Assembly (NCBI GenBank): GCA_951406725.2
Contig: OX597831.1
Span: 56,110,001 to 56,174,000, forward strand
Length of the DNA: 64,000 bases
Source: Octopus vulgaris
Taxonomy: Eukaryota
Direction of reading: 5' to 3'
The translations under genes and the position numbers were made by a program. Positions 1-64,000 of this stretch are shown piece by piece. Below the pieces are notes generated by a model that had not been told where the DNA came from, searched no databases, and saw nothing but the letters and a program-made list of their open reading frames with translations. How positions within the stretch are numbered: position 1 is the first letter of the stretch; each line of letters starts with the position of its first letter.

Positions 1-1429
1 TTTCGATAGGGGGGGGATATATATGTACACACACAAAAAAAGGGTTTCGAAAAACTTGTTTAGTGAGGGGATTTATGTACAGTGATGTAATCGTGAATTG
101 AAATATGTAAAAAGATAAAAGTTGGTTACGCATGCAATAAAGACGTGTTCTGTATTTTTCAATGAAAAAAGTTTTTAATGACTAAAATGAATGAAAAAAA
201 AAGATCATCACTGCAGTGTTTTATCTCGTAAGATTATTGAATTCTATTTGGGGTGGCTTCATTGTTAGTACAGAAAAAGGGGATGTGTTGGACATCATAA
301 TGATGTCAAACAGCATTCTATGAAATGTCAAATGTTTAAATGTCATTAAACAATGTTTATAAATAGAGTGAAAACTTAGTACTTTTAAAGAGTATCAAGT
401 CGCATTCTTGCTATACTGGCTGCAGATTTTGGATGCTCAATGTGAGTGAATAACATCCAGATTATTCAATACTGCAAAATATGGAAACAATTATATCTAT
501 CTTATTTTACTTGTTTCGGTCATTGGACTGCAACCATGCTGAGGTAGCATCTAGAAGAATTTAGTCAAACAAATCAACCCAAGTACATTTTTTTTTTGTT
601 TCAAATCTGGTACTTAATCTATTGGTCTCTTTTGCCAAACTGCTAAGTTATGGAGACATAAACACACCAATAGCAGCTGTCAAGTGGTCATTGGGCACAA
701 ACACCAAACGCACACATACACACACACAGAGGTTTCTTTCAATTTCTATTTTCCAAATCCACTCACAAAGCTTTGGTCTAGATACCTAGCTAGACAGACA
801 CACAGCTAGGTACATAGATGAGTCTACAGATATATCAATAGATACACAGATAGAGATATATATATTAATAGATATACAAATAGATAGGTAGCTGAACTGA
901 ACTGAAATGAAAATATTCTCATTTGGTAAATAACTTACACTGAGCCTTCATGGTGGTGGTAGTGGTTGGACAGCAAAAAAAAATGCAGTTTTATATATAT
1001 ATATATGAATACGGTTTTATCTTTTTAATTCATCTTTTATTTCTTTAAACTATAAAGCACATAATATCTGTCAAACATATTAAAAGCAGCAATGTCTTCT
1101 CAGTTCATTTTGATTATATTTAAAAGTACAGTTTTGATTTGAAATTTTTTGCTTGTATCTAAAACTCTGAGTTACATGGTGACATTTCCACAGATCTCAC
1201 AAGTTTTGTAATTATTTCATCAATGACCATCATTGTCATCAACATTTAACATCCATTTTCCATGTTAGCATGAGCTGGGTACTGGGTGCTTTTTACATGG
1301 CACCACCACCAATGCTCTTTATATGATACCAGCACCCATACCCATGCTTTTTATGTGGCACCTTGGTTTTAGGATTCCAATTAGATAATACATTTAACAA
1401 CAAATTAATAATATATACATATATACATA

Positions 1430-1828
1430 GGCGCAGGAGTGGCTGTGTGGTAAGTAGCTTGTTTGCCAACCACATGGTTCCAGGTTCAGTTCCACTGCGT
1501 GGCACCTTGGGCAAGTGTCTTCTGCTATAGCCTTGGGCCGACCAAAGCCTTGTGAGTGGAGTTGGTAGACGGAAACTGAAAGAAGCCCGTCGTATATATG
1601 TATATATATGTATGTGCGTGTATGTTTGTGTGTCTGTGTTTGTCCCCCTAGCATTGCTTGACAACCGATGCTGGTGTGTTTATGTCCCCGTCACTTAGCG
1701 GTTCAGCAAAAAGAAACCGATAGAATAAGTACTGGGCTTACAAAGAATAAGTCCCAGGGTCGAGTTGCTTGATTAAAGGAGGTGCTCCAGCATGGCCGCA
1801 GTCAAAATGACTGAAACAAGTAAAAGAG
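1430..1828 (+). mobile_element. tRNA-derived SINE, family A (octopus-type, CORE-like CCTTGGGCAAGT), full length
   Basis: Head GGCGCAGGAGTGGCTGTGTGGTAAG (A box)...GGTTCAGTTCC (B box), internal (TA)/(TG) tract, tail GAAACAAGTAAAAGAG. Near-identical copies occur elsewhere in the window. Confidence 0.9.
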
Positions 1829-3499
1829 AAAAAGAAAAGAAAGATACATGCATGTGTATATATCTATCTATTTATATAAACACACATGCGATAATTTGTC
1901 ATAATATACTTCTCTTGCTACTACTTCACCCCCACCCCAATCAGATAACCCCTGGCTCCTATTTGTATTTACATCCTTTTCTTACTATTCTACAGAGGCA
2001 GTCATGCTTTTGCACACTTGGATTAATCTTCAACATTTTCACAGCTTGATTTTTAGGCAGACTCATTCTTAGCTGAAGACTGGTCAGCCCTCCCTATTTA
2101 TTCTTATCTCTTCTCCTCATTGCTTTAATATTTCTTTGATATCTTCTGAGGTTCATACACTCTTTGGGGGTCGCCTTACTGTCTTTTAAGAGGCTGACCA
2201 TTACTTTGTTACATCCCACCATCTCTTTCATCTATGTATCTTCAGTCTTCTCACCTTTCTCCATTTTTTTTTTTTTTTTTTAGGTTTTTGTTCTTCTATA
2301 TATCAAGTGGAGGCACATGGCTTAATGGTTAGAGTGTTGGACTCACAATCATAAAATTGTGATTTCGATTCCTGGACTAGGTGATGCATTGTGTTCTTGA
2401 GCAAAACAGTTCACTTCATGTTGCTCCAGTCCACTCAGCTGTAGAAATGAGTACCACTAGTCTAGGCACATTGCTTAGTGGTTAGGATATTGGATTCATG
2501 ACCGTAAAATTGCGGTTTCAATCCTTGGACCAGGCAATTGAGAAAAACACTTCATTTCATGTTACCCCAGTCCACTCAGCTATAGAAATGAGTTTTGCCA
2601 GGAGAGGGAGGGGCTCCACAAGACTTTCTCACCCTAGATACATTGCATGGCTGTAGTACTCCAACAACTCCCAAGGGATTAAGGGACTTGTAAATATCAC
2701 TCTATTCATGCCCTCCCATACTTCTAACATATTATAGATAGTGTTCTTACTTTTAAGCCTTCTATTACCTACTCTATTACTCTCTTCCTCTACTGTGATG
2801 GGCTTTGTATTTACATTTTTTTTAATTACCTTCAACTGCCAAAATTTTATTTACTTCTAATGATGGTATAAGGTTCCCAACTATTTTTTTCATATGGACC
2901 CCTTTGTTTACTGTTTTATTCTGGTGGACCCCTATAGCTATTTGGTGTCTAAGAACTAATTTTATAGATAGTTCTTTCATATTCTGTTATTCACTCATTC
3001 CCTTATATAGGTTGAACTATGTACAATGTTAGAGAAAGAAACTAATCTGTTTCTTGCAATACATATATGGATGCTTAAAATACTACTGTGGATCTCCAAT
3101 TTAATATTTTGCTATTTAGTATTTTGGCTCCCCACAGAATCTTATATGAACCCCAGTTCAAAATCACTGGTGTAAGTGCTATTATAATTTTAATTTGTGT
3201 TATTGGCATATGCATTCACTAACCCCAATTTACATCATGTATATGTATAAACAATGTATAATACTACACTTACTGATCAACAAGGCCCAGAAACAGCTAT
3301 TAAGAATTTCCCAGATTCTCCTCTCCTTTACCTGTGAGGTTAGAGTAAGAACACTCTGGATATTTACCTGTCTATGGACAAATACAACAAACTTACATTC
3401 TCCTGATTTTCCAGTTAATCTACCTAATTATATTTATACTGTTGTGTCTGGGAAGAGTCATTCTCTTTTAGTGCCTTATAATTTAACACACTCCAGTTT

Positions 3500-4330
3500 T
3501 GTCACACAACATGAAAATTAACATACTGATAGCAGACTTAGTTAGAATAATGAACAACATGTCCCCACTATGCAAACCTCACGAAACGAAGAAACGTGTA
3601 CAGAACTTCATGCATCGCATGCAATTCTCTGGATATGATCAAAAAGATAGGGTTCGAGTATACAGGGGTGCTAGAAAGAAGTTAGATAACATTATGTGTA
3701 ATGATACCAGTGGTACCTGCCCTAGATATAGAAACAAAGACTGGAATAAGATACAAAGAACTTGTGATATAAAGCAAACAGGGTGGTCATGTGGTATAAA
3801 ACCGACAAATATCAAGGAGTGATGTTTGTAGAGGCCACAGCCCATGGAGTACTAGCCCATAGATTTAGGAAAGCTCTGAAGGAAACCAAACTTAACATTA
3901 AGATTGTTGAAAAGCCAAGGAACTCCATCAGATCACAACTATGTAGGACGTACCCCTTTGAGAATACCATATGCACCAATGATAACTGCATGGGACATAG
4001 GATTAGCCCTGGCATTAACTGTAGAACTAGAAATGTAGTTTACAGCATAAGATGCATAGAAGATGCTTGTAAAGACATGAACATCACATACACAGGGGAG
4101 ACATCTAGGAGCATTGTGGAATGACTAAATGAACATTTGAGACAATATGACGACAAAAAACAGTCCTCCATACTCTAACAACATGCCAAGGACCAACATG
4201 GAGGCAACCTGGGTCAACTTGACATCTGCATTTTATCCAAGCACCCAAAGGACCCAACACTCAGACACATACAGGACTACATCCTCATAAAAGAAACATC
4301 CCCAGTACTAAATAGGAAATATACGTAGTA
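3500..4330 (+). mobile_element. Penelope-like element, degraded RT C-terminus and GIY-YIG endonuclease
   Basis: ORFs 3499-3822 and 3783-4124 give C..C...CRTRNVVYSIRC...C...YTGETSRSIVE*LNEH, the PLE GIY-YIG signature, with a frameshift and stops. Confidence 0.88.
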
Positions 4331-4379
4331 GATATCATACACCCATACCCACAGGTAGAGTAGAATAGTTAGTAGGCTG

Positions 4380-4920
4380 TTATGTAGATAGATGTGTGTG
4401 TAAGTGTGGGTGTGTGTATATATGTATATGTATATGCACATACATGTAGACATGGATATGAATGCAAACAGATAGACATACAGACGGATAGGTACATAGG
4501 TAATATGAACAAGCACACACACACACATACACAATTGCAGACTGAAACGCATGACCATATACACACACACACACTTCACACAAGGACACATATGGAGACA
4601 CACGTCCACACATATGGAGATACACACCCATACAAACACAGTACATAGTTGCAAAAAAACCATACACACACACACACTCAGACATGCACATACAAGGAGA
4701 CAGAGCTGTACACACACACACACACACATAAAAACACTCAGACACACAAACACATGAATACACAGGCAGAATACATACATACAAATGTACACACAATCAT
4801 ACATATATACATATGCACACACACACATGTACATGCATGAATACACACACATTCATGTACATACATACATACATGTGTATGCACACACACACACACACAC
4901 TGACCCACACTCATGCACAA
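4380..4920. repeat. Degenerate (CA)n/(TA)n low-complexity tract
   Basis: Directly visible. Source of the HT/CV ORFs. Confidence 0.95.
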
Positions 4921-5209
4921 ACAAAAAAAAGAATGCAGCTTCAATAATGGACAGAGTCAAAAACTATTGTAAGGGTTGCAAGATGCAATGAAAATTTTAG
5001 AAAAATTAATGAGTAAATGAGTGGAAATTTTACTGGTGAGTGTGTTAAATTACAAGGCACTAAAAGAGAATGACTCCCCACAGGCACAACAGAATATACT
5101 TCAATACATGAACTCACATAAAGAATCTTGCAAACCAAACCAAATCCAAGAACGAAATATATTTATACCCACTACTATATAACTGTTTTATAAATACTTT
5201 GATATAAAT

Positions 5210-5268
5210 ATATATTTGTATGTATGTATATATGTATTTATGTGCATATATATATATATATATATATG

Positions 5269-5323
<55 letters not shown>

Positions 5324-5362
5324 ATATATATATATATATGTGTGTGTATATATATATATATA

Positions 5363-5395
<33 letters not shown>

Positions 5396-5397
5396 GT
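5210..5397. repeat. (TA)n/(TG)n microsatellite (others at 6262-6350, 6492-6680, 7441-7662, 9805-9848, 14365-14412, 15302-15357)
   Basis: Directly visible. Confidence 0.97.
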
Positions 5398-6260
5398 ATC
5401 ATCATCAGCATCATCAGCATTTAGCGTCCGCTTTCCATGCTAGCATGGGTTGGACGGTTCAACTGGGGTCTGTGAAGCCAGAAGGCTGCATCAGGCCCAG
5501 TCTGATCTGGCAGTGTTTCTACGGCTGGATGCCCTTCCTAACGCCAACCACTCCGTGAGTGTAGTGGGTGCTTTTTACGTGCCACCTGCACAGATGCCAG
5601 ACGGAGCTGGCAAACGGCCACGGACGGATGGTGCTTTTTACGTGCCACCGGCACGGGGGCCAGGCTAAGCTGGCAACGACCACGATCGGATGGTGTTTTT
5701 TACGTGCCACCGGCACAGGGGCCAGGCGAGGCTGGCAACGGCCACGAACGGATGGTGCTTTTTACGTGCCACCGGCAAGTGGGCCAGTCGGGGCGGCGCT
5801 GGCAACGGCCACGATCGGATGGTTCACTTACTTGTCACCGGCACTGGTATCACAGCTGCAATTTCCATTGATGTTCATCGACTTCAATTTTGGTTCTGCT
5901 TTCTGATATCTGATTTGATTTGGTTTGATTTTGATTTTGATTTTGATTTTCACTTGCCTCAACAGGTCTTCACAAGCAGAGTTTTGTGTCCCAAGAAGGA
6001 AAGGTATGTATAAGTCGACTAGCTACATACCAGGTAGAGGCCACGGGTTATGGTCTCACTAGTCTTGCCGGGTCTTCTCACGCACAGCATAATTCTATAG
6101 GTCTCGGTCTCTAGTCATTTCCTCAGTGAGACCTAAAGTTCGAAGGTCGTGCTTCACCACCTTGTCCCAGGTTTTCCTGGGTCTACCTCTTCCACAGGTT
6201 CCCTCAACTGCTAGGGTGTGGCACTTTTGCACACAACTATCTTCAGCCATTCTCGTCACA
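5398..6260 (-). mobile_element. RTE-clade LINE 3' end: ORF C-terminus, 3' UTR with ~60-bp tandem units, (ATG)n tail
   Basis: Minus strand encodes VEGTCGRGRPRKTWDKVVKHDLRTLGLTEEMTRDRD. Units GGTGCTTTTTACGTGCCACC...CTGGCAACGGCCACG repeat at 5566-5820. Further 3'-end copies at ~9850-10100, 10823-11250, 20280-20490, 30560-30740, 35905-36100, 37848-37915, 41335-41630, 47056-47316, 51850-52100, 54540-54680, 60425-60700 and 62735-62910. Confidence 0.85.
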
Positions 6261-6502
6261 TGTGTATATATATATGTATATATATATGGGTATATATATA
6301 TATATATGTATATATATGTGTATATATATACATATGTATGTATATATATATGTATCTTTCTGTTGAAGAGCGTAGGCTCGAAACGTTAAAGACTTGTTTT
6401 ATTTATATTTCCTGAGCACCACACTAATACAATTGTTTGTTTGTTTTCCACCTGCCTTCGTCTTTTGTCTATTTTCATAAAGCTTCCCGTTATATATATA
6501 TG

Positions 6503-6534
<32 letters not shown>

Positions 6535-6680
6535 TATATATGTGTGTATGTATATATTTATATGTATACATATATGTGTATATATATACATATGTATATA
6601 TATATATATACGTATATATATATATGCGTGTATATATATATATTTATGTGTGTATGTATATATTTATATGTATATATATA

Positions 6681-7439
6681 CAGTGGGGGGAAATAAATAT
6701 TCGTACATGTCAAAATACTTTATTTAATTTCTAATGAACATAAATGGGATATACCAATACTATATATGCATACACATGCATAACCTAAGAATATGCAAAA
6801 GAAACTAATAAATTATAGTAACTAATAAATTTATATACAATTATAAATATTTAGGGGTGAAAAAAGTATTTGTACAGAATAAATTTATGATTTTTTATGC
6901 CACAAAACACTGTTAAAATAATTTTTTTTTTACTAGAATTTTCTCGTTTGTTCCAATAATCTTATCAGTTGTCATTTTTAAGTGTCAAAACACTAGCTTC
7001 TTCATTCAGCATTGAGACAACATAAAGTAGTATCGTAATAATGGCGAAAAGTAAAGAACTCACAAATTCAGTGAAAAACTTAATTATTGAACAGTGGAAA
7101 GCAGGTAAAAGTTACAGGAAAATATCAAAGACCCTTTGTATTCCATTTTCTACCACATCTTCATTTATTCAAAGATATTAAAAAATCGGGAACTGTTGAA
7201 AACAGAATACGATCAGGTGCACCACACAAGATTTCCCCTAGATCTTTAATAAAAATGAAGCGAAGAATCGAAAAAAATGCAATGATCACCAGAAAGGAGT
7301 TGCAAGAAGATTTGTTAGCTTCAGGGACTAGTGTTACACTACGAACAATTAGCAATGAACTTCATAGGAATGAACTGAAATCACTCTCTCCTAGAAAAAC
7401 TCCGCTGTTGACTAAAAGGCATAGAGATGCCCATTTAAA

Positions 7440-7440
<1 letters not shown>
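6681..7440 (+). mobile_element. Tc1-family DNA transposon, left end and frameshifted transposase N-terminus
   Basis: TA|CAGTGGGGGGAAATAAATATTCGTAC terminus with an inner direct repeat at ~6853. ATG 7041 [32 protein letters not shown] continues after a frameshift as [19 protein letters not shown]...[10 protein letters not shown]...[10 protein letters not shown]. Truncated at (TA)n. Confidence 0.9.
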
Positions 7441-7475
<35 letters not shown>

Positions 7476-7535
7476 ATATATACATGTATATATGTGTGTG
7501 TATATATATATATATATATACACATACATATGTAC

Positions 7536-7602
<67 letters not shown>

Positions 7603-7614
7603 GTATATACATGC

Positions 7615-7666
<52 letters not shown>

Positions 7667-7940
7667 CAAAGAAATTCAACACTGTCTGTTTTTATCTTTT
7701 ATTTATATTCTTTATAATATTAATGTAGAATATACAATATATATATATAGTAAAATGAAATGAAGTATTGATTGTCTTATTCAATAGATGAACTATTTAA
7801 TATAAAATATTAAAGGACTAGTATACTTTCTTGCATTATAGAAGTCTTCAAGGTCCCAGGTTGTGAAAGGAGTGTGCAGTCACAACGTGGGACCTTGAAG
7901 ACTGCATATATGGGTACAGGATGTCACCAACAGTGCACAA

Positions 7941-8808
7941 AGTCTGATAAATAAGTATCCTGACTGTTGCCATAGTAACAAAGCTAAAGCACGCAGAGTG
8001 AAGCCACTAGGCAAAGATTGACCTTGACCTCTGCTGTGCATGTGCACTAAGTTTTAACATTCTAGCTTACTTCCGCTGTTTACAGCAGTGCTTCGAAGTA
8101 ATGTGTGATAGTTGCATTGGCCATGACAAAGAAAGTTGTTATGGCGATACCTGCTCAGAAGCCTATGCAAAGTTGCAGAAAGTGAATGGAAAGGAGTGTA
8201 TGAGCCGTGTACAAATGGTTCAAACATTTCCAAGATGGCCGAAAAATGTCGATAGAGACAAACATTCTGGGAGACCTACAACCAGCGGAACTGAGAATAA
8301 CATTGTAGATATGCATGCAGCTGTGATGAGAAATCATCTAATCACCATCCGTGAGTTATCAGAGGATGTGCAGATTAGTTACAGTTCAGTTCAGTCCATT
8401 ATCACTGAAGATTTGAGTATGAGATGCATTTCCGCCAAATTTGTGCCAAAACTGCTTTCAGCTGACCAGAAAGACACTCAGGTTTCAGTTGCACAAAATC
8501 TCCTTGATTGTATTGTGAAGAAAACTTTTTGGAAACTTTGCATAGGCCTCTGAGCAGCTATTACTAAGCTTTTGGCAAAACTTGACACAGATTCTCTGCT
8601 CAACTTTCTCTGCCGTGGTCAATGCAACAAACACATGCTACACACCTTCCTTCTAAGCACTGCTGTAAACAACATAAGTGAGCTAGAACATTAAAACTTA
8701 GTGCACATGCACAACAGAGTTCAAGGTCAATCTGTGCCAAGTGGCTTCACTCTGTGTGCTTTAGCTTCGTTACTATGGTAACAGTTCAGATATTTAGTGA
8801 TTAGACCA
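7941..8808 (+). mobile_element. Internally deleted mariner element with ~150-bp TIRs
   Basis: 7941-8093 is inverted at 8654-8808. Internal ORF 8101-8553 has SGRP...ITIRELSEDVQISYSSVQSIITEDLSMRCISAKFVPKLLS (mariner HTH and WVPHEL-like linker). Confidence 0.88.
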
Positions 8809-8812
8809 TGTA

Positions 8813-9025
8813 TATGAGGGTGTACTGAAAAGTTCCTGGCTTTAAGGGCATTGCAAAAGGCCTGGTTGGAGGTCCAACCTTCTGAGTTCTTTTACAAGGC
8901 TTAGAAAAACTGAAGCACCACTGCAATAGGGGTGGGAATCAGAGAGGGGAATATTTTGAATACGATCATAATTAACTGATCCTCCTGCATTTTCTTTACC
9001 CAAAGCCAAGAACTTTTCAGCACCG
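8813..9025. mobile_element. Mariner-derived MITE
   Basis: GGTGTACTGAAAAGTTCCTGGCTT is inverted as AAGCCAAGAACTTTTCAGCACC about 190 bp downstream. Confidence 0.7.
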
Positions 9026-9224
9026 ACACTCCTACTCCACCCAAAATAACACAAATAGGTTAGACCTTGTGAACTTTTGACCCATTTGTGCTCTTATTTT
9101 ATGCAAATATCATACCTGGAGCTTTCCCAATGTTGGATCTGGAACTTGCATTGGATCATGAACGAACATGCATGTGTGCATGGGTATATATATTTGCATG
9201 TGTATGTATACATGTATAGATGTA

Positions 9225-9626
9225 TATACTCTCTACTCTTTTACTGGTTTCAGTCATTTGACTGTGGCCATGCTGGAGCACCGCCTTTAGTCGAGCAAAT
9301 CGACCCCAGGTCTTATTCTTTGTAAGCCTTATTCTATCGGTCTCTTTTTGCCGAACCGCTAAGTAACGGAGACGTAAACACACCAGCATCGGTTGTCAAG
9401 CGATGTTGGGGGGGACAAACACAGACAGACAAACACATAAACATATATATATATACATATATATGACAGGCTTCTTTTCAGTTTCCGTCTACCAAATCCA
9501 CTCACAAGGCTTTGGTTGGCCCGAGGCTATAGTAGAAGACACTTGCCCATGGTGCCACGCAGTGGGACTGAACCCAGAACCATGTGGTTGGTAAGCAAGC
9601 TACTTACCACACAGCCAATCCTGCGC
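9225..9626 (-). mobile_element. SINE family A, full length
   Basis: Reverse complement of the 1430-1828 element. Confidence 0.9.
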
Positions 9627-9802
9627 ATACATATATATATGTAAATGTAAGAATATATTCATAAACGCACATGTATGTGTAGATGTACATGTACATCTGG
9701 TATATACATGTATGTGCACTGAATTCGACTCTTTCCTGGTGTCCTGAATGTTAAAATACCTTGATTCAAATGAATCTTATAATGAATTAATAATAATAAT
9801 AA

Positions 9803-9850
<48 letters not shown>

Positions 9851-10284
9851 TCATCATCATCATTTAATGTCTGTTTTCCATGCTGGCATGGGTTGGACAG
9901 TTTCACAAGAGCTGGTCAGTTGAAGAGCTGCCCACGTTCCATTTCTGTTTTGGCATGATTTCTACAGTTGGATGCCCTTCCTAACACCAACCACTTTTCA
10001 GAGTGTGCTAGGTGCTTTTGCACAGAACCAGCATGTGTGCATTTATGTGGTACTAGTATGTGTGCTTTTTACATAGCACCAGAACCCACGAGCCTGCAAG
10101 ATTAGAAATGGTCAGTCAGAGAGGGATGCAGGGAACATGTCTGTATGCAAGGACAGCCATGCTTTTACTTAGCTTGTGTCTTTTCAAGAATGCCAAACTG
10201 TACACGTACACACATTTATGAATATATCCAGACAGATTGATAGACAGACAGGCAGATAAATAGATAAACAGATAGATAACAGAC

Positions 10285-12160
10285 AGATATGTTTCTTTAT
10301 TGGCCACACAGGGCTGAACACAGAGGGGACAAAATACAAAGTAGAGTTTTTCTTTTTGGGAAGGAAACAAAAAAAAAGGAGGGGGTAGAATTTCGATCAA
10401 AAGGGATTGTGGTAAAAAAAAAAAACCATCAATAGGGATCATGTATCACTGAAGTGTCATAGTGTAAAATGGGAAACAGATTAGGTTTATCCGTGGAAAG
10501 AAAAGCCTACAGAAAAGACCACAGTAACCTCAGGCAATAATGTCATGCAAAAAAACACATTACAGTAAGTTACTCTCTTTTTTCCTTTCTTTTTCTGGTT
10601 CATAGAACTATGCTCAAGGTGGGTCTGTCATTCACACATGCCATCCTTGCTACATTCACCCATTTTTTTTTAAACATTCACTAGACAAAACTTCCCTCTC
10701 TACTCTCACCTTCCTCTTTAAGTTATACTTAAAGAAGTTAATGGGAGATTGACCAGAGAGGAAAGTGTTTGTCTCTAGACCTTTTAGACACATCTACCAT
10801 ACACATTCTTTTGCCATAGCCACATCATCATCATCATTTAACGTCTGTTTTCCATGCTAGCATGGGTTGGACGATTTTGACTGAGGGCTGGCAACCAGAT
10901 GGCTGCACCAGGCTCCAGTCTTGATCTGGCAGAGTTTCTACAGCTTGATGCCCTTCCTAACGCCAACCACTCCGAGAGTGTAGTGGGTGCTTTTTATGTG
11001 CCACCTGCACAGGGGCCAGTTAGGCGGTACTGGCAATGACCTCGCTCAAATCTTTTTACACGTGCCACCAGCACAGGTGCCAGTGAAGTGACGTTGGTAA
11101 CGATCATGCTCGAATGGTGCCCTTTTACATGCCATGGGTATGGAAGCCAGTTGGCTGCTCTGGCAACGATCACGCTCAGATGGTATTCTTGGCACCTTAC
11201 TAGCACAGGCATAAGTGGTAACGATCATACTCGAATAGCCGCTCTGTCAATGATCACACTTGCACCCTGCTGATGAAAAAGGCTTTTCCTTCCCATTTCA
11301 AGGAAGGAGGCACGACAATATTCTCGATAGACTTGGTTGATAAACTAACTTGTCCCACATGTGATAGCAGCCGTTCGACATAGGTCCACAGGTCAGAAAT
11401 GGTTGGACACTGTATGAGTGCATGCAGGACGGTTTCATCGCTCTGACTGCATCTCAGCCCCATGTTTCTCGAGCCATGCCTGTAGAGCTTATTCCAAATG
11501 AGTAGCGCTTCTCAACAGCACTGCCAGGCCAGGGATCCCTGGAAGTTGTCCATAGGTCCAGGCCCAAAAGTCATCTTGAACAAGCAGGTCAGGTATTCTT
11601 CGTCGATGCCCAGGTTTGACCCGAGATCTTCATCATACCTCCCCTCCACTAATCCCCCATAGAATGCTTGGGTTGTGTTGAAGTTGCTCAAGGTCGACCC
11701 GGGACAGCATAGTTGCTTCAGAGCAACGTGACATTCATGGTACCATTTGCCCTTCCTCAGCCTCTTTTTGATCCACAACTGCAGTTCAGTCATGGAGACG
11801 AGCTGCGGGAAAGCATGCCTTACAAACGGCGACAACACCTGTTCACTGTCGTCTGCATAGAGCTGGAGATGTCACAGTCTCAGCGCATGTCTGCACATCA
11901 TCAACCACAAATACCCAGCCCTCCTTTTAATGGGTGTTGGCAGCAAATGGATCACCTGACCATCAGAACGCATCCTTTCCACAAGAATCGGAAGAGAATG
12001 CGCTCTAGTTTGGTGATGGTAAGGTCAGGACAAGGCACAAAGGTCAGACAGTAGATGACGGAAGCAATTTACGTGATCGCCACCTCTGCCCGACCTTTCA
12101 GAGACAGCTTCCTCTCGGCCCATTGCCAGGCGAGAGTGACCAGCCTACTCGTTCCAGTTC
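10285..12160 (-). mobile_element. Tx1/L1-like LINE, 5'-truncated, interrupted by an RTE 3' end (10823-11250)
   Basis: Minus-strand ORF pieces include CSQSDETVLHALIQCPTISDLW (zf-RVT-like CCHC knuckle). The 3' end AATAAAGAAACATATCT runs into (TCTA)n. A second 3'-end copy lies at 12296-12384. Confidence 0.8.
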
Positions 12161-12164
12161 TTCA

Positions 12165-12830
<666 letters not shown>

Positions 12831-13728
12831 GTGTATATGTATATATACACACTTATACTTCCATACTTAAATACGTTCATATAACTACACACACAGGCAT
12901 GCATTGGAAACATAACGATAGTGGTGGGGTGGAGTGAGAGATGGAAGAGAGTAAAATAGAAAGAAAAATGAGTTGATCTCTCGTCAAACAATGCATTAAA
13001 GCTTCCTAACATTTAAAGTTTTGACTATACACACATGAAACAGATGTTAATATGTTTGGAGAGAAGTATCAAGAGTTATGTCGGATATTTTTGAACCAAA
13101 CAAACAAACAAACAAAAAAGCATCGGTGAAACTAACATTGTTTTGAAAATAAATTTATGTCAGAAAGAAAAAGGAAAATCTAGAAATTAAAACTAGTAAT
13201 ACGAAATATTTCATAATTGTCCAAACTAAGAAGGATAGTAAACAAGAATTAGATGCTCTGTATGCTATTATGGGGATTTTTATTTTTAATAACAATGATA
13301 ATACTAATAAAAACAGGGTGGATGATGATTCTAGAATGATCTGAAATCGATATGAATAGCATATTAAAAGTAATATTGTTGTTTTTAGTTGGAAATCGAA
13401 TAATTTTAGACTTTTGAATATGTTTAAGTTCTATCCGACTAACACGAAGTACGAACATCAATGAAAATATCTGATGGTTCGTTCAGACTCTTCGCATAGC
13501 TGTGAGGTGCAGATTTTATCAAAGAACAAAAGGAATGGTATTTTGGTAATACATTAATAAAGAACGAAAAATGTATTATTATTATTACACATTGTGCCCT
13601 TAAGAAATATGTTGTGAGATGATGTAGAAGTTAGTGCGTCATAATTAGGGAAAATAACTACCAAAATTAAAAATAAATAAAGATAAAAAATATAAAGTTT
13701 CTCAATGCAAAAATATTTTCAGACTCAC

Positions 13729-14030
13729 CAGGATTTCGACAGCGATACAAGGGAAATAATGCAAGTTTTGTGTAAAAATTGAAAATATAAATAAATATAA
13801 GCAAGGGAGATAATCAGAAATCTAGTCTCCAACTATAATCAGATTACATTTGGTTAGGAAATAAACATATTAACGGGGCAGAGCACGAACAAGGGAACCC
13901 CCCCTTTTACAAAGCATTAACAGTGCCCCTCAAAGTAGACAGTCCTGCTCCCTCCGACTCCTGTGACGAAGACTGCGTTGGAAAATTTATATATATATAT
14001 GGATGATACTGGGGGTCGAAGGAAGCGGTA
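13729..14030 (-). promoter_or_regulatory. Possible promoter and non-coding first exon of an unidentified minus-strand gene
   Basis: Minus-strand donor CTG|GTGAGT (plus-strand ACTCAC at 13723-13728) inside a CpG-retaining, largely non-repetitive zone (~13.0-15.7 kb). No coding sequence was recognised. Confidence 0.35.
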
Positions 14031-14360
14031 ATTGTGAGGGTGTGATCTTACACGTTTTTATCTCATATTTCTTTCGGTCATGAGACTGCGGCGGCCTTGT
14101 ACTTTTTTAAAGGCCTGGTACCTCTTCCATCGGTCTGTTTTCCGAAACTGGTAAGTTACGTGAACATAAACAAACCAACACCAGTTGTTAAGCGGTGGTG
14201 GGGACAAAAACACACACGTGTGTTTATGTATGTCTATATATATATATACATATATATATACATATTAAAAATGGAGAAGGCCGACTTATGGGATTACCTT
14301 AAGTTTCTCGTCCAAAAAGGGTTTAGCTTTATGACGTACTGTCAGATCCCCAAAACACAC

Positions 14361-14415
<55 letters not shown>

Positions 14416-15299
14416 GATGGTCTTTTAGTTTCCGTCAATCAAATCCACTCACAAGGTTTTGGTCAGTCGGGGCTATAGTAGAAACCCAAGGTGCCAAAAT
14501 TAAGTCCCATGCAGTGGGACTGAACCTGAAACCATGTGGTTGGGAAACACACTTCTCAGCAACAGAGCTTAATTTTCAAAAAAATATTTGCAATCTGTAA
14601 ACTTGTATATGTACTATCTGGTAATAGTTACTGGTCGAAGTGTTTTGACATTTCAAGTGTCATTTAATGGTGATCAGTCTTGTCGACAGGTGTATTTATG
14701 TTAAATTGTAGCAAGGGAACTTTGGAAAAGGTGTTAGTAAAATTCAGGGCTTCGATAGTTAAAACAGGAAAAAGTGAAAAGCACTGCGTTAGAATACTTT
14801 GGAATTCTGTATTTTCGCTATTTGTTATATTTATTAAAGCATTCTTTTTATCGAAAGAATGCGTCATTATACTGATAAATTGTTTAAGACCGATGTATCG
14901 TGTAACTTAATGTGCTTTTATTTCATGTATAAAAAAAATAAAACTCTGGTTCTGACAGAAAGTATTAATTTATTGATGCTTAGTTGTGAATAGTTATTGT
15001 TAATCACTGGGCATTCAAAAATGTTTGCAGTGATTACTGGTTTGTCGAATTCAGCTGTTCCCCTGGAAATCTGCCAATCTTCTCGGTGCTATTGCGTAAA
15101 CGTCAATATAAAACAGTATTAGAATTCAGATTGTGTATCAATCTGACGCAATCTTGGAGAACAAGCATGAAATCATGCTCTAGTTTTGTTATTTCTATTT
15201 AACGCTTACACTTGTATTCATTGTTTACATTTTACATGTTTTAACAGGAATATTACATCATTTCGTTTCTGCGCATGAAATTAAAAAGTTATGTTTAAA

Positions 15300-15364
<65 letters not shown>

Positions 15365-16679
15365 GTTTATTTCAACCTGGTGTAGAATAGATACTTAACA
15401 AGTCGAACGAATTGCAGTGAATTGTGATCTTAAGTTCGTCGGCCCACTTTGAGATTTACACATGTACTTGGAAGGACTGAAAACCAATGTAAAACTGACA
15501 ACCAATACACATAATTATGTAAGAACTAAAATAGCAAGGCAATATATTAGTAGCTTGTGTATAACCTAAATGTTTTATACATTTCCATGTACGAAACTAA
15601 TAACTTCACTGTTTTGATTCTTACTTATAATTATTTTCATTTATAAAGTCGGAGATTGTATTTACATTGGGTTAATCCTTTCTACAGATAGAGTTCTTGA
15701 AGGATTATATCTTCTAAGAGATAATCGTGCTCTGCTGCTATTTCTAGCCCGCGGCGGACATCTGATATTTTATCTACCTGCCTCTATTGCCCTCCTTTTA
15801 AAGATATTTATAGTAACTATCTTTTGTTTTGAATAATAAGTGTTAGCATTTAAAATTAGAAGTAATGTAGCAAGTATTCATCCAAAATAAGGTACTCACT
15901 TCATCTAACAGAGGATGAAATTCTATTTTCCTCCCTGATATGTCTAGTATATCTCCTCCAGAAATTTATGTAGACTGGTTGCTCTAAACTTCCATGAAAA
16001 CATAATCTTATTCCAATTATTTTTGGAAAATTCAGTTATTTTCAGCAGACGTTAAAAAACATTTCATATATTCATTCCTAGTTCTTGAATGGCACCACTC
16101 AAAACTATCTAGACTAGATTTATTAGTTTATTTTGTTTTGTTTTTATTGGGTCTATCGTTGTTACACTTCATATGACAATTATCAGTATTCATCTTGGTT
16201 TTCTCATAATGCAAAACTTCTTTGAGTAATGGAGCAAATATGCGAAAAATGCTGATAATGATATTGATTTGTCATACTAGCAATATGCCAAATTTGTAGG
16301 AGAAGGGAGAGGTATATTGATTGAAACAACCTTCAGTATATAACTGACCTTTATTTTATTGATACTAGAGTGGTGAAAGGCAAAGTTGATCTCACCTGGA
16401 TTTGAAATCAGAATTTAAGGGACATGATTAAATACTGCAAGGCATTTAGCTCAGTACTTTACAATTAAAATTATCACTGCTAATCTTTTGTTGATTAACC
16501 CTTTTAATACTAACTCACCTGGGGCCAGCCTGAATCTATGATACAAACGTTCTATTTTAAAGTGATCTAAATCAAATCCTCCCATCAAAATTTCCTGTTA
16601 ATTTACATGTCAAACATCAGCTTGATAATAACTAAGTAATTTTACTAAATTCTTCAGGATCTTTCAAATATTGCAATCA

Positions 16680-16990
16680 ATATTTTTCTCAGTGGTGGCA
16701 ATTGTAGGACATCCAGACTTTGGGTCATCTTCAAGACTCTGCCTACCCTTCCTTCCTAAATTCAGCTGCTCGTTTTTGCACTGTCAATAAAGCTGGAGCA
16801 TCTTTTAATGCAGCAACCATGTCAGTATGAATGCCTTTGGGGGCTTCACTTTTTTTTTCTGCAGGTATTTGATAACACCATGATGCCAAATTTTGTCCAT
16901 TTTCAAAAGAAGTCGCTAATAGTTACATTTAAAGGCATTTTTGCACAGTCAGATGTCAGTTTACATGGAAAGAACCAATACAGTTATTAA
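16680..16990 (-). mobile_element. Mariner transposase 5' fragment
   Basis: Minus strand reads MDKIWHHGVIKYLQKK...IHTDMVAALKDAPALLTVQK...LEDDPKSGCPTIATTEKNI, with stops. Confidence 0.7.
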
Positions 16991-17239
16991 TAAGAAGGGT
17001 TGAAATTAATACATGCAAGATTTCACATCTCTAGCATCATTCCTTCATAGTCAGTAGTTTGCTTCCCAACCATATGAAATTAAGGCTGTGTATTTCAACA
17101 AAAACATGGTAAATAAAAGGGTTTAATAGCTTAGCCATCACTCACAAATGACCTAAGTCATGCTGATATCAGCAATTAACCAGTTTACGGTGGTGATACA
17201 TTCGGTTGCCTGTGCACAGCAACAATAATTGTGATTTAA

Positions 17240-17459
17240 CCCTTTAGTGTTTAAACTGGCCATTTCCGGCCAAAATATTCTACCTATTTTATGTTCAAAC
17301 TAGTCATATATGGTCATTCATAGCTACCTTATTATGTCATTTTAAAAATAAACAATCACATCATTGAAATCTCAAAGCCATGAAATGATGCAAGATTAAT
17401 TTTACATGGTGTGAATAAATAAGCTTTACATTTGACAGAATAATCTGAATGCTAAAGGG
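17240..17459. mobile_element. piggyBac-like MITE (TTAA TSD, CCCTTTAG termini)
   Basis: TTAA|CCCTTTAG...CTAAAGGG|TTAA. Related copies at ~20770-20993, 35380-35610, 35700-35890 and 59013-59642. Confidence 0.8.
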
Positions 17460-17734
17460 TTAAAGCATGTACATTGTGTGCATAAATTTACATCAATCAT
17501 TTTAAAAGGGTTAATTAGTCTAATCAAGTATTTTGAGTGTAGAGAATTTGAAATCCCTGCCTATTCTCTTTGCCCCAGCTGATGATCAATTTGCCAATGC
17601 AAGGGATCCTCTGAAATACTTAGGAACTGAAAGACTTCCTAAGCCTGTCACTCTTTTTGCTAAACCCTGAAGAGCTCAATTTCTTTGAGTGTCAGGAAGC
17701 AGCATTTAAAGTTGGTGTGTAGATAAATATACTT

Positions 17735-19560
17735 TGCTTGGTTCAGTCATTGGACTGCAGTCATGTTGAGGCATGTTGAGGCACAAATCAATCCCAGTAC
17801 ATATTTTCTTAAAGTATGGTACTTATTCTATCAGTTTCTTTTGCTAAACTGCAAAGTTACCGGAACATAAACAAACCAACACTGTTTGTGATGCAGTGGA
17901 GAGCACAAACACAAAGACACACATATACAATAGGCTTCCACACAGTTTGGAATAAAAAAAATAATAAAGACAGTTTCTGTCAACCAAATTTACTTACAAG
18001 GCATTGGCTGGCCCAGGCTAGAGTAGAAGACACTTGCTCATGATGCTGCATAATGGAACTGAACTCAGAATCACATGTTTGCAAAGCAAGCTTCTTAACC
18101 ACACAGCCATGCCTGTACCAATGAGTTTATGGTTACATCAAAATTTGGTGCAAAGACCCACGAGACTCTCTTTACTTATACCATTGTATTCAAAAAGGTC
18201 AAGATGATTATTTCAAACAGAAGCTTAACAAAATCCGTGTCCTTCAAACCTTCAGTTTCTACCTTATTGGTGATATATACAGAAGAAAATAGAAAATAGT
18301 GAGAAAAATCACTAAAGACTAATAAGTCTAATGCATCCTTCATCCTTTACATTTTTCAGTCATTAGACTATGGCCATCTGGGGCACCACCTCAAAGAATT
18401 TTTAGTCAAATGAATCAACCCCTGTACTTATTTTCTTTTGTTAAGCCTAGTACTTATTCTCTCGGTCTCTTTTGCTAAACCACTAAGTAATGGGGATGTA
18501 AATATACCAACACCAGTTGTCAAGCGATGGTAGGAGGGACAAACACAGAACTCAAATACACACACATATATAGACAACAGGCTTCTTTCTATTTCCATCT
18601 ACCAGATCCACTCACAAGGCTTTGATCAGCCTGAGACTATAATAGAAGACACTTGCTCAAGGTGCCACACAGTGGAACTGAACCCAGAACCATGTGATAA
18701 AGAAGCAAGCTTCTTACCACACAGCCACGCCTGTGCCTATTTTAATAGAAAACAAAAGCATTATTATTATCATGGCCATCATCACTTAGTTTGACTACTC
18801 CTGACAAGAAAACAGAAGTTAAACAAAATTGCCATGCACTGTTTGGCACTTCCCCAAACACATACAGTACATGAATGAGGTAGATTAATTCTGTTAATAT
18901 GCTGAGTGAATTACCATTTGTCTGTTGGAAATGGCTGGATGCCATTTCTTGTATAAAACCAAGTGTGTGTATACACACAGATACGAAACATAGATCAAGG
19001 CAGTAGGGTAACAATCTAACTACTTACAAACAACATACTGCTAAACCTTACATACTATCTCTGATAACCTTTCACATTCTTAACATAGCCAAGGATACAT
19101 CATATAAAGGGTTTTCTTTTCAGATCTGAATAGCTGTTAATTCCATGTATAACCTACACAAGTGAAAGTATGGCTGTGTGGTAAGAAGTTTTCTTCCCAA
19201 CCACATGGTTGATGGTTCAGTCCCACTGCACAGCACCTCGGGTAAATGTCTTCTACTATAACCTCAGGCCAACCAAAGCCTTGTGGGTAGATTTGGTAGA
19301 TGGAGACTGAAAGAAGCCTGTTCTATTTGTGTGTGCGTGTGTCTTTATGTATGTGTTTGACCCCCACCTCTGCTTGGCAACCAGTATTGGTATGTTTACA
19401 TACCTGTAACTTAGCAGTTCAGCAAAGGAGTCCAATAGACTAAGTGCCAGACTTTACAAAAAATAATATGTACTAGGGTCAATAAGTTTGACTAAAATTC
19501 TTTAAAGCAGTGCCCCAGCATGGCCACAGTGTAATAACTAAAACCAATAAAACATAAAAG
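17735..19560. mobile_element. Cluster of older family-A-related SINEs (17735-18115 -, 18345-18740 -, 19170-19555 +)
   Basis: Diverged matches to the family A head, CORE-like segment and tail. Other diverged copies at ~500-780, 14060-14560, 29480-29700, 34070-34190, 36720-37050, 37228-37400, 39560-39930, 43330-44040, 57520-57860, 58465-58820 and 61240-61450. Confidence 0.8.
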
Positions 19561-19768
19561 ATATTTCTTACAAAAAAAAAAATAAATATGTCTTCAGTGT
19601 AATTAATTGTCCCTGAATATTTCACAGCTGTTTCTTTTCTGAACTGCAAACTATATACTGCTTTCATTTGTCTCAGCTTATATAACAGACTGGTGAGTGT
19701 TAGAGTGTAACATGTGGTTCTCAACAAAGCCATCTGATGCACTGAGAGTAGTGGTTGGTAGAATCATT

Positions 19769-20154
19769 GGTGGAAGCACTCCATCGGTTATGACGATGAG
19801 GGTTCCGGTTGATCCGAATCAACGGAACAGCCTGCTCGTGAAATTAACGTGTAAGTGGCTGAGCACTCCACAGACACGTGTACCCTTAACGTAGTTCTCG
19901 GGGATATTCAGCGTGACACAGAGAGTGACAAGGCCGGCCCTTTGAAATACAGGTATAACAGAAACAGGAAGTAAGAGTGAGAGAAAGTTGTGGTGAAAGA
20001 GTACAGCAGGGATCACCACCATCCCTGCCAGAGCCTCGTGGAGCTTTAGGTGTTTTCGCTCAATAAACACTCACAATGCCCGGTCTGGGAATCAAAACCG
20101 TGATCCTATGACCGCGAATCCGCTGCCCTAACCACTGGGCCATTGCGCCTCCAC
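19769..20154 (-). mobile_element. tRNA-derived SINE, family B, full length with 12-bp TSD
   Basis: Minus-strand head GGAGGCGCAATGGCCCAGTGGTTAGGGCAGCGGATTCGCGGTCATAGG...GATTCC. TSD GGTAGAATCATT at 19757-19768 and 20155-20166. Related heads at 2308-2590 (two in tandem), 53458-53570 and 56555-56800. Confidence 0.9.
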
Positions 20155-21539
20155 GGTAGAATCATTAGAGCATCAGACAAATGGCTTGTAGTATTTATCC
20201 TGGTTCAATCTATTCTGAATTTAAATCAAGTCAAAATCAACTTTTTCCCAGGATTTACAAAAGTGAAGTAAAAAGAACTGGTGCTGGTGCCACTTAAAAA
20301 AGCGCTGGTGATAGTATGACATAAAAAGCACACAGTACACTCTGTGGAGTGGTTGTCATTAGGAAGGGCATCCAGCTATAGAAAGCAGACCAAAACAGAA
20401 TATGGAACCTGGTGTGGCCCCTGACCATACCAGCTTGTCAAGCCATCCAACCCGTGCTAGTATGGAGAACAGACATTCAATGGGGATGATGATGCGGAGG
20501 AGGCAATCAAGGACTGGGTCAATTTACTCAACTAATCTCTTCAACAGATTTTTTGCGGTCTTGTACTTTTGTAAAAAATTATTATATCTACAGTGGTAGA
20601 GCTGTAAATTACACCTAGTTATTCAACCAACTAATTTTGTACCATAGATCTGCTTGATCAAGATTGCCCAAGGCTTATACTACAACTGAACACAACTTCT
20701 GCCAAAAGTCACTGAATGCCCTAGCTTGTTATTCTGTTACCCGGCTTGTATATCACACATGTATCTTGATTCTTTGGCATTTAAAACAACCATATTAGAC
20801 CCAAATATTTTACCTAGTTTATGTTCAAATAAGCCAGATCCAGCCTCTTACACCTACTCTACAATGTCATTCTAAAAATAAACAACCATATAATCAAAAT
20901 TTGAAAGTTTCAAGGTAATGCATAATTAACTCAAAACAATGTGAATATATAAGTATTACATTTGACAAAGTAATCTGAATGCTAAAGGGTTAAGCCATTT
21001 TTTTCTAGAAACACATCCCTTTCAAACTTATTCCTGTACAGGAATTTCCTCTTCCAGCCTCAAATATATCATTATCTACTGTAACTTCAACTACCCCTTT
21101 ACTTCAGTCTCAGAGAGTCTGTAAAGTCTACTGAGACATCTCCATTCTCTTCAGACTCATTAGTGAAAAGTATACCAGAATATACAGAGAAACATAGAAA
21201 ATTACACAAGGATATATGTTTTCCTATTTTTGGTTTTGTTATGGGATAAATTGATGAAATTAGTAATGGTTCTAGCAAAGTAGAAATTATCAAAGTATTT
21301 CATCATTCCTGTGGTCATTACAGAAGTTTCTGTGTTTAAGTTAAAATGCATTGTTTTTAGAAAAAATAAGAATAGTAATATTGGTTTCGATGTCTGACAT
21401 AGGCACAGGTCAAGTCTGGTCAGGTGGGGGAAGGGCATGCACTATTGCAGTGTGTTACTGCATTCACTATTGTTGCAGTATTTCCAGGTCCTCCCATGCA
21501 GCCCATCAAGCAGAGTCCTAGTTAGTCCCCATCTCCACG

Positions 21540-22410
21540 AGATACCTGTTCATCTGCTGTGACCATGTAGCATGTAGTTGATCAACATGAGCCATCAACC
21601 CAACCAGATCCTTAGAGAAGAGAACACAGTAAGCAGGGCCAACTCAGAAAATCAAGCAACATGACCAATCAGTCTCAGCTGACACTCCTGAATCATATAG
21701 GATGCATCCCAATTTCTGAATAGAATTGTTGTTTAGATACAAAATTCAACCAATGGTAGCCCATAATCCTATGAAACATCCTGGTACTAAATGATTTTAG
21801 GCAGCTTCTAAGGGCCCCAGACTATCCAAGTCTCATAATTATAGAGCAGAACAGGGAGGCCCAGAGACCTCACTGCCAAGATAAGTGAAGCAGTCAACAA
21901 GTTCAACATTCTCACATGCAACACAGACAGACAAGGTAGAGTTCTCCAAGAAGCCAATGAAGGACTGAATCTTTGTCTTGATTCAAGAAAGTTTAAAGCC
22001 AAGTAGTTCCACTTTCTCATTCAGTGAAAGGAGAGCACTCCTTAAGACATCCAGGAACTCTCAGCAAGAATTACTGCATCATCAGCAAAATCTAAGTCTG
22101 TAATCCTAGATTCACCAATGAGTTCACCACAACTCATCTGAACCACTATTTGGCCAAGTACCCAATCCATGCAGGCATTGAACAGAGTGGGAGCCAAGAC
22201 ACAACCCTGATGGACCTCCAGATCTGACTGAGAAAAAGTCAGATGTTGAGCCCCCAATCTGAACCACGGAGATTGTTCTAGTGTGCAAGGTCTCCATTAG
22301 TCCAATCAGTTGAGGAGATATACCTTGCAGCTCCAGAATCATCCAAAGCACATCCCTGTCCACCAAGTCAAATGCTTTGTGGAGGTCAACATTGGCTGCA
22401 AGCAGTCCCT
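21540..22410 (-). mobile_element. RTE-like LINE reverse transcriptase fragment (pseudogenised)
   Basis: VDLHKAFDLVDRDVLW...VHQGCVLAPTLFNACMDWV...DLDFADDAVILAES spans frameshifted ORFs. Confidence 0.88.
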
Positions 22411-22640
22411 GTTCAGAAGCACATATCTTCAAATTTACGAGGAACAAGATTTGGAAATGGCATGATGTTCACACACATGCACGGCTTATCTTTTGCAAGT
22501 CATTAGTGAACATGTCTCTCACTGGTCTTGCTCCAGTTAGGAGATGTGACATATGAAACAAGTAAATGTCTAGTCTTGTCTGTATATACACCTTCAATTG
22601 AGTAGTAGAAAATATTACTGTCAGTACATTATCTACATTA

Positions 22641-22810
22641 TTTACATTCGACGGATATTTATCCTCATCGTGTTTGTTGTTAACACAGTATTTCAGCTGA
22701 TACACCCTCCAGCCTTCTTCAGGTGTCTTGGGGAAGGCTGGAGGGTATATCAGCCAAAATGTTGTGTTAACAACAAACAAGATTAGGACAAATATCCGTC
22801 GAATGTAAAT
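22641..22810. mobile_element. Inverted pair of Penelope-type terminal repeats with hammerhead-like core
   Basis: ~75-bp arms in inverted orientation around a ~14-nt spacer. Minus strand CTGAAGA-AGGCTG..CAGCT-GAAA at 22691-22722. Confidence 0.7.
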
Positions 22811-22849
22811 AACTCCTCATCTCTTAAATAAAGAACTGCATCACTGTCA

Positions 22850-24990
22850 ATGAGAATAACATTAGTGCTAACATATAGCCCTGCTTGACTCCTACTGCAT
22901 CATCAAACAATTCAGTACTAGAGTTCATATGTATGGCCTGAACCTTCATACTTCTGAGTATCAGCCATGGATTCAATCATTTACTGTGTTCTTTATGAAG
23001 TTGATGAAAACTGGATGGAAGCTTTTGTTATATTCTACATATTTCTTCTGGATCCGCCATAGGCAGAACACCATATCCACGGTGCTTCTTTCCTTTCTCA
23101 ATCCCATGTTGAATTTCAGATAATTTTCTCATTCAGTTGGATGAACAATTCTCTGGCAAGTACTTCTCTGACTCTTGTTCCTGTCGCCATTCTGGAATAT
23201 GAAACTAACAAGTTTTATGAATTGTGGGACATCAACAGCCTTCCTGATGGAAATAAGTAATGAAATTGTTTCCATTCTTTCCACATTTCTGCTGATAGGT
23301 TTTCTTTAGACTTTCTATCTTTCTGAAAATGATCTCATTTCAATCAATACCTCTTCACTGTCAATAAAGTTTCCCAACATTCGTATTCTGAGCAATTGCT
23401 CTAAGTACTTTGCAAGCAGTCAAGTATTTGTCCTTCTTCCTGTAATATTGTTGATCCACCAACTTGCTACAGATGAGTGTCCCTTTTTTCTAAGTCTGAA
23501 TACATCCTTCAATCCAGTATAAAAGCTGTGCATATCATTAAAATCAGCCCTATGGATTGCAACTCAGTCACATTGTTTTCCAATCACTTCACCTTCATTG
23601 TCTGGATGTACTGTTGTAATCTCCTCTTGGCTTCTCTGAATCTAGTAAAGCTTGATAGAGTATTGAGAGCCTGAAGATATTTCTGGAAACTTTGCTGCAT
23701 TATTCTAGCAACAAAGCAAAGGTGATATCCTTGCAAGCAAACTTAACTTGATATTTCCTTTTTGCTTTACAAATCACATCTTTAGCTATGTCATATACTA
23801 TAATGTGAAGCAAGGACCATTTTGCATTCATATAATAAATACTACTTGGTCACTATTGTTATTTCCAAGGATTCCAAAGCTGCTCTTTCAGAATGTCCTT
23901 TACATTCCTCTCTGTTATGTCATCAGTTTAATAGGCTTAGAAGTCCTTGTCTGTTCTGTTTCAAGATTACTGGGAAGGCTTTCTTTAATGGAGGCACTTT
24001 GTGGTCTGTGTTACAGTTTTCCCCCTCCCATCACCTATGTAATCAATACATTTCTTTCTTTCTACCTAGTTAGGATGCAGACTAAGATAGTGTTTCCCAA
24101 AGTAAGTTCCATGAAAAATATTCTGGAGTTTTGCAAGATAAGGTGACTTTTAATAAACTTTAATAATTTTTTTTTATCAAACAAATGCTATTCTCTATTT
24201 CCAAAATAAGTTATCGCGTGTGTGTGTGTTTTATTATATAAATTCTCTTTACAACAATTTATGTTTCATTCAATGTCTTATTTAAAAAAGGATGGTGGGT
24301 TTAATCTGTGAAATATTGATAGAGTTTCAGGGATTTTTGAGAAATCATGTAATGAATTTCATGTCAAAACAGGTTTGGGCACTGCTGGTCTTAGAGATAC
24401 CAATGCTTTGGGCATGAAGGCGTCCAGATCACTTTTCATTCTTCTTTTTATTTGAAAATGTTGATAATGATGAGTTCCTGCTTGGGACACAAAATGAAAA
24501 GTTCCCCATTTGAGTTGTACCTTTCCACATGTTTACCAATAACATCAGGCCACTCCTCTGCATTTTGTCCAATACAGGCATTGAAAATACCTATTATCAA
24601 CTTGTCTGTCTGGGGTACAGTACATATGTTCATTCACAGAGTACTGCAGAACACAGCTTTCATACCATCAGGGTTGACCATTATAAGAGCATTTAACACT
24701 GATCAAAGTGATATAACATCCTTTCTAAAAGGAACTCTCAAATACATTATCCAGTCATTGATCTTTAGTCTAATTTGGCAAATATCAATTATTTTTTTTT
24801 TTTGTAATGACAAAGCTAACCCTACACATGTGTCTCTGCTTTGCTGGTTTCCTACTTCAAAAGAATGTGAATCTTCTATGCATATTATTGTCATATTCTG
24901 GTTGTCTTATGCCTCAAAGAACAGCTATATTGATGCTGTATCCTTCCAATTCCATTGCAGAAAGGGTGGTTCTCTTTTCTGGTTGATCAC
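22850..24990 (-). mobile_element. Old RTE/BovB-like LINE (AP endonuclease and RT remnants, interrupted)
   Basis: 24448-24633 gives DKLIIGIFNACIGQNAEEWPDVIGKH...NSNGELF...ELIIIN (endonuclease). ~23000-23100 gives RKGRSTVDMVFCL (RT). Confidence 0.7.
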
Positions 24991-26582
24991 TCTTCTTATC
25001 TGTCAACTAACATTCTAACAGTCCACTGAACCAAATAAAGGCTCAATTTCTTGCATATGAGTTAATTTTTCATGGCTTTTTGGAGTAGGGACAATCAATT
25101 CAACCTTTCATAAATCCTATTGGTGACTGATCTGCTATACTTTTGATCTTTCAACATCATTTCATGTGATTTTTAGCAGATGCAGCAGCAAACTTTTAGG
25201 AACATTGTGATTGACTCATATTCTTGACTATTTGCAATGATCACATCATTTTCTTTTGGCACAAAATGCTTTTATAGAAATAATATGTGATTGGTTTACT
25301 TAACTAATGTCACATAATCAAATTTTCTTATTTTTGGCACATTCTTTTATCCATGTAGTTTCATGTGAGCTTAGTTAAAATCTTAAAAAAAGCAACTTTT
25401 ATCAATTCAACACAGTTGAATAGTTGTAAGGCAAATCAATGCAACACAGCCTTCTTATTCACACACACACATACAAATCATTTCGTTTGTACCACATATC
25501 TAAAATATTTGTTTCATGTTAATTTTTTCTAAATATGTGATAACATGATTGTCACATCCAAATGATCTAACTGATCATTTCATTATGACAGATGAATTCT
25601 TTAGTGACCATTTAATCCAATGAACTCTGATAATTATTATAAACAACATATGCAAATATTATTCAAGTAAACTTTTTGCTATGTAATTTACTGCTGTCAT
25701 TTTATCTTGTGTGTATTTTGTGGATCCACTGTGATCCCTTTAATTTTCATGAACAATAATAAAAACAGGGTGATGATTTTTCTAGTTGGTTATCCTGACT
25801 GATGCATCTCTAGGTGGTAACACTTGGAGGTGAAGATTTTCAGGTGGCTCAAGGTAAGATTGACACATTTACTCAGCTCAAAAATTTTTATTTACAATCT
25901 TCATCTGACCATGGCAAGCAATATCTTCCAAACTGCTGTGTGATGATTCCTCATTATTCAGTGGCTTCTACAAAACAGATTTTTAAAGCATGAAATGAAG
26001 CATGGTACTTGTAATAACTGGATGAATTAAACAAAGTACACCAAACTGAAGTGTAGTTTTTCTGTAGAAATGCCAAGCAAATCACTATCTGAGGTATAAC
26101 GCCACTAAGTCTATAAGAATAGGATATTTTTTGGCTAGTTCCAACATTTCAGGTGAAACTTTACTGAGAAAATAACAATAGACTGAAACAGCTTTTTTTA
26201 GAGAAGTCACTTTGACATAAATACAATCAAAATTCAGATCTGAGAACACTAGAAATTAATGAATTTTGCTTATCCTATAAGCTGAAGTATCACCATGGAT
26301 GTGTACCACACTCTGCTATTTGAGTTCTGAGTATTGACAATATAAACAGAAGTCCTTCAGTTAACTATATGGAAAGTGTCGAAACAAAGGATGCAACTAC
26401 CCTTCTACATTCCTGAAAATGGTTCAAAAAGAATTGGCCATTCACAATGAAGAGTGGAAAGCATCATGTACTATTTTTTTGAATTTTGAGTACTTGTAGT
26501 TGCAGTTCATTTTGGAATATGGTATACACTGTTTTCCTCTCTAAATGTTGTATTTAGCTATAAATATTTTGTAAAATTATAT

Positions 26583-26964
26583 ACTCTTTACTCTTTTACT
26601 CTTTTACTTGTTTCAGACAGTTGACTGTGGCCATGCTGGAGCACCACCTTTAGTCAAGCAAATCGACCCCGGAACTTATTCTTTGTAAGCCCAGTACTTA
26701 TTTTATCTGTCTCTTTTGCCGAACCGCTAAGTGACGGGGACATAAACACACCAGCATCGGTTGTCAAGCAATGCTAGGAGGACGAACACAGACACACAAA
26801 CACACACACACATATATATATATACATATATACGACAGGCTTCTTTCAGTTTCCGTCTACCAAATCCATTCACAAGGCATTGGTCGGCCCGGGGCTATAG
26901 CAGAAGACACTTGCTCAAGATGCCACGCAGTAGGACTGAACCCGGAACCATGTGGTTGGTTAGC
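26583..26964 (-). mobile_element. SINE family A, slightly 5'-truncated, (TAAAAGAG)n tail
   Basis: Reverse-complement match to family A. Tail repeats ctctttta x3. Confidence 0.9.
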
Positions 26965-27089
26965 TGTATATATTTTGTAAAATTATATATATATTTTGTA
27001 AAATATATTTTGATATAATTATTGCAACTTTAGTTAATTATGGAACATAATGTATACCACTGTTTACTCCTATCATGACTAAACTATCT

Positions 27090-27905
27090 AAACCAATAGC
27101 CTTCAGGAAGCTGCCTTTCTTGAAGATGATCTTTACATGGTCATGGAGTGGGGTAATGACTGGTTGGTAACAACACTAGCAAGATAAAGCTTTTGTTAAT
27201 TAATCCTTATAGGTAATCATTACCTCCCTCTATTGATATGGGTAATGTTGATCTTTCAAAAAGCTATAGTATCCATCTTCTTGGTTTGACTTGGAACAAA
27301 TATGTTCAGTCCATTACTATGGCAGTCACCAAAAAGGTTGGATCTCTCTTCTGTGCTTGAAAATTTCATACACCTGAGAGTACCTTGTATCTCTATAGGG
27401 CCACCATTCAACTTTGCATTGAATATTGCTGTCATCTTTGGGCTGATGCCCCCCCTTGAGAGTCTTAACTTGCTTGATCAAATTCAAAATCAAATTAACA
27501 TGATGAGTCCTTTTCTTTCCACTAGACTGGAGTCTGTGACTCACTAAACGTATTTTCATTGTGTCTTTTCTATACATATTTCCATGGTCATTGCCCTGAT
27601 GAGCTTTCTGATCAAGTACCCTCTGTCAAGACCTTTAAAATGTCATTTGCTTCTCTGCCTATGTGCATTGTTTATTTCACTGTTGAATTTCCAGTTAATC
27701 AGAAGCCCTTTTTATGACAATAGTTTCTTTCCTCAAACTGCTGTTCTCTGGAATTCACTATCAGCCCCTTATTTTCCTCTGGTCTACCTGTTTTTAGCTT
27801 TCTGTCAATTGACAGCCTTTGAAATGCATCGGCCTCTTCTTTTCCTTCTTTTCAGTCCCTTATGTTACAGTGGTTTCAAGCTTTGTTTGGGACAAATCAT
27901 ATAAA
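27090..27905 (+). mobile_element. Non-LTR retrotransposon 3' fragment (CR1/Jockey-group-like)
   Basis: Degraded WGNDWLV...EYCCHLW...LLDQIQ...YFHGHCPDELS...NSFFPQTAVLWNSL, ending in an A-rich tail. Confidence 0.7.
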
Positions 27906-27929
27906 AAATATCTTTCTCAGGTTTCGATA

Positions 27930-28780
27930 TTCATCCTGTAAGATATTCGAATTTTGGTGAGATTTCCTGTTTGACTGTTGATGACCCAACTACGCACAGG
28001 TTACACATGAATATTAGTCGCCTATCTGAACAGATTCATTTTCAAAATAAGACAAATGAAAGGCGTGACAACTACAGGCATTTCCATTAGTGACGTAAAT
28101 AAAACAAATGATTATAACCGGATATCAAATGTGGTCTTGAATGGAAAGCTAACTATACTTTCATATTACACGCGGTAATAGTTAATGAAAGAGACTATTG
28201 TGGCGTCGGGGGGAAAAATCAGTAAAATCTATCAGCTGTCCGTTTATTAAGTATCCACGTCACTGACAACAAACATACTTTGACCTTTTGTTACTTTAAT
28301 TCGTACTCACACTACAACTCACTTCTATTACAATTAACGAAGGGAGGCGAGAGCGTTTAAGTAGTTTTCAAAAATTATTTATAATTTTGAATTTTTTTCT
28401 GATTAATAGTCGCGAAAATAATAAGGAACATTTAAAAAAAAATTATATTAACATTCAGAAAAGAAATTAACGAAATATAATTGGTTTAGATTAACGATTG
28501 ATATAGTTCCAAACTAACATTTACTAGCTTTGCAGTTTTCGTCGAGATGTCGCGATTTTCATGAGTTGTAGTTAGCATTGTTCCGAATGAAATTAATCTT
28601 TCTTTGAATTCCTATTGAAAATATTCACACTGAGACATTAAAATCGAAATGGCACGACATCGAAGTGTAAGGACGATGAACTATGAAGACGGTAAGTTGT
28701 GGATTCAAGATCCAGTTTTGTTTCTGTCATCATTACTACACAGCGCGAACCTTGCGACATGAAAACTGTTCACTGGCTAT
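27930..28780 (+). promoter_or_regulatory. HBS1L promoter / 5' UTR region (CpG-retaining)
   Basis: High CpG density in otherwise CpG-depleted DNA. CRE-like TGACGTAA (~28091) and CACGTCA (~28256). TCGCGA at 28410 and 28550. Lies directly before the ATG. Confidence 0.6.
28649..28691 (+). CDS. HBS1L: HBS1-like protein, coding exon 1 (MARHRSVRTMNYED)
   Basis: ATG at 28649 in a CpG-rich region. The translation closely matches the conserved HBS1L start (human MARHRNVRGYNYDED, from memory). The 43-nt exon ends G|GTAAGT, a canonical phase-1 donor. Confidence 0.93.
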
Positions 28781-30749
28781 AAATAACTTCTCTCAAGCAC
28801 AATTCTTTTTTTCTTAACCTTTTCAAGCATTTCTCTTCAGTTATACTACTTTATTTCACCAGAACAACTTAATGTATGTGTGTGAGTGTATATATAAATA
28901 TATATATTATGTATATATATTTATATATTACAAGAAATGAGGTAATCAGAAAATGTATGTATATATACACACACACGCAAACACAATGGAAGCCGTTTAT
29001 TGTGATCAATTTGGGACGAAGGTTTTTCTTGATTTCAGTACTCATCTGATCGTGTATTTTAAATGAGTATGGGACACTCTAATACTTAAAACATTTATTT
29101 TCTAATAACCTACACACAAACACACATATGTGTGTGTGTATATATACTTATATGTTTAAGTATATGTATATATGTCGATGTGCGTACATATGTATTATAT
29201 GTGTGTATATATTATATTTATATGTTGTATATGTAGATGAATATATGTGTGTGTGTAAATATAAAAGTAATTTTTATATCCAACTTAACGTGGATGGCTT
29301 GTTAGAATTCCGGATTTTGCGTTTTTAGCTCATAAAATTACGCTACATTGGAAAGGTTTCATAAAACCACGCACATAGATCGATAGATTGTATCAGACGA
29401 GGACTGTCTATATTTATATATACACATACATACATATATATATATATATATGTTGCACCTTAGGAAAATGCTTTCTTAAATAGCCTGAGGCTAACCAAAG
29501 CCTTGTGAGTAGATTTTGTGGACCATCGTGTGCGTGTGTGAGTGAGTGTTTTCCCCCATAACTTAGCGGTTTGGCAAAAGATACCAATAGATAAAGTAAT
29601 AGGCTTTAAAAAAAATAAGTCCTTGGGTCAATTTGTTCAACTAAAACCATTTAAGGTGGTACCCCAGAATGGCCACAGAAATAACTGAAACAAGTAACAG
29701 ATATATACATATATATAGATATGTATGTATGCATGTACAGCACACTCTTTGTGTGCCGATAGAAAAATAAGTATAAGAGGAATCATGTAGTGTGCATGAT
29801 GTGTCTGCACTACTGTGGTCATGTGATGCTGGTCACAGAACTTGTAAAAGAGGAAAATCCAGTAAGACAGGCAAAGCAGTGAAAGCTGATCTCAGAATGT
29901 TGAGCCTCGTGGATTTGATGACAAAGTACCGAGACAATTGAGGAATTGCTCTCCTCAAGAAGCATTTTGTGTATGCTGGACACTGTCTGCACACCCACTC
30001 TACCCCATCAAGTATTCATCTCACCTCCCTGTGCTCCTAATATCCATCCCCTAACTCTTTGCACTACCAGTTGCTGCCTATACCCCCCCCCCAGCTATCC
30101 TTCATTGTCATCATCTCTTCCCAGACACTTGTATCTGCTATCATTCCTTGTGGTCTTTTATATCTGCGACCAAGTCCCTCCCTGTAGCCACCCTTCAGGA
30201 CCTCTACATCTCCCTCATCACCGCACCCACACCTTGCTTATTACCACCTTCTCCCTGATCTATCAGTCCTAAGTTACTTCTATCTTCACCTTCCTCACCA
30301 TACCAATATTTTCCATGAAGCTGCACCCCCCACTCCTATTACCCTCCCCTCACACCCTTAATCCACTGCCTGTATCATCTTTTGTCCCTTGAGGGCTTTC
30401 TCTAGCACCTCATCATTACCATCTTCTTTACTTCCTAGGTATTCCCTTATATAATGAGGTAGCCACTTCTCACCCCTCTTAAATATTCCCTCCTCCCCTC
30501 GCTCAGTTGCAATTTAGGGTTTTTTTCCTTATTCTTTCTTATCTTGCAAGTACTTAGTGACATCGCGAGTGCTGGTGGTACAAAAAGGTACCCCGTATAC
30601 ACTATAAAGTGGTTGGTGTTAGGAAAGGCATCCAGCTGTAGAAACCATGCCAAAACTGACATGGGGCATTGGATCCTGTCAAACCATCCAACCCATACCC
30701 ACATGGAGAGCAAATGTTAAATGATGAAGATGATGATGTATCTATATAT

Positions 30750-31850
30750 ATGGTAGTTGTGGAAGCCAGAGGTTGATGAATGGCTGGTAAGAGTCATCCA
30801 AGTCATGTACATGGATGCTGTCAGTAAGGTTAAAGTTGGCAATGAATACAACAGTGAACTTAGTTACAGGTAAGAGTTTACCAGGGTTTGGTTTTCAGTT
30901 TCCTCCTGTTTATCATAGTTCTTCAGGCTATAACAGAAGAATTTAAGACTGGTTACCTATGGAATGTCCTCTACAATGACCTTGTTCTTATAGCTGAATC
31001 TGAAATGGAATGAGAAAAGATATTCCAGGTGCAGATGCAAAACCTGGAATCATAGTGCTTTGAAGTTAACTTAGCAATGACCTAAGATCTAGTAAGCAGG
31101 AAAACAGACAGTATGCTCATCCCTTCAGAAAACTGGTCTTGTTCATTATGTAGAGAAGGTATAGGTAGAAATTCCTTACAGTGTACCCAGTACAGTGGAA
31201 TCACAGGAAATTAACAGACTTTGTTTGTGGCAGATGCACAGGAGCAGTAAAACTTAAGAACATACAAGAAATAGACTTTCTTGAATATCCAAGAGTGTCC
31301 TTAGAGGTAATAGATAGTTCCTGATACCTAGGTGACCTAATTAGCAGTGGAGGAATATGTTCTGAAATTATAGTTGCCAGAATACAAAACAGCTGGAAAA
31401 ATTTCAGAGAGATATTACCTCTGTTGGCAGCAAAAGGCCTTTCTATCAAAGTGAAGGGCAGATTATATGAAGCTTGTGTAAGAACAGCAATGCTGCATGA
31501 TAGTGAAACATGAGCCCTAAATGCAGAGGATACACGAAAGCTTGAAAGAAATGAAGCTAGTGTATTCCGTTGAACATGCAACATCAATGTGCATAAGAAA
31601 TATCAGGTGTAGTGTAAAAGGGAGAAGACTATTATGTTGATATGGTTATGTGATGTATATGAATGAGGATGGCTGCATAAAGAAGTCCTAGTTCCTTAAA
31701 GTGGATGGAACTTGTGGAAAAGGGAGACACTGGAAGATATCGGATGAAGTACTGAAGACTGACCTCTGGTTGTTGAGCTTCACAAAAGAAACGACTAATG
31801 TACTGAGATGATAGGTGATTTGCTGTGTTCGAGAAGACCCATCCATAAAG
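30750..31850 (+). mobile_element. RTE LINE RT-to-C-terminus fragment in HBS1L intron 1
   Basis: VDEWLVRVIQVMY...QGLVFSFLLFIIVLQAITEEFKTG...DLVLIAES...YLGDLISSGG...KGRLYEACVRTAMLH...GTCGKGRHWK, with many stops. Confidence 0.85.
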
Positions 31851-33174
31851 GCATTTTGTCAATTGCCTATACCACTGAATTCAGTCTGTGTCTCTTACAT
31901 CTTCCCCACAGCTCATCCTTCTTTACACCTTTAATTACAACTGCTGAAATTATTTGAGAGCAGAACTACCTATATTCCATCTCACTTTATGCTACCAGTT
32001 ATCCTTCTCTTTAGAACCACTTCCATTGCACCCATCCCACATTCACATCATCCTTTCCACTGAACACCCTTTCATATCTGCCATTGATCTCCACTCCATT
32101 TTGTTTTTGTGTCATTATATCCACCCTTACATACCTCTGACCTCCATCCCTGTCATTGTACTCTCTCTCTCTTCCATATTTCACATCATCTCCCTATTTC
32201 TCATCTATCTACAGTTTTATTATATTAATAATCTTTTTATATATTGCCACCTACCATTTCCTCCTCCCAGAACCATTTTCCTTACTTTCACCCGAAGTGA
32301 GATTTACATGGTCTGTGTCTTTACCACCTGTTTTCAGCATCTACAGCATTCACTTCTATCCTCATTTCTACTATTTGTTACTCTCCTTTCACACTTGCAC
32401 AAACCTACTCCCCCCAGCTTCAGTTCGCTGTCCCTATTCTCTCTTTATCCACTATCTTGTACCTTGAGGGTACACCCTGATATTTCATTTCCTCCATCCT
32501 TTCGCTCTTTTTTTTTTTGAAGTAACCATGTATCTCTTCTACAGCAAAATACATGTCCTGTCATATTATTGATTCACAGCGCTTTGCACAAAGCCACATC
32601 TGTCAATACTACTTCTCACACTTCTTTCTCACACAGCCATGCCTGCATCTCACTCTCTCTCTCAAGTAAGCATATAGGTACAAAACAAGATAAAAAAAAA
32701 TAGCACTCATATCAAAAATAGACTAAAATATTACATTATTGAAGCCAAGAAAAATTCACAAAATATTATTCAGAGTTTCACATAACCATTCATCAGACAA
32801 TTGTGGTAATATAGACTAACAAATTAGTTTATAAATTTTGATTTATAAATTGTTTTATTAATCTGTATTTACTACTGTCTGATGATGGTTACATGCAACT
32901 CTAAATGCAATTTGCGAACTTTCCTCAGCTTCATTAAAATAATATGTGTGTATTAAAGCTAATACACAAATAGAGAAATTTTATCCACCAATGCGGTGTT
33001 GAGCACTCATTCTCATTATTCAACAGTTTTCTGTGTGTGTACAGACAGTGTCCATCACGTACAAGCATAGACAAAATGCTTCTTGAGGAGAGCAATTCAT
33101 CAATTGTCTCAGTACTTTGTCATCAAATCCATGAGGCTCAACATTTTGAGATCAGCTTCCACTGCTTTGCCTAT

Positions 33175-33870
33175 GTCTTACTGGATTTTCTTCTTTTATG
33201 AGTAATACTCTTTTGGTCTGTGATTAATTTGAAATGCTTGCCAAGAAGATAATGCTTCCACTTTTGAAGAGCCTCTACGATAGTGTAAGCCTCTTTTTCA
33301 ACTGATGGGTGATTCCTTTCACTTGAACTCTGTGATCTTGAGAAAAAGACAATGGGTTTTCCACATTGATTAAGAGTTGCTGCAATGGCTATATCTGAGG
33401 CATCCATCTCAGCCACTTGGTCACAACAATTGCTTTTGCGATTTCTGCTTTCAGATACTCATAGACATTTTTCACTTTTACTGGTAAGGGGAATGTTTTA
33501 TTTATTATCAGGGGATGGATTTTATCAGAAAAATGTAAAATCCATGAGGAGTAGTAAGAGGACATGCCAGCAACCCTTTTTTGAGTTTTGGAGTCATGTG
33601 GGGCAGCAAGTTCCTTCTATGGTTGCAATCTCTCAGGATCAGATATGATGTTTCCTTTCGATACTTGATTTCCTTTGCACCAATAATTACTCTTCTTTTC
33701 ATTGAAGGTTATGTTATACTTCTTAGCACAATCAAGGAAGTGCATGAGGTTTTTGTCATGGTCTTCTTGATTCTTTCCGCAGATGGTAATATTATCCAAG
33801 TATGCAAAAGTATTCTTGATCTTCTCTAATCATATTGTCTATGATGCATTGAAAACAGGCAACTCCATTG
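33175..33870 (-). mobile_element. Ty3/Gypsy LTR retrotransposon pol fragment (RT and RNase H)
   Basis: YLDNITICGKNQEDHDKNL (RT YxDD region) and DASDIAIAATLNQCGKPIVFFSR...EKEAYTIVEALQKWKHYLLGKHFKLITDQKS (RNase H). Confidence 0.9.
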
Positions 33871-36439
33871 AATGTTAAATAAATTGAAATAAGACAATTT
33901 ACAAAAGATGGGCGTGACCTTATGATACGTTTTATTTAACATTCAATACAGCATACTTTACAGTATGATCTACAATAAAAGCAATCAAGATGGCAAGAGT
34001 TAATCACGAACAATGAAACATCTAATGAGGACAAACTTTAGATACAAACACAAATCATGCTATTTATGACAGTGGCTTTGGTCAAACCAAAGCTATAGTA
34101 AAAACCCCTTGCCCAAGGTACCTTGCCATGGACCTGAACCTGACACCATGTTGTTGGGAAGCGATCTTCTTACCCATGCAGCCATGCCTGTGCTTATACA
34201 TTTAGAGGTGTACTGAATCTGGACAGATCTGGGACTAAGCTACAAGAACAAGGAAGGACACATTAGATAATGGTCCTAGGTACACTATGAATGAAAGATA
34301 AAATGCTCGTAGCTTGAATACCTTTGATCAAAGACCTGGATCAGAACTGACTGGTACTAAAACACAAGGAGGAACACATTAGATAATGTAGTTTTACATA
34401 CACATCATCATCTGTTTTCACATCCACTTTTCCATGAAGGAACAAAACAATTTAAAATCTTTGTAATGATATATACACACAAAAACATTGCATTACTGAA
34501 AATCTTGCCATAATGTGGAATTCTGTAATATTTTCTCATTGATTTCCATGGAAGTCATTGCGAATATAGGTTTCACATTATAGAATTACACATGGCAACA
34601 TTTTTTAGGAATCCCTTCATAATGCAAGGAGTATGTGTATGTACTTATGGACTTACACAAAAAAATGTAGTTTAGTAACTTTATTGAAAGGCTGGATTAA
34701 CCATTGATTTCATCTGGTGATTTGCATGTATGCTGTAAGCAATTTAGTCATGAAAGACTTACAAGATTTTCCCCTCTAAACTGTTTTATTTTCATATCTT
34801 TTCTTTCAGCTCTACCTGCAATAAATCTTTTACTGTCTCTCTTAATCTTCTGTCATCTTTTATTGGTTTCTTGTGTTACCATGTGTGGAATGTTTATTGG
34901 AGTGTGGGGAACAGTTGTTTAGCTTCAGGTGAGCCCTGATCAAGCAGATTCATGATTGAGAACCATCCCCCTCTTTTAATAAATCAGTGTTATTTTGGAC
35001 TACATTATCCAAATTTGCCCTTTCTTTTTAAAGATGGCAGTATGATTTGAGGGAGATTTGGTTGAGTAACCACATGGAGGGTCTCTCATTGGGGCAGTTG
35101 TTTCCTCAACTAGACGCCCTCTTTACTGTTGACTGCTGTGCTGTGAGATAGTATTAAAATCTAATTCTGTCATCCAGGCAAGCTCGAACAGTTATGAACT
35201 TTGTCCAAAAGGTCAATAGTTTAGAAAGTTTAAAGTCAAGACCATGTAGTCAGTGGTAGAGCACCTTAACCTGACAGTCATTGTTTTGTCCTTCACAAAT
35301 TACCAGCTGCAATGAGGGAATCTCTGTGCAGTCTTTAGACTGCTAGAACTAGCAGATAAATCTGCCTCATAAACCCTACTTAACCCATTAGCATTCAGAT
35401 TATTCTGTCAAAATATAATGCTTATTCAATCACATTCTTTTGAATTAATCTTGCATTATCTTGTAACTTCAAGATTTCAAGGATGTGATTGTTTAGTTTT
35501 AGAATGATATTGTAAGATAGATGTGGGAGACCTGAACCAGTCAGCTTGAACATAAAATATATAGAATATTTGGGCCAGATATGGCTGGTTTAAATGCTAA
35601 AGGATTAAACAAAAAGGAAAATCATATTGGCATGCTTTGCATACAAATATGAGATGGTCGCAGCCAGTTGTCTTGATATTAGTTCTGGGTAATCAAAACT
35701 AGCCACATCTGGCCCAGATATTCTGTTTTGTGTTCAAACTAACCAGATCTGGCCTCTCACACCTACCCTACAATGTCATTCTAAAACTAAACAATCTCAT
35801 CATTGAAATCTTGAAGTTGCAAGATAAATTCAAAAGAACTAAATGAATAAGCATTACATTTGAAAGAGTAATCTGAATGCTAAAGGATTAAATAGTCTTG
35901 GTTATTTCATCATCATCACTTAATGTCCGTTTTTCTATACTGGCATGGGTTGGCTGGTTTGACAGGAGCTGGCAAGCCAGAAGACTGCACCGAGCTTCAC
36001 TGTTTTGGCATAGTTTTTATGGTTAGATGCTCTTCCAAATGCCAACCACTTTACATTGTGGACTGGACACATTTTATGTGGCACCAGCACTGGTAGGGTC
36101 ATCAAGTAACTCCACAAGACAAAGATTGTTTGAGAGGGTGGGGAGGCATTGGAGGAGGTAGCCTTGTGCCAAGTGATGAGAGGTTAGAGTGTGACAGAGA
36201 AACAGAAACAAGTGTCTGGCTGTAGAGGAGATACATGGTTGTTTATATTTTCTTCCATTTGTTGTTCATATCCAACCCATGCCAGCATGGAACATGTATG
36301 TTAAATTGTCATAATAATGTTTCTCTGTTCTGCACTATTTTGTTTCATTGCTATACACTATTTATAAAACCTACCTTTAGCACAAAATTTTATTCAAAAA
36401 CTAATCAACTCATTATATATTTTTAATTTCTAATTCCAG

Positions 36440-36517
36440 AGTTTTTTGATGACGATGATGTTGAAGATTGTTATGGCCAGTCATTTGATGATAAATATTG
36501 CATCTCTCCTGGAACTG
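36440..36517 (+). CDS. HBS1L: HBS1L coding exon 2 (EFFDDDDVEDCYGQSFDDKYCISPGT)
   Basis: ttttaatttctaattccag acceptor and G|GTATG donor. 78 nt, in frame with exon 1. Matches the HBS1L YGQSxxDxYCISPxT motif. Confidence 0.93.
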
Positions 36518-37599
36518 GTATGCTGTTTATCTGTTAATGTTCACTTCCCTGAAGATTTTATTCTTTATTTTTTTTTTTTATAATCACATGATCAACTCTA
36601 CTTAGAATAAAACATAGTATTACTAAAATAATTTGCTTCACTTACAGTTCAGCTAAAGTAACTGATTCCAATGCTTCTTCAATGACCTTTAACTATTTGT
36701 TATCAGCAAAATTCACATAGGCACAGGCGTGGTTGTTTGGTAGGTAGCTTGCTTCCCAACCACATGCTTTCAAGTTCAGTCTCATTGTGTAGCACCTTGG
36801 GCAAGTGACTTCTTCTATAGTCTTGGGCTGATCAAAGACTTATGAGTGGATTTGGTTGACAGAAACTGAAAGAAGCCCATGTGTGTGCATGTATGTATGC
36901 ATCTTTGTGTATGTGTTTGTGTCCCACTACTGCTTGACAAACGGTGTTGGTGTGTTAATGTTCCCATAACTTAGCTGTTCAGCAAAAAGTGGCTGATAGA
37001 ATAGTACCAGGCTTAACAAAATAAATAAGTACTGCAGTCGATTCATTCAACTAAAAATTCAAGTAAAATAAAAATTGAAAAGCAATTCAAGATATCTAGA
37101 TTCCTTGCTAAAAATGGTCTCACTGTCACTTCATAAAATCTATGAAATGCCAATATTTTGTTTAAATGTTTAGTTAAAATGTAACTAATGGACATTGTAA
37201 AAAAACATTGTTATAAGTACCACAGGGGCAGGCGTGGCTGAAAAGCTTGCTTCCCGACCACTTGGTTTCATATTCAGTCCCATTGTGTTGCACTTTGGCA
37301 AGTGTCTTCTACTATAGCCCCAGGTTGACCAAAACCCTTTGAGTGTATTTGGTAAACAGAAACTGAAAAGAAGCTTGTCATGTATATATCTATATATGTG
37401 TGAGCATTACTGTCCCATTATCTCATCACATGACCGTTATAAACAAGTATCACCATTGTACAAGCAGTGTCCTTTGTTCCAAGCTTCTCTGAATCATATC
37501 TGGCCTTGGGGAAATATTACCGTAATTAGAAATAGGTGAGGGTTGACAACAGGTAGATGTTAAAGAGTGCTCTTTCTTCAGTTCATTTCAATTATAGAT

Positions 37600-38476
37600 A
37601 ACAACACAAGAATTCAAAATAAGATATTCTTTGGAACATTTTTATATTGATGACTTGATTCCCAAAGCAAATTTTTCTCAAAGAACTAGAGACGAGTTCC
37701 AGACTTGGAAAGAATGTTCAAGGGCCCTAAAAGTCAATATAGAAAATACCAAACAACTAACTAGCAACAGAGAGCACAAAATTATTACTTGATACATAAG
37801 GAGTAGGTTAACACTTGGTATTTAGTTCATAAGTGCAAGCATTAGGTATCATCATCATCATCATCGTTTAACGTCCGCTTTCCATGCTAGCATGGGTTGG
37901 ACGGTGCTAGCATGGGTGTATTTCTGGCAGATTGTCTGAGAACCAGGATTTCAGTTGCACTATAAGAAGTCCTGTTGTTCAGATAGTATGATAGACTATT
38001 ATCTAGGTCAGTGGTTCTTAACTATTTTTTACATATGGACCCCTTTGATTCTTATTCTACTCAGGGGTTGGGGGACCTTCGTAGTCATTCAATGTCTAAA
38101 AATTATATTTTTATGATTAAATATTATTTGGAATTGTATAAAGAATGTTTAAGTATTTTGTATATTGTAGAAATATAACTAGCTTACCACACCTAACTTT
38201 TTAACAACAAAACCTTATATAGACACCCAAGGACCATGTGAACCCAGATTGAGAACCACTGATCTAGGTGATGTAATTATTACCGGAAGTGGTCATAGTA
38301 AAAGTATAGTAGCTAGAGTCAAAAGGAAGTGGGGGAAAATGTTTAGGGAATAGAGCCTTGGACATTCTTTCCAAGTTTGCAACTTGTCTAGTTTTTTGAC
38401 AAAATCTCCAATGAGAACCAGGTCATCAGTATAAAAATGTTCCCAAGAATATCTTGTTTTGAATTCTTGTGTTATC
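37600..38476. mobile_element. Foldback/MITE-like element with ~130-bp imperfect TIRs, hosting nested insertions
   Basis: 37600-37730 is inverted at 38350-38476 (AACACAAGAATTCAAAATAAGATATTCTT / AAGAATATCTTGTTTTGAATTCTTGTGTT). Confidence 0.7.
38009..38261. mobile_element. hAT (Charlie-like) MITE with 8-bp TSD
   Basis: CAGTGGTTCTTAA...TTGAGAACCACTG flanked by ATCTAGGT at 38001-38008 and 38262-38269. An older relative lies at ~2868-3169. Confidence 0.88.
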
Positions 38477-40090
38477 TTTTACATCCATTGATAATGAAAA
38501 ATTTTTTGAGCAAAAAGCTAATTATGAAGTATGTAAGGGATGTATGGAAGTGAGGTAGGACCATTGAATGTGGAAGGTCGACAGAGTTTTGGGAATTTGG
38601 AAATGGAACATCAGCTTGCATGAAAAGCAGAGTACAAGTGGATTGAAAGTATAGTTGGACATTAAAAGTAGTGGCTGATGTACACAAGAGATGACTGCTA
38701 GTATGTACCTGTGGTGTGAATGTTGCATGAGATGGCTATGTACAGAAAAGTAGAAAAATATATTAAACTAGCACTATGACCCAGCGCTGTCGGGTCTAGT
38801 GCTAGTCAAGCATATTTGGTCTTTCATGAAAATCCCTCTCTCTTGTCATTCACCTGGTCTAACTCATTAATTATTCCCTGCATTTCTCAAATCAAAAAAG
38901 CATGCATGTTTGAAAGCCAAAACACATGATAACGCGTCTTCGCAAAACCCAAAATTGCACAGAGTCATACAGACTGTCTGCAAATGCGCACGCACATCCA
39001 ACTGTCAGGTGTAAAATTATCTCTGTCCAATCAAAAAACAGACATTTTGCCATTTATAGATATAGAGATTTTAAGCAAATGTTTAGAAATTCTCTGGGAA
39101 ACTGGAAAATCCAGAAATCCGGGATAGTTCCAGTCCTAAATTGGATAAATTGGTCTGGTACAGTACTGAGGTGTGATACATAACAAAGGGAGAGAAATGC
39201 AAAGTTTTAAAGAGTTATTTCCCTTGCTATGGTTTAATATCTTTAGATTAAACTCCTGGATTAAGTGAGTTACGTCCCTTGTATTAAAGACTTTTGTTAC
39301 CTGAAACATAAGGGGTCAGTTTATCGATTTTTTAAAAATGGTTTTCAGGGGTAACTGGGAAATGAAAAGATCTTCACAACCACCCTTGGACGGTTTTGAA
39401 TGACCATAGAAAGTGCAAGCCCTCTAACTGAAAAATTGTGGGTTTGTATAAAGGACACACACACACATACATTTTGCCATTTATATACATAGAAATAATG
39501 ATTAAAACAAATATGTTGTTTAATCCACAGTAACAAATTTAAGATACTGTTTTTTTTTTTTACTTGTTTCAGTCATTAGACTGGGGCCATGCTGAGACAC
39601 TGCCTTGAAGAATTTTTAGTCGAATGAAACAACCCCAGTACTTATTTTTATTTATTTTCAACCAGGTACTTATTCTGTTGGTCTCTTTTGCTGAACTGCT
39701 AAGTTAGGGGTCATAAGCATCGACACCAGTTGTCAAGTGGTGGTAGGGGACAAATGCGCACATGCACACAACAGGTTTTTTTCATTCTCTGTCTACCAAA
39801 TCTACTCACAAGACTATGGTCAGCCTGAGACTATAGTAGAAGACACTCACCCAAGGTGCCATGCAGTGGGACTGAACCCAAAACCATGTGGTTGGGAAGC
39901 AAGCTTTTTACCATACAACCATGCCTGCACCTATTTTGATATTTTACCAAATGAAAATCTTAGAAAAGAATGAGAATGCTTTCAAATTATAACAATTAAA
40001 TCTCTGTGTAATACTATTCTAACTTTTTTTTTTTTAACATTTCAGAAATATTCTTCATAAATTTCTTATCATTTATTTATTTACTTTCAG

Positions 40091-40240
40091 TGGCCCAGTT
40101 CACATTTCCCAGGAAGTCCAATCTTGACCTTGGTTCTTACATTAGTAGTGATTCTCCATCAAATGTGGAACCACCAATCATTACCCCAGATTCACCAAAA
40201 TGTTCTTCCAAGAAAGTGACATACAATAGTTTTGATGAAG
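40091..40240 (+). CDS. HBS1L: HBS1L coding exon 3 (VAQFTFPRKSNLDLGSYI...NSFDE)
   Basis: ttactttcag acceptor and G|GTAAG donor. 150 nt, open frame. AQF continues the conserved SPxTAAQF motif. Confidence 0.88.
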
Positions 40241-40299
40241 GTAAGACTGCATAAAAAAGAGATCTGAAACTACTGAACAGATCATTTAGCATAAAGCCT

Positions 40300-40720
40300 G
40301 ATTTACACTAAAGTTTTAACATGACTATTCTCAATAAGAGCAAGGAAGAGAGTCCTGCTAGTATACATAGAACTTCTCCTTATATATGGCTGTATGACCT
40401 GCAACATTAAGATACAAATACTAAAGCAGAGGTGTAGCCCCTTAAACAAATGTTGATTATATAAAATAAACAGATATTGAAATTCCTGGATAAACAGAAA
40501 TGTAGAAACTACTAATAAACTTTTTAACAACATAAAGATACGACAGGTTAAGTTCATTGGACATCATATGGGAAGATCCAGCCTTGGATACTTAGTGACA
40601 GTTGAAAAACTGAAAGAAACAGTCAGGGAAGTAGAAAAAATACCTGATGACTGACTGGACTGATTCAATAGCTTGATAAGTTATCGGTGGAACAGAAGCA
40701 GGGATGAAGGCCCATGATCG
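40300..40720 (+). mobile_element. Degraded RTE-like LINE 3' fragment
   Basis: Remnant RKRVLLVYI..LLIYGC..RQVKFIGHHM..LVTVEKL, typical of an RTE C-terminus. Confidence 0.5.
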
Positions 40721-41776
40721 CCCACATGAAGAAGTATCTTGATACTTTGTTACTACATGGCTGGGCCAACTGCAGAATTAACAGTTGTCCCCATCCCTCA
40801 TAAGGCTGTGTACCTATTGCTTAGATACATACCTATGGATTCCACCCCATTTAGCCATAATACATATGGTGAGGGATGTAATTAACTCTTGACCCACCCA
40901 TTCAATAAGTTGTGAATTAACTCTAATAGAACAATTTATATTTTCATTTTCTCAAATATATATTTCTTCTACATCTTCCATGAAAGTTGAAAATTACTTC
41001 ATTTTGATATTCGCCACTTTATTTCTTCATCAGTAAACTTAGTTTTCACAAATGTGAGGGCATGTTTGCAATGAATAATATAATGTAAGAATGTTCATAG
41101 AGGTAAAAAAATACTCTCTATTAGAATAAACATATGGTTATACATGCATACTGATGTATTTAAAGTCAATGATATCATCAGTTGATGACCAGTCATTCTG
41201 AAAATGACATTTGCAAGGAACTTGCAGTAATAATGTGAAATAATTAAACTTCAAATACATTAATGTCTATATTGCTTAAATTCTTTAAGTTTATTTTAGC
41301 CATCATTGGCTAAGGCCATTGCTGTATAATGCCTTCATCATCATCGTTTAACATCCGTTTTCCATGCTAGCATGGGTTGGATGGTTCAACTGGGGTCTGG
41401 GAAGCCAGGAGGCTGCGCCAGGCCCAGTCTGTTCTGGCAGTGTTTCCACAGCTGGATGCCCTTCCTAATGCCAACCACTCCGAGAGTGTAGTGGGTGCTT
41501 TTTATGTGCCACCTGCACAGGTGCCAAATGAGGCTGGCAAACAGCCACGGTCGGATGGTGCTTTTTACGTGCCACCAGCACAGGGGCCAGACGAGGCTGG
41601 CAACGGCCACAATCGGATGGTGCTTTTTACGTTGGTTATATAAGTTTCTCATGTTATATGGGGTATCATTCCTGTTTCTCTCTTGTCCATTACTATAGTC
41701 ACACATTAAAACAAAGTAGCAGTTAATAACACTGTAACAAAATTTTTATTTTATTTTATTTTGTTTTGTTTTTTTT

Positions 41777-42223
41777 TTTTGTCTTTGGTCAGTAAGTGTT
41801 ATTTCCTATTTGCTTTTATCTAGAAATCAAAGGAAATAACTGCTATTCCCTTCAAACTTTGCTTTTATTGACCTGGACATCAATGTTTTGAAACTGATCT
41901 ATTTTTCATTACATTTCAAACAGATTCAGCTTTGAGTTGCTGAAGCAGAAATACCATTATAGCAAATATTCTGCTTAATACCACAGATTTGTTTGTCAGT
42001 TGCTTGACCATAACCACTTGAGCATGTCCTTTAGTGGCTGACAATATGTGCGTCTTTGATCGTGAGCAGGAGTAGTTGGGGGAGTATCATAACCAGGTGA
42101 TGAGAGGGATTCTTTAAGGTTTGAATAAATATAACAAAAGCAAAGTTTGAAGGAAATATTTGCCATTTTTCATACTTTCTAGGGTTAAGCAAATAGGAAA
42201 CAAGTTACTGCCCAAAGACAAAA
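41777..42223. mobile_element. MITE with ~95-bp imperfect TIRs just upstream of HBS1L exon 4
   Basis: TTTTGTCTTTGGTCAGTAA...TTTCCTATTTGCTT...CCTTCAAACTTTGCTTTT is inverted at 42133-42223. Confidence 0.7.
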
Positions 42224-42306
42224 GTTGTGTTACACAGTGTAATCATAATATATACAAATGAGTTTTTATTTGATTTGTTTCTCTTTCTTTTGCCATTTTT
42301 ATTCAG

Positions 42307-42441
42307 CTCGTTTAAACCACTGTTTGGATAAGATTCACGAGGTGCTTGGGGACATTCATCAAGATGATATCCTTGTGGAGTGCATTAAAAGGCATAACTA
42401 TGATACAGAAGCTGCTTTAAATGAATTGCTTGCCACACCAG
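42307..42441 (+). CDS. HBS1L: HBS1L coding exon 4, HBS1 N-terminal helical domain (ARLNHCLDKIHEVLGDIHQDDILVECIKRHNYDTEAALNELLATP)
   Basis: ttttattcag acceptor and G|GTAATG donor. 135 nt. Resembles the HBS1_N domain (human ARLYSCLDHMREVLGD...FDVQKAL). Confidence 0.93.
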
Positions 42442-44130
42442 GTAATGAGATATGTATATGTGTGTGTATGGGTGTGCATAACATGTTTATATGTCTTTAA
42501 GACTGCAGTATGTCATATATGTATCTGTGTGTGTGTGTGTTTGAGAGAGAGAGACCTAATTGAGCAAACCTATGATCAGTGGCATGCTAATTGTCCATAC
42601 TTTTTTCTTTATTCTGGCTAGAACTACAATATTCAATGTATCCATACCATTTTTTTTTTGCTTTCAAATAAGGATCTAATTTGAGGAATATTTGGCTGTT
42701 AGTTCTAGTAAATCAAGCAACCACATAGTGACTCTGTTGTTGGCTTGTGTGTATATGTATGTGCACATGCATGCATAAACATACACACACACACAATTCT
42801 TTTTTGGAATGGTGGATTTCGAAGCAGATAAAGTTATAAATAGTGTGTAATAACAATGTGTAAATATTGGGTGAAAAAAATCTTTTGGACAGAAAGAGTC
42901 GAAGGACATGTATATGTAGTTGATAATAATTTCTCTAAAATTCAAAAATTTGAAAACCTCCAAAATCCCAAATATTTTCCAAGTGAGAGAAATGTCAAAT
43001 AGAAAATTTCAGAATGTGCTTAGAAGGTTCCCTGGAAATGGGCAGCTGTTGTAATCTAAACCATCATAGATTTGTTTTGGTAAAAAACAAAACTTCTCAA
43101 AGTGAAACTGAACTAGCATTAAATTTATATAAACTGTCTTCATAACATATGTAAAAACTTTTTTTATGCAATGTGAATGAAGAACATATTTAGACTTGGG
43201 TTCCATCCCCATGTTATCCTACCTTAAAGATGAAAAATATACAGTCTTGCTGAAATCTGAAATATTTTCAGTCCCAAGTATTTTGGATAATGAGTTATCA
43301 GATATATCATTACTATCATTGAATTCCTTTTATTCTTTTACGTATTACAGTAATTTGACTGTGGCCATGCTGGAGCACCATCTATTGGTTTAAAAAAATT
43401 TTTTTTTCCTCAACTGCTAAGTTATGGAAGGCATAAACACACCAACTCTAGTTGTCAAGTGGTGATGAGGGGACAAACATAGTCACACACACATATATAC
43501 ACAACAGCTTCTTTCAGTTTCTGTCTACCAAATCCATACACAAGGCTTTTGTTGACCCAAAGCTATAGTAGAAGATATTTGTCCAAGGTTCCACACAGTG
43601 GGACTGAACTTGAAACTATGTGGTTAGGAAGCAAGCTTCTTACCTCACAGACACTTTTCCATGCTTGCATGTGTCAGACTGAATTTATTCAGGGAAATTT
43701 TCTACTGCTAGCTACCCTTCCTGTTGCCAGCCCCACATGTTTCTAAGCAAGGTGATATTTCCCCCATGGCCAGACATGTTTTTCACAGAAGACTAGAAAC
43801 AAACAATGCTGCATGTATAATAGTGACACTCATTTACAGCCATCACATGATGTCAAGAAAAGGGTATACACATACAATGGGCTTCTTTCAGTGTCCATCT
43901 ACCAAGTCCACTTACAAGGCTTTAGTCAGCTGGGGCTATAGTAGAAGACATTTGCCCAAGGTGCTGCACTGTGGGACCAAATTTGAGACCACATAGTTGG
44001 GAAGCAAGCTTCTTAACCACACAGCCATGCCAGCACCTTATATATGAATATAAGGGAAAATTAAACATGTTATAAATTCTTTATTTTCATCCATTATTGT
44101 TACTGTTATGATCATTTGATATTGTTTCAG

Positions 44131-44178
44131 GTGCACCAAAACCACAGAGACGACCCAGAGAGGGACGTAAATCACTAG
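44131..44178 (+). CDS. HBS1L: HBS1L probable coding exon 5, 48-nt basic mini-exon (GAPKPQRRPREGRKSL)
   Basis: attgtttcag acceptor and G|GTGAAT donor. Phase 1-1 and in frame. GC- and CpG-rich compared with the surrounding intron. Confidence 0.75.
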   Translation: MHQNHRDDPERDVNH

Positions 44179-47100
44179 GTGAATATCTTTTTCAGCTCGT
44201 CTTTCAATTAATCTTGTCTTTAGTCTTCATGTTAAATAGAGGATATCTACTTTACTAATGCAAACATCGAGATATGGTATTTAGCTAATAATGTAAATTA
44301 TCTTGCATGTCTTTAAGTATTTCAGTCTAATTTAGAATTTACCTTAGATTTCTTGTTATCATTAGTTGAGCTGCTAAATTAAGCTGGTCATTTTTAGTCC
44401 CTCCTTGGATTTCAGTCTCTGTTAAAATGATATAAGTATTGCTAAGAAAATCTGATGTTGCATTTGGTTTTTCAAAATTTAATACCCATCTTTCTATAAA
44501 CTTCTAAGTGAGTGGAGGATTGATTACGACTGCATAAAGGAAATTTTTTTCTTAGAAAGAAAACTACTGCTGTTAGCTTTACTATTTTAATCTCTAAAGA
44601 ATATTTATTTATTTAGTAGAAGATAAATGCTTATGGATATAGTTGGCCAGTCAGCTACACTGTAGATGTTTTATTTTACTGACTATGAGGGAGTAGGGAA
44701 GTGTTGTCACTTTGAGGCTGTAGCTTTCATTACACTCTTGCTTCAGTTTTATCTCATCCTTTTATATAATCTGATAAAGCTCCTTCATTGTTATCTGAGA
44801 ATCAATGTGCCACAATTGAGACGCATGGTAACTGTAAAGGAAGTGTCTATAGTATTTTTAGGGAAGAATACAACATAATGGGGTTCCTGTTGCCGTTCTT
44901 CTAGTTCATAGTATTTGACTCAATATCAATACTGCATATAACAAAATAGTCATCCATTACTCTCAACAAACTGGCTTTTCTGTCCCCTAGATTGAAAATC
45001 CAGTTGTTTTACACCTGCAGCAAATGTACATTAAGAATGATAGTATCTTTGCACATTAACTAAAGTTTGATAAGGACACATATTGTCATGATGTTGATTA
45101 TGTAAATGAATTGTTTACTTACATTCGACCTTGCTTTAATGCTCACTGTATCTCCTGTTGATATGGGTTAGTCAGTTCTGCAAATTCCAAGATTTATGTA
45201 TGATTATGTTATTACATATTTCTCAGTCTAGAATAATGGAGTTTTTTTTTCACTCTTTTCCCATTTAAAAAAGCAACTACATTAATTGGTACATTTTTAC
45301 TAATTTATATCAAATTATATTTGTTTTTATCAAATTTAACAAAAGTCCTTTTTTTGTTGTCTAAGACGCACATACAGTAGCATACCATCTTGTGGTAGTT
45401 GTTCAAACTAAATAGTAATAGTGTTTTGTTTTTTAGTTAGTGAATTCAATATCATCATTCTCATCATCATTATTTCAATGTCTGCTCTGAACAAATTTTA
45501 ATGTTATAAATGATGAATAAAATTGTCTTACTTTAAATTTCAAATCTTTAAGATAAAAATTAAACCTAGCAACCTTATATACCCTGTAGATGAAAGTCTC
45601 AAGTTGGTAGAATACATTGAATTCAACAGTCAGTTACAATTTTGGATCTTTGAATTATATATTTCATCACCCCTTGCTTACAAACATATGAAGAATAGAG
45701 TGAAATTTGATGATGTATGTTTTCACAAAAAGTTTTAGAAATAACAATAGCATGTGGGTGAGAACTTATTCAATCTAGAAATTGTACATTGAGACAGGAG
45801 CAGCCAGGTACCAGACTGTTCACTGTGCCCAACATCATGGTTAGAGGTTTGTCTATTGTTAACTTATATTTTTTTATTCTATTTAAATGAATGCTGCTGG
45901 ATTAACCTTGTTGTTAATATGGATAGATAGTTAAACTTCAAAAAAATTCAAAAATAATTAACAAAAAATTCCTGAATTCATTTTTTAAAAAATAAGTGTC
46001 ATGACCAAAAGGATCAATTAATAATTGTTAATAATAATTGTGAATCAACATAATCCAATTTCTAATACGTCTTACCTTATTCACTTACATAAATAGTTTA
46101 AACAATTCCTCAGCCTCTGTGAAGTTCTTCACATGATTTTGTTTCACAGGTGAATCTGTTGAGCTGTCTTCCTTTAGATATCTTGGGATTATTTTTAATC
46201 AGAAATACTTCAGGTTGTATTTAACTAAATAGCACCACCTGATTAGCTACACAAAAAATAAAAAGTACTTTCCTCTCTCCCTTGCCTGTGTGTATAGCTT
46301 ACATAAAGTTTCTTGTTGACAGTTTGAATATAATTAAGGAAAATGTCTGTCGTTTATGCTTTATAATTACCTTTTTTATTAATTTTTATGGAAAAGATAT
46401 TGTTTAAGGATCATTACTTGCATATTATAACTAGTTGTAGATTGTAGATATATTTAAAAATTAACTATTTAGTTTTATTCAATTTGGAGAATATCATTGC
46501 GTGTTGATTTCGTGACGCCCAACCCAACTATATGAAAAGTCTGCATCTTCCATTAGATAAAACATGAGAAAGAAGAGTCAATTCAGTTGATATTTAGCTG
46601 AAGGTGGCATGAAGTGGGTTGCAGTTTTAGATATGTTCTACATACTTGGTCATAATGAAAAAAACCATCAGAGATTACAATGGTTAACTTTTATAGAGAA
46701 TAGATTAGTTTTTAGATGTTTTTTCATGTATGTATGTGGGTGATAATATGTATAGTGTATGTGTCTTGGTACTTTTGAATGAGGTTAGGATATTCCAAGA
46801 ACATTTTTGGATGTAGTAGATCTACAGGTTGTTATATGAGTGATGCCAGTGTGAATGGTTAAGTAAGTGTGGAGGGTGATATTGTGTGTGTGGTTAGCTG
46901 TAACAGTGAGCATGTAATTTGTGAGAAAGAAGGGTGGATTAGATATAGATATAATTGGATCCCAAGGCACAACTGAGATGGTAGAATTCAGAAAGAACTC
47001 TTTTTGCACTATTTGACGGAGTTGTCTATTTAGAATTCTTAAATTTTATGTGAGATCATCATCATCATCATCATCGTCCGTTTTCCATGCTAGCATGGGT

Positions 47101-48896
47101 TGGACAGTTCAACTGGGGTCTGAGAAGCCAGGAGGCTGCGCCAGGCCCAGTCTGGTCTGGCAGTGTTTCTACAGCTGGATGCCCTTCCTAACACCAACCA
47201 CTCCGAGAGTGTAGTGGGTGCTTTTTATGTGCCACCTGCACAGGTGCCAGATGAGGCTGGCAACGGCCACAATCGGATGGTGCTTTTTACTTGCCATCGG
47301 CACAGAGGCCAGTCGAGATAAGTGCAGTAAATAGGCAACTTTGCCAGGGCGTTCTCATGTCTCGTGGTTTAAGGTTCTACTGATGTATCAAGGCTTATAT
47401 GTAAGAATAAGAGCAATAGACAACTGATGTGTGACATTAGAGAGCATATTGGAGGTATTCTAAGAAAAACTTATGTGGGGTTGCTGAAGTTGATAATGAG
47501 AAAGCTGTTTGTAACTGTTTCTACTGTTGTTAAAATATTGTAAAAGAGAGTCATATTTAGTTATAGAGCTTTCTCATTTTTGGTCTGGAATATACTGTTG
47601 TATTTTTCCATTATTTGCTACTTATACTGATGTAGAGAAAAGCTGTTTGATGAATATAAAGGTCAGATTGAGAGTGATAGTATCACAGAATCAAGACGGG
47701 TCCTTTGTTGCATGGATGTGATTACAGAAGTTTCTGCATTTGATGTCTTTTTGCACATGCTAGAGTGTGTGGAATGAGTTTGTCTGCAGGGGTACACATC
47801 CATTTGGATTGAATTGTGGCAAACAAAAAGATCTATGAAATTGATTGATGTCTTATAGGCAAGTGACCAGTAAGTCCATTTGCATTTCAACAAAGAAGAC
47901 AGTGTGCAAGCTGCATCTTTTTGTATATCTAGCACTACATTGTCCAATGCTTCCTTCCTGTTTTAAGATAGTAGGGCGTAATGTGAGGGAGATTAGGTTA
48001 AATGACAATGCAGAGGTTCATGTTTATGGTGAATTCTAAAAATAGGTAGATATTTCCTAAGTGGTGACTGAGTGATTTCCTCCTCGTATTTTTTCTGCAT
48101 GTGACCCTATTTAAGATTCTTAAGTTGTAGACTACAATTATTTGGACTTTCTTACATACACCGGATTATATTCTGTGTTTAGAAATATATAATATTATCA
48201 TTAGGAACTAGAGCTGCATTGTGTTCCTGGCAAAAAGCACCTAACACTTAAATCAGCATTCGTAACTCTAAATGATAGCTGACTGTTGTAAGTAGTAAAA
48301 TTTCTATATGTGTATATCTGAGTTTTTCATCAGCTTGTAATGTGGTACTCACATCCTTTCATGACCTACTGAAATGAGGATGAATTATACTTGTAACCGA
48401 ATTAAATTAAAAATTGTTCCCCAGATATTTGTGGGTATGTACTATCAATTGAAATCAATTTACAGGTTAGCTTTAGTTGATTCAAATTAGTCTAAACTTC
48501 TTATTTACATTTGTAATATATAAAAAAAAGGAGGTTTATAAAATTGTAAATTTTCTTTGATAGATGTGTGTAGCTTTTGTACACTTTATGTAAACAGCTC
48601 TTGGAAGTTGATACCTCTTTTTAACTATAATTTTACTTGTAGCATCTTCTGTTTTTATCTTGATTTTACTATAAATTAAAATTTTGGTGTTTGCAAAATT
48701 TTGTGGGGGTTTTTTGTTTTTTTTACAAATGAATGTTGTATTTGATGACCAGTTAATGGACTGATGCAGGTGTTGTGTGCCTTGACTAGGATTGCAGTGG
48801 TGTAAATATTTTCTATGTCACCTCTATTGGTGTTCATGGAAATAAATACTAAATATTTTTGGTTATTTAGTTGGAATTTTAAAATAATAATAAACA

Positions 48897-49085
48897 TTCT
48901 AACGAGAGCCTTTCTTTTTTTTTCTTTTTTTTTTTCTTCTTTTCTTTCATGACATCTCCCTCTTGTCTCCTACTTCTACCATTTAAAATTTTTGGTAATG
49001 TGTGGAATATGCTGCCATCGTCTGGTTTCTGATTGGTTGAAACTTCTGCTCCTACTACTTCATATTAATTTTTGGCTTTTGTAAG
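48897..49085 (+). promoter_or_regulatory. Candidate distant branch point, polypyrimidine tract and AG-exclusion zone for the alternative exon
   Basis: TTCTAAC at 48897-48903, a ~40-nt T/C tract from 48909, and no AG dinucleotide from 48909 to 49083. Confidence 0.5.
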
Positions 49086-49111
49086 GTAAGACTTTTCTCT
49101 ATGTGAATTAG

Positions 49112-50892
49112 ATGATAGTTTTTGTAATCAAAATTACTGTACAAGTCCTACAGATTGTAATCAGTTTTCAGACAGGAATTTTCAAACATTTGCATGTCGA
49201 AGAATGAATAGTGTAGGAGATGAGGAATGCTCTTCATATGAAAGTGCAATTTCAGACAACTTTGAAGTTGAGATCTTTCAGCGAAAAACCTCTGAAAGTG
49301 AAGATAGTCAAGAAGATCAGCTAGTATCATTAGATCAGAAAATGAGTAAGAATTCCATTCAAGAAGAGAATCAGGAAAGTTGTTTACTGCCTTCTAATCA
49401 TACAATGGAAGGTGATTTTGAGACACACGGGGTTGGGAATTCGTCACCCTCACTTTGTCAGAAGCTTTCAACTGATAGCAACACTGCTGCAGTAAGTAGT
49501 GTAACAAAGCCAAAATTAAAAAATGGATCTAATAAGCAGGAACTTATGAATTTGTTTGAAAAAGCAAAAAAGAATAAAGAACAAATGGAAAAAGATGCCA
49601 AATTTTCGTCTGTCAATAAATTTGGTCATTCTTTGTCTGATGGAATTGAAAAAAATACATGGCTAGAAGATTGTGAAGACAGTTCTGATATTGGAGATAA
49701 ACCAATTAGCTTGTCTTCGTTGATTAAACAGGAAAGTGGTTTTAAGTCTTCACTTGGTGATCTTGATAATCAGAGATACAAGAAGACAAATGATGATAAA
49801 CAATGTATAAAAGATCCACCTAAAGATAAATGTAGTTGTGCTGAAACCTGTCCACAAGAAACTTGTGAAAACTGTTCCAAAAATAGAAAATTTCCTCCCA
49901 AGAACACAGATAAGACAAGTTTAGCTGACTTAACAAAAACCCGTTTTAAGCTTGATTCAGATGTTTCCCTGTTTGATACTGAACCGGTGAAGAAAGACAA
50001 AAAACTTAAAACTTCACAAAAACAAACTCAGAAACCGATTCAGTTTTCTTCAGATATTTCAAAAAGTAGTTTTGCAAAAACATTTGATTTTTCGAGACCA
50101 TCTAAAAATAAGAGTGCCTCTAAACATCTTGAGTTGCTTAAGAATACATCTGAGAAGAATCCCTTGCAAAATCCAAAGGAGATTTGCTCAAATATAAATA
50201 GTTCACCTCCTCCTCAAACTGTTACGGGATTTTCATTGTGTGATCTCACTAATCATAAATTTTCTACTTTTCCTAAGAAAGAAAATGACACTACTTTCCC
50301 TTCTCACCTCAATGACTCTAAATACAATCTAGAAGTTAATGAGGAAGAAGAACTCAAAGAATCATCATTCAAAGATGACGACTGTTTGGATTCTGCATTT
50401 TCTCTAGGAAGTTTGATTAGTCAAGTAAACCTTGAACTTAGCCCCAAGTCTGATTACATTACTGAAAATAGGCTTGAAGATTTATGCAAGAAACCTAAGG
50501 AAACTAAGCCCAATCCAGAAAGCACTCCAGTTCACAAAACTAATAATGATAATCCTAGTTGTTCCCAGAAAGAAAACAACACATATTTAACTAAAGAACA
50601 TCCTGATGTGCAAATCCAGAAAACTGCATTCAAAGAGCCTGTTTCCTTATTTGGAAAAGTAATTTCCTACAGAGCACAGAAGTGTTCCAGCAATTCTACA
50701 AAGAAGCTGAAATATCCAAAATTTTCATATAAGGTGCAAATGAATGGAATATCTACAAACTGGGAGTCAACTTTATTCCATCATATCACACCATTTGATT
50801 TCTCTACACCATCACCAGATGATGTTGTAAAAACACGACAGAAGCAAGCCTATCACCATCGAGCGCCAATTGCAGTTGAAGCAAATAGCTGA
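49112..50892 (+). CDS. HBS1L: HBS1L alternative terminal exon encoding a SKI7-like (HBS1LV3-type) exosome-adaptor C-terminus; 5' boundary uncertain (in-frame phase-1 acceptors give starts at 49091, 49112, 49154 or 49172)
   Basis: The frame is open from 49090 to TGA 50892 and includes the 562-aa ORF 49204-50892. The sequence is S/K/D/E-rich and low complexity. It ends with PVSLFGKVI...KFSYKVQ...ITPFDFSTPSPDDVVKTRQKQAY, collinear with the Ski7-like motifs of the short HBS1L isoform. Phase is compatible with exons 4 and 5. Confidence 0.9.
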
Positions 50893-51041
50893 TAAAAATT
50901 TGAATGGTTTCTATTCATGTTATTTTCTGTTTGTTACTGAGAAAGTCCGTTTTAATTTAAATCACATGCATAAAGCCCTGTCATATTTGTAAATACTTTA
51001 CTTTTATATTTTTTTATTTAACTACACCACCGTAATTTTTT

Positions 51042-51051
51042 AATAAATAAA
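51042..51051 (+). terminator. Candidate polyadenylation signal (overlapping AATAAA) for the short SKI7-like isoform
   Basis: taataaataaaa about 150 nt after the stop at 50892. A further AATAAA lies at 51462. Confidence 0.6.
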
Positions 51052-53856
51052 AAAAAATTCTCATGATGTTATTGCATTTAGCACTGAGAGGTTATCTGGG
51101 GGACCAAATATTTGATTTAATCGCTTTTTGTATGTTTGAAATTAACCAACAATAACACACACACACAATCACTCTCTCTCTCTCTCTCTCTCTCTAATGA
51201 AACTGAATTAAATAGAAGTGTATTTTGTTCTGATGTAGAACGTTTCTTGAGAGATATGCACAGACATATATTTTATACTGTTCAATAATTTTAAAATTTC
51301 CATTTAATTATAGTTCTAATTATTTATTGGCATATTTTTATACTTTCATCATTTTCATGGTCACACTAATTTCATCCAAAATTGTTTAACCCTCCAAAGA
51401 GTTATAACTTGTTAATGAATGGTGGCTTGGGGGAATCATTCAACTTAGTTACTTGTTCATGAATAAAGTCTTAATTGTGATACTTTTTTCTTCAGTTTAC
51501 TTATATTTTTTTTTCTTCATATCACTTACTATAAAATATGGTAGACATCAATGACTACACCTAGTTTAGTTCTTTTTATAGATCTACTTCAGAGAATGGT
51601 GCTAGGCATTTAAAATCTTAGAAATAACCCAACATAATATTTATACCATAATTCAGTCCAGTGGGAAATTCATTGCATACTCTGTTGTCCAGTGTAAAGA
51701 ATCCTATGTGGACGTGTTCCATCCATTTTATTGCTTAACTTGACTAAGTATGTCCTGGGATTTAGGTGGTTATTGCAGCAGAGATGATCAAAAGGAATAC
51801 ACTAGACGTGTTATTGTCCGTATTATTCAATATTTATAAAACAATAGTACTGGTGGCATGCAAAAAGCACCTTTGCCACTATGCAAAGTGGTTGACATTA
51901 GTAAGGGCATCTAGCCATTAAAACCATGCCAAAACAGACCTTGCCAGTGCTGGTGTCATGTAAAAAGCACTCGTTCCACTCTTGTTAAGTGGTTGGTATT
52001 GGAAAGGGCATCCAGCTTTAAAAACCATGCCAAAACAGAGAGTGAAGCCTGGTGCCGTCTTCTGGCTTGCCAGCATGCAAAACAGACATTAAATGATGAT
52101 GAATAGCAACAAAAGCAGTATTAATACTAACAGGTAATAATGTGGGTGTTTTATTGTCGACAAACGATAACCATCGGCTACAGTTGCCACACCGTCAATG
52201 ATATAAACACAAGTGATTTTATGCACCATGAGTCCATGTGAGAGATCCTCTCATGGTAAGCAACATGGTATTTTGTGTTCTAACACAATACTTACATTAT
52301 GTGGGAGATAAGCATTACCTTTCAGTATTTATTGTTGAAGATAAGAGGGTGAGATGGTAAAATGCCTAGCAGCATTTCATTCATTTTTTCATCCTATGTT
52401 CAAATTCTGCCACGGTCAACTTTGCCTTTCATCCTTTCGGGGTAAATAAAGTAAGTACCAGTTAATCACTGGGATTGTTGTAATCAACTATTCTCCTCTC
52501 CAGAATTGCTGGCCTTGTGCCAAAATTTGAAACCAACATTGTTGAAAATTAACAGTTCAGCTTAAAATTTTAAGCCAGAAAAGAAAACAAATATTACAAC
52601 TGTGATGTCTCATTCACCATGCAACCATAAGTTTATGATTGTTGCTTCTGACTTTATCCGTGTACATTCTAACAATAAATAGTTTGTTGTATCAAATACA
52701 ATCAAGTTCATACCCCATGTGTATCTAATCTTATCAGAAATCGTGTGCTATTGTCCTAAAGTTTGTTTCCTTTAGACTTTCTAACTTGGAAAGCAATGCA
52801 CTTCATCTTAGTAACAAGAAATCATCCCAACATTTGGTCATAAATAAGGCTCAGTCTTTGGATAACATCAATAATTCATGAAAATAATCCACTCTGTTTT
52901 TGAAATGCCTACAGATTGTCTTTCATACTAGTTTCTGAAAGCTACACTTTTTACTTTGCTCTTTTGTTTGCCAGTTCAAAATTTTACTAACTTATCTTCA
53001 TCTAGTCTCATTTCATTCAATTCTTTAGTGATATACATTTTCACGTTTTATCATCATTGTTTTGACATCTGTTTTTCTCTGCTGTCATAATGGAATGGAG
53101 TTGCAGACATGTTAACGATTGGTTAAGTGGACTTCCTTGCTTCTTTGAGATCAACTGTCCAATAAGGCTATTGTTCACAAAAGTATGCAAAAAAAAAAAA
53201 TTCAGTTCTGAGTTATCTCTACTTTGACACTTGAAGTCTTGTACTGTAAATAACAACAATTGTCATCGTATCCTAAGTTGCACATTTAAATAATGTCATT
53301 GTTTGGGAGGCTGAAAAAAAGTTTAGCCTCATTTTTAGAAAGAATTGACTGTTGAAAGACTTCTTGTTTACACCATATACATTTGTATTTTTGTTCAGTG
53401 AATTTTTTCATGTTCTTTTTTCTTTCTTAATTCAGTTTTTGAGTATCAAAAAGTGAATGTGGAGGCACATGGCTTAGTGGTTAGGGTGTTAGACTCATGA
53501 CTGTAAGATTGTAGTTTTGATTCCAGGACCAGGCAATGCATTGTGTCCGTGAGCTAATCCACTCAGCTAGCAAGAATAAGTAATATGGTGAAGTTGCAAC
53601 AGGCCTGGCAAGCCAGCAATGGATAGTGGATCTGCCTAAAAACAAATAGAAGGTAACTTCTGGACTGGCAGGCCATAGGCCTATCATGGTGTTGGATATT
53701 ACCTTTCACCAAAAATTGAATCATGGTAGATACTACCTTAAATAGTGAGTTAGAATTCAGTGATATCATTAATTATTTAATTAGGGAAAGAGAGCTTGGA
53801 CTTGGAAGAAGATAATCAGTAATGTTTCAACTGTTCTGACTGGAATTTATATGTAG

Positions 53857-54220
53857 ACTAGCACTATGACCCGGCGTTGCCGTGTCATAGTGCTAGTGCA
53901 TGCATATACAGCTGCGTGCGCACATACACACGAGTACTGTCCAAATCTCCGACCAATCACATACAGCTAGCTGGCATTCAATTGGCATATCAAGTTTTGA
54001 GCATTTTGATTGGGTTTTGGATAGAAAATTCACAAAAAAGTCACTTCTATTGATTTTTTAATGGCTTTGCGGGGTGACTGGGGAAATGTAAAGATGTGCA
54101 CGACCACCCTTGGACGGTTTTGAATGACCATAGAAAGTGCGAGCCCTCTAACTGAAAAATTGTGGATTTGTATAAAGGACACACACACACACACAGACAT
54201 TTTGCCGTTTATATAGAGAT
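53857..54220 (+). mobile_element. Non-autonomous Helitron-like element (ACTAG hairpin end, (CA)n-GACATTTTGCC-TTTATATAGAGAT end)
   Basis: Perfect 14-bp stem ACTAGCACTATGAC/GTCATAGTGCTAGT at 53857-53897. The same ends occur at 38767-39069, with a partial copy at ~39330-39492. No TSD seen. Confidence 0.65.
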
Positions 54221-55565
54221 TCATTGAGCAGTGATGACAAACTTGATCCTGAATAGGGGAGTGCTGGAGTGATAACATAGTTATTGCATTGATGCTTTCA
54301 TGAGTAATGTGGACCCTTCAAAACCTTTAAACTTAGTAGCAAAACCTATTAAGTATTTTCTTCAACTTTTACCTGAAGAAATGTTTGTCAGAATGAACAA
54401 TGAAACCATGAGATATATGTATCAACAAGGCATGGTCACCTTCATTGTATGAATGAAGATGATGATAGCATATCTTAGAATGCGTTTTCTGATGGGAGAT
54501 GTGCAGCCTCCAGAGATTATTGGTTCATAACAAGTTCAGTTCTGTAAAGTGGTTGGCATTAGGAAGGGTATCCAACCATAGAAGCCAAGCCAAATCAGAC
54601 TGGTACCTAGTGCAGCTCTCCTGCTTGCCAGCTCTGGTCAAACCATGCAACCCATGCCAGCATGGAAAATGGATGATGAATCAATATCTTGTAAATATAT
54701 GTGAACACACTACTTGTAATCAATTTATCTGGGCAGGTGACAATGATATGACAATAGGTAAAAATGAAGTTCACAATGCACACCTACAATTTATTACATC
54801 CTGTCGCTAAGTTTCATCTAGATTGATGCAGTTGTTATATTTTTATGAATTTTATACTGGAATAACTGCATTATCATCAAAATTTCTAGTTTTTAATACA
54901 AGATTAGCAAATTTACATAATGAAAGCACTCCAGGAATTTAGGAGTTACTGTTATCAAAGCTGACCTCATCACTTTTGAATTCTTCCACCCTGATTTCCT
55001 CCTTTGTCAATTTCACAACAGTGTTTTTAATGGAATATATTCAACACACTCGTATACTTTAATCAAAATTTTTGATGTTCAACCATCTTATTTGTTTTCA
55101 GCTTTTTTTTTTTGTATTCAAAACTGTCTGTTGAATAAACCAAACTGGACTCATTTCTCTCCAGTAGTTACAGATATTCTCTTTTTCTGCCATATCATAT
55201 CTCATTGTGTTCCTCAAACTTGCACATTGCTAACCATTTTTTTCACATGTTGTATATTTGAGAATGGATTGACTGGGTGTGTCTATCCATTTCCAAACAA
55301 ACACAATCCAGATGATAGGTAGTTTCTGAAAGTTTGAGTGAGATGATAAGGTATAGCAGAGGCACCAATTCTCTGTAGTCCTTCCTTTCCATTCTTAGCT
55401 TAGCTATTACTCTATTTTCACTACATATTTTTTCATTACATTTCTGTAATAATTTCGTAACATTTTGAATTTCCTATTGCCTCTAAGTAACTTCATCAAG
55501 ATTTTACCTTTTTTTATTCTATATATGTAATTTCTTTTGTCTTTATAATTACCCTCGTAATTATA

Positions 55566-55616
<51 letters not shown>
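55566..55616. repeat. (TAA)n microsatellite
   Basis: Directly visible. Confidence 0.97.
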
Positions 55617-56039
55617 TGTGTACAGTGCTCAGGTGCACTACAACTCATCTAATACTTGATAATTCTCCTGATTTGCATAAACTGTATATCATGTAGATGT
55701 TGTGTACTGGGGAATAAATAGACTGGAATAGTTCCTGATAAGCAATAAGTTTTAAGTACTTCAGAAGAAACAAAATGAAAATTGTGATATTTGTGTCTTT
55801 CCTGGTGTTGGTGAAACAAAATTAAACTAGTTGAGAATCAAAATCAAATCGTAATAACTTCTTTAAAACTTAAAACAAATTCTGTAGCACAGTGAAATAC
55901 TACCAGGTATAACACATGCATTGTTTCATCATTATTCTTTAATCATTGCTGTAAAATTTGTTCATCATTTTAACTGTTTCAACTAACAAAAATCATATAA
56001 ATACATACAAGAACATGAAATAATATTTTCATCATCTAA

Positions 56040-56225
56040 GGCAGCAAGCTGGCAGAAGCGTTAGCAATCCAGACAAAGTACTTAGCGGTATTTCACCCGT
56101 CGCTACGTTCTGAGTTCAAATTCCACCGAGGTCAACTTTGCCTTTCATCCTTTCAGGGTCGATAAATTAAGTGCCAGTTGCGTACTGGAGTTGATCAAAT
56201 TGACTGGCCCCCTCCCCCAGAGTAG
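56040..56225 (+). mobile_element. tRNA-derived SINE, family C (central GCCTTTCATCCTTTC-GGGGTCGATAAA domain, MetaSINE-like)
   Basis: A/B-box-like head (GCTGGCAGAAGCG...GAGTTCAAATTCC) plus a conserved central domain. Other copies at 52355-52535 (+) and ~16300-16450 (-). Confidence 0.7.
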
Positions 56226-59199
56226 AAAAGAACATTTTCATCTTCTGATAAAAGAAGGTTGTTGACTTTTTTTTTTTTTTTTCACAGATGCAATAAGTGT
56301 GTAAAATTAATGTGTGATATATTTAGCAATATCTAGTTACTGGAAAATCAGAAATTAATATATAATTTAAACTAATGCACAGAGAGACTAAGTGGCTAAG
56401 TTATGAGGTTATCATATCTTGAGTGATGACTACATATTTACTGCAAGTGTTTCATTGTCATTAAGGAATTAATATATTACTGCACATGTTGTACATTAAA
56501 TAAGACTTTTATACACACATACATTATTATACATACATAATAGTAAGTAGTAAAGACTCCCTTTGGTCACAAATGACCTTGGGATTGCACCTAGAAAGTT
56601 CCCCTCTTTGGCACAAGTCCAGGCAAGGTTGTTTGTAGGAGACCAGCAGTCGCCCATGCATGCCAGTCTCCCCTCTCCATGCCACTAATGTTACCCAGTG
56701 TGAAATAAAGTCTCCTGCTCAAGAACAGCACACAGCCTAGTCTGGGAATCAAACTCACAGCCTCACAATTTTAACCCAACACTAACCACTGAGCCATGCA
56801 CTTTCCATAATACATACATATATGTGTATATATATGTGTGTGTGTGTGTGTAAATGTTTGTTTTTATGTTCAGTTATAATAAAAACAAGTTTATATTAAT
56901 CTGAAGAATTACTCCATACTTTTGTAGAGTACAAATTTATTATTCTTTAGCAAGTGACTTTGAACTTTTACTCAGCTAAGCCAATATTGGATTGTCATAC
57001 ATATATGTATTTTCTCTTAAATATTTTTAACTACATCACAGACTACCTCCAACTTCCATTAATAACACACCTATATTCCATCCTATACATTCAACAAAGG
57101 TCTTGATAATAAAATAATCAGAACATGTGATGTTAAAATCAGTGTAGATGTGAACAAAACCAAATGTATCTCAAGATCCATTGATAATATTTTATTAATC
57201 TCTTGAGAAGAAAACCTCATTCAGGGTCTCCTTAACCCTTTCGTTACTATATTTCTGACCAAAATACACCCCTTATGTGTTTCAATTAATTTCTAACATA
57301 ATCATAAATTTAGTCTGGTTTCATTAAACAACTATAACTTTTTTATTTATCAATATATTAATGTGATTTTTGGAAGATAATTTAATGAAATGTTCTCAAC
57401 CAATTCTATACTATAATTTTTGTCACAAAGTGACTCTAATTGCAGGTAGATACAGGTAAATTCAACAAAATATAAAATTAAAATTTTTGTTCAAACATCA
57501 TGTATATCCTTTATCTTATACTTGTTTCAGTCATTAGACTGCAGCTATGCTGGGACACTGCCCTAAAGAATTTTTAGTTGAATGTATTGACCCCAGTATT
57601 TTTTTCGTTTTTTAAACTTGGTACTTTATTCTATTGGTTTGTTGCCAAACCACTAAGTTACGGGGATGTAAACACACCAACTCCAGATGTCAAGTGGTTG
57701 TGGAGGATGAACAAATACACACAGCAGGCTTCTTTCAGTCTCTGTCTATCAAATCGATTCACAAGGCTTAGGTCAGCCTGAAGCTATAGTAGAAGACACT
57801 TGCCACAATGTGGGATTGAACCCTGATCCATGTGGTTGGGAAGCAAGCTTCTTACCACATACACGCACACATGTATGTATATGCATGTGTGTGTGTGTGT
57901 ATATATTTGAACACTATGAAAATTGCTCACTATGAGTGGTGTTATTGGTGTCACTTCTTATATCAAAATATTGCCCACTTGTTTTGTGCCTTCAGTGATG
58001 TGTGAACCAAGCAATCCTTTGCTTGAAAAACAGGTAATGGTTAGCAACAAGAAGAGCATCTGGCTGTAAAACAATGCCTCAGTAATATATTAGTGTAATC
58101 CATGCTTGCATGGAGTAATAGACATAAAAGAAACAAACTACATGAAGGAGTTTACTTTGCAACTACATGGTTTCAGACTCAGTTTCGTGCACAAAGCCTT
58201 ATTAATGAATTTGGCAAAAAGGAAGAGAAAGAAGCCCATTGTGTGTGTTTGTGTCTCCTTCATTTGATATTGTGCACTAATTGTAAACAAACGTCCCCAC
58301 CATACAAGTGGTATAGTTAGTAATCCTCCATATGTTTGGCCATCATACTACTTGTGTTTGAAAGACTAAAGGAAACTGGTTAGCAACGAGGACAACCAGC
58401 TGTAGAAAATCTGCCTCAACCAATTTCATTTGACCCTTGCAAGCATTCAGAAGTAGACACTTGGCACAGGTATGGCTGTGTGGTAAGAAGCATACTTCCC
58501 AACCACATGGTTCCAGGTTCAGTCCCACTGCATGACATTTTGGGCATGTGTCTTGTACTATAGCCTTATACTATAGTCTTGTGCATGGATTTGATAGACA
58601 GAAACAGGAAGAAGCCCGTCATATATATATATTTATATATATCCGTGTGTTTTGTGTCAACCAGTGTTAGTGTGTTTACATCCCCTGTAACTTAGCAGTT
58701 CAACAAAAGAGACTGATAGAATAAGTACCAGTCTTAAAATATGTACTGGAGTTGATTCATTCAACTAAGAATTCTTCAAGGTGGTGCCCCAGCATGACCG
58801 TGGTCTTATGACTGAAACAAGATTACAATGAAGATGATTATATAATGTGTAGTCCCTTATCTCTTTCATGAGATTCAATATCCTGAGATCAGCCTTTACC
58901 ACTTCTCACATCTTCCTTAGTTTTCTCATCTTCTTGACTCATCTGTCATCCTTTATATGCATCATATGTATGTACTTGTACAGTGTTTTCGGTTACACAC
59001 TATCATTTTTCTTTAACCCTTTAGTGTTTAGTCCAGCCATATCTGGCCTAAATATTCTACCTGTTTTATGTTAAAATTGACCAGACCCAACCTCTCACAC
59101 CTGCCCATCAATGTCATTCTAAAAACATGCAAACACACCATTGAAATCTTGAAGCTACAAGATAAACCATGGCTAACTCAAAAACAATGTGACTAAATA

Positions 59200-59601
59200 G
59201 GCGCAGGAGTGGCTGTGTGGTAAGTAGCTTGTTTACCAACCACATGGTTCCCGGGTTCAGTCCCACTGCGTGGCACCTTGGGCAAGTGTCTTCCACTATA
59301 GCCTCGGGCCGACCAAAGCCTTGTGAGTGGATTTGATAGACGGAAACTGAAAGAAGCCCGTTGTATATATGTATATATATATGTGTGTGCGTGTATGTTT
59401 GTATGTCTGTGTTTGTCCCCCCAACATCGCTTGACAACCGATGCTGGTTTTGTTTACGTCGCCGTCACTTAGCGGTTCGGCAAAAGAGACCGATAGAATA
59501 AGTACTGGGCTTACAAAGAATAAGTCCCAGGGGTCGAGTTGCTCAATTAAAGGCGGTGCTCCAGCATGGCCACAGTCAAATGACTGAAACAAGTAAAAGA
59601 G
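59200..59601 (+). mobile_element. SINE family A, young copy inserted in a piggyBac-like MITE
   Basis: Full-length and CpG-intact. Flanked by TAAATA at 59194-59199 and 59602-59607. Confidence 0.9.
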
Positions 59602-60060
59602 TAAATAAGCAATTCATTTGACAAAGAAATTTAAAGGATTAATGTTCATTTTTGTCTCACCCCTTGTTAAAGCTGTTTTTTATGCATGCTGATATAACAT
59701 ATCCAACATAGTGTGCTCATTGCACATCCTCTGCATTCAGTATTCATCTCTTTCTACAATGCAGCATTGCACTTTGTACACAGTGTCCTATATTCAATTC
59801 TTTACTGAAAGATAAACACCAACAAGTATTATGTTTCCATGGATATTTTCTGCTCTGGCTAGTATACTTTTGCAATACCCACCTCTGTAGACGTATCAAG
59901 CTATCCAGTTGAGTTAGAGTATAAACAGGAAGAGTTTGAGGGAGATGAAATAAGAATTGTATCAATATTATTTTGATCACTTCAAAAGTGATCATAATAA
60001 TATCGATCTTTCTAGGAAGTATTGCTCAGTGTATTTATTTTAGACAAAATTATTTTCACT

Positions 60061-60155
60061 CTGTGGCATCTTGGGCAAGTGTCTTCTGCTATAGCCCCGG
60101 GCCAACCAATGCCTTGTGAGTGGATTTGGTAGACGGAAACTGAAAGAAGCCTGTC

Positions 60156-60197
<42 letters not shown>

Positions 60198-60400
60198 TTG
60201 TGTGTCTGTGTTTGTCCCCCTAGCATTGCTTGACAACCGATGCTGGTGTGTTTACGTCCCCGTCACTTAGCGGTTCAGCAAAAGAGACTGATAGAATAAG
60301 TACTGGGCTTACAAAGAATAAGTCCCAGGGTCGATTTGCTCGACTAAAGGCGGTGCTCCAGCATGGCCGCTGTCAAATGACTGAAACAAGTAAAAGAGTA
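60061..60400 (+). mobile_element. SINE family A, 5'-truncated
   Basis: Matches the body and tail of family A. Confidence 0.88.
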
Positions 60401-62139
60401 AATGTTTACAAACACAGTATACATTATCATCATCATCATCATTTAATGTCCATTTTCCATGGTTAAATAGCTTGGCAAAGCCAGGGGCCCCACCAGGTTC
60501 CATAGTTTGTTTTGGTTTGGTTTCTACAGCTGGATGCCCTTCCTAACTCCAACAACTCCACAGTGTACTGGGTGCTTTTTACATGGCACCTTGGTTTTAG
60601 GATTTCATTTCTGTTGTGGTGGGCAGGTAAGGTTCCGCATTTTGAGATCGGCCTCCAATACTTCATTCCATGTCTTTCTGGGTCTTCCTCTTTCACAACT
60701 TCGCTTCACTATACAGTTAATTATTTACATATAACGTTAAATTTTAATTGTATTTTTTTCAAAATGTTCCCTATTGCTTTATCATAATGGTCAGATCCTG
60801 TTTTGTAGTTATGATACTGTGCATTTATTATATTCAGCTAGATACCCCTTATCACACTCCATTCTCTCAGAAAAGGAAAGAATACATTAGATAATGTAGT
60901 TCTGTGTCTGAGAGAGAGAAAAAATACAAATTAAGACGGTTATGGGTAGAATGCCTTTGATTATGTATCTTTTTGATGAGAATTGATCTTAGGCTAAACA
61001 ATAGCAACATCATATTGTAAGAGGCTATTTCTGCCAGTGAGCTACACATTACCATTTACAGTTATGTAAATATTTGGGTCAGGTATTTTGATAATTAAAT
61101 ATCTTTACCAGTGACCAGTTGATGTTTAGCCCCAGGTCAACCCTTACCCAGCAGACCTATCTATGATAAAAGACATTCCAGGTATGACCATCCCTTTTGT
61201 GTGGATTATCTTTTATCGTTAATCTCTCAATTGCTCCAGTCATTGTACTGTGGCCATGTTGGGGCACCACCTTGAAGAATTCTTAGTCAAATGAATCAAC
61301 CCCAATCCTTTTTTTTCAAGCTTGGTATTTATTCTATTGGTTTCTTTTGCTAAACTGCTAGGGTACAGGGATATAAACACACCAACACTGGTTGTCAAGC
61401 AGTGGTATGAGAACATAGACACAAAGATACACACATATAGATATGTATACAATGGGCTGCATTCTTATTTAATAAATTAGAGTATGATTTGAGGAAGACT
61501 TGATTGCCTTTTCTAGCAAGTTATTCTAATAGTATATTGAGTTAGAAACAAGCTTTAAAAAATAAAAACACAAAACTGTTAAATTTGACACATTTAGAGT
61601 TTCATTAGAATATCCTGCCTTCAGACAAAACAAGCACCAGTTTGTATCTGAGCTTCATAATTTAGATCAGGTTTTAATGAACCTTTCTTTGATAAGTGGG
61701 CAGAGAAAACAAACATTGCGACATCTTTATAGTAGTCTCATTGAGGACTTGACAATCTCCCTGGTGCTGGTACCAAAATATGATATATCCAGGACACTGT
61801 AAAGATGTAGGTGACAAAGGGCATCTAGCTATAGAAACATATGAGCACCAGTCTATGAAGGCAGTGGCTCCCATTAAGAACTGACTTAGATTGGGATGAC
61901 TTATCCAACCCATGCCATGGAGTTATATTTCAAAATAAAAGTAAACTTTATTGTATGATTGGTCTTCTTAGTATTTAGAGTAACTCTCTCTTTCCCTCCT
62001 CTCTCTCTCTCTCTCTCACATACACACACACCTTGATCTTAATGATGAAAAGGTGATAGAAAATTAAATCATTAATGACCAATTCTTTCTCAAATATTGG
62101 GTTTATTTAAACCATATTTGTTGTTTTTATGTTGCAGAG

Positions 62140-62158
62140 ACACATACACACACACACA

Positions 62159-62201
<43 letters not shown>

Positions 62202-62218
62202 TCTCTCTCTCTCTCTCC
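62140..62218. repeat. (CA)n(CT)n compound microsatellite
   Basis: Directly visible. Confidence 0.97.
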
Positions 62219-62999
62219 CCCTATCTCCTCCCTCTTTCAAAGCATAAGATACTGCAAGTCTCTGACAGGGTTTCTTTGAAACCTTGTAATCAGAGAGAGA
62301 ACATATTTTAGGTTGATTAATTAATTAGTACATCTTCACATGTCACTTAATTTTACTCTGCTCCATTTAATCTGGGTGAAAAACAGGTGAGATTACTGTC
62401 CAAAAGAGCACATGGAGCTGTTGATACCTCCTGCTTCTATATCTATTAACACCTGTGCCCACCAGTCATTGTATTCCCCTCTGTCACCATCTCCATCTAC
62501 CACTTTTCTTTCACACGCTTGCAAACTTACATTCCCACTCACCCTCTTCAATCCTCTGTACCACTTATATTCTTCTTCCTGTATCTTGAAAGTACACTCT
62601 GACACATCTTCAATACCTTTTTCTCTCTTTCTCAACTGAAGTTGCCATGTAACCTCTCGTCACCTGGCTTAATGCCACATCCACCTCACCTCAGTTGAGG
62701 AGTTTTGTCTTGTGAGTTGCTTGGTGACTTCACTGGTGATGGTGCCACTTAAAAGCACCCAGTACACTCTGTAAAGTGGTTGGCATTAGGAAGGTCATCC
62801 AACTGTAGAAATCATGCCAAAACAGATGATTGAGCTTAGCACAATCTTCTAGTTCATCAGTTCCTGTCTAACCTATGCCAGTATGGAAAATGAACATTAC
62901 ACAATGATGATGGTGGTAGTGGTGACGGTGTTGTTAAATATAAGATTGATTGTAACTTAGACCTAAAATATTTCATGACACTGACCAATAGAACTAATG

Positions 63000-63255
63000 G
63001 AATAGGATATTCGTTGTGTCCAGCAGATTGGAGTCAGGCATTAATGGCACTGATTGTCTCGATCAATTTCAGTGTTGACATAGCTGAATCTGTTTGTGAG
63101 AGTTGTTTCTTCACTTAATATTATCAAGAGCTTAATGGTGTGTCCACAAGATTCTACCCTATCACCCATCTTCTTCAGTCTATACATGCACAACCTCGTT
63201 ACTGTTTTGTACACTATGCATGTAACAGCTTATACTGATGACACTACGGTTACAT
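63000..63255 (+). mobile_element. LINE RT remnant
   Basis: PQDSTLSPIFFSLYMHNL...AYTDDTT resembles the GVPQGSxLSP / YADD motifs. Confidence 0.6.
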
Positions 63256-63302
63256 AGTCCTTACAGTTTACATCTCCATAATAACAAATTAACAGCAATA
63301 TT

Positions 63303-63468
63303 TAATAAATAGAGAATACCAAACGAGTTCCCTATGGATACCGTATTTATTACAACGAGTGGCTTGCAAACGTATCTAACAAGCGAAAGCGAGTTAGATA
63401 CGTTTACAAGCCACGAGTTGTAATAAATACGGTATCCATAGGGAATGAGTTTGGTATTTTATTTATTA
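63303..63468. repeat. ~165-nt near-perfect palindrome, probably part of a non-autonomous DNA element extending to ~63672
   Basis: Arms AATACCAAACGAGTTCCCTATGGATACCGTATTTATTACAACGAGTGGCTTGCAAACGTATCTAAC and its complement surround GCGAAAGC. Confidence 0.9.
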
Positions 63469-64000
63469 CACACAAATAAACGACCATATTTTATTAACCC
63501 AATAACTAAATTCTTCACGTTTAGTTGTAACTTATGAATGACAAAAGTAGTGCCCTCACCGTGACCTCGGGTCATCACTATGAATTGACCAATCAGTAGC
63601 AGCGCTCGCAATATCTGACATATGTCAGATACCAAAAATATCTCAAAGTATTCTCACTCACATGTGTGTAATAATGATCTGTTACAGTAGCAAACATGCA
63701 TCATCTTACACTCTGTGATACACTCAACAAAATTAATATCATTGCACTCACACACAATTCTGAAGCATCACATTTAATAATCTCAAAGATTTTCTCACAG
63801 CAGTCACCTTATTATCCAAAAGATGGAAGAATGGTACATTAGAGAAAGTAGTCCCAGATACTTCTAATAAGACAGGCTAGTTAGGGTTGGAATGCCTTTG
63901 ATCATAGGTCTTTTTGATTAAGATTGCACTGTAGCTGAAGAACAACATAGAGGACAACCAAAACCCACTTCAAACATTCAGTGGTCCAGCTGTGCCAAGC

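Follow-up and report, generated by a model that had tools for sequence, protein, structure and literature searches.

An alternative terminal exon of the Octopus vulgaris HBS1L gene and its likely role as the counterpart of human SKI7

Organization of the HBS1L locus and its terminal exon

The window, a 64,000-nucleotide stretch of Octopus vulgaris DNA (contig OX597831.1, positions 56,110,001 to 56,174,000), contains the N-terminal exons of HBS1L and, beyond them, a large terminal exon (Table 1). Five HBS1L N-terminal exons had been claimed in an earlier note made from the sequence, and they were found with GT donors, CAG acceptors and HBS1_N homology. The HBS1 N-terminus assembled from them matches mammalian HBS1L in PDB 5LZW with an E value of 1e-19. 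Elsewhere in the window lies a Tc1/Tc3-type transposase fragment (7084-7728; Pfam HTH_Tnp_Tc3_2, E 3e-12). Three further frames, at 3487-4124, 8011-8553 and 22124-22468, presumably derive from decayed mobile-element proteins, and none of them gave a Pfam match at E 0.001.

Table 1. Features of the shared exons, the SKI7-specific terminal exon and its acceptor (window coordinates)
Feature	Position	Strand	Basis or remark
Coding exon 1, start codon, HBS1 N-terminus, common to both isoforms	28649..28691	+	Sequence and homology only
Shared exon 2	36440..36517	+	Joined to exon 3 in 4/4 runs
Shared exon 3	40091..40240	+	Joined to exon 4 in 4/4 runs
Shared exon 4, core of Pfam HBS1_N	42307..42441	+	Reads, Pfam
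Shared exon 5; donor GTGAAT is the fork between isoforms	44131..44178	+	Contig ends, junction contigs
Predicted distant branch point CTAAC (48899), pyrimidine tract, 175-nt AG-free stretch	48899..49083	+	Predicted from the bare sequence
Tandem acceptor GTAAG GTAAG	49084..49091	+	First AG (49084-85) unused; second AG (49089-90) used
SKI7-specific terminal exon, coding part	49091..50892	+	Residues 152-751 and stop; frame, reads
SLSSLI, copy 1, like human SKI3-docking helix (putative role)	49708..49725	+	Sequence motif
SLADLT, copy 2 (putative role)	49918..49935	+	Sequence motif
SLCDLT, copy 3 (putative role)	50233..50250	+	Sequence motif
SLGSLI, copy 4 (putative role), nearest the exosome-binding end	50401..50418	+	Sequence motif
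SKI7-like motif PVSLFGKVI	50638..50664	+	Corresponds to human helix 555-572, which sits in the RRP43/MTR3 cleft; retains Ser and Phe, lacks Arg
PKFSYKVQ, putative second exosome patch	50716..50739	+	Counterpart of human loop 582-593
ITPFDFSTPSPDDVVKTRQKQAY, Patch-4-like PFDF..SPDD motif and following helix	50785..50853	+	Human equivalents contact CSL4 and SKI2
3' UTR, end provisional	50893..51467	+	AATAAA at 51042 and 51462; contigs to 51432

Splicing was read from the assembled contigs of sequencing runs. Twenty-three runs were listed, 20 contained the stretch and six were examined; none is catalogued as RNA, so that the label RNA-like is a guess, for which the GT..AG joints argue. Exons 2-3-4-5 were joined with GT..AG ends in four of four runs, from four studies. 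The shared contig ended exactly at 44178 in X1, X4 and X8, as expected at a fork, and that of X13 continued 2.7 kb past exon 4, outside the window. Contigs of X1, X8 and X15 started at 49089 and carried 28 loose bases identical to the end of exon 5 (a single match, at 44149), and the DNA-like run X18 crossed the acceptor site unspliced (48952-50210). These contigs place the junction at 44178>49091, in three of three RNA-like runs from three studies. Spliced reads that link the HBS1L exons to the terminal exon had been set in advance as a check, and this junction provides them. The acceptors 49154 and 49172 are in frame, yet both were absent from the contigs of the three RNA-like runs, and a coding form from acceptor 49086 was rejected, its frame stopping after 159 aa. 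Contig depth was rejected as a measure of isoform share.

The terminal exon lies in a stop-free frame of 600 codons (49090-50889), which ends at a TGA (50890-50892). When the bases of the window were shuffled 30 times, no frame exceeded 165 codons. The spliced product has 751 aa and no internal stop, and it differs from O. sinensis XP_029645643.1 at seven positions (744/751 identical); three Octopus proteins keep this frame open over its 600 codons. A Pfam search of the exon product matched no GTPase family, in agreement with the earlier reading that the exon is free of GTPase motifs, and no other Pfam family passed the cut-off either. The exon had been described as about 1.75 kb long with its own stop; exon and stop hold, and the coding part measures 1802 nt. 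Its product had been put at about 724-751 aa, of which the 751-aa form stands with acceptor 49091, and the 724-aa option has no contig in the three RNA-like runs. The SKI7-type C-terminus is a single copy in the genome assembly (G000). A separate SKI7 paralogue was considered and ruled out, since only this one C-terminus match exists there.

At the 3' end, contigs stopped at 51041 (X8) and 51057 (X4), at an A-run. Others reached 51146 (X1, X13) and resumed at 51204-51432 (X4, X13), and an X15 contig extended 290 bases beyond 51140. The AATAAA that had been assigned to the exon is present at 51042. The 3' end that had been placed near 51.06 kb lacks confirmation, because contigs run past this signal, and the AATAAA at 51462 fits better as the candidate. 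Low-depth contigs continue to about 53 kb.

GTPase exons further on in the same gene, another check set in advance, were searched for in 150 kb of the assembly beyond the window, exon by exon, with the O. bimaculoides GTPase isoform as query. Eleven of the 12 expected exons were found, all in order on the + strand; in numbering continued from the window they span 105790 to about 131850, with exon 6 at G000:C18:56215790. They lie 55-81 kb beyond the terminal exon, and the intron from exon 5 to exon 6 is 61.6 kb long. Judged from the sequence, the same gene likely also splices exon 5 onto these exons, giving HBS1L. The remaining exon, coding for residues 356-392 with motifs G2 and G3, was absent from the 935-base intron at G000:C18:56222205-56223139 (L005:8205-9139), and it was found neither in the 244 kb around nor elsewhere in the assembly. 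The genome search for it returned only two paralogous exons (57-59%), which resemble EF1A and eRF3. The G2/G3 piece is present in the O. sinensis and O. bimaculoides proteins. The O. vulgaris gene model CAI9736214.1, which may not be independent, is without the same piece, and skipping the exon would shift the frame. The simplest reading is a likely loss from the assembly, and the absent exon thus flags a probable assembly fault in a housekeeping gene.

The C-terminus and its homology to human SKI7

The C-terminal 104 residues align with human 'isoform 2 of HBS1-like protein', chain E of the exosome-ribosome structure PDB 9G8M, at E 4e-7, the only match to E 10 among 177,635 sequences. When a profile of 13 relatives was used, human SKI7 was matched at E 2.4e-18 and yeast Ski7 faintly at E 0.6. 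The alignment of the C-terminus to human SKI7, also set as a check beforehand, was thus obtained both with the single sequence and with the profile. A query of the ESM Atlas with the C-terminal 111 residues gave no usable match. A search of 1.8 billion representatives returned 66 matches, 58 of them with a PFDF-type motif near the end; the other eight, seven of which are long repetitive proteins, were dropped. None of the 58 relatives has a GTPase, and nine have an HBS1 N-terminus.

Three exosome-binding elements are described for human SKI7, namely the helix 555-572, the loop 582-593 and a CSL4 patch at 602-616 with a helix that touches SKI2 (PMC11540850). In 56 aligned rows, the octopus protein keeps every invariant position of the three human exosome patches. 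In exon numbering, F571, S575, P576, D577, D578 and Q584 are shared with all 56 relatives, and S519, Q550 and A587 with 55 of them. S519, F521, G522, I525, F545, Y547 and Q550 agree with the family columns, which form an S-h-F-[GA]-x-h-[LI] core and an F-x-Y-x-x-Q patch. PVSLFGKVI and ITPFDFSTPSPDDVVKTRQKQAY were both confirmed at the positions given by the earlier note. The same note had linked PFDFxxPSPDD to exosome binding. The motif is present, but its part in binding was overstated: human co-IP found PFDF to be the minor exosome contact and the upstream helix to be essential, the PFDF fragment alone staying unbound (PMC5389692).

In the upstream helix, a triple mutation of the human RxxxFxxxL motif largely abolished exosome binding in cells (PMC5389692). 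At this strict site (559/563/567) the octopus has Pro, Phe and Ile; the Arg is absent, and the next Pro is replaced by Val. Against the SKI7-like consensus of PMC6143672, the octopus sequence matches at S, h, F and h and mismatches at A, + and P, and the same source reports that the strict motif is not universal. At the position of human R559, Arg is found in nine and Lys in 15 of the 56 relatives, and the Ser two residues on is kept in 55 of 56. A basic residue thus occurs in only 24 of 56, and therefore the Arg does not define the animal SKI7 family. The closest C-terminus relatives outside Octopus (P0182 and P0184, 49-51% identity) read Pro/Ala-Ser-Leu/Met-Phe-Gly and likewise have no Arg; they possibly come from other cephalopods.

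On the exosome side, the RRP43 residues that are modelled as gripping the SKI7 helix (PMC5389692), Y13, F17 and E31, are all kept in octopus. Complex prediction with octopus RRP43 and SKI7 residues 656-712 scored 0.00 in two alignment-free runs, which speaks neither for nor against the contact. One large exon codes for about 240 of the 278 residues of octopus RRP43/EXOSC8 (L022:1165-1941, - strand, G000:C12), and an RRP46-like sequence (L023:1468-2127) likewise lies within one open frame.

The repeated motif of the middle region and the acceptor at 49091

The middle 350 residues gave no confident alignment to human SKI7, so a SKI3 site in the octopus protein would have to be read from a short motif. 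Human L454 and I458 belong to S-L-S-E-L-I, at 89-94 of chain 9G8M_E, with R559 and F563 used to check the offset. The pattern [ST]LxxL[AITV] occurs four times in the octopus exon (at S358, S428, S533 and S589 of the 751 residues) versus 0.1 times in shuffles; it is found in 3-14 copies in 12 of 12 SKI7-type proteins and in none of 10 GTPase isoforms. Because this pattern had been chosen after viewing the sequences, all 24,004 three-letter gapped patterns were scored in six lineages, and the top-scoring ones were all parts of S-L-x-D-L-A-K. A wider set was also scored, with six proteins omitted as too short; of the 52 that could be tested, 49 had at least two copies (median 5), and 47 beat their shuffles at 5 of 500 or fewer. 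These proteins are related to one another and do not count as independent samples. The middle of human SKI7 also holds several looser copies.

Human SKI3 docking depends mainly on one helix, and a second predicted helix added little (PMC11540850), which speaks against a role at several sites. SLGSLI would be the best candidate for the SKI3 contact among the four octopus copies. It is conceivable, and we put it forward only tentatively, that the animal SKI7 'insert of unknown function' is an array of SKI3-docking helices, which would number four in octopus and as many as 14 in bivalves. If so, SKI complexes would be bound at more than one site of an invertebrate SKI7 at the same time, and the number of helicase complexes within reach of one exosome would be tuned by the motif's copy number. 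A literature search, largely of open-access papers, found nothing on a repeated motif in the SKI7 middle, and the motif offers a testable idea for this unexplained region.

The acceptor of the terminal exon has an unusual layout. Among 12,671 AG-to-AG gaps counted over 214 kb, only nine reach the length of its 175-nt AG-free stretch, and at 13 other acceptors of the gene the AG-free length was 21-109 (two acceptors were left out of this comparison, the script having chosen the wrong AG). A distant branch point of this kind has been linked to alternative exons (PMC1431707). The isoform switch would lie at this acceptor. Where the weak, distant-branch-point acceptor 49091 is used, the transcript would end at the SKI7 exon. 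Where it is passed over, exon 5 would join exon 6, 61.6 kb on, and the Pelota-partner GTPase HBS1L would result.

The tandem arrangement raises the question of a ratchet. Both acceptors read AAG, and the first AG after the AG-free stretch adjoins a donor-like GTAAGA, the same hexamer as in the exon 3 donor. Exon 5 might then be spliced to the first AG, and the recreated donor AG|GTAAGA might re-splice to exon 6 to give HBS1L; choosing the second AG, five bases further, would destroy the recreated donor and commit the transcript to SKI7. The great length of the intron speaks for such a ratchet, as does the juxtaposition of acceptor and donor by which ratchet points are defined (PMC8605326). Against it, none of the three RNA-like runs has a contig joining exon 5 to 49086, although contigs drop rare forms. 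AGGTRAG occurs eight times in the same intron, and a plain five-base duplication of GTAAG suffices to explain the tandem acceptor. The only other DNA with which the acceptor was compared, X18, is about 99% alike. We therefore consider the ratchet very unlikely. A literature search on recursive splicing of HBS1L found nothing relevant.

Interpretation and comparison with known SKI7 systems

Together with the five HBS1L exons, the terminal exon very probably encodes a 751-residue octopus counterpart of human SKI7 (HBS1LV3), an adaptor in cytoplasmic RNA decay, which is likely to bridge the SKI helicase complex and the RNA exosome. By analogy with the human structure, the last ~90 residues would wrap around the exosome, at the RRP43/MTR3 cleft, the RRP45 tail and CSL4, and would touch SKI2. 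Human work further suggests that at least one S-L-x-x-L helix of the unstructured middle would dock on SKI3 within the open SKI238 complex, and that the shared N-terminus would bind the 40S subunit. SKI2 would then pull the mRNA from a stalled ribosome and feed it to the exosome (PMC11540850). The proposal that one gene serves two mRNA-surveillance pathways is supported by the junction, by the downstream GTPase exons and by the C-terminal homology to human SKI7.

Two other explanations have to be weighed against this reading. The protein may be a true SKI7 orthologue that works as a weak or one-sided adaptor, binding the exosome through its PFDF end only or needing an extra bridge to SKI3; the main effect of the exon would then be to divert transcripts from HBS1L. 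Such a view could draw on the replaced Arg and Pro of the essential helix, on the failure of the human PFDF fragment alone to bind in co-IP (PMC5389692) and on the unalignable middle. However, 32 of the 56 relatives are likewise without the basic residue, and the octopus protein keeps the Ser, the Phe, the Gly and the hydrophobic end of the helix. The zebrafish PFDF peptide pulled down seven of ten exosome core subunits (PMC7924785), and the frame has stayed open across the three Octopus proteins, so that a weak adaptor appears unlikely.

The second explanation is that an HBS1L intron contains a single-exon gene in its own right, or a frame that is open by chance. Some assembled proteins (P0003) do begin at the first Met within the exon, but these internal starts arise because contigs break at the fork. 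The in-frame splice to exon 5 in three of three runs refutes a single-exon gene as the main form, and 600 codons against at most 165 in the shuffles speak against a chance frame. This explanation is thus extremely improbable, and the reading of the exon as the SKI7-specific end of an HBS1L isoform is preferred.

The exon had been called hidden, which did not stand: in both O. sinensis and O. bimaculoides, RefSeq already models the SKI7 form at the HBS1L locus, where it is isoform X1 and stands next to an 'HBS1-like protein isoform X2'. It had also been feared that automated annotation would miscall the exon as an uncharacterised single-exon gene; the protein was indeed left 'uncharacterized', but RefSeq models a spliced isoform. 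Paired isoforms, with HBS1_N alone or with HBS1_N and GTPase, are recorded in Octopus and also in scallops and clams (Mizuhopecten, Ylistrum, Mercenaria and Ruditapes). The earlier note was not aware of a description of the arrangement in cephalopods; our literature search found no Ski7 paper for octopus or cephalopods, with the reservation that supplementary species lists may hold Octopus, whereas SKI7-like proteins from molluscs have already been published (PMC6143672). The present analysis allows an octopus protein labelled 'uncharacterized' to be named and assigned a likely function. It extends the design of one gene for two surveillance factors to cephalopods with read support, and leaves the known mechanism unchanged. 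A knockout of the SKI7 exon would be possible without touching HBS1L, as in zebrafish.

The one-gene arrangement of SKI7 and HBS1L is established in plants. It is also established in human (PMC5389692, PMC4942675), zebrafish (PMC7924785) and fungi (PMC3597508). The octopus gene resembles that of human SKI7 (HBS1LV3/HBS1L3) in its shared N-terminus, its large GTPase-less alternative last exon and the GTPase exons beyond. The two proteins also share three exosome patches in the same C-terminal order and an S-L-x-x-L-I motif like the SKI3-docking helix. In contrast, the octopus protein is longer (751 aa, human 632), its gene shares five coding exons where the human gene shares four, the Arg of R559 is missing, and four regular motif copies stand in its middle. 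For zebrafish Ski7, exosome binding and a role in the egg have been shown (PMC7924785), whereas the octopus protein is known from sequence and contigs; the Ski7 alignment list of that study names Aplysia and Lingula and no cephalopod. The invertebrate SKI7-like proteins of PMC6143672 have the same two motifs as the octopus protein, and its main text does not name Octopus, though the supplement may list it. The RefSeq entries XP_029645643.1 (O. sinensis) and XP_014788281.1 (O. bimaculoides), both named 'uncharacterized protein', represent the same spliced isoform as the one described here.
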